A stretch of 64,000 nt of DNA, taken from assembly GCA_001784155.1 (NCBI GenBank), contig MFPL01000002.1:34012-98011 (forward strand), written 5' to 3'. Both the position numbers and the translations under genes were made by a program. The notes below the pieces were generated by a model. It saw only the letters and a list, made by a program, of their open reading frames with translations, ran no database searches and was not told the DNA's origin. Of the stretch, positions 1 to 64,000 are shown piece after piece. Each line of letters starts with the position of its first letter. Positions within the stretch are counted from its first letter, which is position 1. This DNA comes from Candidatus Levybacteria bacterium RIFCSPLOWO2_12_FULL_41_12. GTDB lineage: Bacteria; Patescibacteriota; Microgenomatia; Levybacterales; UBA12049.

Positions 1-309
1 TACCATTCCTACGAATCCTGCTCCAACAGAAACCAATCTCCCCGCCAGAAGCGGATCATCAACAAGCCTCATAATAACCATATTTATCCAGACAAAAGAG
101 GGTTGTTTTCCATCAGTAAGTGAAATAAAACGCCAGTTAGCATCAAATCTGGCTATTTGAGACCAACGGGTATAAATGGCTTCATCTGTGAACATTTGAA
201 GATCCAGAATGTTGTATAGTCTAGTTGCGAAGTAGAGGATAAAAAGAAGTCCGCTTATTAAAATCAATTTTCGATTCCTCAAAATAATACCCATAAAAGA
301 ATTATACAT
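1..309 (-). CDS. Partial (window-truncated) polytopic membrane protein, ArnT/PMT-like (GT39/GT83-type) glycosyltransferase N-terminus
   Basis: Minus-strand ORF starting ATG 309..307 (MYNSFMGIILRNRKLILISGLLFILYFATRLYNILDLQMFTDEAIYTRWSQIA...) runs off the window edge. Hydrophobic N-terminus with a DEA-containing loop typical of GT-C mannosyl/arabinosyl transferases. Confidence 0.35.
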   Translation of the reverse strand, partial: MYNSFMGIILRNRKLILISGLLFILYFATRLYNILDLQMFTDEAIYTRWSQIARFDANWRFISLTDGKQPSFVWINMVIMRLVDDPLLAGRLVSVGAGFVGMV

Positions 310-311
310 AA

Positions 312-1499
312 TTACCTTAATAATTTAGTACGCAGAGTTTTTCCAAACATTGCAATAACTACTGTCAAAAGAGCCGCTAACGCAAATCCTGCGGCTTCGA
401 TGTTTGAGACAGTGGTCGGATAGTCTTTGTTATAATCAGTTAAGTAAACATACGCTGCATAAACTAAAACGCCAGCAATTGACAGGACTAAAGAAGGCAC
501 TAGAACATACGGCCTTTTTGAAATAAAAGTAGCGAAAGAAAGAGGGGGCAGAAGATACCACGGCTGAAAGTTGGTCCTTATGCTTGCAAGTAACATAGCA
601 AGAACAGAAAGGGAAGTAAGTGCAATAAAAACATTATTCCAGTCAATCGGCTTTTTTTTCTTCTCTAGATACGAGAGCCATAAAGCAACCGGCAATAAAA
701 AGGCAGTTGAATACTTCACCCCTACTGATAATACATAGGATACTAACGACAACGCTCTTTTTCTTAAAATGAATAGGTAAATTGAAGAAAGTGTCAGGAA
801 GATCATGGGCATATCGTTATGGGAAGAAACAAGTCCTTCAATAAGAACCAAAGGATTTAAGGCCCAGAATGACAAATGAAAAAGCCGATCCTCCGGAAAA
901 AGCTTACCTGAGATTTTATAGACCATATAACAACTCCCTATGAATGACGCGCTTATTAAGAATTTAAAGAGGAAAAATGTGGGCAGGAAATAATTCATAC
1001 CCAGAAATGACAAAGGAACAGTAAGTCCAAGCCAGGTAGGACCGTAAGGATAAGTCCTATGCGTCCACCTCATAAAATTTAGCATTGGATCTCCGCCATA
1101 GTCTAGGGCTTTGTGAATAAAGGGACTCTCATGGTAGTAAGTTACGATCTTCGCATCAAATATGTAATTAAAAAGGTCATAGGAAAACGCGTTGTAAGAA
1201 AAGGCAAGAAGAATACCAGCAAAAAGTATCGCTACCCAAACAGTTTTACTATCAATCTTTTTTTTACGAGCAAGATAAAGAAAGATAAAGTAGAACACGA
1301 ACAACAAACTAACTATAATTGTGTACAGATATGTGGACGTCGCTCTTTCAAAAAAGCCTATGTGCTGAAACTGCTTTTGGATTACCTGCCAGATCGAAGA
1401 CTGAGACAGAGTCAGGGAGAGATCAACTTGAGTGAAAGAATAAAAGAAAAGCGAAGTAATAACTGCAAGGTAGAAAAAGAGAAAAAGCTTTATCCTCAT
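312..1499 (-). CDS. Polytopic integral membrane protein, possible GT-C family glycosyltransferase
   Basis: 395 aa ORF with ~10 predicted hydrophobic helices. Lies immediately upstream (same strand) of a GT2 dolichyl-phosphate-sugar synthase-like gene. Confidence 0.45.
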   Translation of the reverse strand: MRIKLFLFFYLAVITSLFFYSFTQVDLSLTLSQSSIWQVIQKQFQHIGFFERATSTYLYTIIVSLLFVFYFIFLYLARKKKIDSKTVWVAILFAGILLAFSYNAFSYDLFNYIFDAKIVTYYHESPFIHKALDYGGDPMLNFMRWTHRTYPYGPTWLGLTVPLSFLGMNYFLPTFFLFKFLISASFIGSCYMVYKISGKLFPEDRLFHLSFWALNPLVLIEGLVSSHNDMPMIFLTLSSIYLFILRKRALSLVSYVLSVGVKYSTAFLLPVALWLSYLEKKKKPIDWNNVFIALTSLSVLAMLLASIRTNFQPWYLLPPLSFATFISKRPYVLVPSLVLSIAGVLVYAAYVYLTDYNKDYPTTVSNIEAAGFALAALLTVVIAMFGKTLRTKLLR

Positions 1500-2260
1500 A
1501 CATTGTATTTTCTAGTAACTCTATTTAGTCCAATTCTCGCAAAATCCAAAACACCGCTAATTGAATCTGTAATGGGATTTACCCTTCTCGTTTCAACGTA
1601 AAGCCACTCAACCGGAACCTCTTTTATCCGGTATCCCATTTTTGTGGCCAGATATAATAACTCTACGTCAAACCCGGCGGTTACAGCTGAACCCGATATC
1701 TCCTTAAATCCGCTGTGGAACTTGTTCATCTTCTCAAACAATACTTCAGCGGCTTCGCTTTTAAAGACTTTAAATCCGCATTGAGTGTCTGAAATATCAT
1801 AAAGCCCGACGAGAACCTTACGAACGAGCACTGCGCTTCTGGAAATGAATTGACGGATAAAAGGTGAGCCTTTTCTTTGATTGCTCCTTGAACCGATGAC
1901 TACGTCATACTCCTTTTCAACAAAAGGAAGAAGTTTTTTTATTTCTTCAATTGGCGTAGCCTGATCCATGTCCGTAAAAAGCTTATATTTCCCCCGAGCC
2001 TTAAGCATTCCGGCTGTAACGGCACCTGCCTTGCCCAAATGATGATTTTTGAGAAGCTGAAAGTTATTATTGTTTTCTTTAATAAACTCTTCTACAAATT
2101 CCCGGCTACCGTCATTTGATCCATCATCTACTATGATTACTTCGTATGAATAGCCCTCTCTTACAAGAAAATGTTCTATTTTATCCAAAACTCCCTTCCG
2201 AAGATTGGCCATTTCGTTATAAGAAGGTATAACTACAGAAAGAAAAGGAGAATCGCTCAC
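1496..2260 (-). CDS. Family 2 glycosyltransferase (dolichol/polyprenol-phosphate mannosyl- or glucosyl-transferase-like)
   Basis: N-terminal motif VVIPSYNE...IIVDDGSNDGS and DxD-like TDMDQ. Overlaps the upstream membrane-protein gene by 4 nt, suggesting an operon. Confidence 0.85.
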   Translation of the reverse strand: MSDSPFLSVVIPSYNEMANLRKGVLDKIEHFLVREGYSYEVIIVDDGSNDGSREFVEEFIKENNNNFQLLKNHHLGKAGAVTAGMLKARGKYKLFTDMDQATPIEEIKKLLPFVEKEYDVVIGSRSNQRKGSPFIRQFISRSAVLVRKVLVGLYDISDTQCGFKVFKSEAAEVLFEKMNKFHSGFKEISGSAVTAGFDVELLYLATKMGYRIKEVPVEWLYVETRRVNPITDSISGVLDFARIGLNRVTRKYNV

Positions 2261-2302
2261 TCAAAAATTATACAACAGAAGGCTCCGAAGAAACAAATAA
2301 AA

Positions 2303-2644
2303 CTACTTCCTGGAGAGAATAAACCCATGCACCTTTAAATTCCCCCCTTCTGATTCCTCCGCAATTATCATAGCATCTGTCTCTTGAGGCATTCTTACTA
2401 CACGCCTTACCCCATCACTCTGAGTAGTAGCTGCCAAAGCACTTGTTCTATTTAATACCAGTATTTCAACCCTAAGCTCTGTTTCTAAGCCTTCAAACAC
2501 CACCTGATGTTCTCCATCCTCAAGAACAGTAGAAACAGACTCGGGAATATCAAGCCTACCGCACGCTAAAGCTTCTGCTTTCCTAGCCAAACTATCTTCT
2601 TTAAAAACAGAGGGCCGACTTAATGAAATTACTTCAATAGGCAT
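2303..2644 (-). CDS. Hypothetical protein (113 aa)
   Basis: Clean ORF with no recognisable motif. Confidence 0.45.
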   Translation of the reverse strand: MPIEVISLSRPSVFKEDSLARKAEALACGRLDIPESVSTVLEDGEHQVVFEGLETELRVEILVLNRTSALAATTQSDGVRRVVRMPQETDAMIIAEESEGGNLKVHGFILSRK

Positions 2645-2725
2645 AATTTCTGGGATTATACAGTAAAACGCTTGTTACATCAATCAAATTGCCCTGAGGC
2701 TCGTTTTGAGGTAAAATAGAAGAAG

Positions 2726-2800
2726 AGCCCCCGTCGTCTAGCGGTTTAGGACACCTGGTTCTCATCCAGGAGATCACCGGTTCAAATCCGGTCGGGGGTA
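2726..2800 (+). tRNA. tRNA-Glu (anticodon CTC)
   Basis: Cloverleaf read directly. Acceptor stem GCCCCCG/CGGGGGT. Anticodon stem CCTGG/CCAGG with loop TTCTCAT (U33, CTC, A37). T-arm CCGGTTCAAATCCGG. Discriminator A. CCA not encoded. Confidence 0.8.
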
Positions 2801-2805
2801 CAAGA

Positions 2806-5172
2806 TTAGTTGGGTTGTGTGGAGGCTTGGAGGACTGGTCTTTCAGACACTTCTCTTACTTTTATCTTAGGGAGCTTCTTAGTAAAGAATACGTCTAAGA
2901 CTTCATCCATGTGGTCCACGAATACGAATTTCAAATCTGTTAGAACTTCTTTAGGAATATCCACTAGATCTTTTTTGTTGTCCTTAGGAAGTATGATAGT
3001 TTTAAGTCCTGCTCTATGAGCGGCTATAACTTTTTCTTTTACTCCGCCTATCTCAAGCACGCGTCCCCTTAAAGTTACCTCTCCAGTTCCTCCGACCAGC
3101 CTATTTATCGGTATTTTGGTAAGAGCTGATGTAATAGCTGTAGTAATAGCAATTCCTGCTGAAGGTCCGTCTTTGGGGACTGCGCCTTCCGGTACGTGGA
3201 TATGAATATCAAGCTTTTGAAAAAATTTAGGCGAAAGTCCAAGCTCAACGCCCCTTGCCCTGACATAAGACATCGCAGCCTGACAAGATTCCTTCATAAT
3301 GTCTCCCAATTGTCCCGTAAGAATAAGCTGACCTTTTCCAGGCATAAGCGCTACCTCTATAAATAGTATGTCTCCTCCTGCTTCTGTCCATGCAAGTCCT
3401 GTAGCGAGCCCTATATCATCTTTTTTCTCAATCATTGTTCCCCGCATTTTAATGGGCCCTAGGAATTTAGTAGTGTTCTTGGCTGTAATTGTGATCTTTT
3501 TCTTTTTCCCCTCCGCAACAAGCTTTGCTACCTTTCGAAGAAGGCGCGCAATTTGCCGTTCAAGACTTCTTACTCCTGCCTCCCTTGTATAATGTTCTAT
3601 AACGAATTTAAGAGCAGAGTCTGTGATCTCTATTTCCTTTGAGGTCAAGCCGTGTGATTCCATTTGCTTTTTGATTAAGAAATCCTTTGCGATTTTGAAT
3701 TTCTCATCGTGCGTATAGCCGGCGAAGTTTATTACCTCAAGCCTATCCCGCAGAGCTGGAGGTATCGTGTACAAAACGTTTGCCGTAGTGATAAACATTA
3801 CGTCTGACAAATCAAAGGGTACTTCTAAGTAATGGTCTGAGAAGGAATGGTTCTGCTCGGGATCAAGCGCCTCAAGAAGCGCAGATGATGGGTCTCCTCG
3901 AAAGTCTGCTCCAACTTTATCGATCTCATCAAGCATAAATACCGGATTTTTTGTCTTCGCTTCCTTAATTCCCTGAATTATTCGCCCTGGAAGCGCACCG
4001 ACATAAGTTCTCCTATGTCCTCTTATCTCTGCCTCATCCCTTATTCCGCCTAGCGAGACTTTTACAAATTCGCGGCCCAACGCTCTAGCGATGGACTTTC
4101 CAATAGATGTCTTACCTACTCCAGGAGGTCCGGCAAAGCAAAGAATTGGCCCCTTCATCTTTCCTGAAAGCTTGTGGACTGCGAGATACTCAACTATCCT
4201 TTCCTTTGCGTCCTTCAGGCCGTAATGGTCTTCATCAAGAACCTTCTCTGCGGCTTTTACATTGACATTATTTTCCGATACTTTACTCCATGGAAGATCA
4301 ATCAACCATTCCAGGTAATTTCTTACGTAGCCTGCCTCGGGATTGAATTGTGTCATTTGGGAAAGCTTTTTAGCTTCTTTCCTGGCTTTTTCCTCAATCT
4401 CCTCAGGCATTCCTGCTTCTTTAATCTTCATAAGAATCTCTCTTGTTTCATTATCTTCTTCGGACTCTCCGAGCTCTTTTTCAATCGTCCTTAGCCGCTC
4501 CCGAAGCATTACCTCCCGGGCTCCTTTTTCAAACCTTTCTTTAGTCTTAGTATCAATCTTTCGCTCAAGTTCCAAAACTTTTATTTCTTTTGCCAGAAGA
4601 TCCGCCACCTTTTCAAGCCTTTGTCTTACATTCAGGATAGTCAGAAGTTCTTGTCTTTGAACCGGCCTTAAATCCAAAACTGATGCTATAAGATCGGAAA
4701 GCTGAGAAGGGGTGCTTTCAGACATTATGTTCATAAAGACCAGAAAGTCTACGGCCTTGCCCAAATTCATGGCTCTTCTGAACTCATTTGTCAGGTGATT
4801 GCAGAGGGCCCGTATTTCAGGGGTATCAACTACCTCGTCCTGAAGCTCTTTTACAGATCCCAGAAGGAAGGAGTTCCTGTTCTCAAAAGACGTTATTTTT
4901 ACGCGCGCCAGGCCTTTTACATGGGCATTTATCTCTCCATCGGACTTTATCATTCTCTCGATTCGGCAAAGAGTTCCTACTGTATATAGGTCTGAGGGGG
5001 CCGGGTCATTAAGCTTGGAGTTCTTTTGAAGTACAAAACAGACTATCCTTTCCTTACTGAATGATTGCTCTAAGGCAAGCAGACTCTTCGGCCTTCCGAA
5101 TGTGAGAACCGAATCCGTATTGGGAAAAATTATTCCGTCTCTTATTGGAATTATGGGGACTATTTTTTCCAT
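2806..5172 (-). CDS. lon: ATP-dependent protease Lon
   Basis: 788 aa. N-terminal LON substrate-binding domain. Walker A GPPGVGKTS. C-terminal protease domain with PKDGPSAG catalytic-serine motif. Confidence 0.95.
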   Translation of the reverse strand: MEKIVPIIPIRDGIIFPNTDSVLTFGRPKSLLALEQSFSKERIVCFVLQKNSKLNDPAPSDLYTVGTLCRIERMIKSDGEINAHVKGLARVKITSFENRNSFLLGSVKELQDEVVDTPEIRALCNHLTNEFRRAMNLGKAVDFLVFMNIMSESTPSQLSDLIASVLDLRPVQRQELLTILNVRQRLEKVADLLAKEIKVLELERKIDTKTKERFEKGAREVMLRERLRTIEKELGESEEDNETREILMKIKEAGMPEEIEEKARKEAKKLSQMTQFNPEAGYVRNYLEWLIDLPWSKVSENNVNVKAAEKVLDEDHYGLKDAKERIVEYLAVHKLSGKMKGPILCFAGPPGVGKTSIGKSIARALGREFVKVSLGGIRDEAEIRGHRRTYVGALPGRIIQGIKEAKTKNPVFMLDEIDKVGADFRGDPSSALLEALDPEQNHSFSDHYLEVPFDLSDVMFITTANVLYTIPPALRDRLEVINFAGYTHDEKFKIAKDFLIKKQMESHGLTSKEIEITDSALKFVIEHYTREAGVRSLERQIARLLRKVAKLVAEGKKKKITITAKNTTKFLGPIKMRGTMIEKKDDIGLATGLAWTEAGGDILFIEVALMPGKGQLILTGQLGDIMKESCQAAMSYVRARGVELGLSPKFFQKLDIHIHVPEGAVPKDGPSAGIAITTAITSALTKIPINRLVGGTGEVTLRGRVLEIGGVKEKVIAAHRAGLKTIILPKDNKKDLVDIPKEVLTDLKFVFVDHMDEVLDVFFTKKLPKIKVREVSERPVLQASTQPN

Positions 5173-5270
5173 TTAGTTAGCACTCTAGCACAACATCTGC
5201 TAGTTGTCAAGCGCCCCAAATGTGCTTCTTTAGGGTTGACACAAATTATATCATAAGGCTAAAATAATAT

Positions 5271-5780
5271 ATGAGGAAAAAACTGGAAAACAATGAAATC
5301 TTACCCCTTGGCCTCCCGGAAGGAATAAAGCCGGAGCAACTACGCAGAAAGCTTCATTCCGTAGAAGGAAGAACCGCTGAGTTTATTAGTAACTGGGCTG
5401 GCAGCATGCCTTTTGTATACTTTCATGTTATTTGGTTTACTTTATGGTTTGTAATCAATTCTACAAATGTTTTCTCAAACCACGTAAAACCTTTCGATCC
5501 CTTCCCTTATGGACTTCTTACAATGCTTGTCTCTCTCGAGGCTATATTTCTGGCTACTTTTATTATGATCAATCAGAACAGACAGGTTCTTGTAGACACC
5601 TACAGGGAACTCGAGGAAGAAGAAGAGCAGGAAGCTGAAGAACAAGAGCAGGAGGAGCTCGAAGAGGATGTCCAGGACATACAGAAAGATTTAGACGACA
5701 TAAAAAACGCAATTGTCTTTATTCAGCAGAAAATAAGCACGCATGAAAAAAATCCGCAAACTGCCCCTGAAAAAAAGTAA
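5271..5780 (+). CDS. DUF1003-like two-TM membrane protein with acidic coiled-coil tail
   Basis: Conserved N-terminal block (AEFISNWAGSMPFVYFHVIWFTLWF...) followed by an E/Q-rich low-complexity tail. Confidence 0.65.
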   Translation: MRKKLENNEILPLGLPEGIKPEQLRRKLHSVEGRTAEFISNWAGSMPFVYFHVIWFTLWFVINSTNVFSNHVKPFDPFPYGLLTMLVSLEAIFLATFIMINQNRQVLVDTYRELEEEEEQEAEEQEQEELEEDVQDIQKDLDDIKNAIVFIQQKISTHEKNPQTAPEKK

Positions 5781-6414
5781 AGATTTGGAAGGAATGACAA
5801 AAGAGGAGAAAGTCAAACAGATTATTTCTAGGCTTGAAAAGCTTTTTCCGGGCTCAAAGATTGCGCTTAACTACTCTTCTCCTTGGGAACTTTTCGTAGC
5901 AGTGGTGCTGTCAGCACAAACCACAGACAAACAGGTTAATGTGGTAACACATGATTTGTTTGCGAAATATAAAACTCTAGAAGACTACGTTAATACTCCA
6001 CTAGAGGAGTTTCAAAACGACATAAAAAGAATCGGGCTTTTTAGAGGAAAAGGAAAGAGTATAAAGCTCACAGCTGATATCGTTTATAAAAGCTACAGTG
6101 GCAAACTACCGGACTCGATGGAAAAGCTTCTAGAGCTTCCAGGGGTAGGAAGAAAAACAGCAAACGTTTTGCTTGGAAATATCTACGGTAAATCTGAAGG
6201 AATAGCTGTAGACACGCACGTAAAGAGACTTGCAAAATTATTTGGGCTGACGGATGAGACTGATCCTAACAAGATCGAGCGCGATCTCATGGAGATAACT
6301 CCGAAGAAAGACTGGTTTATGATTACCTATCTGTTAATTGATTACGGACGGAAATATTGCACTGCGAGGTGTAAACACACAGACTGCCCACTTAAAAACT
6401 ACATAATAAAATGA
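5743..6414 (+). CDS. nth: Endonuclease III (DNA glycosylase/AP lyase)
   Basis: HhH-GPD motif LPGVGRKTANVLL. C-terminal 4Fe-4S cluster CTARCKHTDCPLKNY (C-x6-C-x2-C-x5-C). The true start may be the internal Met at 5794, since the listed start overlaps the upstream gene by 38 nt. Ends with TGA overlapping the ATG of the next gene (ATGA). Confidence 0.9.
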   Translation: MKKIRKLPLKKSKDLEGMTKEEKVKQIISRLEKLFPGSKIALNYSSPWELFVAVVLSAQTTDKQVNVVTHDLFAKYKTLEDYVNTPLEEFQNDIKRIGLFRGKGKSIKLTADIVYKSYSGKLPDSMEKLLELPGVGRKTANVLLGNIYGKSEGIAVDTHVKRLAKLFGLTDETDPNKIERDLMEITPKKDWFMITYLLIDYGRKYCTARCKHTDCPLKNYIIK

Positions 6415-7022
6415 CGACGTTAAAATTCTATAAAAAAGCCTCAACCTATCTTTGCGGTAAAGACAAAAAACTAGCTAAAATTATAAAACAGCACGAACTT
6501 TCGCCTCTCGAGCTTCATGAAGACTACTTTAGGGAATTGACTGAATCTATCATAGGCCAGCAGTTATCCGTAAAGGCCGCTGATACAATATTAAAAAGGT
6601 TTTACGCGCTCATTACAGAACCATTAAACCCAAAGAAAGTTATAGCAATAAAAGACGATAAGATAAGAGCAGCGGGAATTTCCTGGTCCAAGATTTCATA
6701 CATTAAAGATCTTGCGAAAAGATTCGCGGACGGAGAAATTGAAGTAGGCAGATTTGACAAGATGACTGATGAAGAAATAATTGAAGAGCTGGTGAGGGTA
6801 CGCGGGATTGGAAGGTGGACTGCTGAAATGTTTCTCATATTCGGCCTTGGCAGACCTGACGTATTTTCATTCGGAGACTTGGGCCTAAGGCGAGCTATTG
6901 AGAAGGTACATGGAATAAAGGAGCTAGGAGAAACAGATGCTATGAAAATTTCTGAGACGTGGAAGCCGTATCGCTCAGTTGCGTCCCGCTATCTGTGGAA
7001 AAGCCTGGATAACAAGGGCTAG
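6411..7022 (+). CDS. HhH-GPD DNA glycosylase, AlkA-like (DNA-3-methyladenine glycosylase II family)
   Basis: Motif VRGIGRWTAEMFLIFGLGRPDVFSFGDLGLRRA, the HhH plus catalytic Asp region of the AlkA/Ogg family. Confidence 0.8.
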   Translation: MTTLKFYKKASTYLCGKDKKLAKIIKQHELSPLELHEDYFRELTESIIGQQLSVKAADTILKRFYALITEPLNPKKVIAIKDDKIRAAGISWSKISYIKDLAKRFADGEIEVGRFDKMTDEEIIEELVRVRGIGRWTAEMFLIFGLGRPDVFSFGDLGLRRAIEKVHGIKELGETDAMKISETWKPYRSVASRYLWKSLDNKG

Positions 7023-7372
7023 TCTTCGTAGAAGTCGCCTTCTTCGTAATTTTGTTTAAAACAAAGATAGCGGTACTCTTCTTTCGTGTCATTCACCACT
7101 TCATGCCTATCGTTAGGTTCAATTACTAGAGCGTCGCCTGTGCCAAACGTAAACTTTTTTCCGTTTATTAACCAATAGCCATTTGAGTCAAAGAAATAGA
7201 ATATTTCGGTTTGCTTTTTGTGGTAATGAAGAGATGCTGTCCCTCCTGCTTTTATCAAAACCTCCTGAACCCAAACACCTGGAAGACCAAGATCGTCTTC
7301 ATCTAAAAGAACTTTTTTGCTATAACCTTTTCCCTCAAACCAATCTTTTTCCTCAGGTTTAATTATCTTCAC
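7019..7372 (-). CDS. Cupin-domain protein
   Basis: Cupin signature GxxxxxHxHxxxxExxYF (GGTASLHYHKKQTEIFYFF) and a second motif around PNDRHEV. Confidence 0.7.
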   Translation of the reverse strand: MKIIKPEEKDWFEGKGYSKKVLLDEDDLGLPGVWVQEVLIKAGGTASLHYHKKQTEIFYFFDSNGYWLINGKKFTFGTGDALVIEPNDRHEVVNDTKEEYRYLCFKQNYEEGDFYED

Positions 7373-7396
7373 GCTTTGATTATATCAAAGAGGAAA

Positions 7397-7702
7397 CTAG
7401 CTTGTGGGCTCTTGAGGCTTGGCTGCTGTTTCTTTTGAAGCAAGTACTCCCATCATTTGGTCAGGTGATCTTTGCACGATACCGCCAAAACCTGAACCCT
7501 TTTCATGAGGAGGAGTAACTCTAGGAGTAATCATAGGGTCCCTAAGGCTTACATTTCTATGACCATCCCTGTACTCAGCTTGAAACACATCATCCGAATG
7601 ATCCGGATTTCTGTGGATTGCAGGAGGCAATTGCCCCGATGTTTCTCCGCCTGGTCTTGATTCTATTGGTCCTCCGCTCATAATCCTTAGGGATATTATC
7701 AA
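7397..7702 (-). CDS. Hypothetical Gly/Pro-rich, probably disordered protein
   Basis: Low-complexity ORF. The real start is probably the internal Met (MSGGPIESRPGG...). Weak resemblance to KGG-repeat stress proteins. Confidence 0.35.
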   Translation of the reverse strand: MIISLRIMSGGPIESRPGGETSGQLPPAIHRNPDHSDDVFQAEYRDGHRNVSLRDPMITPRVTPPHEKGSGFGGIVQRSPDQMMGVLASKETAAKPQEPTS

Positions 7703-7704
7703 AT

Positions 7705-8490
7705 CTAGACAGAAAACTCAAGGATCATGGGGAGATGGTCTGAAACGATAATTTCCGGTACTTCAAATGTCTTCACCTTAATTCCTCCCGAAACTAAAAT
7801 ATAGTCTGCGTATCTCTCGCTGGTCTTTTTATAATGGTGAGTCCTTGTCCCCTTTATCGAAAACTCTTTGATGAGATTTTTCATATTCTCCTCAAGGATT
7901 TTCAAACTCTCAGTATTAGGACTAAGGTTAAAATCGCCGCAAATAATCTTTTCCCCACTAAAACTGTCTGAAATTTTCTTTATTGCTTTTGACTGAGCAA
8001 TTCTCTCGGGAGTATCCATTTTTTCACCTGGAATCCAATATCCGTGGACATTGCCTACCAGAATTTCCTTTTTACCTACTTTTATTCTCAGGCATTGAAT
8101 GTTTCTTGGTAAATCAAGTGCATTCTTAATCCCCTCCATCTTTATGCTCGGTTTATAGTCATATTTTCCGTGAATAAAAATAGCTTTTTCTGACGAAACC
8201 TTAATATTTTTCCTGACAAATGTGGCCTGACCAAAGGAAAGGGGAAAATTTACTCTTCTCTCGGTGTCATAACCTGTGAACATCGGGGCATAGTAACTAT
8301 TGTAGCCTTTTAGTAATTCCGATAAGTCAGCGTAGAGATCTGTCTTAAATCCGTTTCTGAATTCGCTTTTTGGAGAGTCGAAAACTTCCTGAAAACAGAA
8401 AATGTCGGCGTCGCGGCTTTGATCGTGGACAAACTCTAAGAGTGGCTTATGCATTTTCCCACCCCAAGTATTTAAGGAGACTAACTTCAT
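7705..8490 (-). CDS. Endonuclease/exonuclease/phosphatase (EEP) family protein
   Basis: N-terminal LNTWGG...DIFCFQEV and C-terminal SDHLP catalytic motifs. Confidence 0.8.
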   Translation of the reverse strand: MKLVSLNTWGGKMHKPLLEFVHDQSRDADIFCFQEVFDSPKSEFRNGFKTDLYADLSELLKGYNSYYAPMFTGYDTERRVNFPLSFGQATFVRKNIKVSSEKAIFIHGKYDYKPSIKMEGIKNALDLPRNIQCLRIKVGKKEILVGNVHGYWIPGEKMDTPERIAQSKAIKKISDSFSGEKIICGDFNLSPNTESLKILEENMKNLIKEFSIKGTRTHHYKKTSERYADYILVSGGIKVKTFEVPEIIVSDHLPMILEFSV

Positions 8491-8506
8491 TCGGATATTA
8501 TATCAG

Positions 8507-9283
8507 CTAGAAGCTACTTTCTTTTAGGATTTTTTTTGTTCTTTTCACCAACTCGTCATGCACTCTTCCATTACTCGCTATAAAACCGTTTATAGGCTGA
8601 TCGTATCTTTGCTCATTTCCCAAGAGATCTGTAACTTTACCTCCTGCCTCTTCAACAACTATTTTTACCGCTGCGGCGTCCCAGGGGTTTACGTGCCTGT
8701 AAATTTCGGCTACAAACTCTCCCAATGCAACAAGCATCCCGCCATAAACACACGAATAAATTCTAGTCGTAAGAACTTTTCTCTTTCGAATTTCTTCTTC
8801 CATTCCTAAAAGCTTAAGACTTTCTATTCCCCCGTCAATTATGGTCCTTTCTGAAAAAGAAGAGGCCGAAGAGACTTTTACAGGTTTCCCATTTAATGTG
8901 GTTCCCTTATTTTTTTCGGCATACAAAAGCCTATCAACTATCGGATCGTAAATTACTCCCAGCACGGGACTTCCGTTTTTAACGAGAGCGAGAGAGAAAG
9001 CAAAGATGGGAAAGCCATGGGAAAAAGGGATCGTCCCGTCAATTGGATCACATACCCAAACGTATTCTGAATCCTTAAGACTATTTTCCTCTTCTCCCAA
9101 AATACTGTGCTCCGGATACTCCTTTCCGATAGCGTTTATTACCATTCTATTGACGAAGGTGTCTGTTACGGTAACTGGGGTTTTGTCTTTTTTCCACTCC
9201 TTCTTCATACCGAGAGAAAAATCTTTCCGCATTACTTCTCCTGCCTGCCTTGCCAAACCCATTGAAAAGTCTTTGTAGTTCAT
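8507..9283 (-). CDS. suhB: Inositol monophosphatase family protein (SuhB-like)
   Basis: IMPase motifs WVCDPIDGT and GG metal-binding region. The listed ORF start is a TTG. The ATG at 9283 sits 8 nt downstream of a TATAAT box. Confidence 0.85.
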   Translation of the reverse strand: MNYKDFSMGLARQAGEVMRKDFSLGMKKEWKKDKTPVTVTDTFVNRMVINAIGKEYPEHSILGEEENSLKDSEYVWVCDPIDGTIPFSHGFPIFAFSLALVKNGSPVLGVIYDPIVDRLLYAEKNKGTTLNGKPVKVSSASSFSERTIIDGGIESLKLLGMEEEIRKRKVLTTRIYSCVYGGMLVALGEFVAEIYRHVNPWDAAAVKIVVEEAGGKVTDLLGNEQRYDQPINGFIASNGRVHDELVKRTKKILKESSF

Positions 9284-9321
9284 TTGGGACAATTATAGCC
9301 CTTCGACTGCGCTCAGGACAA
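9284..9321 (-). promoter_or_regulatory. Predicted leaderless sigma70-type promoter of suhB (TTGTCC-18-TATAAT-8-ATG) embedded in the dispersed repeat
   Basis: On the minus strand the sequence reads TTGTCC tgagcgcagtcgaagggc TATAAT tgtcccaa ATG. Confidence 0.55.
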
Positions 9322-9329
9322 TAGCAGAA

Positions 9330-9605
9330 TTATTTTTCCCAGAACTTGATTTGGCCAATTACTAAAGCGCTGGTAAAAAGGGAGTAAATAAAAATATATG
9401 AAGAGTCGGTAAGAAAATACCCCAAGTCTACAAACGCTTTGTTTTCTGTCAGTCTTAACAAATAGCCTAACGAGAAAACAGCAATCGGCATAACTATAAT
9501 TGCCGAAAAACCAATATCTTTCTTAAATCTTCTGAAAAAGAACAATAAAGACAAGGAATACGTAAGAAAAACAACAGAAATTACGAGAACTTGATAGAAA
9601 AACAT
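9330..9605 (-). CDS. Small membrane protein, hypothetical
   Basis: 91 aa, three hydrophobic segments. Confidence 0.4.
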   Translation of the reverse strand: MFFYQVLVISVVFLTYSLSLLFFFRRFKKDIGFSAIIVMPIAVFSLGYLLRLTENKAFVDLGYFLTDSSYIFIYSLFTSALVIGQIKFWEK

Positions 9606-9671
9606 TCTCCGATTGTAGATTTTAAATATTTATATACAAGAGGCGAAATTCGGGGGCAATTATAGCAGAAG

Positions 9672-10007
9672 TTATTTTGCGGCGATCATGGAGATTTCTA
9701 TTTTTGCTCCTAGGGGAAGTTCTTTAACAGCGACAGTTTCTCTTGCTGGATATGGTTCTTTGAAATAGCTTGCATAGGTTTCATTAACTTTTTCGTAAAG
9801 CTCCATATCGGTTAGGTAAATGGTAGTTTTAACTACGTTTTCAAAATTCAATCCTTCCTTTTCAAGGATAGATTTGAGGTTTGTCATTACTTGATGCGTT
9901 TGTTCTTCTACAGTTCCTTCCAAAAGCTTTCCATCTTTGAGGTAAACCTGGCCGGATGTAAAAACGAGTCCGTTTTTTGAAACTGATGGCGAAAATGGTA
10001 ACGACAT
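9672..10007 (-). CDS. ridA: RidA/YjgF/TdcF-family reactive-intermediate deaminase
   Basis: Characteristic C-terminus LPLGAKIEISMIAAK and overall 111-aa length. Confidence 0.85.
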   Translation of the reverse strand: MSLPFSPSVSKNGLVFTSGQVYLKDGKLLEGTVEEQTHQVMTNLKSILEKEGLNFENVVKTTIYLTDMELYEKVNETYASYFKEPYPARETVAVKELPLGAKIEISMIAAK

Positions 10008-10032
10008 GAGGAAATTTTACTCCTTTTGCCTT

Positions 10033-10446
10033 CTATTTGCCAGAGTTAAGTCTTAAATATTTTTTGTGTCTTCTTATTAAAATAAGTAAAACAAATATAA
10101 TGTTTAATAAAACTATCGGAACGGAATAAAATAAGTTGTATATATCCCACTTTTGTCCCATCCCAAGCACAAAAACCTCTAAGCATGTAACAAAAGCCAT
10201 TACTGAAACTGGTATCCAGAAAAAGAGGAAAAAGATTATTCCCAGTCTTCTTAAAAATCCAAAAAAAGATTTTGTATGTTTTAGCGAATGGTAAACGATG
10301 AAAACAAGACACAAAATGGCAATAATGATGGAGGGAATTAAAAAGGGAGCCATCATTTTCTGCAATATAGAATCAGTAAAAGAATAAATCAGTATTACGA
10401 AACTAGAAGCCCACAAAAACGGAAAAGTTAAGATTGGCTTAATCAT
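10033..10446 (-). CDS. Membrane protein, hypothetical
   Basis: The listed ORF is longer. The ATG at 10446 (MIKPILTF...) lies 6 nt downstream of a TATAAT box, making it the likely start. Four hydrophobic helices. Confidence 0.5.
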   Translation of the reverse strand: MIKPILTFPFLWASSFVILIYSFTDSILQKMMAPFLIPSIIIAILCLVFIVYHSLKHTKSFFGFLRRLGIIFFLFFWIPVSVMAFVTCLEVFVLGMGQKWDIYNLFYSVPIVLLNIIFVLLILIRRHKKYLRLNSGK

Positions 10447-10550
10447 GGGGCAATTATAACCCTTCGACTGGGCTTCCTTCAAGTCTTCAGGGTAAACAGG
10501 TGTAAAGTGAACTATTGACAACAGTATATACAAAGTATATACTGTTAAAT

Positions 10551-10850
10551 ATGAATACTGCTGTAATAAACATTAAAACAAATCCCGAAGTTAAAGCTAA
10601 GGCTCAAAAAATTGCTGAAGAACTCGGCTTTAGTCTTAGTTCCCTAATAAATGGATATCTAAGAAGCCTTGTGAAGACAAAGGCTGTGCATTTCAATACA
10701 AGTGAGAAGCCGACAGACTATTTAATTCAAGCGCTCAAGGAATCAGAAAAAGATAGAAGAGCAGGAAGAATCGTTTCTTTTAAGAATCTTAAAGATGAGA
10801 TGGATTATCTTGACAAAATGATCGCGGATGATAAAAATAAAAAGAATTGA
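10551..10850 (+). CDS. RelB/DinJ-family antitoxin
   Basis: N-terminus MNTAVINIKTNPEVKAKAQKIAEELGFSLSSLINGYL is the DinJ/RelB ribbon-helix-helix type. Overlaps the downstream toxin gene. Putative promoter TTGACA-N15-TATATA-8-ATG. Confidence 0.7.
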   Translation: MNTAVINIKTNPEVKAKAQKIAEELGFSLSSLINGYLRSLVKTKAVHFNTSEKPTDYLIQALKESEKDRRAGRIVSFKNLKDEMDYLDKMIADDKNKKN

Positions 10851-11097
10851 ATATTCTAGAAAGTTTGATAAAGATTTAAAAAAGTCCCCAACCAAAATTA
10901 AAATAGCATTTAAAAAAAGACGGGAAATTTTCCAGCAAAATCAATTCCATCCGTTGCTTAACAACCATTTACTGACAGGAAACCTTAAGGGATACAGAAG
11001 CATAAATATTACAGGTGATTGGCGAGCAATTTATTCTGAAAGAAATGGTGTAATTACTTTTGAAATTTTAGGGACACATAGCATGCTTTATAAATAA
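10828..11097 (+). CDS. RelE/YafQ-family mRNA interferase toxin
   Basis: 89 aa. IEYSRKFDKDLKK...HPLLNNHLLTGNLKGYRSINITGDWRAIY matches the RelE/YafQ/ParE-superfamily core. Overlaps the antitoxin by 23 nt. Confidence 0.75.
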   Translation: MIKIKRIEYSRKFDKDLKKSPTKIKIAFKKRREIFQQNQFHPLLNNHLLTGNLKGYRSINITGDWRAIYSERNGVITFEILGTHSMLYK

Positions 11098-11222
11098 ACC
11101 ATGTCATTAATAAGAAATAAATCACTGAGTAAAAAGCGTAAAAGAGCAATAGCTTTTGCGGGGTGGCGAAGAAATATTGGAGCAAGAGAGAAAATTATTG
11201 CAAAAGAACTTAGAGATAAATT

Positions 11223-11330
11223 GGGGCAATTATAGCACCCTACTTCACTTCGGTTTCACTCAGTGTAAACCCTTCGACTAGGCTCAGGGCAAGCACCCCA
11301 CTTCACTTCGGTCTAACTCAGTGTAAACGC
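11223..11330. repeat. Intergenic repeat block: GGGGCAATTATAGC core, then two ~35 bp tandem copies of (C)ACCCYACTTCACTTCGGTYTMACTCAGTGTAAAC separated by a CCTTCGACTAGGCTCAGGGCAAGC unit
   Basis: Direct reading. Copy 1 at 11236-11270, copy 2 at 11294-11328 (31/35 identical). The spacer is a variant of the dispersed CCCTTCGACTG.GCTCAGG repeat. Confidence 0.6.
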
Positions 11331-11449
11331 TGTAGGCTTCCACCGACGCTAAAGCTTTGGCGGACAAGACGAGGGGCAAGGATAGAAATTCCAAAATCTA
11401 TTTTAGTAAATTTGATAATAGAAGTGTTTTGATGTAACATACTTCCCAA

Positions 11450-12211
11450 ATGAGTTCTGCAGTCTTTTTACTGGGGTTTATTATTCTTTTCTTGGTAATT
11501 CTTATTCCTTCGATAAAGCAGGTTAATCAATACGAAAGAGGTGTCCGCTTCCGATTTGGGAAATTTCGAGACGAGATGGCGCCCGGATGGAGAATTGTCT
11601 GGCCCGTTATAGAGGGTTGGCAAAGAATTGACATCAGAGTAAAGGCCGTAGACGTCCCGGATCAGGAGGCTATAACCCGAGATAATGTTTCGGCCCGCGT
11701 TAACGCTGTTATTTATTATCGTGTGGATCAGGCAAGGAAGGCAGTTTTGCAGGTGGAGGATTTTTACTATGCGGTCTCCCAACTCGCTCAAACAACCATG
11801 AGGAATGTGATAGGAGAAACTTCCCTTGATGATTTACTCTCCAAGCGTGAACAGGTCGCCAAAAAAATCCAGACAATTATCGACAAGGCCACTGATCCCT
11901 GGGGAGTCAAGGTAGAATCAGTTGAGCTAAAAGATATAATTCTCCCCGAGGAGATGAAAAGGGTTATCGCACGCCAGGCCGAGGCGGAAAGGGAACGCCG
12001 GGCAATTGTTATTCGGGCAGAAGGAGAAAAGGCTGCTGCTGAAAATATTGCTATCGCAGCGGGAAGACTTTCCAAAACCACAGGAGGTCTTCATGTTCGC
12101 ACGCTTCAGACTCTTTCAGAATTAGCATCCGATAAAAGCAACACTATAGTTTTCGTAACTCCCCTTGAAGTGCTCCGCGCTTTTGAAGGAATCATTAAGA
12201 AATTCAAATAA
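11450..12211 (+). CDS. SPFH/band-7 (stomatin/prohibitin-like) membrane protein
   Basis: N-terminal TM helix followed by an SPFH domain (IDIRVKAVDVPDQEAITRDNVSARVNAVIYYRV...), then a coiled-coil Ala/Glu-rich region. Confidence 0.85.
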   Translation: MSSAVFLLGFIILFLVILIPSIKQVNQYERGVRFRFGKFRDEMAPGWRIVWPVIEGWQRIDIRVKAVDVPDQEAITRDNVSARVNAVIYYRVDQARKAVLQVEDFYYAVSQLAQTTMRNVIGETSLDDLLSKREQVAKKIQTIIDKATDPWGVKVESVELKDIILPEEMKRVIARQAEAERERRAIVIRAEGEKAAAENIAIAAGRLSKTTGGLHVRTLQTLSELASDKSNTIVFVTPLEVLRAFEGIIKKFK

Positions 12212-12233
12212 AGGGGCAATTATAGCAGAAGAG

Positions 12234-12686
12234 TTATGCTGCGGTTCGCGGAGGAGGAAGTCGTAGCTTGCCTTTTTGATGAGCGGAAAGTAAATGTTTG
12301 GCACTTACCGATAAACTAGGAAGCGCTGCCATCTCGGCCCAAGAAAAATATTCTATATCGTCATGTATAGACTCTACAACGTGAGGAGTTCCAGACACAA
12401 TTTTTGAGTTATACCAAATGTATAGCTTAGGTTTATCTTCAAAGTAGTGAGCTCTTCCAGCTTCTTGTTCTACCTCAATATCTATTCCAGCTTCCTCACC
12501 GGCTTCCCGGGCGGCAGTTAAAGTAGGATCTTCACCAGGGTTTGATTTTCCGCCAATTATTTCCCACTGGTTTTTTTCGGGAGTATTTCGATGTATCAGA
12601 AGAACTCTGCCTAAATCGTCTTGGATAATTGAACCGGCCATTACTGTTACCGGCGATGGTTCAAATTCCTGCCCAACCAATGTCAT
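12234..12686 (-). CDS. NUDIX hydrolase
   Basis: Nudix box GGKSNPGEDPTLTAAREAGEEAGI. ATG at 12686 lies 8 nt downstream of TGTTATAAT (extended -10). The listed TTG start at 12695 is probably not used. Confidence 0.85.
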   Translation of the reverse strand: MTLVGQEFEPSPVTVMAGSIIQDDLGRVLLIHRNTPEKNQWEIIGGKSNPGEDPTLTAAREAGEEAGIDIEVEQEAGRAHYFEDKPKLYIWYNSKIVSGTPHVVESIHDDIEYFSWAEMAALPSLSVSAKHLLSAHQKGKLRLPPPRTAA

Positions 12687-12735
12687 TAAGGGCAATTATA
12701 ACACCCCACTCTGTTATAAACTACTAAGGGCAAAG
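12687..12735 (-). promoter_or_regulatory. Predicted leaderless promoter of the NUDIX gene (TGTTATAAT-8-ATG) carrying the GGGCAATTATAAC repeat core
   Basis: Minus strand reads gggGTGTTATAATtgcccttaATG. Confidence 0.5.
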
Positions 12736-12770
12736 GAAGTAGTATTTAACAAATACGCTAAAAAATTTCT

Positions 12771-12959
12771 TTACTTCTCTAGCTTATATGCGCTCCAGGC
12801 AAGAAAGCCCGCAGCTACTGCTCCGACAATGCTTAGCCACATTGGAACTACCCACCCCCCAACATTTACGCTCCAACCCAAAAACAACCTTAAAATATGG
12901 AAAGATCCAACTAACAAAAACAGAAGACATGTAACCTGATTGTAGGTTTTTTGCTTCAT
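12771..12959 (-). CDS. Small two-TM membrane protein
   Basis: 62 aa. Preceded by a strong SD (AGGAGGTGAGTAA-ATG). Confidence 0.5.
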   Translation of the reverse strand: MKQKTYNQVTCLLFLLVGSFHILRLFLGWSVNVGGWVVPMWLSIVGAVAAGFLAWSAYKLEK

Positions 12960-13006
12960 TTACTCACCTCCTTTCAGGATTTTCCTAAAGACCAACTAAT
13001 TTCGTT

Positions 13007-13126
13007 CTATCTATATTTCTTGCTAGTTTTTAAGGCTAGCATTTTTCGTTTTATCTCAAGCCTTTTCTTGGTTTTGTGCGGATGAGATCTCTTTTCGTTC
13101 CCAAGTCCTGTATCTCGTTTTGCCAT
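13007..13126 (-). CDS. Small basic protein (39 aa), possible bL28-like ribosomal protein fragment
   Basis: Not in the ORF track (<60 aa). MAKRDTGLGNEKRSHPHKTKKRLEIKRKMLALKTSKKYR. The GN..SH...KTK(K/R)R(L/F) block resembles the bL28 core GNNVSHSxxKTKRRF. Preceded by GTATAAT-7-ATG. Confidence 0.3.
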   Translation of the reverse strand: MAKRDTGLGNEKRSHPHKTKKRLEIKRKMLALKTSKKYR

Positions 13127-13170
13127 ATATCAAATTATACACTATTAATAATTCCTAAATCTCTAGGCGC

Positions 13171-14379
13171 TTACTCGACGAAGGTTAGCGCAGTACCTCT
13201 TTTACCGGCGCGCCCGGTTCTTCCAATTCTATGAATATAGTCTCTATATGACGCAGGCTGGTCATAATTTATGACATGAGTTACGTCCTCTATGTCAAGT
13301 CCGCGGGAGGCCACATCCGTTGCGATAAGAACCTGAAGCCTATTTTCCTTAAAGCCGTCAAGCGCACGCTGACGCTGATTTTGTGATTTATTTCCATGAA
13401 TTGCGGCTGTTTTAAAACCGCGATCAAGAAGTGTACGCGACAATTTTTCCATTCCCCATTTAGTTCTTCCGAAAATTAATACTTTATCAAATCCCGGTTT
13501 AATTAAGAGGTCATGGAGTACGTCTATTTTTTGCCTGCCCGTTAATCGCACAATATCCTGCTCTATATTCTCTGCTGTATCTTGCTGTTTTACAGAAACA
13601 GTCACAGGATTTGTTACAAAGCTTCGAAGGATTTCCTGTGTTTTTTCATCTACTGTCGCTGAGAAAAATAGTGACTGGCGCACTTTTGGAAGTAGCGAGA
13701 TGAGATACTTTATGTCTTTTATAAATCCTATGTCTACCATCCTATCTACCTCATCAAGAACTACATTCTGGAATTGCATTAGATTAAGCTCTCTTCTTTC
13801 AATAAGATCCTTAAGTCTCCCCGGAGTACCGATAACAAAATGCGGTTTATGTCGAAGAGCATAAGTCTGTCTCCTAATATTTATTCCTCCGACTGTAGTT
13901 ACAGACTCAAGATCCATGCCTTTTGCAAAAAGACGGAATTCTTCTCCAATTTGTACTGCAAGCTCTCGGGTAGGAACAACTATTAAAACTCTCTGGTTTC
14001 GATCCAAAAATGATTTATTAACTAGAGTTATAAGAAAAGCCGCGGTCTTGCCTGTTCCTGTATTTGCAATACCAATAAGGTCTCGTCCTAAAAGTATTTC
14101 CGGGATTGCCTTTTCCTGGATTGCGGTGGGAGTAGTATATCCGTGGTCAATAATGTTACGCGAAAGCTTCTCAACGATTTTATAATCTGAAAATTTCCCA
14201 TTCGTCACTTCGCTCCTCAGGGCAAGCGCGTCCGTATCTTGCTCTTTTGCGCTTTTGACAAAAAATCTAGGGTCAAGCTTCTTCTCAAATCTGGGTGCTC
14301 TTCCACGAAAATTATTCGTGCGAGCACGATAATTACCGCCACCATTGTGACTATGATTTCGACCATTGCCTTTGTACAT
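13171..14379 (-). CDS. DEAD-box ATP-dependent RNA helicase with RGG/Asn-rich N-terminal tail
   Basis: Q-motif, Walker A ANTGTGKTAAF, DEVD (DEAD variant), SAT, and HRIGRTGRAG motif VI. Confidence 0.9.
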   Translation of the reverse strand: MYKGNGRNHSHNGGGNYRARTNNFRGRAPRFEKKLDPRFFVKSAKEQDTDALALRSEVTNGKFSDYKIVEKLSRNIIDHGYTTPTAIQEKAIPEILLGRDLIGIANTGTGKTAAFLITLVNKSFLDRNQRVLIVVPTRELAVQIGEEFRLFAKGMDLESVTTVGGINIRRQTYALRHKPHFVIGTPGRLKDLIERRELNLMQFQNVVLDEVDRMVDIGFIKDIKYLISLLPKVRQSLFFSATVDEKTQEILRSFVTNPVTVSVKQQDTAENIEQDIVRLTGRQKIDVLHDLLIKPGFDKVLIFGRTKWGMEKLSRTLLDRGFKTAAIHGNKSQNQRQRALDGFKENRLQVLIATDVASRGLDIEDVTHVINYDQPASYRDYIHRIGRTGRAGKRGTALTFVE

Positions 14380-14382
14380 ATT

Positions 14383-14640
14383 TTACCTTTCTACTTGTGG
14401 TTTGGCTTCTTTTACGGCGATCTGACGTCCATTGAGATCTGACCCGTTAAGTTTGTCCATTGCAGTTTTGGCTAATTCTTCTGTCTCCATTTCTACAAAA
14501 CCAAAACCTTTACCTTGTCCTGTATTTCTATCAACTATAACCTTTGCTGATAAAACTTTTCCAATTGTTGCAAAAAGTTCTTCCAGCTGCGCGTCTGTAG
14601 TTGCGTAATCAAGACTTCCTATAAATAATTTATTTGTCAT
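14383..14640 (-). CDS. RRM-type RNA-binding protein
   Basis: RNP-2 LFIGSL and RNP-1 KGFGFVEM. Strong SD AGGAGG 9 nt upstream. Lies 3 nt upstream of the DEAD-box helicase, so probably an operon. Confidence 0.85.
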   Translation of the reverse strand: MTNKLFIGSLDYATTDAQLEELFATIGKVLSAKVIVDRNTGQGKGFGFVEMETEELAKTAMDKLNGSDLNGRQIAVKEAKPQVER

Positions 14641-14858
14641 TTATTCGTTCCTCCTTTCTCTTAAAGATTAATATTGTTATGCAAATAGCTCTGCTCAAAT
14701 GTGAAGTGGTTTAATTGGGATGAAGATACAAACATGTGGAAAAATTGAGGTATCTTTTGTCTTTTAAAAAACTAAATCAAAATGTAAGCAGATTTATTCG
14801 CGAACAATTTACTACATAAGCATTATAACACAACTCAAGTCTTAATTCAAACTATAGG

Positions 14859-15245
14859 TTAACTATAAGCCGCTGTGATAAGAGAACCGTGCCTAGAAAC
14901 AAACTCCCGCGTAGGGCTGGATAGTAAGAGCTTCTGAAGCTCTTTGAGAGTGAAAAATGCGAGCGTTTGTCCTTCTGCACGCTGAATATGGTTTACGTTG
15001 TCGTCGGTAAGGCAGGCGTGATAGCAAGATCTAGATACGAATTCAACATTTTCAACTCTTATTCCCATCTCTTTCTCTATAATTTTTCCAAGCGCATCCT
15101 CAAAAGACTCTTTCGTTGCTTTCGTGCCTCCTATAAAACTCCACGCGTGCTTTTCTTCATCGATTGCGCTATTCTGCCTGTACATAAGAAGCGCTTTGTT
15201 CTTATAGGTAAGGAGGATCAGACTTGAGGAAAATTTATCATCCAT
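14859..15245 (-). CDS. Degenerate NUDIX-fold protein
   Basis: Nudix-box-like GGTKATKESFEDALGKIIEKEMGI with Lys in place of the catalytic Arg-Glu pattern (REx2EE becomes KIIEKE). Confidence 0.45.
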   Translation of the reverse strand: MDDKFSSSLILLTYKNKALLMYRQNSAIDEEKHAWSFIGGTKATKESFEDALGKIIEKEMGIRVENVEFVSRSCYHACLTDDNVNHIQRAEGQTLAFFTLKELQKLLLSSPTREFVSRHGSLITAAYS

Positions 15246-15416
15246 TAATTACATTATAGACCCATTTGGAGAGAAAAGGTTGAGCAAAATCAGGCTAAAC
15301 GTAACAAAGTCGAAGTGCTGAGCATTCCGCTCCAGACCCATTATATCACTATAGCGGTGTCTCAATTTTGTAGCTGGACAACCTATAATTTTTGGTGTAA
15401 TACTTTATATAGACAC

Positions 15417-16505
15417 ATGCTTGTAGAGCAAAGAGAAATAGCTCGAATGCAAGTCCAAATGGAAAACAATGAAGGTATTAGTCCTGAAATATTGCCTGCT
15501 GAGAAAGTTCGTGTATTAATCCCCTACGATCCCGAGGTTGCACATTATAATGCCGCAGTAATAAGATCAAGAAAAAATCCTAGCGATTTACTTATTTTAC
15601 TGCGAGAAGTATCACGGGCCACTGTAAAATCCGGTATTCCCGATAAAGGAAATTTACTTATCTATCGATCAACGCCTGAGAAAGTTGAGAAAATTGGTCA
15701 ATTAGATTTATCCGACCCTACTGTAATCGGTTGGGAAGATGTTCGGGCTTTTAGCTCTGATGAAACCGTTGTAGACGACCAAGGTATTGAGAGCGAAAGA
15801 GTTTTATTAGGCCTGACAGCAATTAGAGCTAGTGACAATAAGCCTGTCGCCGCAACGGTAAGAGGAGAAGTTATTGATGGTAATTTTTTTGTAGAGCAAG
15901 GATCTTTACTTGTTTATCTTGACGATGAAGGGAAAAACGTAACGCCGATTTCTCTTACAGAATCTCTATTTAGAAGAGAGGGGTCTAGTCATTCTTTGGA
16001 AGTAGTTGAACATAGCAAAGATGAGAATGGCCGGAATAAGCTACGTGTTAAAAAAACTATCCAATTTCCCCAAAAACCGTGGTGTGAATGGCGGATTGGA
16101 ACACAAGCTCAAATTCTTCCTGGAGGAATACTCCCAATTCATGGGGTAAACAGATTTAGTTTGGGAATTGATTCCAAAACAGGCGAAGAAGTTTATGGTT
16201 ATACATATAGTATGGGTCTTGCTCAATTAGATGAGGATCTAAATGTTGTTAAAATTACCGATACTCCATTGTTTACCCGGGAATCATTCAGAAACATACT
16301 CCCCACGGGAACAGAACTGAATACTAATAAGAACGTTATTTACTGTTGTGGATATTCGGTTGAGGGAGATATGGTTAAGTTTGTTATCAATATAGGGGAT
16401 CTTATGACGGTTGAGGTTTCCAAAAGCTTGTTTGAGTTAAGAAGAGCATTAGACAAATCTTCTCCTATTGTCTCAAAAGAAATGATTGATAAGGCAGCAG
16501 CCTAG
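15417..16505 (+). CDS. Hypothetical protein (362 aa from ATG 15417) with no recognisable domain
   Basis: Long clean ORF. The listed start at 15315 lies inside the upstream repeat. ATG 15417 is 6 nt downstream of TTATAT. Confidence 0.55.
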   Translation: MLVEQREIARMQVQMENNEGISPEILPAEKVRVLIPYDPEVAHYNAAVIRSRKNPSDLLILLREVSRATVKSGIPDKGNLLIYRSTPEKVEKIGQLDLSDPTVIGWEDVRAFSSDETVVDDQGIESERVLLGLTAIRASDNKPVAATVRGEVIDGNFFVEQGSLLVYLDDEGKNVTPISLTESLFRREGSSHSLEVVEHSKDENGRNKLRVKKTIQFPQKPWCEWRIGTQAQILPGGILPIHGVNRFSLGIDSKTGEEVYGYTYSMGLAQLDEDLNVVKITDTPLFTRESFRNILPTGTELNTNKNVIYCCGYSVEGDMVKFVINIGDLMTVEVSKSLFELRRALDKSSPIVSKEMIDKAAA

Positions 16506-16686
16506 GATTTATATTAATTCCTAAAAATATAGGGATTACGGTCTATGTTGACATAGTCCAATTTCATATATTGTTCAGATACCGGACGGTATCTGGCCGC
16601 GGTACATTCTCACTTGCAAAGCAAGGTATCGAATGGTACCTTACTGAGCAGGCCGGTCAAGACCCCTTCAATCATTATAGCTTTAA

Positions 16687-17583
16687 CTATTGATAAATTA
16701 AATAAAGGCCTAGGAACATTAGGAAAATAGCTAAAACTTTAACCCCTAAAGCGCTTTTGCTTAATTCCTCTTTAAGTATTTTAGGAAACCAGATTGAAAG
16801 AAAAACAGTAAAAATAAGAACAAACGCACTTTGAAATCCTCTAGTTACGCTAATTAACGTAACAGGTCCAGTTATTAGAGCCCAATTTATGCTTAACGAT
16901 GCTCCGGCTACGAAAAGCATAGCCATTATCAGAAGTATCCAACCCACAGGTTTTAAATTTGAAAAATTATCAACTAATCTATTTTTAAAATTAGGTATTA
17001 AAAGAAGTAGCGGTGTGGGAAGAAATTGGCCAAAAATTAAATAGACTGTTAAGTCCCAAAATGGATAAGAAACGTATAAAGGTTTTAAAATTACAATTTG
17101 AATTGCATAGATTAAACTGGATAAAACCATCAACCAAAAAGCATTCCTTAATTTAAATACACCCTCTATTCTCTTGAGAGAAATTAAAAAACCACCTATT
17201 AAGATCAATATAAAAGCAAGGTATTGAGGCCTGGTTAAAACTTCTCCCAAAAATAAAAAGGAGAGTATCAGGACAAAGGGCGGAGTCAGCTGAAATAAAG
17301 GTATTACTCGAGATATTTCTTCTTTGGAGATTGCTTGGTAAAAAGCAAAAACAGCGATTATTTGAAACGAGCCGGCAAACACAGCAAGTGCCACTGGGAC
17401 GGGACCAATCCAGCTTAAACCATTGAATAAGATAATGATTAGGGCGAGAAGTAACGAAGAAATTCCAGCTACAAAAGTTAATATAAGCGGGTTTTTGAGA
17501 TGCTTTCCTATTAATAGTTTATCTACAATATTATCCGCCGCCCATAAGGCTCGAGACAAAAGAGAAAAAATTACCCACTCCAT
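16687..17583 (-). CDS. EamA/DMT-family transporter
   Basis: 298 aa, ~10 TM helices with a two-fold EamA repeat organisation. Confidence 0.75.
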   Translation of the reverse strand: MEWVIFSLLSRALWAADNIVDKLLIGKHLKNPLILTFVAGISSLLLALIIILFNGLSWIGPVPVALAVFAGSFQIIAVFAFYQAISKEEISRVIPLFQLTPPFVLILSFLFLGEVLTRPQYLAFILILIGGFLISLKRIEGVFKLRNAFWLMVLSSLIYAIQIVILKPLYVSYPFWDLTVYLIFGQFLPTPLLLLIPNFKNRLVDNFSNLKPVGWILLIMAMLFVAGASLSINWALITGPVTLISVTRGFQSAFVLIFTVFLSIWFPKILKEELSKSALGVKVLAIFLMFLGLYLIYQ

Positions 17584-17593
17584 ATCGTTGAAA

Positions 17594-17878
17594 TTATAGC
17601 TCTTTTAAGAATCTTAAATCTCCCAAAATTAATGCCTCCTTTTTAGCACGAGACCATTGCTTCAATTGCCATTCACGTTTCATTGCTTTCGAACGGGTTT
17701 TAAAAGATTCCGAGTAAACAAGCTTAAAGGAATTGTAATAACGAGTATACTTTGCAGATTTTGAAGTTTTATTTTTGTGTTCAAGAATTCTTTTCTCTAA
17801 ATTATTTGTTTGTCCGATGTAAAGAGTATTTGATGAGGTGCGAAGAATATAAACGTAAAAGACTATCTTTCGATTCAT
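17594..17878 (-). CDS. GIY-YIG nuclease-domain protein (small stand-alone)
   Basis: FYVYIL...YIGQTNNLEKRILEHK is the GIY-YIG core. Confidence 0.8.
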   Translation of the reverse strand: MNRKIVFYVYILRTSSNTLYIGQTNNLEKRILEHKNKTSKSAKYTRYYNSFKLVYSESFKTRSKAMKREWQLKQWSRAKKEALILGDLRFLKEL

Positions 17879-17943
17879 TTCATGGTTCGACTTTGCTCAC
17901 CATTGTAATTCGCTCAAGACCATCTTCCTTGTTCATGGCTATA

Positions 17944-17985
17944 GCCCTGAGCGCAGTCGAAGGGCTGAGCATACCGCTCTAGACC
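17944..17985. repeat. Dispersed-repeat copy GCCCTGAGCGCAGTCGAAGGGCTGAGCATACCGCTCTAGACC
   Basis: Contains the reverse complement of the CCCTTCGACTGCGCTCAGGGC unit seen at 9299-9317. Its second half matches 15309-15338 at 27/30 positions. Confidence 0.6.
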
Positions 17986-18062
17986 AGTTTAGACCTTATA
18001 ACTGATTGTATCACCAGGAGGCTAAACGAGACAAATGAGACAGTATAAAAAGAGCATAAACC

Positions 18063-18494
18063 TTATTTTCTCAGAACCGAATATCCTTTATCTTCCCAGT
18101 CAATCATGCCTCCTGTATGGTTATAGACATTAGCATAGCCTAACTTCGTCAGCGTTTGCGCTGCTTCCTCACTCATCCTACCGCTTCGACAATAGAGCAC
18201 TATTTTAGCATTCTTGTCTTGCGGTAGCTTGTCTAAATTGTTCTCAATTTCATTATATGGAATAAACACATCTGTTTTTACCAGCTCTCTTTCATAAGGA
18301 ATATGGACGTTCACAAGGAGAAAATCTTTTTTCTCAAGCATTTTTACCAACTCTGGACTTGTTATAGTTTTAAAACTAAGAGACTGAGCGGGTTTATTAC
18401 TTGCGCCATTTTCTTTTTGATCGATGGAAAAGAGTAATCCTCCCAATATAAAAATACTGAGAACAATTATACCTATAGCAATTTTTGTTTTCAT
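18063..18494 (-). CDS. Rhodanese-domain sulfurtransferase, membrane-anchored
   Basis: N-terminal TM helix. Rhodanese active-site loop CRSGRMS. Confidence 0.8.
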   Translation of the reverse strand: MKTKIAIGIIVLSIFILGGLLFSIDQKENGASNKPAQSLSFKTITSPELVKMLEKKDFLLVNVHIPYERELVKTDVFIPYNEIENNLDKLPQDKNAKIVLYCRSGRMSEEAAQTLTKLGYANVYNHTGGMIDWEDKGYSVLRK

Positions 18495-18505
18495 AGACAG
18501 CGTTT

Positions 18506-18910
18506 TTACAAATTAGCAATAACCTGTTCTAGCTTTTGCTCAACCTCTTTGGCAATACCTGCTACATCATCATTCTTAACAACCTGCATGGCAGCTGTCG
18601 GCCTGATCGCAGAAACAGTTATCTTGTCTTCTTCATTTTCATAGACAATGACGTTGCAGGGAAGAAGTAGTCCTATTTCCTGTTCTTTTAGGAGTACCTG
18701 ATAAGCAAACTGAGGGTGGCAGGCACCAAGAATTTGATAGTTTGGGTAATCAATGTCCAGTTTTTTCTTAAGGGTATCTTTAACATTAATTTCCGTTAAA
18801 ATGCCAAAACCTTCCTTCGCAAGAGCGCCTTTTACTCTTTCTACTGCTTCATCAAATGTACCTGTTATTGTTTTTTGTATACCGTATGATGTCATATATT
18901 TCACCTTCAA
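18506..18910 (-). CDS. DUF302-family protein
   Basis: YGIQKTITGTFDEAVERVKGALAKEGFGILTEINVKDTLKKK pattern of DUF302. Confidence 0.7.
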   Translation of the reverse strand: MKVKYMTSYGIQKTITGTFDEAVERVKGALAKEGFGILTEINVKDTLKKKLDIDYPNYQILGACHPQFAYQVLLKEQEIGLLLPCNVIVYENEEDKITVSAIRPTAAMQVVKNDDVAGIAKEVEQKLEQVIANL

Positions 18911-18911
18911 T

Positions 18912-19295
18912 CTATTGTATCAGCGAATACCCTTTTGCCCTCCAGGCAAGAAGTCCGCTTGTCATATTAAACACCCTGGTGTAACCAAGTTTCAGCAGGA
19001 TATCTGCTGCCTGTATGCTCCGTGAACCACTCAGGCAATAGACATAGAGAGTTTCCTTTTTATCCTTCAAAACAGAGGCTGCTTTTTCCGAAACAGTATC
19101 AACAGGCAAAAGAAGACTTCCTTCAAGATGACCTTTTCTATACTCATCCGGCGTTCTGACATCTACTATGGTAACATCCGCTTTTGTATCGAGCGCCTGC
19201 TTGACTTCTTCTGCTGTAATTGATGGGACTGATTTTGAAAAACCAAACATACTACTTCTCCTTGTTGTGTCATGCCCAGTAATTGCTTCATACAA
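18912..19295 (-). CDS. Rhodanese-domain sulfurtransferase
   Basis: IVDVRTPDEYRKGHLEGS...YVYCLSGSRS, a Cys-containing active-site loop. Confidence 0.8.
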   Translation of the reverse strand: MYEAITGHDTTRRSSMFGFSKSVPSITAEEVKQALDTKADVTIVDVRTPDEYRKGHLEGSLLLPVDTVSEKAASVLKDKKETLYVYCLSGSRSIQAADILLKLGYTRVFNMTSGLLAWRAKGYSLIQ

Positions 19296-19314
19296 CTACC
19301 TCCTGCTAGGACAT

Positions 19315-19388
19315 TGGCTGCTGGACTAGGATTCGAACCTAGATGAATGGATTCAGAGTCCACTATCCTACCGTTAGATGATCCAGCA
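19315..19388 (-). tRNA. tRNA-Gln (anticodon CTG), CCA encoded
   Basis: Minus-strand cloverleaf. Acceptor TGCTGGA/TCCAGCA (U1:A72 as in bacterial tRNA-Gln). D-stem ATCT/GGAT. Anticodon stem GTGGA/TCCAT with loop CTCTGAA (CTG). T-arm CTAGGTTCGAATCCTAG. Discriminator G plus CCA. Confidence 0.8.
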
Positions 19389-19473
19389 AAGTCCCTAAAT
19401 TATACCAAAATGGCCACCGGTATGCTCTTATTCTCCCTTTACAAGGAATTTAAATTCTCTGTAGAATAAAAAG

Positions 19474-20652
19474 ATGTTGAAAAATCGAAACGTGCTGATA
19501 GTTTCGCTTATTGCGGTCGTCAATGCTTTAGGCTACGGAATTATAATCCCCATCCTTTATTCATATTCTCAAAAATTCGGCCTATCTGATTTTGATAACG
19601 GACTTCTATTCTCTCTTTTTTCAGTTTCACAATTCTTCTCGACCCCCATCATAGGACGCATGTCTGATAAATTCGGCAGACGACCTATTCTCGTTCTATC
19701 ACCCCTGGGAACAGCTATTTCATTTTTCATGGCTGCCTTTGCACCAAGCGCTTTTATCCTTTTTCTTTCCCGCGCGCTTGATGGAATAACTGCAGGGAAC
19801 TTCCCTGCAGCAGCGGCCGTAATATCAGACAGCACAGATCTCAAGGACCGCGCAAAAGGGTTTGGTATAATCGGCGCGTCATTCGGATTTGGATTTGTAT
19901 TCGGGCCAGCTATTGCCGCGGCGACTGTCGGATTTGGCACGAATGTGCCTTTTATTATCGCGGGCTTTCTTTCTCTTACGGCAGCTGTAATCGCCTACTT
20001 TTTCCTGCCCGAGACCAACGAACACATTGGCGAAGTAAAACAGGGACGTCTCTTCGACTTTGGAAAATTGGCAAAAGCAGTTTTTGATAAAAACGTAGGG
20101 CCTACTCTTCTAATAACACTTGTTTACTCATTTGCATTTGGAATGCTCATTTACGTTTTCCAGCCTTTCTCAGTAAAAGCATTAAGGCTTTCGGTAAATG
20201 AAATTTCTGCGCTTTTCACATTGTTTGGCGCAGTAGGACTAGTAACCCAGCTTTTTATTCTTCCTAGGGTGGTAAAAAGACTGGGTGAGAAAAAAACATT
20301 TAAACTAGCCCTATTTCTTTTGGCATTAGCATTTTTTGGAATGTTCTCCACGCGCAATCTTCCTTTCTTTGTAGGACTTTCTATATTGTTTGGGTTATCA
20401 AATTCCTTTGTTAACCCTCTACTTCAAACAATTCTTTCAAAAGAAACCGATGCAAAATCTCAGGGAAGTATTCTGGGAATTAACTCTTCCTATATGAGCG
20501 TAGGCACAATAATAGGCCCCATTGCAGGAGGAACAATCGCAACGCTTGGCATAGCTTATCCGTATCTCGCTGGGGGAATTTGCATTCTCATTTGCCTGGC
20601 TCTTACTTCTAGAATTTTAAAGGCAGGAGTAAAGAAAGAATCAGCCTTCTAG
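19474..20652 (+). CDS. MFS transporter
   Basis: 12-TM topology. MFS motif A-like GRMSDKFGRRP between TM2 and TM3. Confidence 0.85.
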   Translation: MLKNRNVLIVSLIAVVNALGYGIIIPILYSYSQKFGLSDFDNGLLFSLFSVSQFFSTPIIGRMSDKFGRRPILVLSPLGTAISFFMAAFAPSAFILFLSRALDGITAGNFPAAAAVISDSTDLKDRAKGFGIIGASFGFGFVFGPAIAAATVGFGTNVPFIIAGFLSLTAAVIAYFFLPETNEHIGEVKQGRLFDFGKLAKAVFDKNVGPTLLITLVYSFAFGMLIYVFQPFSVKALRLSVNEISALFTLFGAVGLVTQLFILPRVVKRLGEKKTFKLALFLLALAFFGMFSTRNLPFFVGLSILFGLSNSFVNPLLQTILSKETDAKSQGSILGINSSYMSVGTIIGPIAGGTIATLGIAYPYLAGGICILICLALTSRILKAGVKKESAF

Positions 20653-21501
20653 AACTTCGGAATCCAAATATTCTCGTATAATCCGAGCTGTTTCTTTGGG
20701 CTGTTCATATGAAGGACTATGGCCCGATTTATCAATGACACGGAGGGAAAGATTTGAATTCTTTGCTTTTTTTAAAAGAGACTCAGCGGTTTTAAGCGAA
20801 ACATATTTATCTGCCGAACCAAATATGAGTAAAGTTTTATTACGAATATTATGTAATTCTTCATCAAGTACGTATCCCATAATAGCTACGCCCATCTGGA
20901 TGTAGGACTTTCCGTTTACTTTCTTTCGTCCGGGGATAAAGTATAAATCTATAAGTTTCTTGTCAAACCGATATGCGTTAATATATTTTTCGACGAAATA
21001 GGCACTGTATTTGTTTTTAATTACTCGCTCGAATGCATTATGAGCCAGCTTGGAATCGGTAGAAAGCGTAAGTAACCTGGAATAAGCTTCTTTTATTAGT
21101 GCCGTTCTTCTTTGTTTTAAAACTGTTCCGATGAGAATTAGAGAGGTATTATATCTATTTGTAGTAACCATATGAACAGCGACAAATGTCCCCGCAGATG
21201 CTCCAATAATCGCTCTCGGGCTTGGAACATATTTATCAATAAATTCAGATAAATATCTATTAACAATTTCTAGGGAATAACGCGGGAGAGAGTCAGAATC
21301 GCCAAAGCCGGGTAAATCCACCATGTAAAGCTTGTAGTACGGGGAAAGCTCGTTTGCAAGCAGAGTCCACCCTATCCATGAGTTGGACCATCCATGAATA
21401 AATACGAGAGGCCCACCTTGTCCTGCTTCTGCAACATTTAGATAAATATCCCCTACTTTATATTTTTTTGTTTTTATTTCAAAAGTATTATTTTTTTTCA
21501 T
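20641..21501 (-). CDS. Alpha/beta-fold hydrolase
   Basis: HGWSNSW oxyanion region, nucleophile elbow GASAG, and a C-terminal His. Confidence 0.8.
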   Translation of the reverse strand: MKKNNTFEIKTKKYKVGDIYLNVAEAGQGGPLVFIHGWSNSWIGWTLLANELSPYYKLYMVDLPGFGDSDSLPRYSLEIVNRYLSEFIDKYVPSPRAIIGASAGTFVAVHMVTTNRYNTSLILIGTVLKQRRTALIKEAYSRLLTLSTDSKLAHNAFERVIKNKYSAYFVEKYINAYRFDKKLIDLYFIPGRKKVNGKSYIQMGVAIMGYVLDEELHNIRNKTLLIFGSADKYVSLKTAESLLKKAKNSNLSLRVIDKSGHSPSYEQPKETARIIREYLDSEVLEG

Positions 21502-21534
21502 AATTTATAATGCGCGAGAGCTATTTCAAAGATT

Positions 21535-22941
21535 TCAAAAGCGGGACTTTAGGTTTTCAAGAATTTGCTCTCTTCCATCAATTTTTACCATTGTTTCAAT
21601 TAGGGGGAGACCTTGTTCGCGTCCAGTTATCAGAAAATAGATTTCTTTCATAGAAACATTTTCCGTATTTTTGAAATTTTTCAAAACATTAAGAATTCTC
21701 TCTTCCCTCCAATCGCTGTGCTCAATGTTAGAAAGCGTATTGAAAAGCTTTTCCGCGATTTTCATCTCAGCTGTGGTTAAGTCTCTTGCAGAAGCATTGT
21801 TAAAGGCCAGGTTTTTAAAGTCCGACAGTTTTTTCATCCTGCTTTGAGAAAGACCAATTAAAAGATCTATGTGTGAGCTCTTAAACATTTCAAGAGTTTC
21901 TTTATCGTTCTTGTAAAAATCTAATAGTCTTTTTTTAAGCTCAGTTAGGGGAAATTTTCGGATCCATACGCCGTTAAGCCATTCAAGCTTTGTTAAATCA
22001 AATACCGGTCCAACCGGCTTTAAGTCTTTTGGATCAAAAAGTTTTGTAAATTCAGATAGGTAAAATTCCTCTTTTCCTTCGGGATGGCTCCATCCCATAA
22101 GAGCCAAGAAATTTAAAATTGCTTCGGGAAGAAAACCCTCCTGTCTATACCAGTCGATTGAAGCATGGCCATGCCTTTTTGATAGTTTTGATTTGTCAGT
22201 ATTTCGAAGATTCGGTGTGTGATAAAAATAGGGTTTTTCCCAACCGAAATAATCGTAGATAAGCACGTGCTTTGGATAGGACGGGAGCCATTCTTCTCCT
22301 CTTATAACGTGCGTAATCTTCATTAAGTGATCATCGACCACTACTGCAAAATGATACGTTGGAAATCCGTCTGTTTTTATTAGAACCGAATCCTCAATAA
22401 GAGATGCGTCAAACTCAACGTCTCCTCTTATCTCATCTCTCACTACTAAATTTCCCTCTTGCGGAACTTTAAGCCGCAAAACATAAGGTTCGCTCTCGTT
22501 TTTAGCGATTTCTTCTTCATTCAGTTTTCGGCATAGTTCGTCATAGATCGTCGGCTGTTTTGATGCAGCCTGACTAGATCTGAGCGCATCAAGCCTTTCC
22601 TTGGTACAAAAACATTTATATGCTCCGCCTTTTTCTAAAAGATCCTTTTCGTATTCTCTGTATATAGAAAGTCTCTCAGATTGCCTGTATGGACCCCAGT
22701 CTCCTCCTTTTCGCGGGCTTTCGTTTTCGGAGAGGGAAACCCAGTCTATTGCTTCGAAGATTTTTCCTTCAGCTCCTTCAACAAATCTTTCACGATCAGT
22801 GTCTTCTATCCGAACAAGAAATTTTCCATCATTTTTTTTAGCAAAAGCGAAGTTAAAAAGCGCTTGATAAAGTGTGCCTATATGCGGGCTTCCGGTCGGA
22901 GACGGGGCAATTCGAGTCCTCACCAAATTACTTCCAGCCAT
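21535..22941 (-). CDS. gltX: Glutamate--tRNA ligase
   Basis: Class I HIGH (SPHIGT) and KMSKS (KLSKRHG) motifs with the GluRS catalytic-core pattern. Confidence 0.95.
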   Translation of the reverse strand: MAGSNLVRTRIAPSPTGSPHIGTLYQALFNFAFAKKNDGKFLVRIEDTDRERFVEGAEGKIFEAIDWVSLSENESPRKGGDWGPYRQSERLSIYREYEKDLLEKGGAYKCFCTKERLDALRSSQAASKQPTIYDELCRKLNEEEIAKNESEPYVLRLKVPQEGNLVVRDEIRGDVEFDASLIEDSVLIKTDGFPTYHFAVVVDDHLMKITHVIRGEEWLPSYPKHVLIYDYFGWEKPYFYHTPNLRNTDKSKLSKRHGHASIDWYRQEGFLPEAILNFLALMGWSHPEGKEEFYLSEFTKLFDPKDLKPVGPVFDLTKLEWLNGVWIRKFPLTELKKRLLDFYKNDKETLEMFKSSHIDLLIGLSQSRMKKLSDFKNLAFNNASARDLTTAEMKIAEKLFNTLSNIEHSDWREERILNVLKNFKNTENVSMKEIYFLITGREQGLPLIETMVKIDGREQILENLKSRF

Positions 22942-22979
22942 ACTTGCATTGTAGCCAAAAAAGAACCTATACTCAAGGT

Positions 22980-24011
22980 ATGCTGACTTTGAGCAAGCTC
23001 AAATACGATTTAAAATCAATTCTTCGAATTTTATCACTGATAATTGGAGTGGTCATTTTTATCTTTGTTCTTTTTAAAATAGGCTCTTTTGTAAAAGAAG
23101 TGATCTCCCCAACGCCCCCAGCTTCGCCCGATGTTAAGTTCGGCATATTGCCCGAACTCGCGTTCCCAAAAAGTGTAACCGGGAAAATTCCTACTTACAG
23201 AATCGACACCTTATCCGGAAGGTTACCCACTTTTTACCACTTGGCAAAAGTTTACACGATGGAAAGGCCAAAAGCAGATCTCCTGGCGCTTGACAGGGCA
23301 AACAACAGGGCTAAGGCTATAGGATTTAACAAGCCGGGAAGAAAAACTGCCGACAAACTGTATGAATGGAAGAACGATGCCGGAAGAACATTTAGCCTTA
23401 ACCTTCTGACATCTGACTTTTTGCTTAAATCAGACTTATCAACGGACTCAGCAGGGTTCATCGATGAATCTTCTGAGACTGAAGCAATAAATAAGGCGAC
23501 GAGCTTTTTGAACAATCTAGACTTACTTCGGGACGATATAGATACCGAAAAAACAACTACATATTTATATTCTTTTAAAAACGAATCTCTTGTTGACGCA
23601 ACAAGCCTATCAAATACCCAGGCAATTAAAGTCTATTTTTTTCAAAAGGATGTTGAGGATCTACCCGTTTATTATCCAGATGGCCGCTCGACAATGTCTG
23701 TTCTTATAACTAGCGACAAAAGAAGGATGGATATTTCTGGTGCAGAGTTTTTCTATCAGACCCCAGACCTTAACAGAAAAACAACGTATTCGATAAAAAC
23801 GAGCACAGAGGCATTTGAAGAATTGAAAAAAGGAAAAGCCTACATTGCAAGCCATAACCCGCTGGACTTAGAAATATTAATTAAAAATCTCTATCTAGGC
23901 TACTACATAGGGCAGGAAAAACAGGATTATTTAATGCCCATTTACGTTTTTGAGGGCAACAATTTCCTAGCTTATGTCTCAGCGATCAGGGATGAATGGA
24001 TAAGTAATTAA
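22980..24011 (+). CDS. Membrane-anchored extracytoplasmic hypothetical protein
   Basis: ATG 22980 is 6 nt downstream of TATACT. N-terminal TM helix then a ~310-aa Ser/Thr/Asp-rich domain with no recognised motif. Confidence 0.5.
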   Translation: MLTLSKLKYDLKSILRILSLIIGVVIFIFVLFKIGSFVKEVISPTPPASPDVKFGILPELAFPKSVTGKIPTYRIDTLSGRLPTFYHLAKVYTMERPKADLLALDRANNRAKAIGFNKPGRKTADKLYEWKNDAGRTFSLNLLTSDFLLKSDLSTDSAGFIDESSETEAINKATSFLNNLDLLRDDIDTEKTTTYLYSFKNESLVDATSLSNTQAIKVYFFQKDVEDLPVYYPDGRSTMSVLITSDKRRMDISGAEFFYQTPDLNRKTTYSIKTSTEAFEELKKGKAYIASHNPLDLEILIKNLYLGYYIGQEKQDYLMPIYVFEGNNFLAYVSAIRDEWISN

Positions 24012-24924
24012 TTTTTTCAAGACTCCTGAGTAAAACTTCTGTATCATAAAACCTATCCTCGCTTTGCATAACTACAAGAATCAAAGACTGCGGGCCTTGG
24101 GACGACTCTAAGGTCTTTGAAGTTACGAGAATTTGTCCTGCCTCCTCTGTATAACCAGTTTTTATTCCATTTATACCCCCTAAATCTAAAAGCCTATTGA
24201 GATTTCTTAAGACGTGCAGGTTGGTTTTGTCAGCGTCCTCAATCAATTTGTCCCTCGTACCTACCACTCTCGCAAATAGCTCATTTCCCATAGCATTAGA
24301 CGCAAGAAGCGCCAAGTCGCGAGTGCTTGTGTAATTTTTCGTATCCAGAAGTCCCACCGGTTCTTCGTAATGTGTGTTTTTAAGAGACAAGAAGTAAGCC
24401 TTCTCATTCATTTTTTCAACAAATGCTTTTTCTCCACCGGGATAATTATCTGCGATAACGGAGGCTGCGTCGTTACTTGAAGGAAGCATCATTGCATAAA
24501 GCATGTCCACAAACCGAACGCGCTCTCCTCTTTTAAAATCTACTACGTCATCTCTCTGTGAATCTTTATTGACAAGCAAAATGTCATCTTCTTTGTAATA
24601 ATCTATGCCCACAAGTGCTGTCATAATTTTTGTTGTGGATGCCGGAGCAAATCTTAGATCCGGGTTCTTGGAAAATATAACCACTTTTGAATTTCTGTCC
24701 ATAACGGTAACTCCCTTGGCTGAAAGACTTGGAAAAGAGTTAATATCAAGAGCCGGATACTCCTTCACAGAATATTCTAGCGGAGAAGGTAATATCTCAT
24801 ATTTATTTACCTGAAGTTTTGCAATAACATCTAGCGAAAACAAAATAGCCAAAACAACAAACAGCAAAAGCGGTACTAGCGCTAAGGAAAATTTATTTCT
24901 TCGACTTTTTTGAGAACCGTTCAT
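23986..24924 (-). CDS. D-alanyl-D-alanine carboxypeptidase (serine-type, PBP5/S11 family)
   Basis: SxxK (ASTTK), SxN (SSND) and KTG (KTGYT) motifs with an N-terminal signal/TM. Confidence 0.85.
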   Translation of the reverse strand: MNGSQKSRRNKFSLALVPLLLFVVLAILFSLDVIAKLQVNKYEILPSPLEYSVKEYPALDINSFPSLSAKGVTVMDRNSKVVIFSKNPDLRFAPASTTKIMTALVGIDYYKEDDILLVNKDSQRDDVVDFKRGERVRFVDMLYAMMLPSSNDAASVIADNYPGGEKAFVEKMNEKAYFLSLKNTHYEEPVGLLDTKNYTSTRDLALLASNAMGNELFARVVGTRDKLIEDADKTNLHVLRNLNRLLDLGGINGIKTGYTEEAGQILVTSKTLESSQGPQSLILVVMQSEDRFYDTEVLLRSLEKINYLSIHP

Positions 24925-26363
24925 TAAGAAGAGACCTTATCATCCGAAATAACTTTAATCCCCAATTCCTTGAGAATATTCTCTGGGACACTTGCTGGAG
25001 CATCCATTACCGAAGTTCTGCCACTTGAGGTCATTGGAAAAGCCATAGTTTCTTTAATCGATAGCTCTCCTTTTAGGAGCGCTATGTGCCGATCGATACC
25101 CAGGGCAATTCCACCATGTGGTGGAGCACCAAATGAGAATGCTTCAAGCATGTGCCCAACGCTTTCTTCAATTTGAGAGTCTGAATACCCCATAATTTTA
25201 TACGTAGCCTTTAAAAGCTCAGGGGTATGGGCTCTAATACTTCCGCCGCCCGCTTCGAGTCCGTTACAGACCAGATCATATTGCGTAGTAAGAATTTCCC
25301 CAATATTTTTCCCCGCAAGAAGTCTTTCAACATGCTCGGGTATTGGCATACTGAATGGATTATGGGTAAAAGTCCATTCACTTTTGCTATCAAATTTGTC
25401 TGATATTTCCTCCTTATTTACCGGTCTAAAAAATGGAAAGTCCGTAACCCAGGCAAAAGCTAAAACTCCGTTCTTTTTCTCTGCCTCTGTCCGCAGGTCA
25501 AACTTGTCTGCTCCATATTTATCCATTGCCGCGCGATACGAGACAACAGGAAAAGTCTCATCTTTTAACTTTCCCCCTACAGCCTTAACCCCTTCTTTTA
25601 CCACCTCTTCAACTGCCTGCATTACTTCCTCTCTTGTAACAAAACTCATTTCTAAATCTAGCTGAGTATGCTCAAATCCTCTATCCGCTCTTAGATCTTC
25701 GTCTCTTAGACAATGTGGAAACTGAAAATATCGTTCAAACCCTGCCACCATTAAAAGCTGCTTGTACTGCTGAGGGCTTTGGGGAAGAGCGTAAAATTTG
25801 CCCGGCTGAAAGCGCGAAGGGACGATAAAGTCTCGCGCTCCTTCCATGGTGGTTTTTGTAAGAAGCGGCGTCTCTATTTCAACAAAATCTTTTTTTATCA
25901 GCGCCTGACGCAATGCCTGCATGTAATCGCTTCTAAGCCGGAGATTCTCTTGCATTCTCTTGCGTCTTAGGTCTAGGTACCTGTATCTAAGACGAACTTC
26001 TTCTCCTATTTCTAGTCCATCTGTAGTCAAATCAAAAGGCGGGGTTTCGGACCGGCTTAGAATATTTAGGCTCTTTACTTCAATTTCAACTGTGCCTGTT
26101 GGAATATCTTTGTTAATATTCTTCTCAGGACGCTTATTGACCTTACCTGCAATTTCCACTACGAATTCCGGCCTTATTGCTTGCGCAACTTCATAAGCGG
26201 CTGGCGAAGTCTGGGGAATAACAACAGCCTGAACAATTCCGCTTCTATCTCTTATATCTAGAAAAACCAACTTACCATGATCTCTCCTAACCTCTACCCA
26301 ACCCTTAAGCATTACATCTTCGCCGGCTTTACTAGCCGTATCCTTAATGAGCGTTCTTTGCAT
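24924..26363 (-). CDS. aspS: Aspartate--tRNA ligase, short archaeal/eukaryal-like form lacking the GAD insertion
   Basis: N-terminal OB fold. Class II motif 2 FRDEDLRADRGFEHTQLDLEMSF and motif 3 GGIALGIDR. At 479 aa it is too short for a bacterial GAD-containing AspRS. Confidence 0.88.
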   Translation of the reverse strand: MQRTLIKDTASKAGEDVMLKGWVEVRRDHGKLVFLDIRDRSGIVQAVVIPQTSPAAYEVAQAIRPEFVVEIAGKVNKRPEKNINKDIPTGTVEIEVKSLNILSRSETPPFDLTTDGLEIGEEVRLRYRYLDLRRKRMQENLRLRSDYMQALRQALIKKDFVEIETPLLTKTTMEGARDFIVPSRFQPGKFYALPQSPQQYKQLLMVAGFERYFQFPHCLRDEDLRADRGFEHTQLDLEMSFVTREEVMQAVEEVVKEGVKAVGGKLKDETFPVVSYRAAMDKYGADKFDLRTEAEKKNGVLAFAWVTDFPFFRPVNKEEISDKFDSKSEWTFTHNPFSMPIPEHVERLLAGKNIGEILTTQYDLVCNGLEAGGGSIRAHTPELLKATYKIMGYSDSQIEESVGHMLEAFSFGAPPHGGIALGIDRHIALLKGELSIKETMAFPMTSSGRTSVMDAPASVPENILKELGIKVISDDKVSS

Positions 26364-26444
26364 AGGTATATTGTATTATTTTGCATTTTTATAGACAAGC
26401 CTCAATTGACTAACTACTATAAGATGTGGTAAAATCCCCCTACT

Positions 26445-27893
26445 ATGCCAAGACAAGAAGCGCCTCAACCCATAACGAGAGATAGTAGAGATCGAAAGAG
26501 AGTAGGGACTTTCATACCAAAAGAAGGATTAGCTGGGTATGGGGGAAATTTTGATTTACTTGATCAAAATGGACACTTCAGAATTCCAGAACCTCCTTTC
26601 ACAAGCCAGCAAAGAAGAGAATGGCGTACATCTCTTACCATAGGTGAACAAATTGAATTTAACACACTAAGATCTAATGTGTTGGAATTATTCGGTGTGG
26701 ACAGCTTACCCCAAATAAGAGATGTCATGGCAGACCCACAAAGAAAAGCTGAGAGAACTATTGAAGCTAATAGAATTATTGCTAAAAGATTTGGTATTCG
26801 GGGAAGCGATGAGTTTATAAGAGCACAAATAAGTGAATATTACAAAACAGCTGTTAGAGAAAGAAAAGAGGAAGCGCGAAAACTTGGCATAGTATCAACT
26901 TTCGAATTATCGAATGCTGTTGCTCTAACCTCCAATGTATTAGAGCTAGCCAATTTAGCATTTTTTAGTCCAAAAAAAAGAATAAGATTTGAAGCAGGGA
27001 AAATACTTGATGGCATGGATGCGGTAGCTGCAGCAGATAGCGTAAGGCGAGAAGAGGAAACAACTAGATTTCTTGCATCTCCAAATACTTCCTCATCGCA
27101 TGTTGACGAAGAAGGTAAAGAAGTAGATCCAGATGTTTCTGAAATAAATGCTATCCTAGACGGCCATTTTTATAGCTCAGCGCCTCCCGAAGAGCCTGCG
27201 CTCTTCAAAAGTAGGCATGCTAAAGATGATTTTAGGACTTTGGAAATAATTAGAATTCCTCCAAAACAAGCAAGGATTGCGAGATTTAAAGATCCAGGAG
27301 GCATGCAGCTTTGGACCGATATTCCTGAAAGGGTGATAATACATGACGGCGTGGAAACGCTTGCATATGCAACAGTAAGGAAAAAATCACCAGAGTCAAC
27401 TACGAGAAAAGCCAGAAGAAAAGGTACTAGAAATATCAGAAAAGCCGTAGAGGATACTATCGCAATGCGTGTAATAGTTCAGAATAAAGCAGATATCCCA
27501 GTGGTTCACGAAAAACTGGTACAAGCTTTCGCTGATGCTGGACACTCCTTTACTCTTCTTGAGCTTCAAGACTCGTTGTCAGGGGGAACATATGCCATAA
27601 GAAATCCTGGGAGCTCTGAGAATCTAGAGGTTGTAAATATTATGGCTAAAGTAGGACCTTGGATAGCTGAGATTCAATACACTGATTACTTTGGATGGAT
27701 TGATTCAACTACTAGACGTGGAGTCGCACGTGCAGATTTTGAATTAAATAGACTTTATGAAAGTGGAGTTCCTCAGCATGATTTTCCAGAATGGATATAC
27801 AAATTACCTCACGATAAAATAAGAGAAAAGAGAGAAAGAGAAATAAGAGCAGGAATCGCTAATGGTCTTTTCCGCGATGAATTAGATCTTTAA
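26445..27893 (+). CDS. Two-domain protein: unknown N-terminal domain plus C-terminal RelA/SpoT-homolog (small alarmone synthetase-like) nucleotidyltransferase domain
   Basis: Residues ~315-420 align by eye to RelQ/SAS motifs: ESTTRKARRKG (cf. SILEKARRK), VEDTIAMRVIV (cf. MQDIAGLRIM), ADIPVV (cf. DDIQIV), IAEIQYTDYFGW (cf. VEIQIRTLAMNFW). No searches run. Confidence 0.55.
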   Translation: MPRQEAPQPITRDSRDRKRVGTFIPKEGLAGYGGNFDLLDQNGHFRIPEPPFTSQQRREWRTSLTIGEQIEFNTLRSNVLELFGVDSLPQIRDVMADPQRKAERTIEANRIIAKRFGIRGSDEFIRAQISEYYKTAVRERKEEARKLGIVSTFELSNAVALTSNVLELANLAFFSPKKRIRFEAGKILDGMDAVAAADSVRREEETTRFLASPNTSSSHVDEEGKEVDPDVSEINAILDGHFYSSAPPEEPALFKSRHAKDDFRTLEIIRIPPKQARIARFKDPGGMQLWTDIPERVIIHDGVETLAYATVRKKSPESTTRKARRKGTRNIRKAVEDTIAMRVIVQNKADIPVVHEKLVQAFADAGHSFTLLELQDSLSGGTYAIRNPGSSENLEVVNIMAKVGPWIAEIQYTDYFGWIDSTTRRGVARADFELNRLYESGVPQHDFPEWIYKLPHDKIREKREREIRAGIANGLFRDELDL

Positions 27894-29562
27894 TTCTGAG
27901 CTCTATTTTTTTGTTTCCGTTCCATTCATTAAGAACAAGCGAATAAGCGATATCTACGGTATCTCCGATTTTAATCCCTCTTAATTTTTCCACCCCATTA
28001 AAATACATTGCTTCGATAGAAAACTCTCCATCAGAGCAGACAATTTTTATGTGTCTTTGGTCCGCTCCAACAATTCTAAGATCGTAAATATTTAAACCCC
28101 GGCTTACGAAAACAGGCGTTGGATTCCCCATACCAAAAGGCTCAAGCTTTGACAGAGAGTCGTAAACTTCAATGTTCAAACTTCTAAGTGGTATCTCACA
28201 ATCAATCCTAAGTTTTCTTTTAAGAAGCTCTTCTGTTAACATTTCTTCGGCAAACTTCTGGAACTTTTTTTCAAGTGCGGTAAGATTTTCTGTCTTAACC
28301 GTAAAGCCGGCAGCCATGGGATGACCCCCTGCGTCCACCAGAAGATCCGAAGCCTTCCTTATAAATTCTATGATATTAAAGCCCGATACAGACCTCGCCG
28401 ATGCGCGACTTATTTCTTTTCCTTTTGAGACAACAATTGAAGGCAGAAAATATTCTTCGGTAAGTCTCCCTGCTACAAGTCCTATAATTCCCTGCTCGTA
28501 TGAATCGTGCTTAACGAACAATAGCTTTTTTGAATTTCCTTTCACTCGAGATTTAGCATGCATAAATGTATCTATGGTTAGTTTCTGACGACTTCTGTTA
28601 GTGTCGCCTAATTTAATTGCCAAAAGTCTTGCCCTCTTCGGATCGGTCGTACACAAAAGCCTCAAGCTATCCATCGCATTTTCAAGTCTTCCCATCGCAT
28701 TGAGTCTCGGTGCGATAACGTGCCCTATCGTATATACGGATATTTCCTCTTTTTTTATTCCTGCTTCTTCAAAAAGCGCAAGGAGTCCCGGCCGCATACT
28801 TTCTCTTAAATTTTTCAGTCCGAAATAAAGAAGACTTCTATTTGCTTGAGTCAGGGGAACTAAGTCTGCAACCGTAGCCAATGCTACGAGCTCCAAATGA
28901 GAGTCATTGGAAATTGAAAATTGCTCGCCCCGCGAAGCTTGGGCGAAGCGAGGAAAATTGGAAATTGCTCGCGAGAGCATATAGGCCACTCCGGCGCCAC
29001 AAAGACTAGTGGTATGAACAATCGAGTAAGCGTCTGGAAGAGCGCTTGATGGAACATGGTGGTCGGTAATTATTACGTCTATTCCCCTCTCTTTTGCAAA
29101 AAATACAGCATCATTTGCTACTATGCCATTATCTACGGTTATGATAAGAGCGGGCCTACCAAGCGTCTTTTCTAAATCTTCAATTCCCTTAACGGACAGA
29201 CCGTATCCCTCTTCAATTCTGTTGGGAATATACGGCATAACGTCTGCTCCTGCGTCGCGAAGCGACTCCCAAAGAATAGCTGTTCCAGCAATTCCATCTA
29301 CATCGTAGTCTCCATAGACGACAATCTTCTCCTTACTAGCTATGGCCTTTCTTATTCTTTCGACTGATTTGTTAAGCTCCTTCATGTTAATTCCTACACT
29401 TTTGGCAGAAATTTTTTTAAGATTTGGGTTAAGAAAATCAGAAGTATCGTTCTTTGAAATTTTTCTATTTTTTAAAAGAAGATCTATTAATTTGTCTGCC
29501 TCCAGATTCTTTTTTATTTTAAGCGAACCTAGGATTTCCCAGTTCGTGAGGGTTGTTTTCAT
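27859..29562 (-). CDS. recJ: Single-stranded-DNA-specific exonuclease RecJ
   Basis: DHH motifs (DYDVDGI, DHH), DHHA1 domain, C-terminal OB fold. Confidence 0.9.
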   Translation of the reverse strand: MKTTLTNWEILGSLKIKKNLEADKLIDLLLKNRKISKNDTSDFLNPNLKKISAKSVGINMKELNKSVERIRKAIASKEKIVVYGDYDVDGIAGTAILWESLRDAGADVMPYIPNRIEEGYGLSVKGIEDLEKTLGRPALIITVDNGIVANDAVFFAKERGIDVIITDHHVPSSALPDAYSIVHTTSLCGAGVAYMLSRAISNFPRFAQASRGEQFSISNDSHLELVALATVADLVPLTQANRSLLYFGLKNLRESMRPGLLALFEEAGIKKEEISVYTIGHVIAPRLNAMGRLENAMDSLRLLCTTDPKRARLLAIKLGDTNRSRQKLTIDTFMHAKSRVKGNSKKLLFVKHDSYEQGIIGLVAGRLTEEYFLPSIVVSKGKEISRASARSVSGFNIIEFIRKASDLLVDAGGHPMAAGFTVKTENLTALEKKFQKFAEEMLTEELLKRKLRIDCEIPLRSLNIEVYDSLSKLEPFGMGNPTPVFVSRGLNIYDLRIVGADQRHIKIVCSDGEFSIEAMYFNGVEKLRGIKIGDTVDIAYSLVLNEWNGNKKIELRIKDLIHRGKDH

Positions 29563-29593
29563 TTTGCTATACTATAGCAGAGAAGAATATTTT

Positions 29594-30997
29594 ATGGAAA
29601 GCATAATTAACAAAATCCCCAAGGTCGTTTTGTCAGCTTACAATACTCTTAAAGACAAAGGCTATAAGGTTTACCTCGTGGGAGGCGGCGTAAGAAATCT
29701 ACTCATGGATATTCCGGTTAAAGACTGGGATCTCTCGACAAATGCTACCCCGGACGAAATTACGACACTTTTCAAAGATTCATACTACAACAATCTCTTT
29801 GGAACGGTGGGTCTGCCCGTAGATATAAACGGCACGAAATCAGTTATAGAAATTACTACCTTCAGAAGCGAGGGTGAATATAAAGACAGGAGACGACCCG
29901 AAAGCGTTGAGTGGGGAAAGACAATTGAAGACGATCTTTCTAGACGTGACTTTACGATAAACGCGATTGCCCTTCGCTTTGCTCCCTTCGACGGTTCTCA
30001 GGACAAGCAGGATAAACCCTCTGAAGTTGAATTCGCTGATCCGTTTAATGGTAGGGTGGATATAAAAAACAAATTGATAAAAGCAGTCGGCGATCCAAAG
30101 AAGAGGTTTAAAGAAGATGCTCTGCGCCTTATGAGGGCAGTAAGAATTGCAACACAGCTCTCCTTTACAATAGACGATGCCACTTGGAAAGAAATTCAAA
30201 ATGATGCGAAGCTGATAAGAGATATCTCGGGAGAAAGAATAAGAGATGAACTCTTAAAGATTCTTGGATCCGAAAACTCATACGAGGGAACAATAATGCT
30301 TAAAGATTCAGGGCTACTTGAAGAAATAATTCCTGAGCTCTTGGAGGGAGAAGGAATTTCGCAAGCAAGACCAGGTAGGCATCACACCGAAGACGTACTC
30401 ACTCATAATCTTTTGTCTCTTAAACATTCTCCCACAAAGAATTCTATCGTTCGCCTAGCCGCTCTTCTTCATGATGTCGGGAAACCAAAAGCGCTAGGGA
30501 AAGATGAAGAAGGACTCGTTACTTTTTACAACCACGAAGTCGCAGGAGCAAAAATTGTTAAAGAAATTGCACAGCGCCTTAGGCTCTCCAAGAAGGAAAC
30601 AGAAAGAATTGTGACTTTGGTCCGCTGGCATATGTTTACGGTTGACGAGAAAATAACAGATGCAGCAGTACGCAGATTTATAAGAAGAATTGGCGTTGAA
30701 AATGTTACCGACATGATGGATCTTCGAATTGGTGATCGACTTGGCGGGGGAACCCAGACGGCAGAATCTTGGCGACTAAAACTATTTAAAAAAAGGGTGG
30801 AAAAAGAACTATCACCCAAACCGTTTTCTATCGAGGACATGGCGATTGACGGAAATGATGTTATGAAAGAACTTGGAATAAAACCGGGTCGTAGGATAGG
30901 AGAAATTCTACAAGCTCTTTTTGAAGAAGTCGACGAGGATCTATCGAAAAACACTAAAGAGCACTTACTCCAAAGAATAAAAGATTTGGGGAAATAG
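29594..30997 (+). CDS. cca: CCA-adding tRNA nucleotidyltransferase with C-terminal HD domain
   Basis: Start at ATG 29594 (MESIINK...). Head domain GGGVRNLLMDIPVKDWDL. HD motif HDVGKP. The listed 29342 start would overlap recJ and is rejected. Confidence 0.9.
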   Translation: MESIINKIPKVVLSAYNTLKDKGYKVYLVGGGVRNLLMDIPVKDWDLSTNATPDEITTLFKDSYYNNLFGTVGLPVDINGTKSVIEITTFRSEGEYKDRRRPESVEWGKTIEDDLSRRDFTINAIALRFAPFDGSQDKQDKPSEVEFADPFNGRVDIKNKLIKAVGDPKKRFKEDALRLMRAVRIATQLSFTIDDATWKEIQNDAKLIRDISGERIRDELLKILGSENSYEGTIMLKDSGLLEEIIPELLEGEGISQARPGRHHTEDVLTHNLLSLKHSPTKNSIVRLAALLHDVGKPKALGKDEEGLVTFYNHEVAGAKIVKEIAQRLRLSKKETERIVTLVRWHMFTVDEKITDAAVRRFIRRIGVENVTDMMDLRIGDRLGGGTQTAESWRLKLFKKRVEKELSPKPFSIEDMAIDGNDVMKELGIKPGRRIGEILQALFEEVDEDLSKNTKEHLLQRIKDLGK

Positions 30998-31009
30998 TAT
31001 AATTAATAT

Positions 31010-31462
31010 ATGGATAAAAATAAACTTCAGGAAGAATTAAAGAAATCGATGCTGGCAAGAGATGAGCTGAGAACGTCAGTTCTGCGCCTTCTTCTTTCTG
31101 CAATTAATTACTACGAAATTCAAAAGGGCGGAGCAGGATATGTGGCGACCGAAGAAGATGTCTTGTCTGTAATACAAAAAGAGGCAAAGCAAAGACGAGA
31201 CTCTATCACAGAGTACGAAAAAGCAGAAAGACAAGATTTAGCTGATAAGGAAAAGAAGGAGCTTGAAATATTGCAAACGTTTCTACCAGAACAAATGCCA
31301 GAGGATAAGATTCAAAAGATTGTTGAGCAAACTATAAGTGAAATAGGAGCAGTCTCGATTCAGGATATGGGAAAGGTCATGGGCGAGCTAAACGGCAAAC
31401 TTAAAGGCAAAGCAGATATGGGAATGATCTCAAATCTCGTCCGTCAAAAACTTGCCTTATGA
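31010..31462 (+). CDS. yqeY: GatB/YqeY-domain protein
   Basis: ELKKSMLARDELRTSVLRLLLSAINYYEIQKG pattern. TATAAT-6-ATG promoter. Confidence 0.8.
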   Translation: MDKNKLQEELKKSMLARDELRTSVLRLLLSAINYYEIQKGGAGYVATEEDVLSVIQKEAKQRRDSITEYEKAERQDLADKEKKELEILQTFLPEQMPEDKIQKIVEQTISEIGAVSIQDMGKVMGELNGKLKGKADMGMISNLVRQKLAL

Positions 31463-31872
31463 CAATACAGAGACCAGAAGCAGGAATCGGCGTAATAATA
31501 CTAAAGAATAAAAAGGTTTTACTCCTAAAAAGGGAGGGTATTGCCGGGGATGGTACTTGGTGTTTTCCCGGAGGGCACATAGAGTTAAACGAATCATTTG
31601 AAGAGGCAGCTAAAAGAGAAACAATAGAGGAGTCAGGGATACAAATAAAGAATGTTAGTGTCGTAGCAGTGACTAATGATATTCTTAAAACAGATAATAA
31701 ACATTACGTTACGGTCTTTGTAATTTCTGATTATGATTCTGGCGAAGAAAAATTGATGGAACCAAATAAATCCAGCGAGATAAAATGGTTTGATTGGGAC
31801 AGATTGCCTAAACCGCTTTTTCTTCCAATTGAAAATTTATTAAAACAAAACTTTAACCCTTTTTCTTTGTAA
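31459..31872 (+). CDS. NUDIX hydrolase
   Basis: Nudix box GGHIELNESFEEAAKRETIEESGI. Confidence 0.85.
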   Translation: MTIQRPEAGIGVIILKNKKVLLLKREGIAGDGTWCFPGGHIELNESFEEAAKRETIEESGIQIKNVSVVAVTNDILKTDNKHYVTVFVISDYDSGEEKLMEPNKSSEIKWFDWDRLPKPLFLPIENLLKQNFNPFSL

Positions 31873-31925
31873 GCTCGTCCACCAAAAACTATCCTCATAG
31901 TAGTTGTTATGCTATAATCCCCAGC

Positions 31926-32366
31926 ATGATTGAACGAACAGAAGCAAGTGCGCCCTTTCCTATTGACAGAACTGAATTGACAATAGGAACAAGAAATGAT
32001 CAATATGGACACACTAACTATAAATCCTATCCAGGACTTTTCGAAGCCGGACAGGATGCCTATATGGCAGCTCGAGGTCAATCTTTTGACGAGATTGAAT
32101 CAACTCATGACCTTAGAAGCGTAGTTCCCTCTTATAAGATAGCTATTAGAGATGACAGTCATCAGGGTGAACGAGTAACTGTAGAAACGAGCATAAGCAA
32201 AGTTGGAAAATCATCGTTTACTTTTGGGCAATCAATGCTACGAGGAGAGATTCTAATAGCGGACTATTCTATGACTGTTGTTTTAATTGACGAAAGTGGA
32301 ACTCCTAGACCTATTCCACAATCAATAAGAGAAAAGCTTCAGGCTCGCCCATCAGCTGAAGAATAA
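31926..32366 (+). CDS. Hotdog-fold acyl-CoA thioesterase (4HBT/YbgC-like)
   Basis: DQYGHTNYKSYPGLFEAGQDAYMAARG matches the 4HBT active-site region. TGCTATAAT-7-ATG promoter. Confidence 0.7.
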   Translation: MIERTEASAPFPIDRTELTIGTRNDQYGHTNYKSYPGLFEAGQDAYMAARGQSFDEIESTHDLRSVVPSYKIAIRDDSHQGERVTVETSISKVGKSSFTFGQSMLRGEILIADYSMTVVLIDESGTPRPIPQSIREKLQARPSAEE

Positions 32367-32367
32367 A

Positions 32368-33267
32368 TTATTTTCTACTTCTCCTCTGGCTCCATTCGTG
32401 CCAGAGGACAAGAATTGGCGCGGCATTAAAGATTGAAGAGTAAGTACCGGATGCAACTCCAATAAGAAGCGCTACCACAAACCACCTTATACTTTCTCCT
32501 CCAAAAAGAAGCATTGCAAATAAAACAAGTATTACCGTGAGTGAAGTATTAAGAGATCTATTTAAGGTCTGAAGAATTGAATCGTTAACCACTTTTTCAA
32601 ATGGGTCGGAAGACTTGGAAAGATTTTCCCTTATCCTGTCGAAGACTACAATAGTATCATGCACGGAAAATCCGATGATAGTGAGCATAGCTGTAATAAA
32701 AAGACTATCCACTTCAACACCGAAGAAGTGTCCGAAGATCGAAAACGCTCCCAGGACGACCAAAACGTCGTGTCCCATCGCGAGAATCGTGGCCACACCA
32801 AACCTTATGCTGCTAGCTGGTTTTGGCACTCGCCTAAAAACAGTGCTTATATAGATAACTACCAAAACCGCCGCCAGAAGAATCGCTTTTATTGCGTTTT
32901 GTGTAATCTCCTTTCCTATCGTAGGGCCGACCGTCTCAAAGCTCTCCTCCTTCACTCCTTTATATCTGCCGGATAAATCCTGAATAAACTGGTTGTACTC
33001 TTTTTGATCAAGGGGAGCTGTTCTGACAAATACCAATTTGCCCGCTTTCTCTACTCCCGCAACTTTAACTTGCTCGTCTTTCAAGATTCTTTTTATATCC
33101 GCGATATCAGAATCGGCTGGAGTAATCGGAAAAGAGACTGTAATCCTTGAACCGCCGGTAAATTCAATAGATAGATTCACTCCAAAAAGCATTAGCGAGA
33201 TAAGCCCCGGAATTATCAGAATCAGGGAAATTAAAAAATAAATATTTTTTTTATCTATTATGTTCAT
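32368..33267 (-). CDS. secF: Protein-export membrane protein SecF
   Basis: Six-TM SecF pattern with conserved periplasmic loop. Directly downstream of secD. Confidence 0.9.
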   Translation of the reverse strand: MNIIDKKNIYFLISLILIIPGLISLMLFGVNLSIEFTGGSRITVSFPITPADSDIADIKRILKDEQVKVAGVEKAGKLVFVRTAPLDQKEYNQFIQDLSGRYKGVKEESFETVGPTIGKEITQNAIKAILLAAVLVVIYISTVFRRVPKPASSIRFGVATILAMGHDVLVVLGAFSIFGHFFGVEVDSLFITAMLTIIGFSVHDTIVVFDRIRENLSKSSDPFEKVVNDSILQTLNRSLNTSLTVILVLFAMLLFGGESIRWFVVALLIGVASGTYSSIFNAAPILVLWHEWSQRRSRK

Positions 33268-33270
33268 CGC

Positions 33271-34590
33271 TTATTCTTTGTACAAAATCCTCATAAAACT
33301 TCTAGTTACGATAATTGCTGAAAACATTGATACTACGACGCCAATTATGAGTACTACTGCAAAACCTCTGACTATACCGGTTCCAAAATAGATGAGGATC
33401 ATACTTGTAATTATCGTTGAAACGTTTGAGTCACGAATAGAAGTCCACGCCCTCTTAAATCCCAGCTCTACAGCTTGGGACTTCGACCTTCCCATGTGAA
33501 GCTCTTCTTTAATCCTCTCAAATATCAAAACATTTGCATCAACCGCCATCCCTATTGAGAGAATAAATCCCGCTATGCCTGCAAGGGTAAGCGTTACTCC
33601 GTAAGGCGTAAGAGAGCTCAACTTAAAAACTGAAAGAACAAAAATGGTGTAAAGAAAAAGAGCAATGCTTGCCACAATACCTAGCCTTCCATATAAAGCT
33701 GTCATGAATACGACAATTGTAAAAAATCCTATAAGCCCTGCGAAAAGACTTTTTTGAAGAGACACTGCACCGAGAGTCGGGCCAATGACATGTTGTTCAA
33801 GTATGGTAAGGGATATTGGTAATGCTCCTGCATTAAGCTGGGTGCTCAAGGCTTTCGCCTCATCGCTCGTGAAAGAACCGGTTATAACTGCGTCTCCTGT
33901 AAGAATGGGTTCATTAACATTTGGAGCGGTTATTACAACGCCATCTAGAACTATTGCAACAGGCTTGCCTACATTTCTCTTGGTTATGTCCGCAAACTTT
34001 TTGGATCCTGCTTCTGTAAATCTCAGCTGCACCTGTGGCTGGCCAGTATTTTGATCAAAACCAACAGACGAAGTTTTCAAATCCCCACCAGTTAGCGTTG
34101 TCTCTTTTGGATTACCCCCGAGAATCGGAGCAAGGAGTAGTTCTGTTGCAGAACCCGATGCGATAACATCAGCAGACGCTGTTGCCTCTCCTTCCCAAAA
34201 TGTAAGTTTGGCTGTAGTTCCAATAAGCGATATTGCCTCGTTCACATTTGTTACGCCCGGAAGCTCAACTATAATCCGGCGGTCTTCCGAGGTTTTTGAA
34301 GTCTGTATTACGGGCTCTGATACGCCGAAAAGATTTACCCTTCTCTCAATAACTTCTTTCGCCGAGTCAAGCGCCTTATCCCGGTCAGACGTAATAATAC
34401 TATCTGTATTTGCTTTAAACGTGATATTTACTCCGCCTTTCAAATCCAATCCCTGCCGAAACTCCATTTCTTTCCCAACGCCAATCTTAGACAAAAGAGA
34501 ATTTCTTAACGAAAAATCCGGCAAAACAACGAAAAGAGCAATAACTGTGAGTACAATAATGAGAACGGAGATAATCCGAGGGTTTTTCAT
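33271..34590 (-). CDS. secD: Protein-export membrane protein SecD
   Basis: N-terminal TM helix, large periplasmic domain, C-terminal six-TM SSD-like bundle. Confidence 0.9.
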   Translation of the reverse strand: MKNPRIISVLIIVLTVIALFVVLPDFSLRNSLLSKIGVGKEMEFRQGLDLKGGVNITFKANTDSIITSDRDKALDSAKEVIERRVNLFGVSEPVIQTSKTSEDRRIIVELPGVTNVNEAISLIGTTAKLTFWEGEATASADVIASGSATELLLAPILGGNPKETTLTGGDLKTSSVGFDQNTGQPQVQLRFTEAGSKKFADITKRNVGKPVAIVLDGVVITAPNVNEPILTGDAVITGSFTSDEAKALSTQLNAGALPISLTILEQHVIGPTLGAVSLQKSLFAGLIGFFTIVVFMTALYGRLGIVASIALFLYTIFVLSVFKLSSLTPYGVTLTLAGIAGFILSIGMAVDANVLIFERIKEELHMGRSKSQAVELGFKRAWTSIRDSNVSTIITSMILIYFGTGIVRGFAVVLIIGVVVSMFSAIIVTRSFMRILYKE

Positions 34591-35162
34591 GAAAGCATAT
34601 CTTCTTCGTCCCCGAGAAGCATGACTCTGGACGCTATAAGAATAGATACGATAAAAGGGTCTCTTTTCTGCTTACGAAATCCAAACTCTTCCTCTGTCAT
34701 GACAGTATAGTTGATTTCCGTGTTAAGCCTTTTCTCCTCATCTCTAATGAGAAGCGCCAGTTCCGGAAGAACAACAGTACCTACTATTAAAAGGTCTACC
34801 TCGTCCGGTTCTTTTCTAATGCTTCTAGCAAATTTACCGGAAAACATAGCGTATTTTATCTTCCCGAGTTTTACTCTATTCTTTAATATTTCAGCACCTA
34901 GTCCCGTGGTCTTTGTTCGAAGTCTTAGAAGATCGTAGTAAAAGGGGTAGTTTTTAGAAAGAGAGTAATAGACCCTATTGGCTCTGGGCTCCTTTACCAG
35001 AACCCCCTTTCCCTCAAGATGGGAAAGCTCTCTTCTGACCGCATTTATTTCGTCCCCTGTCCTCCGAACTAACTCCCGGACATGAAACATGTCAGACGGA
35101 TAGGACAGAAATACGTTAAGAAGCTTTACCCGTGATTTAGATGTAATGAAATCAGAAAACAT
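34587..35162 (-). CDS. Winged-helix DNA-binding protein (putative transcriptional regulator)
   Basis: N-terminal wHTH (VRELVRRTGDEINAVRRELSHLEGKGVLVKE). The C-terminal half is unassigned. Overlaps secD by 4 nt. Confidence 0.5.
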   Translation of the reverse strand: MFSDFITSKSRVKLLNVFLSYPSDMFHVRELVRRTGDEINAVRRELSHLEGKGVLVKEPRANRVYYSLSKNYPFYYDLLRLRTKTTGLGAEILKNRVKLGKIKYAMFSGKFARSIRKEPDEVDLLIVGTVVLPELALLIRDEEKRLNTEINYTVMTEEEFGFRKQKRDPFIVSILIASRVMLLGDEEDMLS

Positions 35163-35190
35163 ACTGCCTGCCGTTCTACGATTTCCTAAT

Positions 35191-36366
35191 TTACTTAACG
35201 TCGGCTACTCCGCCGACCGGAACAATTTCAAACCAAATAGGCCCTCTGTTAAACTCTACTTCATTTCCGCTGGCATCGAGTATTTGAAGTCTTCCCTCTC
35301 TGCCGCTTTTCTTCCATGTTCCAACTACTTCCTTCCCATCCAGAAGTATCACTGCTTTACCTGTGCCTTTTGTTTTGTACAGAAGATGGACATTGTTTTC
35401 ATAGCCATCATTCGCGCTTGATTCCTGCATGAAGAGAGCTATAACATTTTTTGAAGTGATAGTTTTCTTAGTATTGAGATCTATATGCGGACTTCCTCCA
35501 TTTTTCCTGGTAAAACTATTTGTTGTGGAATCATAAACCCAATCTATAAAGTAATCCGAACTATTTTCCCAGAATTCTATATGAAAACTTTTAACATCTC
35601 CTCTGTCTTGAGTCTCTGCATCATCCTTGAATGAATACTTCTCAAAATCTCCGTCCCATGAATTTCCATCTTCATCTTTATCGTCAAGGTCCCTATCTTT
35701 TTTGGCAAAATCCCAAAGTTTTGTTGTCGATGAATACATGGTGTGCTCTGTCGCAGTAGCATGACCTAAGCGGTTATAATCCCGAACGAATGTAGGGAAA
35801 CCTATGGAAAACTGATTTAGATCATTGTAGCTTCCCCAACCATAGCTATTTATCTGAGACAGCGCATCAGCAGGTCCAGGAGTATTCGCTCCTCCTACGT
35901 GAGCGTAGAGCGGATTTTGCCCATATTCAGAGATGAAGTCCAAGTAATATGTTCTCGCAGAGCGGACAGGCCCTACAAAAGGCGCATCTTCACAATAAAA
36001 TACCGCTAAGAATCTTGTTATTCCGCCTTCCGCAACAGCCTCGTAGACCACGTCTGCTGATGAGAGTCCCGATTGAGGCCTGGAGGTCTCATGATTTTCA
36101 ATCATAACGCCCAAAGGCCTATGCTTTTCCCACCAGGATTTTTGCTGTTTTGAGTACTTTGCACCGTTAAGAGGGCACTCCTCAGTCTTAGGCAGGCTCT
36201 CATCAAATACTACTTTACCATCAGGGCTAGTAGTAACATCCGGCGGGGGATTAAAAAGCTGTGACGATGCTTTTGAAAATACGAAATATGAACCGCCCGC
36301 AGAAAAAAGATAAATAATTGCAGCCGTTATGAATAGTATTAGTAGGTTTTTATTTTTTAGATTCAT
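35191..36366 (-). CDS. DUF3048-domain secreted/membrane-anchored protein (YerB-like)
   Basis: N-terminal TM/signal. RPLGVMIENH...RPQSGLSSADVVYEAVAEGGITRFLAVF matches the DUF3048 N- and C-domain signatures. Confidence 0.7.
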   Translation of the reverse strand: MNLKNKNLLILFITAAIIYLFSAGGSYFVFSKASSQLFNPPPDVTTSPDGKVVFDESLPKTEECPLNGAKYSKQQKSWWEKHRPLGVMIENHETSRPQSGLSSADVVYEAVAEGGITRFLAVFYCEDAPFVGPVRSARTYYLDFISEYGQNPLYAHVGGANTPGPADALSQINSYGWGSYNDLNQFSIGFPTFVRDYNRLGHATATEHTMYSSTTKLWDFAKKDRDLDDKDEDGNSWDGDFEKYSFKDDAETQDRGDVKSFHIEFWENSSDYFIDWVYDSTTNSFTRKNGGSPHIDLNTKKTITSKNVIALFMQESSANDGYENNVHLLYKTKGTGKAVILLDGKEVVGTWKKSGREGRLQILDASGNEVEFNRGPIWFEIVPVGGVADVK

Positions 36367-36823
36367 TTTCTGATACTTCTTTTAGCGCTTTTTTCTCTTC
36401 CTCCGAGAGCTCGTGCTCTGCTCCTTTACCTGCGATAATTTTCTTCGCATACCACCTGGCACCTGACCTAGAATAAAGACCGGATATTAAAACTCCCGTG
36501 TTATTTCCGTCTAAGAGAGACAAAATAAAACTCTGGTCTCCTCCGGTGTCTTTAAACGGATTAAACCTGAGTAACCCGATCTTCTGAATATGAAAACGGC
36601 TGTCTTTTTCTATTTTAGCACAATACCTGATTATATCTTCAAGATCTTTTTTTGACTTTGCCGAATCTCTGAGAAGCGACTCCAAAACAGACTTGAGGCT
36701 TTTTTCGCTTACGCCTTTAGTAAGCCTATTATAGTGTCCCTGTGTTCTCCAGAATAAGAAAGTTATGACAAGAAGCCAAATAAAAATTACTCCCAATAGA
36801 ATGAGAGTATAGTCGAACACCAT
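36350..36823 (-). CDS. DUF4446-family membrane protein
   Basis: N-terminal TM helix plus the block IGLLRFNPFKDTGGDQSFILSLLDGNNTGVLISGLYSRSGARWYAK. Confidence 0.65.
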   Translation of the reverse strand: MVFDYTLILLGVIFIWLLVITFLFWRTQGHYNRLTKGVSEKSLKSVLESLLRDSAKSKKDLEDIIRYCAKIEKDSRFHIQKIGLLRFNPFKDTGGDQSFILSLLDGNNTGVLISGLYSRSGARWYAKKIIAGKGAEHELSEEEKKALKEVSENESKK

Positions 36824-36910
36824 AGATACTCAGTATATTAGCCTCTTGACATATCTTGTGTCAATAGTGTAATCTTAGCCATAAAGTGAGCCTAGATAGG
36901 CTCAAACCAT

Positions 36911-37171
36911 TTGAGAATGTCAAAAAAGAAAAAAACTCTCAAGCAAAAGATCACAGCTGATCTAAGACATGCTCAATACAGACTCGAACTGCCCGATTAT
37001 AAGGACGACATAGAGCCTGCAGTAGTTAAATCTTCTGTGCCGCGCACCCAGATTCTTCTCTACAAGGATTTAAGAAAAACCGTAGTCACCTCCATTCTGA
37101 TAATTACATCTCAAGTTGTTTTATATTTTCTCTTAAAAAACGGAGCTATCAAGCTGCCTTTTACTTACTAG
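36911..37171 (+). CDS. Hypothetical small protein with C-terminal TM helix
   Basis: 86 aa ORF. No motif. Confidence 0.3.
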   Translation: MRMSKKKKTLKQKITADLRHAQYRLELPDYKDDIEPAVVKSSVPRTQILLYKDLRKTVVTSILIITSQVVLYFLLKNGAIKLPFTY

Positions 37172-37197
37172 TAAACCTGAAAGGAGGTGAATGAAAA

Positions 37198-37341
37198 ATG
37201 GCATCAATGTATTGTGTTAAATGTAGAGCAAAGAGAGACGATCCTAACGCAGAGAGAGTAACAATGAAAAACGGCAAACCGGCTCTCAAAGGAAAGTGTC
37301 CAGTTTGTGGAACCGGAATGTATAAGATCGGATCTGCATAG
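37198..37341 (+). CDS. 47-aa zinc-ribbon mini-protein (CxxC...CxxC)
   Basis: Not in the ORF track. MASMYCVKCRAKRDDPNAERVTMKNGKPALKGKCPVCGTGMYKIGSA. Strong SD AAAGGAGGTGA 7 nt upstream. Followed by a strong intrinsic terminator. Confidence 0.6.
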   Translation: MASMYCVKCRAKRDDPNAERVTMKNGKPALKGKCPVCGTGMYKIGSA

Positions 37342-37393
37342 AATAAATCTTTCTTGAAGACCTCACAAATTCTTCAAGAAACACATTTGAAAA

Positions 37394-37421
37394 ACCCCTC
37401 CATTTGGACGGGGTTTTTCTT
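37394..37421 (+). terminator. Rho-independent terminator
   Basis: ACCCCTCC-ATTT-GGACGGGG followed by TTTTTCTT. An additional upstream 8-bp hairpin CTTGAAGA...TCTTCAAG. Confidence 0.65.
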
Positions 37422-37465
37422 CGGTCTATTCTAAGTAGCGGTCTTTGTGGTCGCAGTAAAGCAAA

Positions 37466-39076
37466 CTATTCGTTTTCTCTAAAATGTTTTAGTCTGATAA
37501 TCTTAACGACTGAGAAATTCCACTCAGCGTCTATCTCGCTTCTGCCGAATCCTGCTATTTCCCACTTAGCTTGACCTAATGGCTCACAGGGAAGCGTCTC
37601 GCAAACTATCAGGAGTTGGTCTGTAACTGTCTTCCTTTCCGGGTCCAAAGCCGGCGTTTCGATTACAGTAGGTTCTTTCCCTGCGAGTTTGAAGAAATAT
37701 CTATATGCATAGTCAGAGTTACCCCCCGTCACTATAGCAAAATTAAATGGCCGCTCTCCTGCAGTAGATAAAACGAGATTGGAAATATCTCTAATCTGTT
37801 TTACCTGCTGATTTTGACCTCTTTTGACCGGAGTATTATGAAGACTCATAAAAGCTAGAATACCAAGCAATAAAACCGCACTGAGTCGCATTAGAGATGG
37901 GTTTATGTTTCTAAACCTAGTCTCCCAAAGCTTCGAAACGAAGTTACCTACCAGAAGAAAAGGTAAGGGGAAAATTATTCCTAAGTAATAATCGTAAACA
38001 TCTTTATTGTAAAAGCCAAAAAGCACTAGGGGAACAAAAAACCAAAGAAAAAGGAAAAGAGATTTCTTAGAAAATACATCTCCCTTCCTAAGCAACGAAA
38101 CAAAAAGGGTGGTTGATAAAACAGCCAAAATAATTGCAAATACCATCCATAAGAACAGCGCTCCGTTACTATATTCGTAGAAATGCGCGGGGAGTGGATA
38201 ATTTGCTACAAGACCTGCAAAAAGCCTTTCGAAGACGTGCCAGACTTGAGGAACAAAAGAGATTCCTAAACCCGTTTCTTCCGAGGACAGAATGAATCTC
38301 AATATATTTTTTGTGTTTAATAGATCGTGGCGGAACTCAAAAAGCAGAAAAGGCAAAAAGCCCATAACAAATCCCAAGAAAACGGAGATAGAGTTCAGCG
38401 CAAAACGCATTGCTTTGTTTATAAATCTGTCCGAGTGACCCAGAAACGCAGTTGCCGCGACATACAAGAACATAACCACTCCCATGAAAGACGCTAAGTA
38501 ATGAAGCTGCATGAGTATTCCGAAAGAAAAGCCAGACCCGATAAGAAAAAGCTTTTTATTTCGCGCTATCCCTTTATATAAAAGGTATAGCGTAACTATT
38601 GAGAAGAAAGGAACGATGTTGGGATTCCATGAAGACTTGGAGTATATAATTACAACCGGGGAGATAGCATACAGGAATGAGGCAATAAGTCCTGCCCTTT
38701 CGCCAAAAAATTCTTTACCGATTTTATAGACTAGAAAAACTGTCGCGATTCCAAATAACGCGACCATAATTGATGGGCCGACAGGATTGTACTTAGATAA
38801 GTAAAGGAATGGGGCGGCAAAATAGTAATATATCGGACCCAAGAAGAAACCTCCCACAGAAGATGCAGGACCCAGTAAAGTCAGGTGCCCATGCAAAATG
38901 TCATAAATCGCAAGCATATCCCTTCCCTCGTCTCCCAGAAAAGTCATATATTGCTCGACCTTGTAGAGCCGCAGAAAAGATGCGAATAGAAGAATTAGTG
39001 TCAATATGACATGCGGAGGCCTTAACCTACCCATTTTTGAAGCTTGGAAAGAGAAGAAACGTGCCATCTTTTCCAT
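37466..39076 (-). CDS. GT39/GT83-type (ArnT/PMT-like) polyprenyl-phosphate-sugar-dependent glycosyltransferase
   Basis: Multi-TM. N-terminal FLGDEGRDMLAIYDILHGHL loop typical of ArnT/PMT family GT-C enzymes. The start may be the internal Met at 39034, since the listed start overlaps the upstream GT2 gene by 55 nt. Confidence 0.85.
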   Translation of the reverse strand: MEKMARFFSFQASKMGRLRPPHVILTLILLFASFLRLYKVEQYMTFLGDEGRDMLAIYDILHGHLTLLGPASSVGGFFLGPIYYYFAAPFLYLSKYNPVGPSIMVALFGIATVFLVYKIGKEFFGERAGLIASFLYAISPVVIIYSKSSWNPNIVPFFSIVTLYLLYKGIARNKKLFLIGSGFSFGILMQLHYLASFMGVVMFLYVAATAFLGHSDRFINKAMRFALNSISVFLGFVMGFLPFLLFEFRHDLLNTKNILRFILSSEETGLGISFVPQVWHVFERLFAGLVANYPLPAHFYEYSNGALFLWMVFAIILAVLSTTLFVSLLRKGDVFSKKSLFLFLWFFVPLVLFGFYNKDVYDYYLGIIFPLPFLLVGNFVSKLWETRFRNINPSLMRLSAVLLLGILAFMSLHNTPVKRGQNQQVKQIRDISNLVLSTAGERPFNFAIVTGGNSDYAYRYFFKLAGKEPTVIETPALDPERKTVTDQLLIVCETLPCEPLGQAKWEIAGFGRSEIDAEWNFSVVKIIRLKHFRENE

Positions 39077-40185
39077 ATAAATATATTATACATAGTATAA
39101 CTGTAAGGAATAACAAACAGACCAATTGCAAGTATTAAGAACAATTGTCTCGTTTCCTCTCCGAAAAGATGAGTTCCAATAAATAATACTGTTGTAATTA
39201 TCACGAGAGATCCAGCAGAAACTAGATTAAACTGAGGGAATTTTAGAAGAACTCTCAATGGGTGAGTGATTTTATAGCTTCCGAATGCCCAGAAGTTATT
39301 GATAGTAAAGTTCCAAATAATTGAAAGCTCGGCTCCTATTGCGCCTGCTGCCGCGGGATGAAACCCCCGCCTAAAAAGAACTTCAAGCGTAATCGCGTTT
39401 ATTATATAGCCAACGAATCCGGTTATAGCGTATTTCAGAAAAGGCGAGTGCACAAGCTCTCTTGCCCGAGCAACAGTAACATACTTAAGAAGGTTTAATA
39501 TATATTCAGCTGGCGCGATTTTCGACCTTCCCAGAAATCTGTCCTTAGCATGAAAGGGAACTTCAGTTATTCTAAACCCATCTGCAACGGCTTTATGAAG
39601 AAAAGCTACTTGAAAAGTGTACCCCGCATATTTTGAAAGCTTTGACTTCTCCTTCAGGAATACTTCCTTTTTGATCGCTCTGTAACCACCAGTCCAATCA
39701 TGAATCCAGAACCTCATTAGTATTCCTTTTACCATTAGGTTACCTATGAGAGACAATATCTTTCTGTGAGTTCCCCAATTGTCAGGAATTCCTCCGCCTT
39801 TTATGTATCTGCTCCCTACTACAAAATCGTATCCTTCATCGATTTTTTTCAAGAATTCCGGAATTTTCTGAGGGTCGTGGAAAAAATCAGCATCCATCTC
39901 AAACATTATGTCCGCCCCCATTTCATCGACTGCATAATTCATTGCTCTTATGTAGGCAGCACCGAGCCCCTTCTTTGGACCCGTTGTGAGACCTATATTC
40001 TTCCACTTTTTCATCATATTTTTTATTTCTTCGGCAGTACCGTCCGGAGAGTTATCGTCTGCGATCAATATATACATATCGTATTTTTTCAATTCTGGAA
40101 AAATCTCATTTTCAATAAGAGGGACTAGCTTCTGAATATTCTCTTTTTCGTTATAAGTTGGGATAATTATTACTACCTTCTTCAT
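39022..40185 (-). CDS. GT2 polyprenyl-phosphate sugar synthase (DPM1/ArnC-like) fused to a C-terminal GtrA-like 4-TM domain
   Basis: IIIPTYNEKENI...ADDNSPDGT...DADF catalytic motifs. Four C-terminal TM helices (GtrA type). Confidence 0.85.
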   Translation of the reverse strand: MKKVVIIIPTYNEKENIQKLVPLIENEIFPELKKYDMYILIADDNSPDGTAEEIKNMMKKWKNIGLTTGPKKGLGAAYIRAMNYAVDEMGADIMFEMDADFFHDPQKIPEFLKKIDEGYDFVVGSRYIKGGGIPDNWGTHRKILSLIGNLMVKGILMRFWIHDWTGGYRAIKKEVFLKEKSKLSKYAGYTFQVAFLHKAVADGFRITEVPFHAKDRFLGRSKIAPAEYILNLLKYVTVARARELVHSPFLKYAITGFVGYIINAITLEVLFRRGFHPAAAGAIGAELSIIWNFTINNFWAFGSYKITHPLRVLLKFPQFNLVSAGSLVIITTVLFIGTHLFGEETRQLFLILAIGLFVIPYSYTMYNIFIWKRWHVSSLSKLQKWVG

Positions 40186-41134
40186 TAATTTTTAAAGTAT
40201 TGTATTGTTTTTAGAAGACCTTCTTCAAGAGGCACTTTTGGTTCCCAATCCAAAAGAGTCTTTGCTTTTGAAATGTCGGGTTTTCTACGAATCGGATCAT
40301 CTTCTGGTAATTTCTCTGAGAAGATTATTTCGCTACTTGAAACGGTTAATTTTTTAACAAGCTCTGCGAATTCAAGAACCGTATGTTCCTCCCCGGAGCC
40401 GATGTTTACCACTTCGCCTTTTGTTCCATCTCCAAACATTAGTCTTACAAGCCCCAAAACAGTATCTTCTACAAAACACAGTGATCTGGTCTGACTACCA
40501 TCTCCAAAAATCGTTATAGGTTCTCCGCGCAAAGCCTGTGTAATGAAAATTATTATCATTCGCATATCTTCCTTCATCATTCTTGGCCCATATGTGTTGA
40601 ATATCCTTGCAATTTTAGTATCTAGTTTTTTATTTCTTGAAAAATATGCAGTTATGGTTTCTCCAAATCTTTTAGATTCATCGTATATAGAGCGCGGACC
40701 GGTCGTCGAAACATTTCCTCTGTATTCTTCTTTTTGGGGATGCTCAAGCGGATCACCGTAAACCTCAGAGGAAGACGCAAACAAGAACTTTGCGTTATTT
40801 TTTTCTGCAAATTTAAGAAGCTCAAGCGTACCGGTAGTGTTGGCGAGCATGGTTTCAAGAGGCAAGGAGTGATAACTTATCTTGCTATGATGGTTTGGCG
40901 ATGCCGGAGATGCTAGATGAAAAACGTGAGTCACCTTAAAGTCCAATTTCAGCGGTTCACAAATGTCATGATTTATTGACGAAAAGCTTTTGTTATCCCT
41001 AAGATGACTTATGTTTTCAAGACTACTGGTTAGGAAATTGTCAACACAAACTACAGAGTAACCCTCTTTTAGAAGCTTATCGCAAAGATGCGAACCCAAG
41101 AAACCGGCTCCCCCGGCGACTAAAACTGTTTCCA

Positions 41135-41135
<1 letters not shown>
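40185..41135 (-). CDS. uxs: UDP-glucuronate decarboxylase (UDP-xylose synthase-like SDR)
   Basis: VLVAGGAGFLGSHLCDKLLKEGYSVVCVDNFLTSS Rossmann N-terminus and YxxxK, typical of the UXS/ArnA-decarboxylase clade. Confidence 0.75.
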
Positions 41136-43062
<1,927 letters not shown>

Positions 43063-43102
43063 AAACTTTTGCCTGCCCGCCGAAGCTTTGTGCGAAGGCG
43101 GG

Positions 43103-44392
43103 TCATCTGCCTACCCCTATGTAAGAAAATCCAGCTTTTACTATTTCCGAAGGCTCATAAATGTTACGCGTATCAATAATACTTAAGGTCTTCATTCGCT
43201 TCTTAATCTCCCCTAAATCAATTTCTTTAAAATCATTCCAATCAGTTAATACTATTAATAGATCTGCGCCGTCGGCAACCGAATACATGTCTCTTGCATA
43301 TTCAATTTTTGGCAAAACTGTCTTGGCGTTACCCATTGCTTGAGGATCAAAAGCACAAATTTGCGCTCCGTCATTTACTAAGAGCGTTATGATGTCTATC
43401 GCTGGTGCGTCTCTCATGTCATCAGTATTGGGTTTAAACGCTAATCCTAAGATTCCAATTTTTTTACCTCGCAGCTCTCCAAGAGCTTTTCTTGCTTTTT
43501 TTACAACATCCCTTCGCATCTGGCTATTTATGTTTTCTACTTCCTCAAGAAGAGAGAAAGCATAATCATTATCTTTCGCAATTGTAATCAAAGCTTTAAC
43601 GTCTTTAGGAAAACAGCTGCCGCCGTACCCGGGTCCTGGAGAAAGAAATAAACTGCCAATTCTCTTGTCCATGCCAATTCCTTCCAAAACCTTCAGCGCA
43701 TCAGCTCCCAGTAATTCAGAAAGCTTTGCTATGGCATTTGCATAGGAAATTTTAAGAGCCAGGAATGAATTTGCGGCGTACTTTATAAGCTCTGCCGTCT
43801 CAAAATTGGTCAAAACAACAGGCGCCTTAATCGGCTCGTGTAATTTTATAAGAAGCTTCTGTGCGCGGCTGTCCGAAGCTCCAATTACAATTCTGTCTGG
43901 GTTAACCGTATCAGAAATTGCGCTTCCTTCACGCAGAAATTCAGGAACTGACGCATAGCTTACTTCCGCTCCCTTAGGCTTTGATTCGGCCAAAATTCTT
44001 TGTACTTTTTTATTCGTTCCGGCTGGAACGGTACTTTTTGTTGCAACAACTGTGTAGCCCTTAAGGTTTTTGCCTATTTTTTCTGCCACGTCAAGAACTG
44101 TTGATAGATCTGCGTCTCCTGTTGTTGTTGAAGGTGTTCCGACTGCAATGAAAACAACGTCAGCCTCCGGTATTACTTTATCAAAAGACAGGGTAAACAT
44201 TAAACGCCCTGCATCAATGTTCTTTTTAACAAGCTCGCTTAGGCCGGGCTCAAAGATTGGGATTATTCCTTTTTTTAAGTTCTCTATTTTCTCAGGCGTA
44301 TGTCCAACAACATTCACCGTGTTTCCTAAATCCGCAAATACAGCTGCTGTTACTAAACCCACGTATCCGTGTCCGATGAAAGTTATAGTCAT
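43103..44392 (-). CDS. ugd: UDP-glucose 6-dehydrogenase family (UDP-glucose/GDP-mannose dehydrogenase)
   Basis: N-terminal GxGYVG Rossmann. Catalytic Cys in GGSCFPKD. C-terminal UDP-binding domain. Confidence 0.85.
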   Translation of the reverse strand: MTITFIGHGYVGLVTAAVFADLGNTVNVVGHTPEKIENLKKGIIPIFEPGLSELVKKNIDAGRLMFTLSFDKVIPEADVVFIAVGTPSTTTGDADLSTVLDVAEKIGKNLKGYTVVATKSTVPAGTNKKVQRILAESKPKGAEVSYASVPEFLREGSAISDTVNPDRIVIGASDSRAQKLLIKLHEPIKAPVVLTNFETAELIKYAANSFLALKISYANAIAKLSELLGADALKVLEGIGMDKRIGSLFLSPGPGYGGSCFPKDVKALITIAKDNDYAFSLLEEVENINSQMRRDVVKKARKALGELRGKKIGILGLAFKPNTDDMRDAPAIDIITLLVNDGAQICAFDPQAMGNAKTVLPKIEYARDMYSVADGADLLIVLTDWNDFKEIDLGEIKKRMKTLSIIDTRNIYEPSEIVKAGFSYIGVGR

Positions 44393-44396
44393 ATGG

Positions 44397-45281
44397 TTAG
44401 GGGTTTAATTGGTTTTTTGATTCCCCAATTCCTTCCTTAAAAGATCGCATCCTAATTCCCAGCTTTCCTATTTTACCATTATTAAGCTCCAAATTAAAAG
44501 GTCTCGGAGCGCTTCCCTTAAAAAATTCTTCTCTAGTTATGGGATTTATTAGCCTTAGATCAAAATCAAAGGTTTGGGCAATTAAGATAGCGGCATCATA
44601 GGGAGATAAAGCCTGACCCCCTACCGCATGGTAAATCCCTACAGCGTCAATGGAAATTAATTCTTTTATTACAGGAACCAAATCGTCTATAAAAGTGGGG
44701 CAGAAAACGTGATCTGTCACTGCTTTTACAGATTCTCCGTTAATAAGCTTCTCTTTAATCGATCTGGAAAAATCCCCTCTTTTATCAGACTCTGCTCTAT
44801 AGGGATATGCAATCCTGAGTATTGCATAGTCGGCCCCGCTTCGCTCAACTACCCTCTCACCTTCATACTTTGTCTTCGCGTACCAATTTATTGGATTCGG
44901 AATGTCCTCTTCGTCGTAAGAATCTCCTTCTGGTTTTTCTCCGTCAAAAACAAAGTCCGTTGAAACATAAATTATCTTCTTGCCTGTTTCCCGGCAAACT
45001 TCAGCTACGTTTTTCGGCCCCAGTACATTAACTCTCCACGCTTCACCTTGCTCTCCCAGGTCTTTATCCAGCTCACAGCTGTCCACATTGGTTTTCGCAG
45101 CTAAATGCAATACAAAACTTGCGTCTTTATAATCCTTTATTGAAATCAGCGTCTCGGGCTTTGTTATATCTACACCGTTTGAAGTACTAAGGCCTACGAA
45201 TTCATATTTATCGGATAAAAGTTCTTCGATTCTGGACCCAACCAAACCCGAAAGTCCGAATGCTATAATCTGGGGCTTCAT
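44397..45281 (-). CDS. rfbD: dTDP-4-dehydrorhamnose reductase
   Basis: RmlD-type SDR. GLSGLVGSRI N-terminus and YxxxK. Confidence 0.8.
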   Translation of the reverse strand: MKPQIIAFGLSGLVGSRIEELLSDKYEFVGLSTSNGVDITKPETLISIKDYKDASFVLHLAAKTNVDSCELDKDLGEQGEAWRVNVLGPKNVAEVCRETGKKIIYVSTDFVFDGEKPEGDSYDEEDIPNPINWYAKTKYEGERVVERSGADYAILRIAYPYRAESDKRGDFSRSIKEKLINGESVKAVTDHVFCPTFIDDLVPVIKELISIDAVGIYHAVGGQALSPYDAAILIAQTFDFDLRLINPITREEFFKGSAPRPFNLELNNGKIGKLGIRMRSFKEGIGESKNQLNP

Positions 45282-46288
45282 TTTTTGTACTGTTCTTCGT
45301 AATATTTCTTGTACTCTCCGCTTTTAACTTTTTTCCACCAGGCCTCATTCGTCTTATACCATTCGACCGTGGTCTTAAGCCACTCCTCAAAAGTATGCCG
45401 AGGCTCCCACCCGAGCTCGTTTTTGGCTTTTGAGAAGTCTACTGCATAACGACGATCATGTCCTGGCCTATCTTTGACAAATTCTATTACTGTCTCGTCT
45501 TTTCCTAGAAGTCCTGCGATTTTTTTTGCAACCTCAAGATTATTTATATCCTCCGTCATTCCTCCAAGGCAATATGTTTCTCCGATTTTCCCACGGCTAA
45601 GCACAAGATCTATGCCCCGACAGTGATCTTCAACATACAGCCAATCCCTCACATAGAGTCCGTCACCGTAAATTGGGATTTTCTTCTCCTCAAGAACATT
45701 GGTTATAGCAAGGGGTATGATTTTCTCTGGGAATTGATACGGGCCAAAATTGTTTGAACAGTTAGTTATAGTTACCGGAAAATTATATGTATGGAAATAT
45801 GCGCGGACTAAATGATCTGAGGAAGCTTTGCTTGCAGAGTAAGGACTTCTGGGATCGTAGCACGTGCTCTCGTTAAATTTTTCATCCGAATCAAGTTCAA
45901 GCTGACCAAACACCTCGTCTGTCGAAACATGATGAAACCTCTTAATATTATTCTTTCTTGCTGAATCCAGAAGAACCTGAGTGCCTAGCACATTAGACAT
46001 TACAAAAGGAGCTGGTCCTGAAATGGATCTGTCAACGTGTGTTTCTGCAGCGAAATGGACCACTGCATCGACTCCCTCCATAGCGCTATTTACCTCATTT
46101 ACGTTAGCTATGTCTCCTTTTACAAACCTGTAATTGGGGTTTTTCTCAATGCTTATTAAGTTTTCTAAATTTCCGGCATAAGTAAGTGCGTCAAAGTTAA
46201 CGACTTGATCTTCCGGATGATTCTTAAACCAGTAGAGGATAAAGTTTGACCCTATAAAACCCGCTCCGCCTGTTACAAGAAGTCTCAT
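45278..46288 (-). CDS. rfbB: dTDP-glucose 4,6-dehydratase
   Basis: RLLVTGGAGFIGSNF and the conserved TDE/YxxxK catalytic pattern. Confidence 0.9.
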   Translation of the reverse strand: MRLLVTGGAGFIGSNFILYWFKNHPEDQVVNFDALTYAGNLENLISIEKNPNYRFVKGDIANVNEVNSAMEGVDAVVHFAAETHVDRSISGPAPFVMSNVLGTQVLLDSARKNNIKRFHHVSTDEVFGQLELDSDEKFNESTCYDPRSPYSASKASSDHLVRAYFHTYNFPVTITNCSNNFGPYQFPEKIIPLAITNVLEEKKIPIYGDGLYVRDWLYVEDHCRGIDLVLSRGKIGETYCLGGMTEDINNLEVAKKIAGLLGKDETVIEFVKDRPGHDRRYAVDFSKAKNELGWEPRHTFEEWLKTTVEWYKTNEAWWKKVKSGEYKKYYEEQYKK

Positions 46289-47026
46289 TTAGCTTAATTC
46301 CCCGTTTTTAATTTTCTCAGCTATTGTGTTGTTCGCTCGCAATAACTCATCAAACGACGTTCCCGAGTCTACCCACCAATCCAACATGACACACTCCATT
46401 GTTCCTTCCGAAACATAGCGGTTATTCAAATCCGTTACTTCAAGCTCGCCTCTTGCGGAAGGCTTAAGTTTTTTTATGAAATCAAAAACTCTTTGGTCAT
46501 ACATATATATTCCTGTTTGAGCTATGTTAGATTTTGGATGATCGGGTTTTTCCTCAATTGATACAACTTTTCCCTTACTATCGATTTCAATTACACCGTA
46601 ATGTTTTGCGTCTCCGGGAATTTGGGTCCCAAAAACTCTTGCTCCTTTATCTTGTTTTTTAAATTCATCTGCAACCGGTTTCAAATTAAAATTAAAAATG
46701 TTATCTCCTAAAATTACAAGAGTTTTGTCTTTTTCGGCAAAGCTTTCTCCAAGCGCAATTCCCTGCGCAATTCCTCCCGCTTCCTGCTGAATTTCATAAG
46801 TAAGTTTTAATCCAAAATCACTTCCGTTTTTAAGAAGATTCATAAACGCTCCTACATGGGGCGGACCGGTAATAATCAGGACATCTTCGATTCCAGCTTT
46901 TTGCATCGATTCAAGAGGATAATAAATCATTGGTTTATTGTAGATAGGAAGCAGATGTTTATTAGTTACCCAGGTCAAAGGCCTGAGTCTTGTAGCATTT
47001 CCTCCTGCTAAAATTATTCCTTTCAT
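46289..47026 (-). CDS. rfbA: Glucose-1-phosphate thymidylyltransferase-like sugar nucleotidyltransferase
   Basis: MKGIILAGGNATRLRPLT signature. Confidence 0.85.
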   Translation of the reverse strand: MKGIILAGGNATRLRPLTWVTNKHLLPIYNKPMIYYPLESMQKAGIEDVLIITGPPHVGAFMNLLKNGSDFGLKLTYEIQQEAGGIAQGIALGESFAEKDKTLVILGDNIFNFNLKPVADEFKKQDKGARVFGTQIPGDAKHYGVIEIDSKGKVVSIEEKPDHPKSNIAQTGIYMYDQRVFDFIKKLKPSARGELEVTDLNNRYVSEGTMECVMLDWWVDSGTSFDELLRANNTIAEKIKNGELS

Positions 47027-47072
47027 AAATAAATTTTTAAAGCTCCGTTTATAAGAAATATTCTACTATACT

Positions 47073-47106
47073 AATTACAATTTAGTCAAAGAAATTGTAA
47101 TTTAGT
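47073..47106. promoter_or_regulatory. Repeat pair AATTACAATTTAGT-N6-AATTGTAATTTAGT in the divergent rfbA / dehydratase-like promoter region, a putative operator
   Basis: Direct reading. Arms are both inverted (AATTACAATT vs AATTGTAATT) and direct (TTTAGT). TATAAT at 47118-47123 lies 6 nt upstream of ATG 47130. Confidence 0.4.
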
Positions 47107-47129
47107 ACGATATATCTTATAATACTACT

Positions 47130-47930
47130 ATGGGTTTTAACGAGCAACCTTCAACAGTTAGTTATTTAGATTCTCATATAGATACGATGTTAAAAGCACC
47201 TGAATTAACCGGCATAAGAACCTGGTATGAAGGGCAATTAGCAAATCTTGGAGAAATAACCGTAACCCCAGCTCCCCTTACAGACGGAGATAGATGGAGA
47301 AGAGAATTAACTTCAGCCGGTGAGGTAGACAAGGTAGACGGAGCTTTTTTTACTCTCCAGGGACAAGCAATAACAAAATACAATCCTGATGGATCTGTTT
47401 CATCCGGATGGACTCAGCCGGGGCTACTCCAAAAAGAAGGAGAAATTGAAATACCAACCCCAGAAGGATCAAGAAAAATAAAATTCAGTGGGGCTATAGG
47501 CATAATAAAAGACGCAAATGGAAATGTTCTTTTAACTGTAGCTCAAGAACCTTTTGCTCAAACACCCAAAAGAGCTCTTGCAAGAACCCCTTTCCAAACA
47601 TCCTCTACAAAACTTCAGGGAATTGTGGATGGCAACAGAGATCTTGACCCTACGCTTTACGATTTAATTGCGAGTGTTGCTACGGGAAAAAGTCCATCTG
47701 AAATATTCCAAATGGGTGATGTAAGCCTTTTTCCATTATCATATGCCGACGCTAACAGAATTGCTGCAACAAATATAGGATTTGTGCTTGCCGTTACCGA
47801 TGCAAAACTTGCTAAAAAACTTGAAAGTGATGGGAAAAATAGATGGTGTAGCATTGAAGAAGTTAAAGGGTTAACAAAAGCAGGTCTTCTTAATGGGCTT
47901 ACTGCCACTGCAATTTTTGCAACTTCATAA
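47130..47930 (+). CDS. Single-domain NDP-hexose 2,3-dehydratase-like protein
   Basis: Blocks GWTQPGLL, GNVLLTVAQEPFAQ, TPFQTSSTKLQ and C-terminal RWCSIEEVKGL resemble one repeat of EvaA-type hexose 2,3-dehydratases (normally two tandem repeats, ~470 aa). Confidence 0.5.
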   Translation: MGFNEQPSTVSYLDSHIDTMLKAPELTGIRTWYEGQLANLGEITVTPAPLTDGDRWRRELTSAGEVDKVDGAFFTLQGQAITKYNPDGSVSSGWTQPGLLQKEGEIEIPTPEGSRKIKFSGAIGIIKDANGNVLLTVAQEPFAQTPKRALARTPFQTSSTKLQGIVDGNRDLDPTLYDLIASVATGKSPSEIFQMGDVSLFPLSYADANRIAATNIGFVLAVTDAKLAKKLESDGKNRWCSIEEVKGLTKAGLLNGLTATAIFATS

Positions 47931-48200
47931 TCCAATCCCTCCTTTAAGAATTAAGAGCGCTATTGATATTCCAAGAGCACTCATGAGTATATATTCTACC
48001 ATAATTTTTGCTACTAGATCGTGGTTTATGGCGTGATGCATGATGCCCCAGATTGCATAAATCGAGGATGTAACGAAGATCCCCATTAGTTGAAGCTGTC
48101 TGTCTGGGCCTGAGGAATATACAAAATAGAAACCAAGCCCAAGTATCATAATGAGCGAGCCGTAGTATAGTAAGTGTTCATTTATCCTGTTATCCATCAT
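47925..48200 (-). CDS. Small three-TM membrane protein
   Basis: 91 aa hydrophobic ORF. 4-nt overlap with the downstream CAP-domain gene. Confidence 0.4.
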   Translation of the reverse strand: MMDNRINEHLLYYGSLIMILGLGFYFVYSSGPDRQLQLMGIFVTSSIYAIWGIMHHAINHDLVAKIMVEYILMSALGISIALLILKGGIGL

Positions 48201-49111
48201 ATAATCGACCCTTTATTAAGCGCTGCTATCAAACCTAGAACAATTATTAGAAAAAGTATGTGATCCAAGTTGTGGCCCACGAATCTGACTACTTTTCTTC
48301 TCTGCATTGCTATAAGATCCACAACAAGCACGGTGATGAAGAAAAAGACTATGAGAGTTGAGACATTTGAAGTAAGACTTATGCCGTTAAACATCGGACT
48401 TGCTTTAAAAACAGGCGCACCATCTATAAGTTCCTTTATTGGACTCTGTGGTTCCCCTAATACTGAGCTTGTCTGCTTAATTGCTTCAGGCGCCTCGGGG
48501 GAAGCAGGCTCGGAGCTCTTTGCAAGTGGCGCGGCATTCCTGCTGCCGAACTCCTGCACAACAAGAACAGTCTCTTCTCCTGCAAATGTTCCTGTCTTAA
48601 CTGCGAATCCTATATCCGTATAGTTTGCTGAAAGAAGATTTTCCTTGTGACCCGCAGCGCTCGCCATCCACGCATCTACTGCCTCTGAAGCACTAGAGTA
48701 CCCCCTGGCTAAATTTTCACCTGCATAAGTATATTCATACCCGGCCCCCTTTATAAAAACCCAAGGTGTGGTTCCATCTGGGGCGTTGTGCGCCCAATAA
48801 TCCCTAGCGAACATATCGTCTGCCTTGCGACTTGCTGCAAGAGAAAGCTGTTCGTTAAACACTAGAGGTAGGAGATTGTTTTCAAGCCTTTTTTGGTTTG
48901 TCAAAAGAAACAGTTCTTCAGTAGATATATTATGGGTTACACCAAGAATCTGAGGAGAAACCGTTCTTACTTCGGAAAGAAGAAAAGACGCGAAGATAAG
49001 GAGAATTACCGTTAAAAGAAGGCTTTGAAGATGTAAGAATTTGGCCCTATGATTATTTGATTCATGTGGCAGAAAGAGGTGCCTTAGTGAATTTTTCACG
49101 CCTACAATCAT
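48197..49111 (-). CDS. CAP/SCP/PR-1 domain protein, membrane-anchored at both ends
   Basis: CAP signature HYTQVVW-like region (YWAHNAPDG...GENLARG...GHKENLL). N-terminal TM plus C-terminal TM. Confidence 0.7.
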   Translation of the reverse strand: MIVGVKNSLRHLFLPHESNNHRAKFLHLQSLLLTVILLIFASFLLSEVRTVSPQILGVTHNISTEELFLLTNQKRLENNLLPLVFNEQLSLAASRKADDMFARDYWAHNAPDGTTPWVFIKGAGYEYTYAGENLARGYSSASEAVDAWMASAAGHKENLLSANYTDIGFAVKTGTFAGEETVLVVQEFGSRNAAPLAKSSEPASPEAPEAIKQTSSVLGEPQSPIKELIDGAPVFKASPMFNGISLTSNVSTLIVFFFITVLVVDLIAMQRRKVVRFVGHNLDHILFLIIVLGLIAALNKGSII

Positions 49112-49116
49112 GCTTC

Positions 49117-49425
49117 TTACTCATACTTGGGCTTCGCGGAAATCCCTCCGTTAACCGGAACGTTTAACGCAAACCCTAAAGCATTGGCAAGCGATACTCC
49201 TACTTTTATCCCGGTGAAAGATCCCGGACCTGAGTTGACTTCAACTTCATCGATCTCGGTCGGATGAAGCCTGTTTTGCTTTAGAAGCGTATCAATAAGA
49301 AGAAGAACTTTTTGCGAATTTCCGCGCTCAACATCCTGTACGATTTTATCTTCTTTTTCATCTATACATAGCCCTACCATGACTTGGGCTGAGTCTGTAG
49401 TGTCAATTGTAAGTCTTACCACCAC
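49117..49425 (-). CDS. tsaB: tRNA t6A protein TsaB (YeaZ), truncated 102-aa form
   Basis: LTIDTTDSAQVMVGL...SGPGSFTGIKVGVSLANALGF matches the TsaB N-terminal half. Confidence 0.7.
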   Translation of the reverse strand: MVVRLTIDTTDSAQVMVGLCIDEKEDKIVQDVERGNSQKVLLLIDTLLKQNRLHPTEIDEVEVNSGPGSFTGIKVGVSLANALGFALNVPVNGGISAKPKYE

Positions 49426-49430
49426 TTCTA

Positions 49431-50006
49431 TTATATATCCCTAACAGCCCCAAAGCGCAATACCCTCCATGGATTTACCGAACAATCAATAACTGTTGAG
49501 GAAATTCTTGTTTTTGTTTCACCGTTAAGCACATAGTCTACCTTAGAGATAAGATCCCTGTTTAAATCATTATAAGAGTACGGAGTCGGATCTCCATGAA
49601 AATTAGCAGAAGGACCAAGAATTGGTGCGTCAACCATCTTTATCAAAGCCTGTGTATCGACGTGGTCCGGTATCCTTACTCCAATGTTTAAGCCTCCGCC
49701 CCTGACAATACTGGTAACTTTTTCTAGATTCGCAGGCAAAACTATAGTCAGACCTCCTGGCCAGTGTTTTTCCATTAGCTCTCTAACTGATAAACCGAAG
49801 GGCAAAACATATTCCTCAACTTGTTTTATTGAACTAAACAAAACCGGAGTAGCCTTGCTTTCTGGCCTTTTTCTTATTTCAAACAGTCTCTCAATAGCTT
49901 TTTCGTCATCAATCCTGCATCCGATACCAAAGGCTGTATCCGTAGGAAAAATTATAATTCCTCCCTTTTTAAGAACATCTATTGCCTTCTTAAGATCGCT
50001 AGTCAT
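49431..50006 (-). CDS. tsaC: L-threonylcarbamoyladenylate synthase (TsaC/YrdC/Sua5 family)
   Basis: YrdC-domain motifs (FPTDTAFGIG, KRPESKATPVLFSS). Confidence 0.85.
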   Translation of the reverse strand: MTSDLKKAIDVLKKGGIIIFPTDTAFGIGCRIDDEKAIERLFEIRKRPESKATPVLFSSIKQVEEYVLPFGLSVRELMEKHWPGGLTIVLPANLEKVTSIVRGGGLNIGVRIPDHVDTQALIKMVDAPILGPSANFHGDPTPYSYNDLNRDLISKVDYVLNGETKTRISSTVIDCSVNPWRVLRFGAVRDI

Positions 50007-50440
50007 TTTCTAATTATCCTGAGCTTTCTTTGGAATTCACCTTCGTGCTCCATATGCACCTCTATTCTTTTTTCAGGTAAAAGTTCTTGCGCCTTCTCTG
50101 CCCATTCTATAACTACAATATTTTCCGGATTGGACAGGATTTCCCTAAAACCTATACTTCCCAACTCGCTTTCAGATTCTACTCTGTAAAGATCAATGTG
50201 GTACAACTTCCTAATTCTTGATTCATAATTCTTAATTCTGTGCTCGCGAACGAGTACGAAGGTGGGGGAAATAATCCGCTCCTTTATTCCCAATCCTTCT
50301 GCCAATCCCTGAGCAAAAGTTGTTTTGCCCGAACCCAGTTCGCCGAAAAGAGCGATAACACCCCCTGCTTTAAGATTTGAAACAATCTTACCTGCAATCT
50401 TTTTAGTTTCTTCGGGACTTTTAGAGATTGTTCTTCGCAT
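50003..50440 (-). CDS. tsaE: tRNA t6A ATPase TsaE (YjeE)
   Basis: P-loop GELGSGKTT plus the TsaE-specific downstream blocks. Confidence 0.85.
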   Translation of the reverse strand: MRRTISKSPEETKKIAGKIVSNLKAGGVIALFGELGSGKTTFAQGLAEGLGIKERIISPTFVLVREHRIKNYESRIRKLYHIDLYRVESESELGSIGFREILSNPENIVVIEWAEKAQELLPEKRIEVHMEHEGEFQRKLRIIRK

Positions 50441-50456
50441 CGAGGAAAAAATTATA

Positions 50457-51308
50457 TCAGAAACCAGCTTCTTTTCTCTCTTTTATATAGTTTCTTACCA
50501 AAAATCCAGCTCCCGAAAGCAGTAAAACAATCCCTATAATAACTAAGAATTTCGAAAGAAGCGAATAGGGATTAAAAGTCTTTTCAGACAAAACTTCTGA
50601 TTTTACGGGAGTTGGTGTATCTGTTTGATTATTAGGCAAACTAGTATTTGAAGCTAAACTTTTATCCGTTGATGAATTTGATTTCGAACTTGAAGATTTA
50701 ACGGGCGTGGGGGTCTTCGTGGGAGTGGGTTTGCTCGTTGGTGTTGGCGTTTTCGTAGGAGTTGGGGTTTTTGTGGGCGTCGGGGTCTTAGTCGGAGTGG
50801 GCGTTGGGTCGGGAGTAGGGGTGGGTGTTGAGAAAACGGATGAGGAATTGTTTGAAGAATTCTTCGATTGAATCGTAAAAATTACCCATTCGCTACTTCC
50901 GTCTGTCTTTCTTCCTCCGCTCTGGTTCTCTTCGGGCTTAGCCAAGCCCCCCTTATCTCCATATGAAACCTCATCTACAACTGATTCGTTTGATGCCAAT
51001 ATAAGTTTTATCGTGTCTCCACCGTTGTTTAGTTTGTTGCTCCAATCAAAAGAGGCAAACCCTCCGCCATTAATAGTTCCCGTTAAATTAAGCTCATTTG
51101 TATCGTTATAATCTCTAATTTTATAACCAGAAAGATCAATAGCTTCCTCTCCGCTGTTATAAATTTCTATCCAATCACTAGTTGTTGCCGAAGAAAATTC
51201 ATTTATTAATACGTCTGCGTAGGATTTTAAAGGAGGAAAAATAAAAATTAGTAAAAATATAGATAAAAAGAAAGGTAATGACAGCAGACGCCTAAAAAAT
51301 CTTTTCAC
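50457..51308 (-). CDS. Cell-surface protein with lamin-tail domain (LTD), Pro-Thr repeat linker and C-terminal TM anchor
   Basis: Signal peptide. LTD core VLINEFSSATTSDWIEIYNSGEEAIDLSGYKIRD. Linker (PTPTKT)n encoded by the tandem DNA repeat at ~50700-50830. C-terminal hydrophobic helix. Confidence 0.7.
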   Translation of the reverse strand: MKRFFRRLLSLPFFLSIFLLIFIFPPLKSYADVLINEFSSATTSDWIEIYNSGEEAIDLSGYKIRDYNDTNELNLTGTINGGGFASFDWSNKLNNGGDTIKLILASNESVVDEVSYGDKGGLAKPEENQSGGRKTDGSSEWVIFTIQSKNSSNNSSSVFSTPTPTPDPTPTPTKTPTPTKTPTPTKTPTPTSKPTPTKTPTPVKSSSSKSNSSTDKSLASNTSLPNNQTDTPTPVKSEVLSEKTFNPYSLLSKFLVIIGIVLLLSGAGFLVRNYIKERKEAGF

Positions 51309-51309
51309 A

Positions 51310-52500
51310 TCATTGTAGAGTTATAGCATGAAGATAATAAGTTTGAGCTCCATCGCCTTGATCAACTTTTGAATAAAGAAGAACACCACTGCCACAGCCG
51401 ATACTTCCGCTATATAATTTCCCTTGCTTGACAGCTTTTACGACTAGACTGCTTAATGAATACATATCGATTCCCGTATGAGGTCCTCCCCCGTAAGCAC
51501 CAGCCTGTGCAAATGCTGTCATGCCATAATCTTGAGTAATGTAGACAGGGTCATTTATTGGCCAGGGCCATGAACCACTGAAAGACAGCTGGTCTCCTTG
51601 GACTCCTTTTGGACCTAGGTAACCTTTAGGATCTACTAAGGATCCATTGCTTCGCACTTCAAAATGAAGATGTGTCCCTGTAGAACAAGGGGATGCCCCA
51701 GATATGATTTGCGCTATGCTTGCTCCCTCACCTACGTCTCTTACAGATATTTCTTTTCCTTTTCCAGCAATTATTCCCTGAATGGCTCTTTGTTCTGCTA
51801 AAGCTGACTGAAGTTTCTGTTGGTAGATTACCTCGTCGTTTTGGGTTATCCGTAGTAGTTCATCCTTATCTCTTTTTTCTTGCTCAATTTGTGCAGTGTA
51901 TGTTTCGAGTTCTACCTTCAGTGCCTCGACTTTATTTCTCCTGCTCTCGAAAATTTCTTTCTGGTTTGAGTAATCATTCTTTGCCTGAACAGTGTCATAA
52001 ATGAGTCTTTTATCATGTGCCTGAGCAACTCTTAGGTAATTTGCTCTCTGGACGAAATCCGAAACATCGGACGAAGCCATAAGAACCTGAAAAGACGACG
52101 AGCTTCCCACTACATACGTTGCTCTAATTCTATTGATGAGAATCTCTGTGAGAGAATCTATAGACTTCTCAAGACCCCCTATCTTTTTTGTCGTTGTATC
52201 AATATCAAGTGCCAAGTCTGTAATCTGCTGCTCAACTGAAGCAATTTTTAGTTCGGTTAGATGGATTTGGTTGTCCATTACAGCAATTTGCGAAGAAAGA
52301 GTTTTCTCTTGTCCTTGAAGATCTGAAATCTTTGTCTGTAGATCATTTATCTCCTTCTGTAGTTCCTCGGCCCGAGAGCTTGACGTTGGACTAGGAGTAG
52401 GAGTTTCTGTTAGAGCTGCTACAAAAGATGAGAAGTAAAAAGAAGCAATGAAGAAAAAGCTTATCAAGAGATATAAAAGGATTTTTTTACTCTTAATCAT
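51310..52500 (-). CDS. Coiled-coil M23 peptidase (EnvC-like murein hydrolase/activator)
   Basis: N-terminal signal. ~200-aa coiled coil. C-terminal M23/LytM domain with HxxxD and HLHFEV motifs. Confidence 0.85.
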   Translation of the reverse strand: MIKSKKILLYLLISFFFIASFYFSSFVAALTETPTPSPTSSSRAEELQKEINDLQTKISDLQGQEKTLSSQIAVMDNQIHLTELKIASVEQQITDLALDIDTTTKKIGGLEKSIDSLTEILINRIRATYVVGSSSSFQVLMASSDVSDFVQRANYLRVAQAHDKRLIYDTVQAKNDYSNQKEIFESRRNKVEALKVELETYTAQIEQEKRDKDELLRITQNDEVIYQQKLQSALAEQRAIQGIIAGKGKEISVRDVGEGASIAQIISGASPCSTGTHLHFEVRSNGSLVDPKGYLGPKGVQGDQLSFSGSWPWPINDPVYITQDYGMTAFAQAGAYGGGPHTGIDMYSLSSLVVKAVKQGKLYSGSIGCGSGVLLYSKVDQGDGAQTYYLHAITLQ

Positions 52501-52512
52501 AAGCAGACAAAT

Positions 52513-53382
52513 CTAATTTTTAAGGTATCGAAGAACAGCTAGATAACTTGAAAATGCTCCCAGGAGAATAGCAAGAAGCACCTCTGCTAAAAGAAGAAGT
52601 ATTAACGAAACAAATGATACGGGGAATAATGGTATTCCGCGGAGGAATGAGGACAGGAATGGAGCAGCATACCAAAGCGCTGTAGCTGCTATAAGCCAGC
52701 CGGCGAGTGAACCCAAAACTCCATAAAAAATCCCCTCCATTATAAATGGCTTCCTAATATACCAATTAGTTGCACCTATCAGTTTCATTATCTCAATATC
52801 TTCTTTTTTGTGAGAAATTTTTATTCCTATAATTGTAACCATGATGAATATAGAAACAAGGCTTAGGACCAGGATCGCTGCTACTCCTACTCTACGAAGT
52901 GCATTTGTCCATGAAGTTAAAGTGGCTATAACATCCCTTTGATATATTACCTCCTGCACAATGGGCGATTTAGAAAGCTCGTTTGAAACCAAAGCCAAAT
53001 CCTCGATCTCAACTGTAGATATCTCAAGAGACGCCGGTAAAATATCTGCGGTAACTAAGTCTAAAAGAAGCGGGTCGTTCTTATTTTGCTCTCTGTAAAT
53101 CTTAAGGGCCTCTTCTTTTGAGACAAAGCGGACACCTGAAACCTGTTCAGTTCCTTTTAAACCTTTCGATAACGCGTCTATGTCCGCCTGTTTTGCTTCA
53201 TCCTTAAAGAAAGCTGTAACCTGTGGCTTTGATTCAAAATAATTTATTACCTTCGATGACCCCGCAAGAATGAATATAAAGAAGGAAAAGACGAGGAAAG
53301 TCATCGTCATTATGAATATCGCGGCTATTGCCTGATAGGGCGATCTTCTAATATTCTTCCATGCAGTTATTTTAGAGTTCAC
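52513..53382 (-). CDS. ftsX: Cell-division ABC transporter permease FtsX
   Basis: Four-TM FtsX topology with a large first periplasmic loop. Overlaps ftsE by 4 nt. Confidence 0.85.
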   Translation of the reverse strand: MNSKITAWKNIRRSPYQAIAAIFIMTMTFLVFSFFIFILAGSSKVINYFESKPQVTAFFKDEAKQADIDALSKGLKGTEQVSGVRFVSKEEALKIYREQNKNDPLLLDLVTADILPASLEISTVEIEDLALVSNELSKSPIVQEVIYQRDVIATLTSWTNALRRVGVAAILVLSLVSIFIMVTIIGIKISHKKEDIEIMKLIGATNWYIRKPFIMEGIFYGVLGSLAGWLIAATALWYAAPFLSSFLRGIPLFPVSFVSLILLLLAEVLLAILLGAFSSYLAVLRYLKN

Positions 53383-54050
53383 TTCTCTCCCTTCCCATCC
53401 CTGACTATTCTCCCTTTTTCAAGCTGTATTGTTCTCTTCTTAAGATTTTTAACTATGTCCACATTATGCGTAGCCATTATAACTGTTGCTCCTTTTTCGT
53501 TAATATCTGAGAGCAGCTTTACTATTTCCCAAGAAGTTGCGTTATCCAGATTTCCCGTAGGCTCATCAGCAAGAAGAATTTCCGGATTAAGAACAAGAGC
53601 CCTGGCAATAGCTACCCTTTGGAGTTCTCCTCCCGCTAGCTGGACAGGGAATTTATCCTTATGCTCTATTATTCCAGTCTGTGTTAGAATTTCTTCAACT
53701 CGCCTCATGGCGTCTTTTGCAGCTACGCCTGCCACCTCCATAGGAAGAAGAACGTTTTCAGAAACAGTTCTGTCGGTTAAAAGTTTTATGTCCTGGAAAA
53801 CCACGCCTATTTTTTTTCGAAGCTCAGGGATCTTTTCATTTGGGAGCTTTGCTACATCCCAGCTTTCTATCTGAATACTTCCCTTTGAAGGCAAAATTTC
53901 GCGAATAAGAAGCTTAAAAACGGTCGTCTTACCAGAACCCGTAGGCCCCACCAAAAAAACAAATTCTCCTTTGTCTATCGAGAAGGAGACATCGGAAATA
54001 CCAAAAGCTCCAGTACCAAATTTTTTTGAAACATTATCGAGACTTATCAT
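53379..54050 (-). CDS. ftsE: Cell-division ABC transporter ATPase FtsE
   Basis: Walker A GPTGSGKTT, ABC signature LAGGELQRVAIARAL, Walker B LLADEPT. Confidence 0.9.
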   Translation of the reverse strand: MISLDNVSKKFGTGAFGISDVSFSIDKGEFVFLVGPTGSGKTTVFKLLIREILPSKGSIQIESWDVAKLPNEKIPELRKKIGVVFQDIKLLTDRTVSENVLLPMEVAGVAAKDAMRRVEEILTQTGIIEHKDKFPVQLAGGELQRVAIARALVLNPEILLADEPTGNLDNATSWEIVKLLSDINEKGATVIMATHNVDIVKNLKKRTIQLEKGRIVRDGKGEK

Positions 54051-54126
54051 AGTTTGACTTTGTCCTTCGACAGTGAGCTCAGGACTGTCGAACTGCTCAC
54101 TATGACCCTGAGTCTAATCGAATGGG

Positions 54127-54588
54127 TCATTTAAGCACTTCAACCCTCCCCACATCCATGAGCCAGCCTGCATATTGGGCTTTTTGGGTTTGACCCCATA
54201 TTTTAATTTTTTTACCCTCAAATAAAGATAGGTCAACAATTGACGAGGTTAGATAAACATTCTGGCTTTCTCCACCGGGTCTCACTAGGTGATACTGGCC
54301 TTCTCCTTCAATGCCTCCCTTCTTTAGCTCTCCCTCTACTTCGTCACTAAATGTTTTTTTGTCATTTGAGCCGAAGGATTTCCCCGCAGTGACCGAAGAT
54401 GCATCTTTAGGCTGATCTACACTGCCACCGGATGATCTGCTAAAAATAAATCCTGTGCCGATTCCAAACGCTACGATAATCAGGTAAATTGCGGCTATCT
54501 TAGGAGATAGAGAAAGTTTTGTTTTCTTATTCTCAAAATCATGAACCAATGAACTGTCTTGGGAATTTTTTGAATCCGTAAAAATCAC
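54127..54588 (-). CDS. Membrane-anchored hypothetical protein
   Basis: N-terminal TM helix then a Ser/Gly-rich linker and a ~60-aa C-terminal domain. Confidence 0.4.
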   Translation of the reverse strand: MIFTDSKNSQDSSLVHDFENKKTKLSLSPKIAAIYLIIVAFGIGTGFIFSRSSGGSVDQPKDASSVTAGKSFGSNDKKTFSDEVEGELKKGGIEGEGQYHLVRPGGESQNVYLTSSIVDLSLFEGKKIKIWGQTQKAQYAGWLMDVGRVEVLK

Positions 54589-54637
54589 CTCCTAAATTTG
54601 TTAAGCATAACTAGTAAACCACATTTGAGCTTTTTTA

Positions 54638-55648
54638 TCAACCTTGAAGCAATTTTATTGCTTGGCCTGTTTTGTAACTTTTCGCGTGTTTTAAATAACC
54701 AAGATATGACTGGATAGTCTGATTTAGCGAAAAATCAGAGATTCTCCCTGTTTTGTATTCATCAAGCTTATCTGATATCTTTCTAAACATCCTTTTCTTT
54801 GTTTTTGTTCTTGGCAAAACGTAGTGGGGAAGTATGACGTAACCTAAAAAATCAACTCCCCATGAAAGTCTTCTCATAATAATCTTGCCTGGATTAAGTC
54901 TCAGCTTAAGATTTTCTTCCAAGAAGACTGGTATACTAGTATACCAGTCTAATAATCTACTCCTATTGGATTCTAAAATTAAAAAGTCATCAGCGTAACG
55001 CAGGTAATATTTCACTCTTAGACTCTGCTTTATAAATTGGTCCAGTTCGTTTAAGTAAATATTTGCAAAAATCTGACTTGTCAGATTGCCAAGAGGAATT
55101 CCTTTCCCTCTTCCTTGTTCCACGCTAAAACTTTGAATAACTTCTTTTAAAAGCCAGAGAATATCTTCATCTTCTATTCTCTTTTTTAGAAGTTCGAACA
55201 AAATCTTATGATCAACATTTGCAAAGAATTTTTTAATATCAAGTTTTAGAGCAAAGCAGTTTCTTGTATAATTCTTGCTCACTTTTCTCGCAAATAACTC
55301 AAGCCTTTCAACTCCTTTATGCGTTCCTTTATCTAAACGACAAGAATATGAATCATAAATAAAACTTTTATCAAAGACAGAATATAAATATTTATATAAA
55401 AGGTGATGTAAAACCCTATCCGAAACACAGGCTTTATGGATGTGCCGTCTTTTCGGATCGTTAACGAAGAATTCCTCGTATTTTCCATGTTGGTAAGTTT
55501 TGTTTTTCAAAGACAAGTGCAGAGAGAACAAATTGTCTTCCAAATTCCGCTCGAAAACTTGTAAATCCAATCTCTTCTTCTTTCCTTTTTTAAATTCAGA
55601 AAAGGCTTGAAAAAGATTTTCTATTTGTATAAGATCTTCATAGTTCAT
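54638..55648 (-). CDS. DGR-type reverse transcriptase
   Basis: Start at ATG 55648 (MNYEDLIQ...). Motifs DSYSCRLDKGTHKG (DGR-like SxxxRxxKGTH), GIPLGNLTSQIFANIYLNELD (LGNLTSQ replaces the usual QG...SP, a DGR hallmark), and YADDFLIL (YxDD). The listed 373-aa ORF start is an artefact of reading through the upstream (CA)n tract. Confidence 0.9.
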   Translation of the reverse strand: MNYEDLIQIENLFQAFSEFKKGKKKRLDLQVFERNLEDNLFSLHLSLKNKTYQHGKYEEFFVNDPKRRHIHKACVSDRVLHHLLYKYLYSVFDKSFIYDSYSCRLDKGTHKGVERLELFARKVSKNYTRNCFALKLDIKKFFANVDHKILFELLKKRIEDEDILWLLKEVIQSFSVEQGRGKGIPLGNLTSQIFANIYLNELDQFIKQSLRVKYYLRYADDFLILESNRSRLLDWYTSIPVFLEENLKLRLNPGKIIMRRLSWGVDFLGYVILPHYVLPRTKTKKRMFRKISDKLDEYKTGRISDFSLNQTIQSYLGYLKHAKSYKTGQAIKLLQG

Positions 55649-55672
55649 ATGAGTAACATCAATAAACCTGTT

Positions 55673-55698
55673 CACACACACACACATACACACACACC
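55673..55698. repeat. Dinucleotide microsatellite (CA)7-TA-(CA)5, 25 nt upstream of the RT start
   Basis: Direct reading: cacacacacacacatacacacacacc. It lies between TR and RT, flanked by the GC-rich inverted repeat GCCCGCC...GGCGGGC at 55711-55747. Confidence 0.8.
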
Positions 55699-55737
55699 GA
55701 TAGTAATTTAGCCCGCCTGCCAGCACCTGACCGCAGG

Positions 55738-56088
55738 GATGGCGGGCAGGATATCCCAATCTTTACCAAGCTCTACGAATTTTATAAAACGCTTAGCTCA
55801 ATTATTCCATCTTTCCCTAAGACAAAACGCTACACGCTAGGTCAAAAGTTGGATAACACAACCTTGGACATACTCGAATTCTTGTTTGCAATACCGTTAA
55901 GCAGTAATAAGCTGATTATCCTTCAAAAAATAAGCGTAAAAGTCGATTTATTAAAAATTCTAATCCGTCTCTCTAAAGACACCCAGATAATTAATAACAA
56001 AGACTGCTTAGAGCTTGAAACAAAACTTTCTGAAATAGGCAAAATGCTTGGAGGATGGATCAGAGCCTCCAAGCAAAATACCACTTAA
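55738..56088 (+). CDS. Avd-like (accessory variability determinant, four-helix-bundle) protein encoded antisense to the DGR, with no canonical in-frame start
   Basis: C-terminus LSEIGKMLGGWIRASKQ closely parallels BPP-1 Avd's AEVGRILGSWIARVNRK. Upstream block IPSFPKTKRYTLGQKL resembles the PF05635-family N-terminal region. The open frame extends to 55738 with no ATG/GTG. The nearest ATG (55739) is in a different frame, and the track's TTG at 55849 would truncate the fold. Confidence 0.55.
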   Translation, partial: DGGQDIPIFTKLYEFYKTLSSIIPSFPKTKRYTLGQKLDNTTLDILEFLFAIPLSSNKLIILQKISVKVDLLKILIRLSKDTQIINNKDCLELETKLSEIGKMLGGWIRASKQNTT

Positions 56089-56104
56089 AAAACTTCTTCT
56101 ACTA

Positions 56105-56220
56105 GAAACTATCAAGCGAACCGCATGAACATTGTCATTGCCGTTATCAGGCTTAAAGTCATTGACATTCAAACCGTTATCGGGATTCGCATTGCCGACA
56201 ATCGCAGCATTAGAACCCAC
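56105..56220 (-). repeat. DGR template repeat (TR)
   Basis: Core 56113-56217 matches VR 56547-56651 at 85/105 positions. TR coding (minus) strand is adenine-rich with AAC codons (translates GSNAAIVGNANPDNGLNVNDFKPDNGNDNVHAVRLIV). Shared 3' IMH-like end GCGGTTCGCTTG. Confidence 0.88.
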
Positions 56221-56519
56221 ATTTTGTGCATATCCCTTCGTTAACAGAACCTCACCAAAGATTTCTGTAAAGATCTCTTTTGAATTTTATCCGTCTCGCC
56301 AAAAACGGCGGAGCGAAAAAAGATATACGTAGTGTCTAGTAAATTTTTCTTTAAGTACTCTCCCTCACTATGTATAGTGAGGGACTCTGACTATTGAAAG
56401 ATCCTAGAAATAGGCGGTACGGCTTAAATCAAACCGGACTCATTGCGCTATTGCGAATAATTGTAGCAAAAAAATCGGAGAACCAAAATACAAGAAGTCC
56501 AAAATTACCAAGAGGACAA

Positions 56520-57248
56520 CTACTTATTTCCGTGGTTAGGCACTACCAAGCGAACCGCAAGAACACCGCCACCGCCGCCACCAGGCCCAAAGCCACGGAC
56601 ATCCAAACCGTCATCGGGATGCGCACGGCCGACAACCGCAGCATTAGAACCGGATTTAGTCGTTGGATTTTTTGTTCTTCCGTACCGATAGCCGTAATCT
56701 GGTCCAAATAACCATTCTCCTGTTTGATCTAAATAGTCAAAAGTAATTCCTGTAAGAGTCGATGCCTCGTTTGGAATTCTAACATCTACTCCAGATAATC
56801 CTAATCTTTCTCTTAAAGTCTCTCCGTCTCTACTGACCATCCTCTCCTGCGTAGCTAAATCTTTACCGCCTGTGCCGGGAATAAAGAATCTGTCCGGATC
56901 GGGATAAATTGCTACTTCAGCAAGACTTGAAGGGACATTAAGAAGTCCGTCTTCCGCATTAGCAACAAAATAAAACGAGGGTTTTTCTTTTTGTCTTTGG
57001 GCTTCTCTTTGTGAGGGAATAGTCTGATCGAGGGGCTTTAAAATAATTGCCCCGTCTTTTGATAAAGCGCGCTTTTCTACGGCAGTAAACTTATCGGCTT
57101 TCCCAACCTGTTCACGTCTTGGAAGAGGGACATCTTTCCCTCTAGCTTTATGCATTGCAGCAATTACATCCGCTCTTTCTGCGTCGCGGGGATCGTTTGT
57201 TACTCTAAGTTTTCTTTCGACCCATTCCATTCCCATATGAACGAACAA
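56520..57248 (-). CDS. DGR target protein (variable C-terminal ligand-binding domain, probable C-type-lectin/FGE-like fold)
   Basis: C-terminus ...GSNAAVVGRAHPDDGLDVRGFGPGGGGGGVLAVRLVVPNHGNK is the VR-encoded region. It ends with the xVRLVx-like segment typical of CLec-fold DGR targets. No obvious signal peptide. Confidence 0.8.
   Translation of the reverse strand: MFVHMGMEWVERKLRVTNDPRDAERADVIAAMHKARGKDVPLPRREQVGKADKFTAVEKRALSKDGAIILKPLDQTIPSQREAQRQKEKPSFYFVANAEDGLLNVPSSLAEVAIYPDPDRFFIPGTGGKDLATQERMVSRDGETLRERLGLSGVDVRIPNEASTLTGITFDYLDQTGEWLFGPDYGYRYGRTKNPTTKSGSNAAVVGRAHPDDGLDVRGFGPGGGGGGVLAVRLVVPNHGNK
56540..56655 (-). repeat. DGR variable repeat (VR) at the 3' end of the target gene
   Basis: Of the 20 mismatches to TR, 16 are A-to-G, 3 are A-to-C and 1 is A-to-T on the coding strand. 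Six TR adenines are unchanged. No non-adenine position differs within the 105-bp core. Confidence 0.88.
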
Positions 57249-57277
57249 TATATCAGACTATAGGGCGTTTGTCAAGT

Positions 57278-58282
57278 CTATAAATTGCGAAGCTCTTCTT
57301 CTATAAATTTATCCAGCTCGCCATCCAAAACTGCGTCCGTATTCGAAGTTTCATAGCCTGTCCTTAAATCCTTGACCATTTTGTAGGGATGAAGAACGTA
57401 GGAGCGGATCTGATTTCCCCAGCCCGGAGTTTTATAGCCACCCTTTAAGGATGCCTCCTCAGCTTTAACTCTTTCCTGCTCTATAAGCCAAAGCTTGCCT
57501 CTTAGAAGCTTCAGAGCGTATTCCCTGTTTTGAGCCTGATACCTCTCGGATTGGGCTGTCACTACTATTCCCGTCGGCTTGTGCTTTAGCCTCACTGCCG
57601 ATGAGACTTTCTGGACGTTTTGTCCTCCATGAGAGCTTGCTCTGTAGAATTCCCAGTCCAGATCGTCTTCTCGGATATCTGTCTCTATATCTTTTTCTAT
57701 TTCGGGCAGGACTTCGACAAGAGCAAAAGATGTCTGGCGAAGGCTGTCTGCGTTAAAAGGGGATTGACGAACAAGCCTATGTACGCCTGCTTCGTTTTTT
57801 AAATATCCATAGGCAAATTCTCCTTTAACCGTAAATGAAACACTTTTGAGACCTGCCTCCTCGCCTATGGTTTCTTCAAATACCTCGAGCGTCCATTTCC
57901 TTCTTTCCCCAAGCCGGCAATACATTCTGAAAAGCATACTCGTCCAGTCCATTGCCTCAACTCCGCCTTGACCCGAATGAATTGAAACTATTGCTGCCCC
58001 GCGATCAAAAGGACCGGATAGATAAGCATATACTTCAAGCTCCGAAAGAAGATTCTCGGCCTCTCCTAAATCTCCTGACTTAAGCAGAGAATTAATTTTT
58101 TCAACCTTCCCGAGCTCCTTCTGCACGGATGCCATTTCCTTCATCAGGATTGACGCCCTCTCGTTATCTTTCCAGAAGTTCGGGCTCTGGGACTCTTTAT
58201 GTATCTCCTCAAGTCTTTTTCTTTTTGCTTCAGGATTTAAAGAAACGATAATTTTTTGGGCTCTAAGCTTAATCTCTTCCAT
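57278..58282 (-). CDS. prfB: Peptide chain release factor 2, encoded in a single frame without the programmed +1 frameshift
   Basis: SPF tripeptide-anticodon motif, GGQ motif (GQGGVEAM...HSGQGG). The N-terminal region aligns to E. coli RF2 across the usual frameshift site without interruption. Confidence 0.9.
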   Translation of the reverse strand: MEEIKLRAQKIIVSLNPEAKRKRLEEIHKESQSPNFWKDNERASILMKEMASVQKELGKVEKINSLLKSGDLGEAENLLSELEVYAYLSGPFDRGAAIVSIHSGQGGVEAMDWTSMLFRMYCRLGERRKWTLEVFEETIGEEAGLKSVSFTVKGEFAYGYLKNEAGVHRLVRQSPFNADSLRQTSFALVEVLPEIEKDIETDIREDDLDWEFYRASSHGGQNVQKVSSAVRLKHKPTGIVVTAQSERYQAQNREYALKLLRGKLWLIEQERVKAEEASLKGGYKTPGWGNQIRSYVLHPYKMVKDLRTGYETSNTDAVLDGELDKFIEEELRNL

Positions 58283-58298
58283 AGAAACTACCTCTCAG

Positions 58299-58688
58299 TC
58301 AAAAGTTTTTACAAAGGTTCTCGCAGGTCTGGCGGGCGGTACTTGAAGGCAAATCTTTTAAAGTTTTTATATCGTTTAATATTTTCTGAATTTGCGGGGA
58401 AGAAGATGCAATTTCCTCGACGTCTACGCTATCCAAATCTTCTTTAATTAACCCCACTTTTTCTTCCAGATCTATGCTGAATTGAGGAGTCTCCACACCC
58501 TCAAAGGCATCCTGAGTAGTAAGCTTTTCGGTTTTTATTCCCCTTGTGTCTTTTTTCGTAGTCCCTCCATCATCTAAGAGCACCGACTTTAGCGTGAAGA
58601 AAAGAAGAGCTACGCCTAAGAGAAAAAGGCAAGCTAAAACTATCTTTTTTTTGTCCCACGGTTCTCGTTCAGTATCTCTCTCTTTCAT
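58299..58688 (-). CDS. Membrane-anchored hypothetical protein
   Basis: N-terminal TM helix and an acidic extracytoplasmic domain. Confidence 0.4.
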   Translation of the reverse strand: MKERDTEREPWDKKKIVLACLFLLGVALLFFTLKSVLLDDGGTTKKDTRGIKTEKLTTQDAFEGVETPQFSIDLEEKVGLIKEDLDSVDVEEIASSSPQIQKILNDIKTLKDLPSSTARQTCENLCKNF

Positions 58689-58753
58689 CTCACAATTGTA
58701 AGTAAACTCTCCGGTTATTGCAAACAGGCTAGTCTATCTAATACTATTGTTTT

Positions 58754-59731
58754 ATGCACTCCTTTGATCTGTTGTCCATAGGAAACGTTACAGTCGACAT
58801 CTTCTTAAGTATTCCTGATGCCAGTGAACACTTCAGTGTCACAGCAAACAAAGAGCTTGTCTTAAAAATCGGAGATAAAATTCACCTTGAGAAATATGAC
58901 ATTTCACTTGGAGGAGATGCCTCAAATGTAGCAATAGGCGTGGGAAGACTCGGATTTTCGACAACCCTTGCAGCGGAAACAGGATACGATGAATTTCTTC
59001 CAAAGATTACAAAAACTCTTGAGAAAGAAGGAGTAGATCAATCACTCCTAAGGCGGGGTCAGGAAAAGGAATCGTGTTTTAGCGTAATAATTAATTATAA
59101 AGGAGACAGAATAATTTTTGCTGAAGAAAGGCAGCGCGAGCATAAATTTGATTTTACGCAAATCGAGACAAAAATCGTTTATCTCACGAGTCTTGGAAAA
59201 CAGTGGATAGACGCTTACGAAAAAGCTTTGCTGTTCGCAGAACAAAATTCCTCGAGACTCATTTTTAACCCGGGCGCGCATCAGATCGAAGAAAAAAATG
59301 AAATCATAGGGAAGGTTTTGAAAAGATGCGATCTAATATTTCTAAATAAGGAGGAGGCAAAAACCATACTTGGCGAGAATCCTTTGGAAATAAGAGAACT
59401 TGCTCAAAAAATTAAGGCGCTTGGCCCGAAAGAAGTTGTTATAACTAATGGCGTGGAGGGTTCGTATTTTCTAGATAACCAAGGGGTACTATATAAAGCA
59501 GGCTTGGTTCAAACGGAAGTTGTAGAAAGAACAGGCGCAGGCGACGCATTTGCTTCAGGATTTATATCGGCAATACTTCTTGGATTACCTCCGGAAGAAA
59601 GACTATTTTGGGGTAGTGCTAATTCGGCATCGGTCATAGGACAACTTGGCGCTATAGCAGGACTTCTTTCAAAAGAAGAGATGGAAGAAAAGTCAAAGAG
59701 CAAATCTAGTTTCAGAGTAGAAAAACTTTAA
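58754..59731 (+). CDS. PfkB-family carbohydrate kinase (ribokinase-like)
   Basis: N-terminal GG motif (LGGDASNVAIGVGRLG) and C-terminal TGAGDAFASGF anion-hole motif. Confidence 0.85.
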   Translation: MHSFDLLSIGNVTVDIFLSIPDASEHFSVTANKELVLKIGDKIHLEKYDISLGGDASNVAIGVGRLGFSTTLAAETGYDEFLPKITKTLEKEGVDQSLLRRGQEKESCFSVIINYKGDRIIFAEERQREHKFDFTQIETKIVYLTSLGKQWIDAYEKALLFAEQNSSRLIFNPGAHQIEEKNEIIGKVLKRCDLIFLNKEEAKTILGENPLEIRELAQKIKALGPKEVVITNGVEGSYFLDNQGVLYKAGLVQTEVVERTGAGDAFASGFISAILLGLPPEERLFWGSANSASVIGQLGAIAGLLSKEEMEEKSKSKSSFRVEKL

Positions 59732-59781
59732 ACATTGAAAATTCATTAAAAATTGGGAATTAAAAATTGAAAATTTAGAGT

Positions 59782-60549
59782 ATGGTGGACCTATCAAAAA
59801 TTATTCACACAAACGGCAAAGCTATTTTTTTAGCTTATGACCAGGGCTTGGAACACGGACCTACAGATTTTAACGATGAGAACGTAGATCCGACTTTCGT
59901 GCTGGGAATTGCAAAAGAAGGGGACTATAGCGCAGTCATACTTCAAAAGGGAATTGCGCAAAAATACTATACGGACAGATATAGGTCTGTACCCCTGATA
60001 GTAAAGCTTAACGGAAAAACTAACTTAGTAGCACATACCGATCCCTATTCCCCTCAGATTTGCAGCGTTCTTGAGGCTATAGAATTAGGAGCCTCTGCAG
60101 TCGGTTATACCATTTATGTGGGCAGCTCCTATGAACCGGTCATATTTTCTGAGTTTTCAAAGATTGAGAAGGAGGCTCACGAAAAAGGACTTCCCGTAAT
60201 TGCCTGGATGTATCTTCATGGGTCAGGAACAAAAGGAAAAGATGTAGGAGAAATGACTGCATATGCTACAAGACTAGGCCTTGAGCTTGGGGCAGATATA
60301 GTAAAGATAAAATATCCGGGAGACTTGGAGGCTCTTTCGTGGGCAGTAGAATCAGCAGGGTTAACAAAAGTTGTCGTATCAGGAGGAGAAAAGAGGGAAG
60401 AGGAGGAGTTCTTAACTACTGCAAGAGAAGTTATGAAATCAGGAGCAATTGGCATGGCAGTGGGCAGAAATATTTGGCAGAATGACAATCCAATGGTAAT
60501 AACTGATAAACTAAAAGCGATAGTATATGGTGAGCCTGTCGAACCATGA
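59782..60549 (+). CDS. fbaB: Class I fructose-bisphosphate aldolase, DhnA/FbaB type
   Basis: Archaeal-type class I aldolase blocks (AYDQGLEHGP, Schiff-base Lys region VKIKYPG). Confidence 0.85.
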   Translation: MVDLSKIIHTNGKAIFLAYDQGLEHGPTDFNDENVDPTFVLGIAKEGDYSAVILQKGIAQKYYTDRYRSVPLIVKLNGKTNLVAHTDPYSPQICSVLEAIELGASAVGYTIYVGSSYEPVIFSEFSKIEKEAHEKGLPVIAWMYLHGSGTKGKDVGEMTAYATRLGLELGADIVKIKYPGDLEALSWAVESAGLTKVVVSGGEKREEEEFLTTAREVMKSGAIGMAVGRNIWQNDNPMVITDKLKAIVYGEPVEP

Positions 60550-60995
60550 AAATATTTATCGGAGCTGACCATAGGGGATTTGAATTAAAAGGCAAGATTA
60601 TTCTTGAGCTCCTTTCCTCAATGGGTAATGAATATATAGAAGATTGCGGAGCATTTGAGTTTTCTCAAAACGATGACTACGTAGATTACGCGAAGAAAGT
60701 TTCAGAGAAAGTTTTGGCAAACGAAGGATCGAGAGGAATAGTAATCTGTGGATCAGGCGTAGGGGTAGATATTGTAGCAAATAGGATAAAAGGGATAAAA
60801 TGCGGTCTGGGATTTAATCCCGATCAAGTACGAAACGCGAGAAATGACGATGATATAAATGTCTTGGCCCTCGGGTCTGACTTTATAGATTTTGATGGTG
60901 CAAAAAGAATAGTAAAATCTTTCTTAGAAACTCCATATGATCCCGCCGAAAGACACGAACGAAGAATAAGAAAAATAGAAGAATTAGAAAATTAG
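60546..60995 (+). CDS. rpiB: Ribose-5-phosphate isomerase B (RpiB/LacAB family)
   Basis: KIFIGADHRGFELK...VICGSGVGVDIVANR pattern. Confidence 0.85.
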   Translation: MKIFIGADHRGFELKGKIILELLSSMGNEYIEDCGAFEFSQNDDYVDYAKKVSEKVLANEGSRGIVICGSGVGVDIVANRIKGIKCGLGFNPDQVRNARNDDDINVLALGSDFIDFDGAKRIVKSFLETPYDPAERHERRIRKIEELEN

Positions 60996-62032
60996 GATTT
61001 TTTCCCCACCATCACTACTTCTTCGACAAGTCTATTTGCATATCCGTATTCGTTATCATACCAGGCTATGACTTTTACCATATTTCCTCCGACAACTTGA
61101 GTAAGAGAGAGATCAACTATAGCGGAAGCAGGATTTCCTATAATATCTGAGGAAACAATAGGATCTTCCGTCGTTTCAAGTATTCCCTGGTAATTCTTGT
61201 CTTCTGAGGCTTTTTTAAACGCATTGTTGACTTCCTCCTTGCTTGTTTCTTTTTTGGTGACGAACGTAAAATCGGAGAGTGATCCCACGGGTACGGGTAC
61301 ACGTAGAGCCAATCCTTCAAAAATTCCCGAAAGTTCGGGTAAAGCTTTACCTGCAGCAATTGTAGCGCCTGTTGATGTAGGGATAATATTAAGGCCCGCT
61401 GCCCTCGCTCTTCTATAGTCTTTATGCCCTCCGTCCTGAAGCCTTTGGTCTGAAGTATATCCGTGCACTGTAGTCATCATTGCTTTTTCTACCCCAAAAT
61501 TATCTACCATAACTTTTGCAACAGGCGTAATACAGTTCGTAGTGCAGGATGCATTGCTGATTACATCTTCGCCAGAGTAATCCTCTGCGTTTACCGACAA
61601 GACATATGTCGGAATATTTCCCTCCTTCACGGGTGCCGACAAAACCACAGCTTTTGCTCCTGCCTGAAGATGCAATTTCAAACTTTTTTCGCTTTCAAAA
61701 TGGCCCGTTGATTCAATAACTACGTCTATTCCTAAATCTTTCCAGGGAAGAAGTCCCAGATCTTTTTGCGAAAACATTTGGATTTTCTTTCCACTTACCA
61801 ACATTTCCCCTAAGAAGTCAGCCTTTGACTGACTATTTTCTTTAACGGTTATCTTGTTAGGGAACGTCCCGTAAACAGAATCGTATTTGAGAAGATACAT
61901 CCATCCCTTAATGTCAGTTGAGGAGCCGGCATTTATAGCTACAACATCTAGCTGTTTGGAAAATCTCTCGAGAATTACTCTATGCGCGAGTCTCCCGATA
62001 CGCCCATATCCGTTAATTGCGACTTTTATCAT
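60992..62032 (-). CDS. gap: Glyceraldehyde-3-phosphate dehydrogenase (type I)
   Basis: NGYGRIGR Rossmann and the ASCTTNC catalytic-Cys motif. Confidence 0.92.
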   Translation of the reverse strand: MIKVAINGYGRIGRLAHRVILERFSKQLDVVAINAGSSTDIKGWMYLLKYDSVYGTFPNKITVKENSQSKADFLGEMLVSGKKIQMFSQKDLGLLPWKDLGIDVVIESTGHFESEKSLKLHLQAGAKAVVLSAPVKEGNIPTYVLSVNAEDYSGEDVISNASCTTNCITPVAKVMVDNFGVEKAMMTTVHGYTSDQRLQDGGHKDYRRARAAGLNIIPTSTGATIAAGKALPELSGIFEGLALRVPVPVGSLSDFTFVTKKETSKEEVNNAFKKASEDKNYQGILETTEDPIVSSDIIGNPASAIVDLSLTQVVGGNMVKVIAWYDNEYGYANRLVEEVVMVGKKS

Positions 62033-62036
62033 ACTT

Positions 62037-62414
62037 TTAGCTTAACACCTCTTTTACTTTTTTAACAATGGCGCTGCTTGAGATTTCTTCATAATTTAAA
62101 AGCTCTTCAGGCGTACCACTTCGGGGCTTTTTTGAAACTGCCAAGCTGTATACTGCTGTCTTTAATCCGGAGAGGCAGGAGCGGACCGCATCTGCGATTC
62201 CGCCTTCTGGATAATGATCTTCAACAACTACTATCACACCTGTCTCCTCCACTGCTTTTTCTAGCGTCGCACAATCTATTGGCTTAACAGAATACATATC
62301 TATCACCCTTACATTTATTCCGTCTTTTTTTAGCATCTCATGTGCCAAAAGAGCCTCATGGATTGTTATCCCTGCTCCGACAACAGTCACCCCATCTTTG
62401 TCCGATTCTTTCAA
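62037..62414 (-). CDS. tkt: Transketolase C-terminal domain (125 aa), same frame as the upstream tkt ORF and lacking an ATG start
   Basis: VTVVGAGITIHEALLAHEMLKKDGINVRVIDMYSVKPID is the TK C-terminal domain. The only available start is a TTG 9 nt after the in-frame TGA. Confidence 0.7.
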   Translation of the reverse strand: MKESDKDGVTVVGAGITIHEALLAHEMLKKDGINVRVIDMYSVKPIDCATLEKAVEETGVIVVVEDHYPEGGIADAVRSCLSGLKTAVYSLAVSKKPRSGTPEELLNYEEISSSAIVKKVKEVLS

Positions 62415-62423
62415 AGTCTTACT

Positions 62424-63965
62424 TCAGCCAATTGGGAACTCTTCAGAATTCTCGTAAATAACAGGCGTCTCTTTTCGCGTGGTCCGTAAATAAACAATCC
62501 CATTTGTATTTGCGGCTTGAAGGGTAAGCTTGGCGCAGGAAACTGCGTCTGATGGATATAAAACAGCACTACCAAACACGCTTCGGAACATTGAGATATC
62601 TTCAAGACCCATCTGGGACGGCCCGTCTTCACCAATTGACACTCCTGCGTGTGAACCGACAAACTTTATGTTGGCGTTAGAATATGCTGCCATACGTATT
62701 TGGTCATGCGCGCGAGACCAAAATGCTGCAAAGGTAGAAGCAAAAGGAATTTTCCCTCTTTTTGAAAGCCCGATTGCAACTCCTACCATATTCTGCTCTG
62801 CGATATACATTTCGAAGAAACGCTCAGGATACTTGAGCTTAAAAATTTCAGAATAAGTAGAATTTGAGACTTCAGCATCAAGAACGACTAGGGGAGTGTC
62901 CTCAGAAAAAATGGCGACCAATGTTTCACCGTATGCTTTTCTTGTAGCAATTAAATCTCCCTTATTATATTGTGCGACGCGAGATCCATGAAACCCGGAG
63001 AAGGGCTGATTTACGCGGCCTAAGCTCTCACGCTTATCAATATGTCCCCGAAGAGTCTTGTCTATATCCTCAAGCTCTTTCAAGGCCTCCCCTAGTTTTT
63101 CGTAGGGGAGTGTCTTGCCGTGCCAGCCAATCTTATCCTCCATAAACGAGACACCTTTACCCTTTATGGTCTTTGCAATTATCATCACAGGCTTGTCTTT
63201 GGATGACTCTGCGAGAGAATAGGCGTCCGCGACTTCTGTGACAGAATGACCGTCTATAACTATAGTCTCCCAGCCAAAAGAAGAAACTCTTTTGGCATAT
63301 TCTTTAACATTATGCCCAAGCATTGTCTCTCCTCTCTGACCCAGCCTATTTACGTCGAGAATTCCGATCAAATTACTAAGTTTATAGTATGAGGCGAGCT
63401 GTATCGCCTCCCACACTGACCCTTCCGCCATTTCACTATCCCCCAATAGAACGAATGTTTTGTATGGAAGCTCGTCTAGCTTTGCATTTAAGGAGTAGCC
63501 CACACCAATTGATAACCCCTGGCCTAAAGACCCTGTCGCCACTTCTGCATACGGAAACTGCGGAGTAGGATGACCTTCAAGAACACTTCCGAACTTTCTA
63601 TAAGTCAGGAGCTCTTTTTCTGACATGACTCCGGCTGAAGTCCACAAAGCGTACAAAAGCGGGCTGGCATGACCTTTGGAGAAAATAACCCTATCGTTTA
63701 AAGGATTTTGTATGTCCTTAAGGTCGTATTTTAAAAACCCTCCAAAGAATAGCACAGTCATAAGTTCTACAGCTGATAAAGAGGACGAAGGGTGGCCAGA
63801 GCCAGCCTGGGTTGTAGATTTAAGGATATAATAACGAATAAGCTTTGATAGCTCTTTAAGGTTATCCATAACTTTATAGTAAATAGAAAATAGTAAATAG
63901 TAAATAGAGCCATTACGGCATTGCGCGGGGAGCTTGTGAATTTTTCGCACGAACATCAGGGACAA
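62424..63965 (-). CDS. tkt: Transketolase, N-terminal TPP-binding plus central Pyr domains (513 aa), terminating at an in-frame TGA
   Basis: TPP-binding GDG-type region. ...HPSSSLSAVELMTVLF... and the Pyr-domain blocks. The stop TGA at 62422-62424 is followed in the same frame by the C-terminal domain. Confidence 0.85.
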   Translation of the reverse strand: MSLMFVRKIHKLPAQCRNGSIYYLLFSIYYKVMDNLKELSKLIRYYILKSTTQAGSGHPSSSLSAVELMTVLFFGGFLKYDLKDIQNPLNDRVIFSKGHASPLLYALWTSAGVMSEKELLTYRKFGSVLEGHPTPQFPYAEVATGSLGQGLSIGVGYSLNAKLDELPYKTFVLLGDSEMAEGSVWEAIQLASYYKLSNLIGILDVNRLGQRGETMLGHNVKEYAKRVSSFGWETIVIDGHSVTEVADAYSLAESSKDKPVMIIAKTIKGKGVSFMEDKIGWHGKTLPYEKLGEALKELEDIDKTLRGHIDKRESLGRVNQPFSGFHGSRVAQYNKGDLIATRKAYGETLVAIFSEDTPLVVLDAEVSNSTYSEIFKLKYPERFFEMYIAEQNMVGVAIGLSKRGKIPFASTFAAFWSRAHDQIRMAAYSNANIKFVGSHAGVSIGEDGPSQMGLEDISMFRSVFGSAVLYPSDAVSCAKLTLQAANTNGIVYLRTTRKETPVIYENSEEFPIG

Positions 63966-64000
63966 TGACTTTATGGACGGTACAAACTATTTCCCGCAGG

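What the first reader, a model, noticed from the sequence alone, without database searches (positions are those of the whole stretch)
55738..56088. Avd-like accessory gene encoded antisense inside the TR-RT spacer, with no canonical start codon
The plus-strand reading frame 55738-56088 encodes a four-helix-bundle Avd-like protein. Its C-terminus LSEIGKMLGGWIRASKQ parallels BPP-1 Avd's AEVGRILGSWIARVNRK. It lies on the opposite strand to the TR, VR, RT and target gene, entirely within the TR-RT spacer. In characterised DGRs this spacer is part of the functional sense-strand DGR RNA. The open frame has no ATG or GTG. The nearest ATG (55739) is +1 out of frame, next to a GGCGGGCAGG run. The only candidate start, TTG at 55849, would remove the first helix. 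Possible explanations are a decaying avd, a frameshift needing correction, non-canonical initiation, or a real antisense arrangement in which avd expression and DGR RNA production interfere.
Basis: partly seen in the sequence, partly recalled or inferred. Interest (0 to 1): 0.55.

Follow-up and report, generated by a model that had tools for sequence, protein, structure and literature searches.

The report
Repeat-switched Avd gene in a DGR
The "start-less" gene is a genuine DGR accessory gene (avd) knocked out of frame by one extra CA unit in a short repeat, and similar repeats at the same spot in many related bacteria suggest a stochastic on/off switch for targeted hypermutation.

Summary
The plus-strand frame ending at 56088 encodes a true DGR Avd (Pfam bAvd 63 bits; NCBIfam DivGenRetAVD 83.8 bits; predicted four-helix bundle matching BPP-1 Avd). 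It lies antisense between TR (56217-56103) and RT (55648-54638) and has no in-frame ATG or GTG.

Neither feature is a mystery. The antisense layout is the published "B3, TR-(avd)-RT" architecture of CPR DGRs, and all 77 related loci with a detectable RT share it. The start codon exists: ATG 55649, back-to-back with the RT start. A (CA)7 tract (55673-55686) puts it out of frame.

Near-identical assemblies of the same Levybacteria strain carry (CA)6 (145 aa, in frame), (CA)9 (147 aa, in frame, most contigs) or (CA)7 (out of frame). One VR allele occurs with all three lengths.

Across 78 species-level loci, 29 have a repeat ((CA)n, poly-C, (AG)n or (CAGGA)n) between the avd ATG and the conserved core. 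Of these, 10 are in frame and 19 are not, yet every core is intact and under purifying selection. All 49 repeat-free loci are in frame. Another 11 loci carry (AG)n inside RT instead.

Best reading: slipped-strand phase variation of Avd, with this window in the OFF state. I found no published report of this.

The parts
55649..55651 (+). True avd start codon (ATG). It abuts the RT start codon on the other strand (CAT|ATG at 55646-55651).
   Evidence: Sibling assemblies L001-L003 and L088-L096 translate from this ATG into 145- or 147-aa Avd proteins.
55673..55697 (+). Simple-sequence repeat (CA)7-T-(AC)5. The (CA)7 part, 55673-55686, is the variable tract. Seven units put ATG 55649 out of frame with the Avd core (OFF).
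   Evidence: It is the only non-A/T repeat in the 64-kb window. The same strain carries (CA)6, (CA)7 and (CA)9. In frame, the tract encodes the His-Thr repeat seen in homologues.
55709..55711 (+). Premature TAG. It ends the 20-codon ORF that starts at ATG 55649 in this (CA)7 allele.
   Evidence: Translation; ORF length of 60 nt.
55666..56088 (+). Open avd reading frame without a start codon. It comprises the N-terminal linker, the four-helix-bundle core (from DIPIF at 55750) and the TAA stop at 56086-56088.
   Evidence: PF22296 at 63 bits; NF033474 at 83.8 bits; AF2 model plus Foldseek hits to 4dwl and 8ub7.
55607..55635 (+). Candidate avd promoter (TTGAAA-17 nt-TAAGAT) lying inside the RT 5' coding region. 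Inferred only.
   Evidence: Consensus scan. The number of sites found was not above the shuffled expectation. A similar TTGAAA...ATAAG motif is visible in relatives but overlaps conserved RT codons.
54638..55648 (-). DGR reverse transcriptase gene, divergent from avd.
   Evidence: RVT_1 E=5.6e-22. It contains the GIPLGNLTSQ motif. An RT is divergent from and adjacent to avd in all 77 related loci with a detectable RT.
56103..56217 (-). Template repeat (TR). Its 3' end lies 15 nt from the avd stop codon.
   Evidence: 115-nt repeat with VR at 80% identity; 21 of 23 mismatches are at TR adenines.
56537..56651 (-). Variable repeat (VR) at the 3' end of the target gene.
   Evidence: At least 7 different VR alleles occur among near-identical assemblies of the same strain, differing at TR-adenine positions.
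56520..57248 (-). DGR target gene (no Pfam or NCBIfam hit).
   Evidence: ORF; its C-terminus carries the VR; two searches found no family match.
56046..56074 (-). 9-bp hairpin (GCUUGGAGG / CCUCCAAGC, 11-nt loop) on the RT-sense strand. It starts about 30 nt downstream of TR and is built from the avd codons for MLGG and ASKQ. It may be the 3' structure or terminator of the TR RNA. Inferred only.
   Evidence: 9 of 9 positions pair in the window and 8 clade relatives, with GGAGG/CCUCC, GGUGG/CCACC and GGUGG/CCGCC variants; shifted-register controls pair 1-5 of 9. RNA fold z=-2.4.

Best explanation
The locus is a chromosomal diversity-generating retroelement of a CPR bacterium (Candidatus Levybacteria). 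It has the family-typical order target/VR - TR - (avd, reverse strand) - RT.

avd is translated from ATG 55649 through a (CA)n tract and a disordered linker that tolerates length changes, into the four-helix-bundle core. Slipped-strand mispairing changes the number of CA units. Six or nine units keep the frame (ON). Seven units, as in this window, shift it, and translation stops after 20 codons (OFF).

In the studied BPP-1 DGR, Avd is required with the RT for cDNA synthesis. By inference, an OFF allele freezes the current VR sequence, and reverting to an in-frame length re-arms mutagenesis. The switch would make targeted hypermutation itself phase-variable.

Shown here: the identity of avd, the architecture, the repeat-length polymorphism in one genetic background, its effect on reading frame, and the family-wide pattern. 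Inferred: high-frequency reversibility, loss of Avd protein in OFF alleles, and loss of DGR activity.
For: 1. Same strain, different tract lengths. The window and L084/L087 have (CA)7. L001-L003 have (CA)6. L088-L096 have (CA)9, and the index lists that protein in 58 blocks of the collection (24 contigs read). Apart from the tract, the window and L001 differ over 9.2 kb only by 2 SNPs and 16 VR substitutions. VR allele 1 occurs with 6, 7 and 9 units.

2. A second species shows the same thing. L004/L086 are in frame, while L085 has one CA unit fewer and is out of frame, at 99.9% identity.

3. Clusters at 90% identity hold variants differing by exactly one or two His-Thr units (145/147, 132/134, 143/145, 139/141/143 aa), plus truncated ORF calls. 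A poly-C cluster behaves alike. A repeat-free cluster has 8 members, all 128 aa.

4. In 78 species-level loci, repeats are 43 times denser in the 100 nt upstream of the avd core than elsewhere (4.0 versus 0.09 per kb). Four unrelated motifs occupy this position: (CA)n, C7-11, (AG)12 and (CAGGA)9.

5. Every repeat locus has an ATG 3-34 nt upstream whose frame stays open through the repeat. Ten are in frame and 19 are out, with frame offsets 10/6/13, not different from uniform. All 49 repeat-free loci are in frame (Fisher p=3e-11).

6. All 19 out-of-frame cores are full length (109-124 aa), with dN/dS of 0.04-0.36 in the 25 least-diverged pairs. All that could be checked keep TR/VR pairs with adenine-specific mismatches.

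7. Residues 1-32 of the in-frame protein are predicted disordered.

8. Eleven other loci carry (AG)n inside RT, just upstream of GIPIGNLTSQ. Three are in frame and 8 are out, and none of them also has an avd repeat.
Against: - No read-level data were available, so heterogeneity within one population and the switching rate are unknown. Differences between assemblies could be fixed differences between sub-strains.
- Six to nine dinucleotide units is short for a classical contingency tract.
- For this species, most assemblies are ON. The OFF allele could be a mildly deleterious slip rather than a used switch.
- The roughly one-third in-frame fraction across species is also what neutral drift of tract length would give. 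The argument against drift rests on intact cores and low dN/dS, which average over past history.
- Translation of OFF alleles from a near-cognate codon, or by transcriptional or ribosomal slippage, was not excluded.
- The requirement of Avd for RT activity is known only from BPP-1.
- Paul et al. 2017 (CPR DGR survey) could not be read, so prior mention of the repeats cannot be ruled out.
Confidence: 0.75

Rival explanations
1. Sequencing or assembly error: the true genome has an in-frame tract, and the extra CA unit is an artefact of assembling a repeat.
For: Repeats are error-prone. The difference is a single unit. Most assemblies of this strain are in frame.
Against: At least two further independent assemblies, L084 (JGI) and L087 (NCBI GCA_001782395.1), also have (CA)7. 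Four more similar places with the same truncated ORF call were not shown. Alleles differ by up to three units (6, 7, 9). A 14-nt dinucleotide tract lies well within read length. The same pattern recurs in 19 other species with different motifs.
Confidence: 0.05
2. Decaying pseudogene: the DGR is dying in this lineage and the frameshift is the first lesion.
For: The frame is broken. Nineteen of 29 repeat-bearing relatives are also out of frame.
Against: There are no other lesions. The core is identical to the ON alleles of the same strain. VR still differs between near-identical genomes, so the DGR was recently active. All 19 out-of-frame cores in relatives are intact, with dN/dS of 0.04-0.36. 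RT and TR are intact.
Confidence: 0.07
3. Avd is still made from the (CA)7 allele. Possible routes are initiation at a near-cognate codon downstream of the repeat (for example ATC 55759, 7 nt after AGGA) or transcriptional or ribosomal slippage on the repeat. The repeat would then tune expression level rather than switch it.
For: The avd frame is open from 55666. An AGGA motif precedes in-frame ATC codons. Poly-C and dinucleotide tracts can provoke polymerase slippage (general knowledge).
Against: All 49 repeat-free relatives use an ordinary ATG (one uses GTG) a few codons before the core. Every out-of-frame locus retains an ATG upstream of the repeat that stays open through it. There is no canonical slippery heptamer in the tract.
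Confidence: 0.1
4. The repeat acts mainly on the other strand, as (UG)n or poly-G in the 5' leader or promoter of RT or in the DGR RNA. The effect on the avd frame would then be incidental.
For: The tract lies 25-50 nt upstream of the RT start codon. A DNA motif after the tract (CCGATAGTA or CCTATAGTA) is kept in two different avd reading frames, as ...HTPIV... and ...HTDSN.... This suggests a constraint at the nucleotide level.
Against: Forty-nine relatives lack any repeat there, so it is not an essential RNA element. The motifs are unrelated on the RT-sense strand ((UG)n, poly-G, (CU)n, (UCCUG)n). This model does not explain the ATG upstream of each repeat. It also does not explain the (AG)n repeats inside the RT ORF of other loci.
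Confidence: 0.03

Closest known systems
BPP-1 (Bordetella phage) DGR accessory protein Avd (Bbp7; PDB 4dwl, 8ub7)
   Same: Same family by profile (PF22296, NF033474). Same four-helix-bundle fold (TM 0.91). Same conserved C-terminal GxxLGxW motif. Encoded next to a DGR RT and a TR/VR pair with adenine-specific differences.
   Different: About 17% sequence identity. It has an extra disordered N-terminal extension carrying a His-Thr repeat. The gene is on the opposite strand, between TR and RT, rather than upstream of TR on the same strand. In this window it is out of frame.
DGR architecture B3, 'TR-(avd)-RT', of CPR bacteria (Wu et al. 2018, NAR 46:11, PMC5758913)
   Same: Identical gene order and orientation. 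The host is a CPR bacterium. TR lies 0-60 nt beyond the avd stop in about 68 relatives checked.
   Different: Searches of that paper's text for 'simple repeat', 'frameshift', 'frame shift' and 'start codon' found no mention of repeats or frameshifts in avd or RT. It treats its reference DGRs as putatively functional.
Translational phase variation by simple-sequence repeats in 5' coding regions (contingency loci of Haemophilus, Neisseria, Campylobacter, Helicobacter)
   Same: A short repeat lies between the start codon and the essential part of the protein. Unit-number polymorphism toggles the frame. Repeat motifs contain no stop codon in any frame. The in-frame fraction across genomes is about one third.
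   Different: Known cases mostly control surface structures or restriction-modification systems in host-associated pathogens. Here the switched gene is a component of a mutagenesis machine in groundwater CPR bacteria. Switching rates and reversibility have not been measured.
Divergent hifA/hifB fimbrial promoters of Haemophilus influenzae with a (TA)n tract (from general knowledge, not tested here)
   Same: A dinucleotide repeat sits between two divergently transcribed genes and acts as an ON/OFF switch.
   Different: There the repeat alters the spacing between the -35 and -10 promoter elements. Here it lies inside the avd ORF and alters the reading frame.

Membership tests
DGR Avd (Pfam PF22296 bAvd / NCBIfam NF033474 DivGenRetAVD) | Sequence profile match above the curated cut-off | tested here: met
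   PF22296 scored 63 bits against a cut-off of 40 on the window frame. NF033474 (equivalog) scored 83.8 bits against a cut-off of 80 on the in-frame sibling allele, which is identical in the core.
DGR Avd (Pfam PF22296 bAvd / NCBIfam NF033474 DivGenRetAVD) | Four-helix-bundle fold like BPP-1 Avd | tested here: met
   The AF2 model has helices at 34-54, 57-83, 87-110 and 116-142, with core pLDDT >90. Foldseek hits: 4dwl_D TM 0.91 and rmsd 1.4 A; 8ub7 Avd chains TM 0.81-0.87.
DGR Avd (Pfam PF22296 bAvd / NCBIfam NF033474 DivGenRetAVD) | Encoded within a DGR cassette (RT plus a TR/VR pair with adenine-specific mismatches) | tested here: met
DGR Avd (Pfam PF22296 bAvd / NCBIfam NF033474 DivGenRetAVD) | Intact, translatable ORF | tested here: not met
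   In this window ATG 55649 is out of frame with the core because of the (CA)7 tract. The feature is met in the (CA)6 and (CA)9 alleles of the same strain.
DGR Avd (Pfam PF22296 bAvd / NCBIfam NF033474 DivGenRetAVD) | Forms a pentamer that binds the RT and is required for cDNA synthesis | not testable with these tools
   Known for BPP-1 only. It would need biochemistry.
DGR cassette architecture B3, TR-(avd)-RT (Wu et al. 2018) | Order TR, avd, RT, with avd on the reverse strand relative to TR and RT | tested here: met
   In the window: TR 56217-56103 (-), avd 55649-56088 (+), RT 55648-54638 (-). The same layout is found in the 77 relatives with a detectable RT (RT orientation) and in about 68 relatives (TR position). 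The definition is quoted.
Repeat-mediated translational phase-variable gene (contingency locus) | Simple-sequence repeat inside the ORF, between the start codon and the functional domain | tested here: met
   The (CA)7 tract at 55673-55686 starts 24 nt after the first base of ATG 55649. The full repeat (55673-55697) ends 52 nt before the core.
Repeat-mediated translational phase-variable gene (contingency locus) | Repeat-number polymorphism among otherwise near-identical genomes that toggles the reading frame | tested here: met
   6, 7 and 9 units occur in the same strain, and on the same VR allele. A second species differs by one unit.
Repeat-mediated translational phase-variable gene (contingency locus) | Repeats enriched at this site relative to the background | tested here: met
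   4.0 versus 0.09 per kb over 78 loci. It is the only non-A/T repeat in the 64-kb window.
Repeat-mediated translational phase-variable gene (contingency locus) | High-frequency, reversible switching within a clonal population | not testable with these tools
   Needs raw reads or culture. Only consensus assemblies were available.
Repeat-mediated translational phase-variable gene (contingency locus) | ON/OFF change in protein level and phenotype | not testable with these tools
   Needs a reporter, proteomics or a retrohoming assay.
Pseudogene | Accumulated disabling mutations and relaxed selection | tested here: not met
   There is a single lesion, confined to the repeat. Cores of all 19 out-of-frame relatives are intact, with dN/dS of 0.04-0.36.

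The most novel reading that the evidence does not exclude
Many CPR (Patescibacteria) DGRs carry a built-in stochastic switch. A hypermutable repeat sits at the 5' end of avd (29 of 78 species-level loci) or in a loop of the RT just before the GIPIGNLTSQ motif (11 of 78). It flips the retroelement between active and silent states. Lineages could then alternate between exploring target-protein variants and locking in a useful one. This would be a mutational switch placed on top of a mutagenesis system, and I found no report of it in the searchable literature.
Probability: 0.6. Interest if true: 0.85.

Novelty: new variant of a known kind. Interest (0 to 1): 0.72.

Why it matters
How DGR mutagenesis is restrained is an open question, because continued hypermutation would erase a beneficial variant. 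A repeat-based on/off switch in an essential DGR component gives a concrete mechanism that can be tested from sequence alone. It appears to have arisen repeatedly, with different repeat motifs and in two different genes, in the bacterial group where DGRs are most common.

There is also a practical point for annotation. avd or RT genes that look truncated or start-less in CPR genomes are likely to be OFF-phase alleles, not dead genes or errors. Surveys that discard them will undercount functional DGRs.

Existing groundwater time-series metagenomes could test the idea directly, by relating tract length to VR diversity.

Tried and rejected
- **Indel in GGCGGGCAGG (55741-55750) bringing ATG 55739 into frame.** Rejected. 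That stretch is identical in all sibling assemblies that make full-length Avd.
- **Conserved RNA structure on the RT-sense strand, antisense to the avd 3' half.** I tested this as a possible DGR-RNA spacer. RNAalifold on 69 loci predicted no pairs. Only a clade-specific 9-bp hairpin emerged.
- **Promoter and terminator scan of 55300-56600.** Three promoter-like sites were found against 3.1 expected, and no terminators. It is not informative on its own.
- **Literature.** Searches for DGR together with phase variation, simple-sequence repeats or frameshift found nothing relevant. The most relevant survey, Paul et al. 2017 (Nat Microbiol), is not held.
- **Mismatch repair in Patescibacteria.** One search gave nothing usable.
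- **Target protein.** No Pfam or NCBIfam match.

Full report
**What is at the coordinates**

The minus strand of 54.6-57.3 kb carries a complete diversity-generating retroelement (DGR).
- The target gene is 57248-56520. Its last 115 nt, 56651-56537, form the variable repeat (VR).
- The template repeat (TR) is 56217-56103. It is 80% identical to VR, and 21 of 23 mismatches fall at TR adenines.
- The reverse transcriptase gene is 55648-54638 (RVT_1, E=5.6e-22, with the GIPLGNLTSQ motif).

Between TR and RT, on the plus strand, a frame is open from 55666 to the TAA at 56086-56088. Several lines of evidence identify it as Avd.
- It matches Pfam bAvd over almost the whole profile (63 bits, cut-off 40).
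- The in-frame sibling allele passes the NCBIfam equivalog DivGenRetAVD (83.8 bits, cut-off 80).
- An AlphaFold model gives four helices with core pLDDT above 90.
- Foldseek returns BPP-1 Avd (4dwl, TM 0.91, rmsd 1.4 A) and the Avd chains of the DGR ribonucleoprotein 8ub7 among the top hits.
- A PDB profile search aligns the C-terminal eiGkmlGGWi with EVGRILGSWI of 4dwl.

The frame has no in-frame ATG or GTG. The first canonical in-frame start is TTG 55849, and ATG 55739 is out of frame.

**The antisense position is the family norm**

I scanned one genome per species with an alignment of Avd homologues and kept 80 loci, nearly all from Patescibacteria/CPR lineages.
- In all 77 loci where an RT was detectable, the RT is on the opposite strand. 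Its start lies 17-120 nt upstream of the conserved Avd core.
- In about 68 loci, TR lies roughly 0-60 nt beyond the avd stop on the RT strand, with adenine-specific mismatches to a VR.

This is the 'B3, TR-(avd)-RT' architecture of Wu et al. 2018. They report that it accounts for 90% of CPR DGRs and is nearly absent elsewhere (PMC5758913). The arrangement is real but already described.

**Where the start codon went**

The best database homologue, P0001, is 100% identical over the query and 145 aa long. It begins MSNINKPVHTHTYTHTDSNLARLPAPDRRDGGQDIPIF.

Three independent assemblies encode it (L001-L003). They are identical to the window around the start except for one CA unit. They have (CA)6 where the window has (CA)7 at 55673-55686.

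The real start is ATG 55649, directly abutting the RT start on the other strand (CAT|ATG). With seven units, the ATG frame runs 20 codons to TAG 55709-55711. With six units, it reads straight into the Avd core.

**The tract varies within one strain**

Over 9.2 kb, L001 and the window differ only by two SNPs, the CA unit and 16 substitutions inside VR. Other assemblies of the same strain show the following.
- L084 (JGI) has the SNPs and VR of L001 but the (CA)7 of the window.
- L087 (NCBI GCA_001782395.1) has (CA)7 with the L001 VR.
- Nine further places carry (CA)9 and a 147-aa Avd. The index lists that protein in 58 blocks of the collection, and 24 contigs were read. Together these nine carry at least six different VR alleles.

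The tract lengths 6, 7 and 9 therefore coexist. One VR allele is found with all three lengths. VR itself has diversified between genomes that are otherwise almost identical, so the DGR has been active recently. In this species the in-frame alleles dominate, and the window carries a minority OFF allele.

A second species shows the same behaviour. L004/L086 are in frame, while L085 has one CA unit fewer and is out of frame, at 99.9% identity.

**The pattern across the family**

In 78 species-level loci with enough upstream sequence, 30 have a non-A/T simple-sequence repeat within 100 nt upstream of the Avd core. The density there is 4.0 per kb, against 0.09 per kb in the remaining 527 kb. In the window this is the only such repeat in 64 kb.

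The motifs differ between lineages: (CA)5-18, C7-11, (AG)12 and (CAGGA)9. In one of the 30 loci (L051) the repeat lies just upstream of the ATG, outside the ORF. The other 29 behave as follows.
- Each has an ATG 3-34 nt upstream of the repeat whose frame stays open through the repeat.
- In 10 loci that ATG is in frame with the core. In 19 it is not. The frame offsets are 10/6/13, indistinguishable from uniform.
- All 49 repeat-free loci have an ordinary in-frame start a few codons before the core (Fisher p=3e-11).

The 19 out-of-frame genes are not decaying. Every core is full length (109-124 aa). In the 25 least-diverged pairs among them, dN/dS is 0.04-0.36.

Protein clusters at 90% identity tell the same story. 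Repeat-bearing clusters contain variants differing by exactly one or two His-Thr units, plus truncated ORF calls. A poly-C cluster contains MPPPPQ..., MNFLTCPPPQ... and truncated forms. A repeat-free cluster has eight members, all 128 aa.

The N-terminal 32 residues that hold the repeat are predicted disordered. This explains why length changes are tolerated.

**Mechanism proposed**

These are the standard signatures of translational phase variation by slipped-strand mispairing:
- a mutable repeat between the start codon and the essential domain;
- unit-number polymorphism in one genetic background that toggles the frame;
- convergent use of different stop-free motifs at the same position;
- roughly one third of genomes in frame;
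- purifying selection on the switched gene.

I therefore read the window as the OFF phase of a phase-variable avd.

In BPP-1, Avd is needed together with the RT for cDNA synthesis (established knowledge from that system). An OFF allele should therefore silence mutagenic retrohoming and freeze VR. Slipping back to an in-frame length would re-arm it.

The steps not shown here are the switching rate and its reversibility, the absence of Avd protein from OFF alleles, and the dependence of this RT on Avd.

**Rivals**

- Assembly error is unlikely. The (CA)7 allele recurs in independent assemblies, and alleles differ by up to three units.
- Pseudogenisation is contradicted by the intact cores and by ON alleles in the same strain.
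- Leaky expression through a near-cognate start or through slippage cannot be excluded. It would turn an on/off switch into a dimmer.
- A function of the repeat on the RT-sense strand is possible as an additional layer. A motif after the tract (CCGATAGTA or CCTATAGTA) is kept in two different avd reading frames. This model does not explain the frame statistics or the repeats inside RT.

**Transcription and the 'spacer' question**

A consensus promoter-like site (TTGAAA-17 nt-TAAGAT, 55607-55635) lies just upstream of ATG 55649, inside RT codons. Such sites are not above chance in this region.

No structure conserved across the family was found on the RT-sense strand opposite the avd 3' half.

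In the window's clade, however, the avd codons for MLGG and ASKQ form a 9-bp hairpin on the RT-sense strand (56046-56054 with 56066-56074). It starts about 30 nt after TR. It is fully paired in nine loci, with GGAGG/CCUCC, GGUGG/CCACC and GGUGG/CCGCC variants, and the RNA fold has z=-2.4.

Parcubacteria-type relatives instead have a GC-rich hairpin followed by a T run between TR and the avd stop. The TR RNA may therefore end shortly after TR rather than run antisense through the whole of avd. It remains untested.

**Novelty**

Avd, the B3 architecture and repeat-driven phase variation are each known. Their combination, a repeat switch on an essential DGR component that recurs across CPR lineages, did not appear in any paper I could search. 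The CPR survey of Paul et al. 2017 could not be read. I class the finding as a new variant of a known kind.

Noticed in passing
Loci L027, L035, L039, L046, L050, L052, L068, L070, L072, L076, L077 (about 570-650 nt upstream of the avd core, inside RT): Eleven mostly Parcubacteria-type DGRs carry an (AG)5-35 repeat inside the RT ORF, immediately upstream of the conserved GIPIGNLTSQ motif. RT is in frame across the repeat in 3 loci and frame-shifted in 8. None of these loci has a repeat in avd. This suggests the same kind of switch placed on RT instead.
   Followed up: partly
Loci L036, L044, L045, L048, L049, L061, L066 (about 50-110 nt beyond the RT 3' end): Tetranucleotide or other repeats lie just downstream of RT: (ATCT)8, (CCAA)10, (TCCA)5-8, (CT)7 and G8. 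In some loci they sit between RT and a convergent target gene. Their function is unknown.
   Followed up: no
window 56046-56074 (minus strand): A 9-bp hairpin on the RT-sense strand is formed by the avd codons for MLGG and ASKQ. It is conserved with pair changes in the Levybacteria-like clade. It may explain why the tail residues K-Q are nearly invariant, and it may mark the 3' end of the TR RNA.
   Followed up: partly
Loci L030, L036, L037, L039, L044, L046, L048-L053, L065, L071, L072 and others, between TR and the avd stop: A GC-rich stem-loop flanked by an A run and a T run lies between the 3' end of TR and the avd stop. It looks like a bidirectional terminator for the converging TR and avd transcripts.
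   Followed up: no
window 56537-56651 and the same region in L001, L087-L096: At least seven distinct VR alleles occur among assemblies that are otherwise about 99.98% identical. All variable positions correspond to TR adenines. This is direct evidence of recent DGR activity in the population.
   Followed up: yes
window 55698-55707 and the equivalent position in L004, L005, L010, L011, L014, L016, L018, L022: A DNA motif, CCGATAGTA or CCTATAGTA, follows the CA tract. It is retained in two different avd reading frames (...HTPIV... versus ...HTDSN...). This points to a nucleotide-level constraint, perhaps a -10-like TACTAT for RT on the other strand.
   Followed up: no
window 56371-56394: An 11-bp near-perfect inverted repeat (TCCCTCACTAT-GT-ATAGTGAGGGA) lies in the ~300-nt spacer between the target gene stop and TR. 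Its role is unknown. It could be a terminator of the target gene or an element of the TR promoter region.
   Followed up: no
Proteins P0033/P0135, P0139/P0146, P0093/P0163/P0164: Within single 90% clusters, full-length Avd variants use different start codons in two different frames upstream of the repeat, for example MQIKIQIRTFTHTHT... versus MHTDKDTNKDIHTHTHT.... In some loci, two of the three repeat phases may therefore be ON.
   Followed up: partly
Locus L093 (488-1393): In one (CA)9 assembly of the same strain, the RT gene was called at 301 aa instead of 336. This hints at a separate change near the RT start.
   Followed up: no
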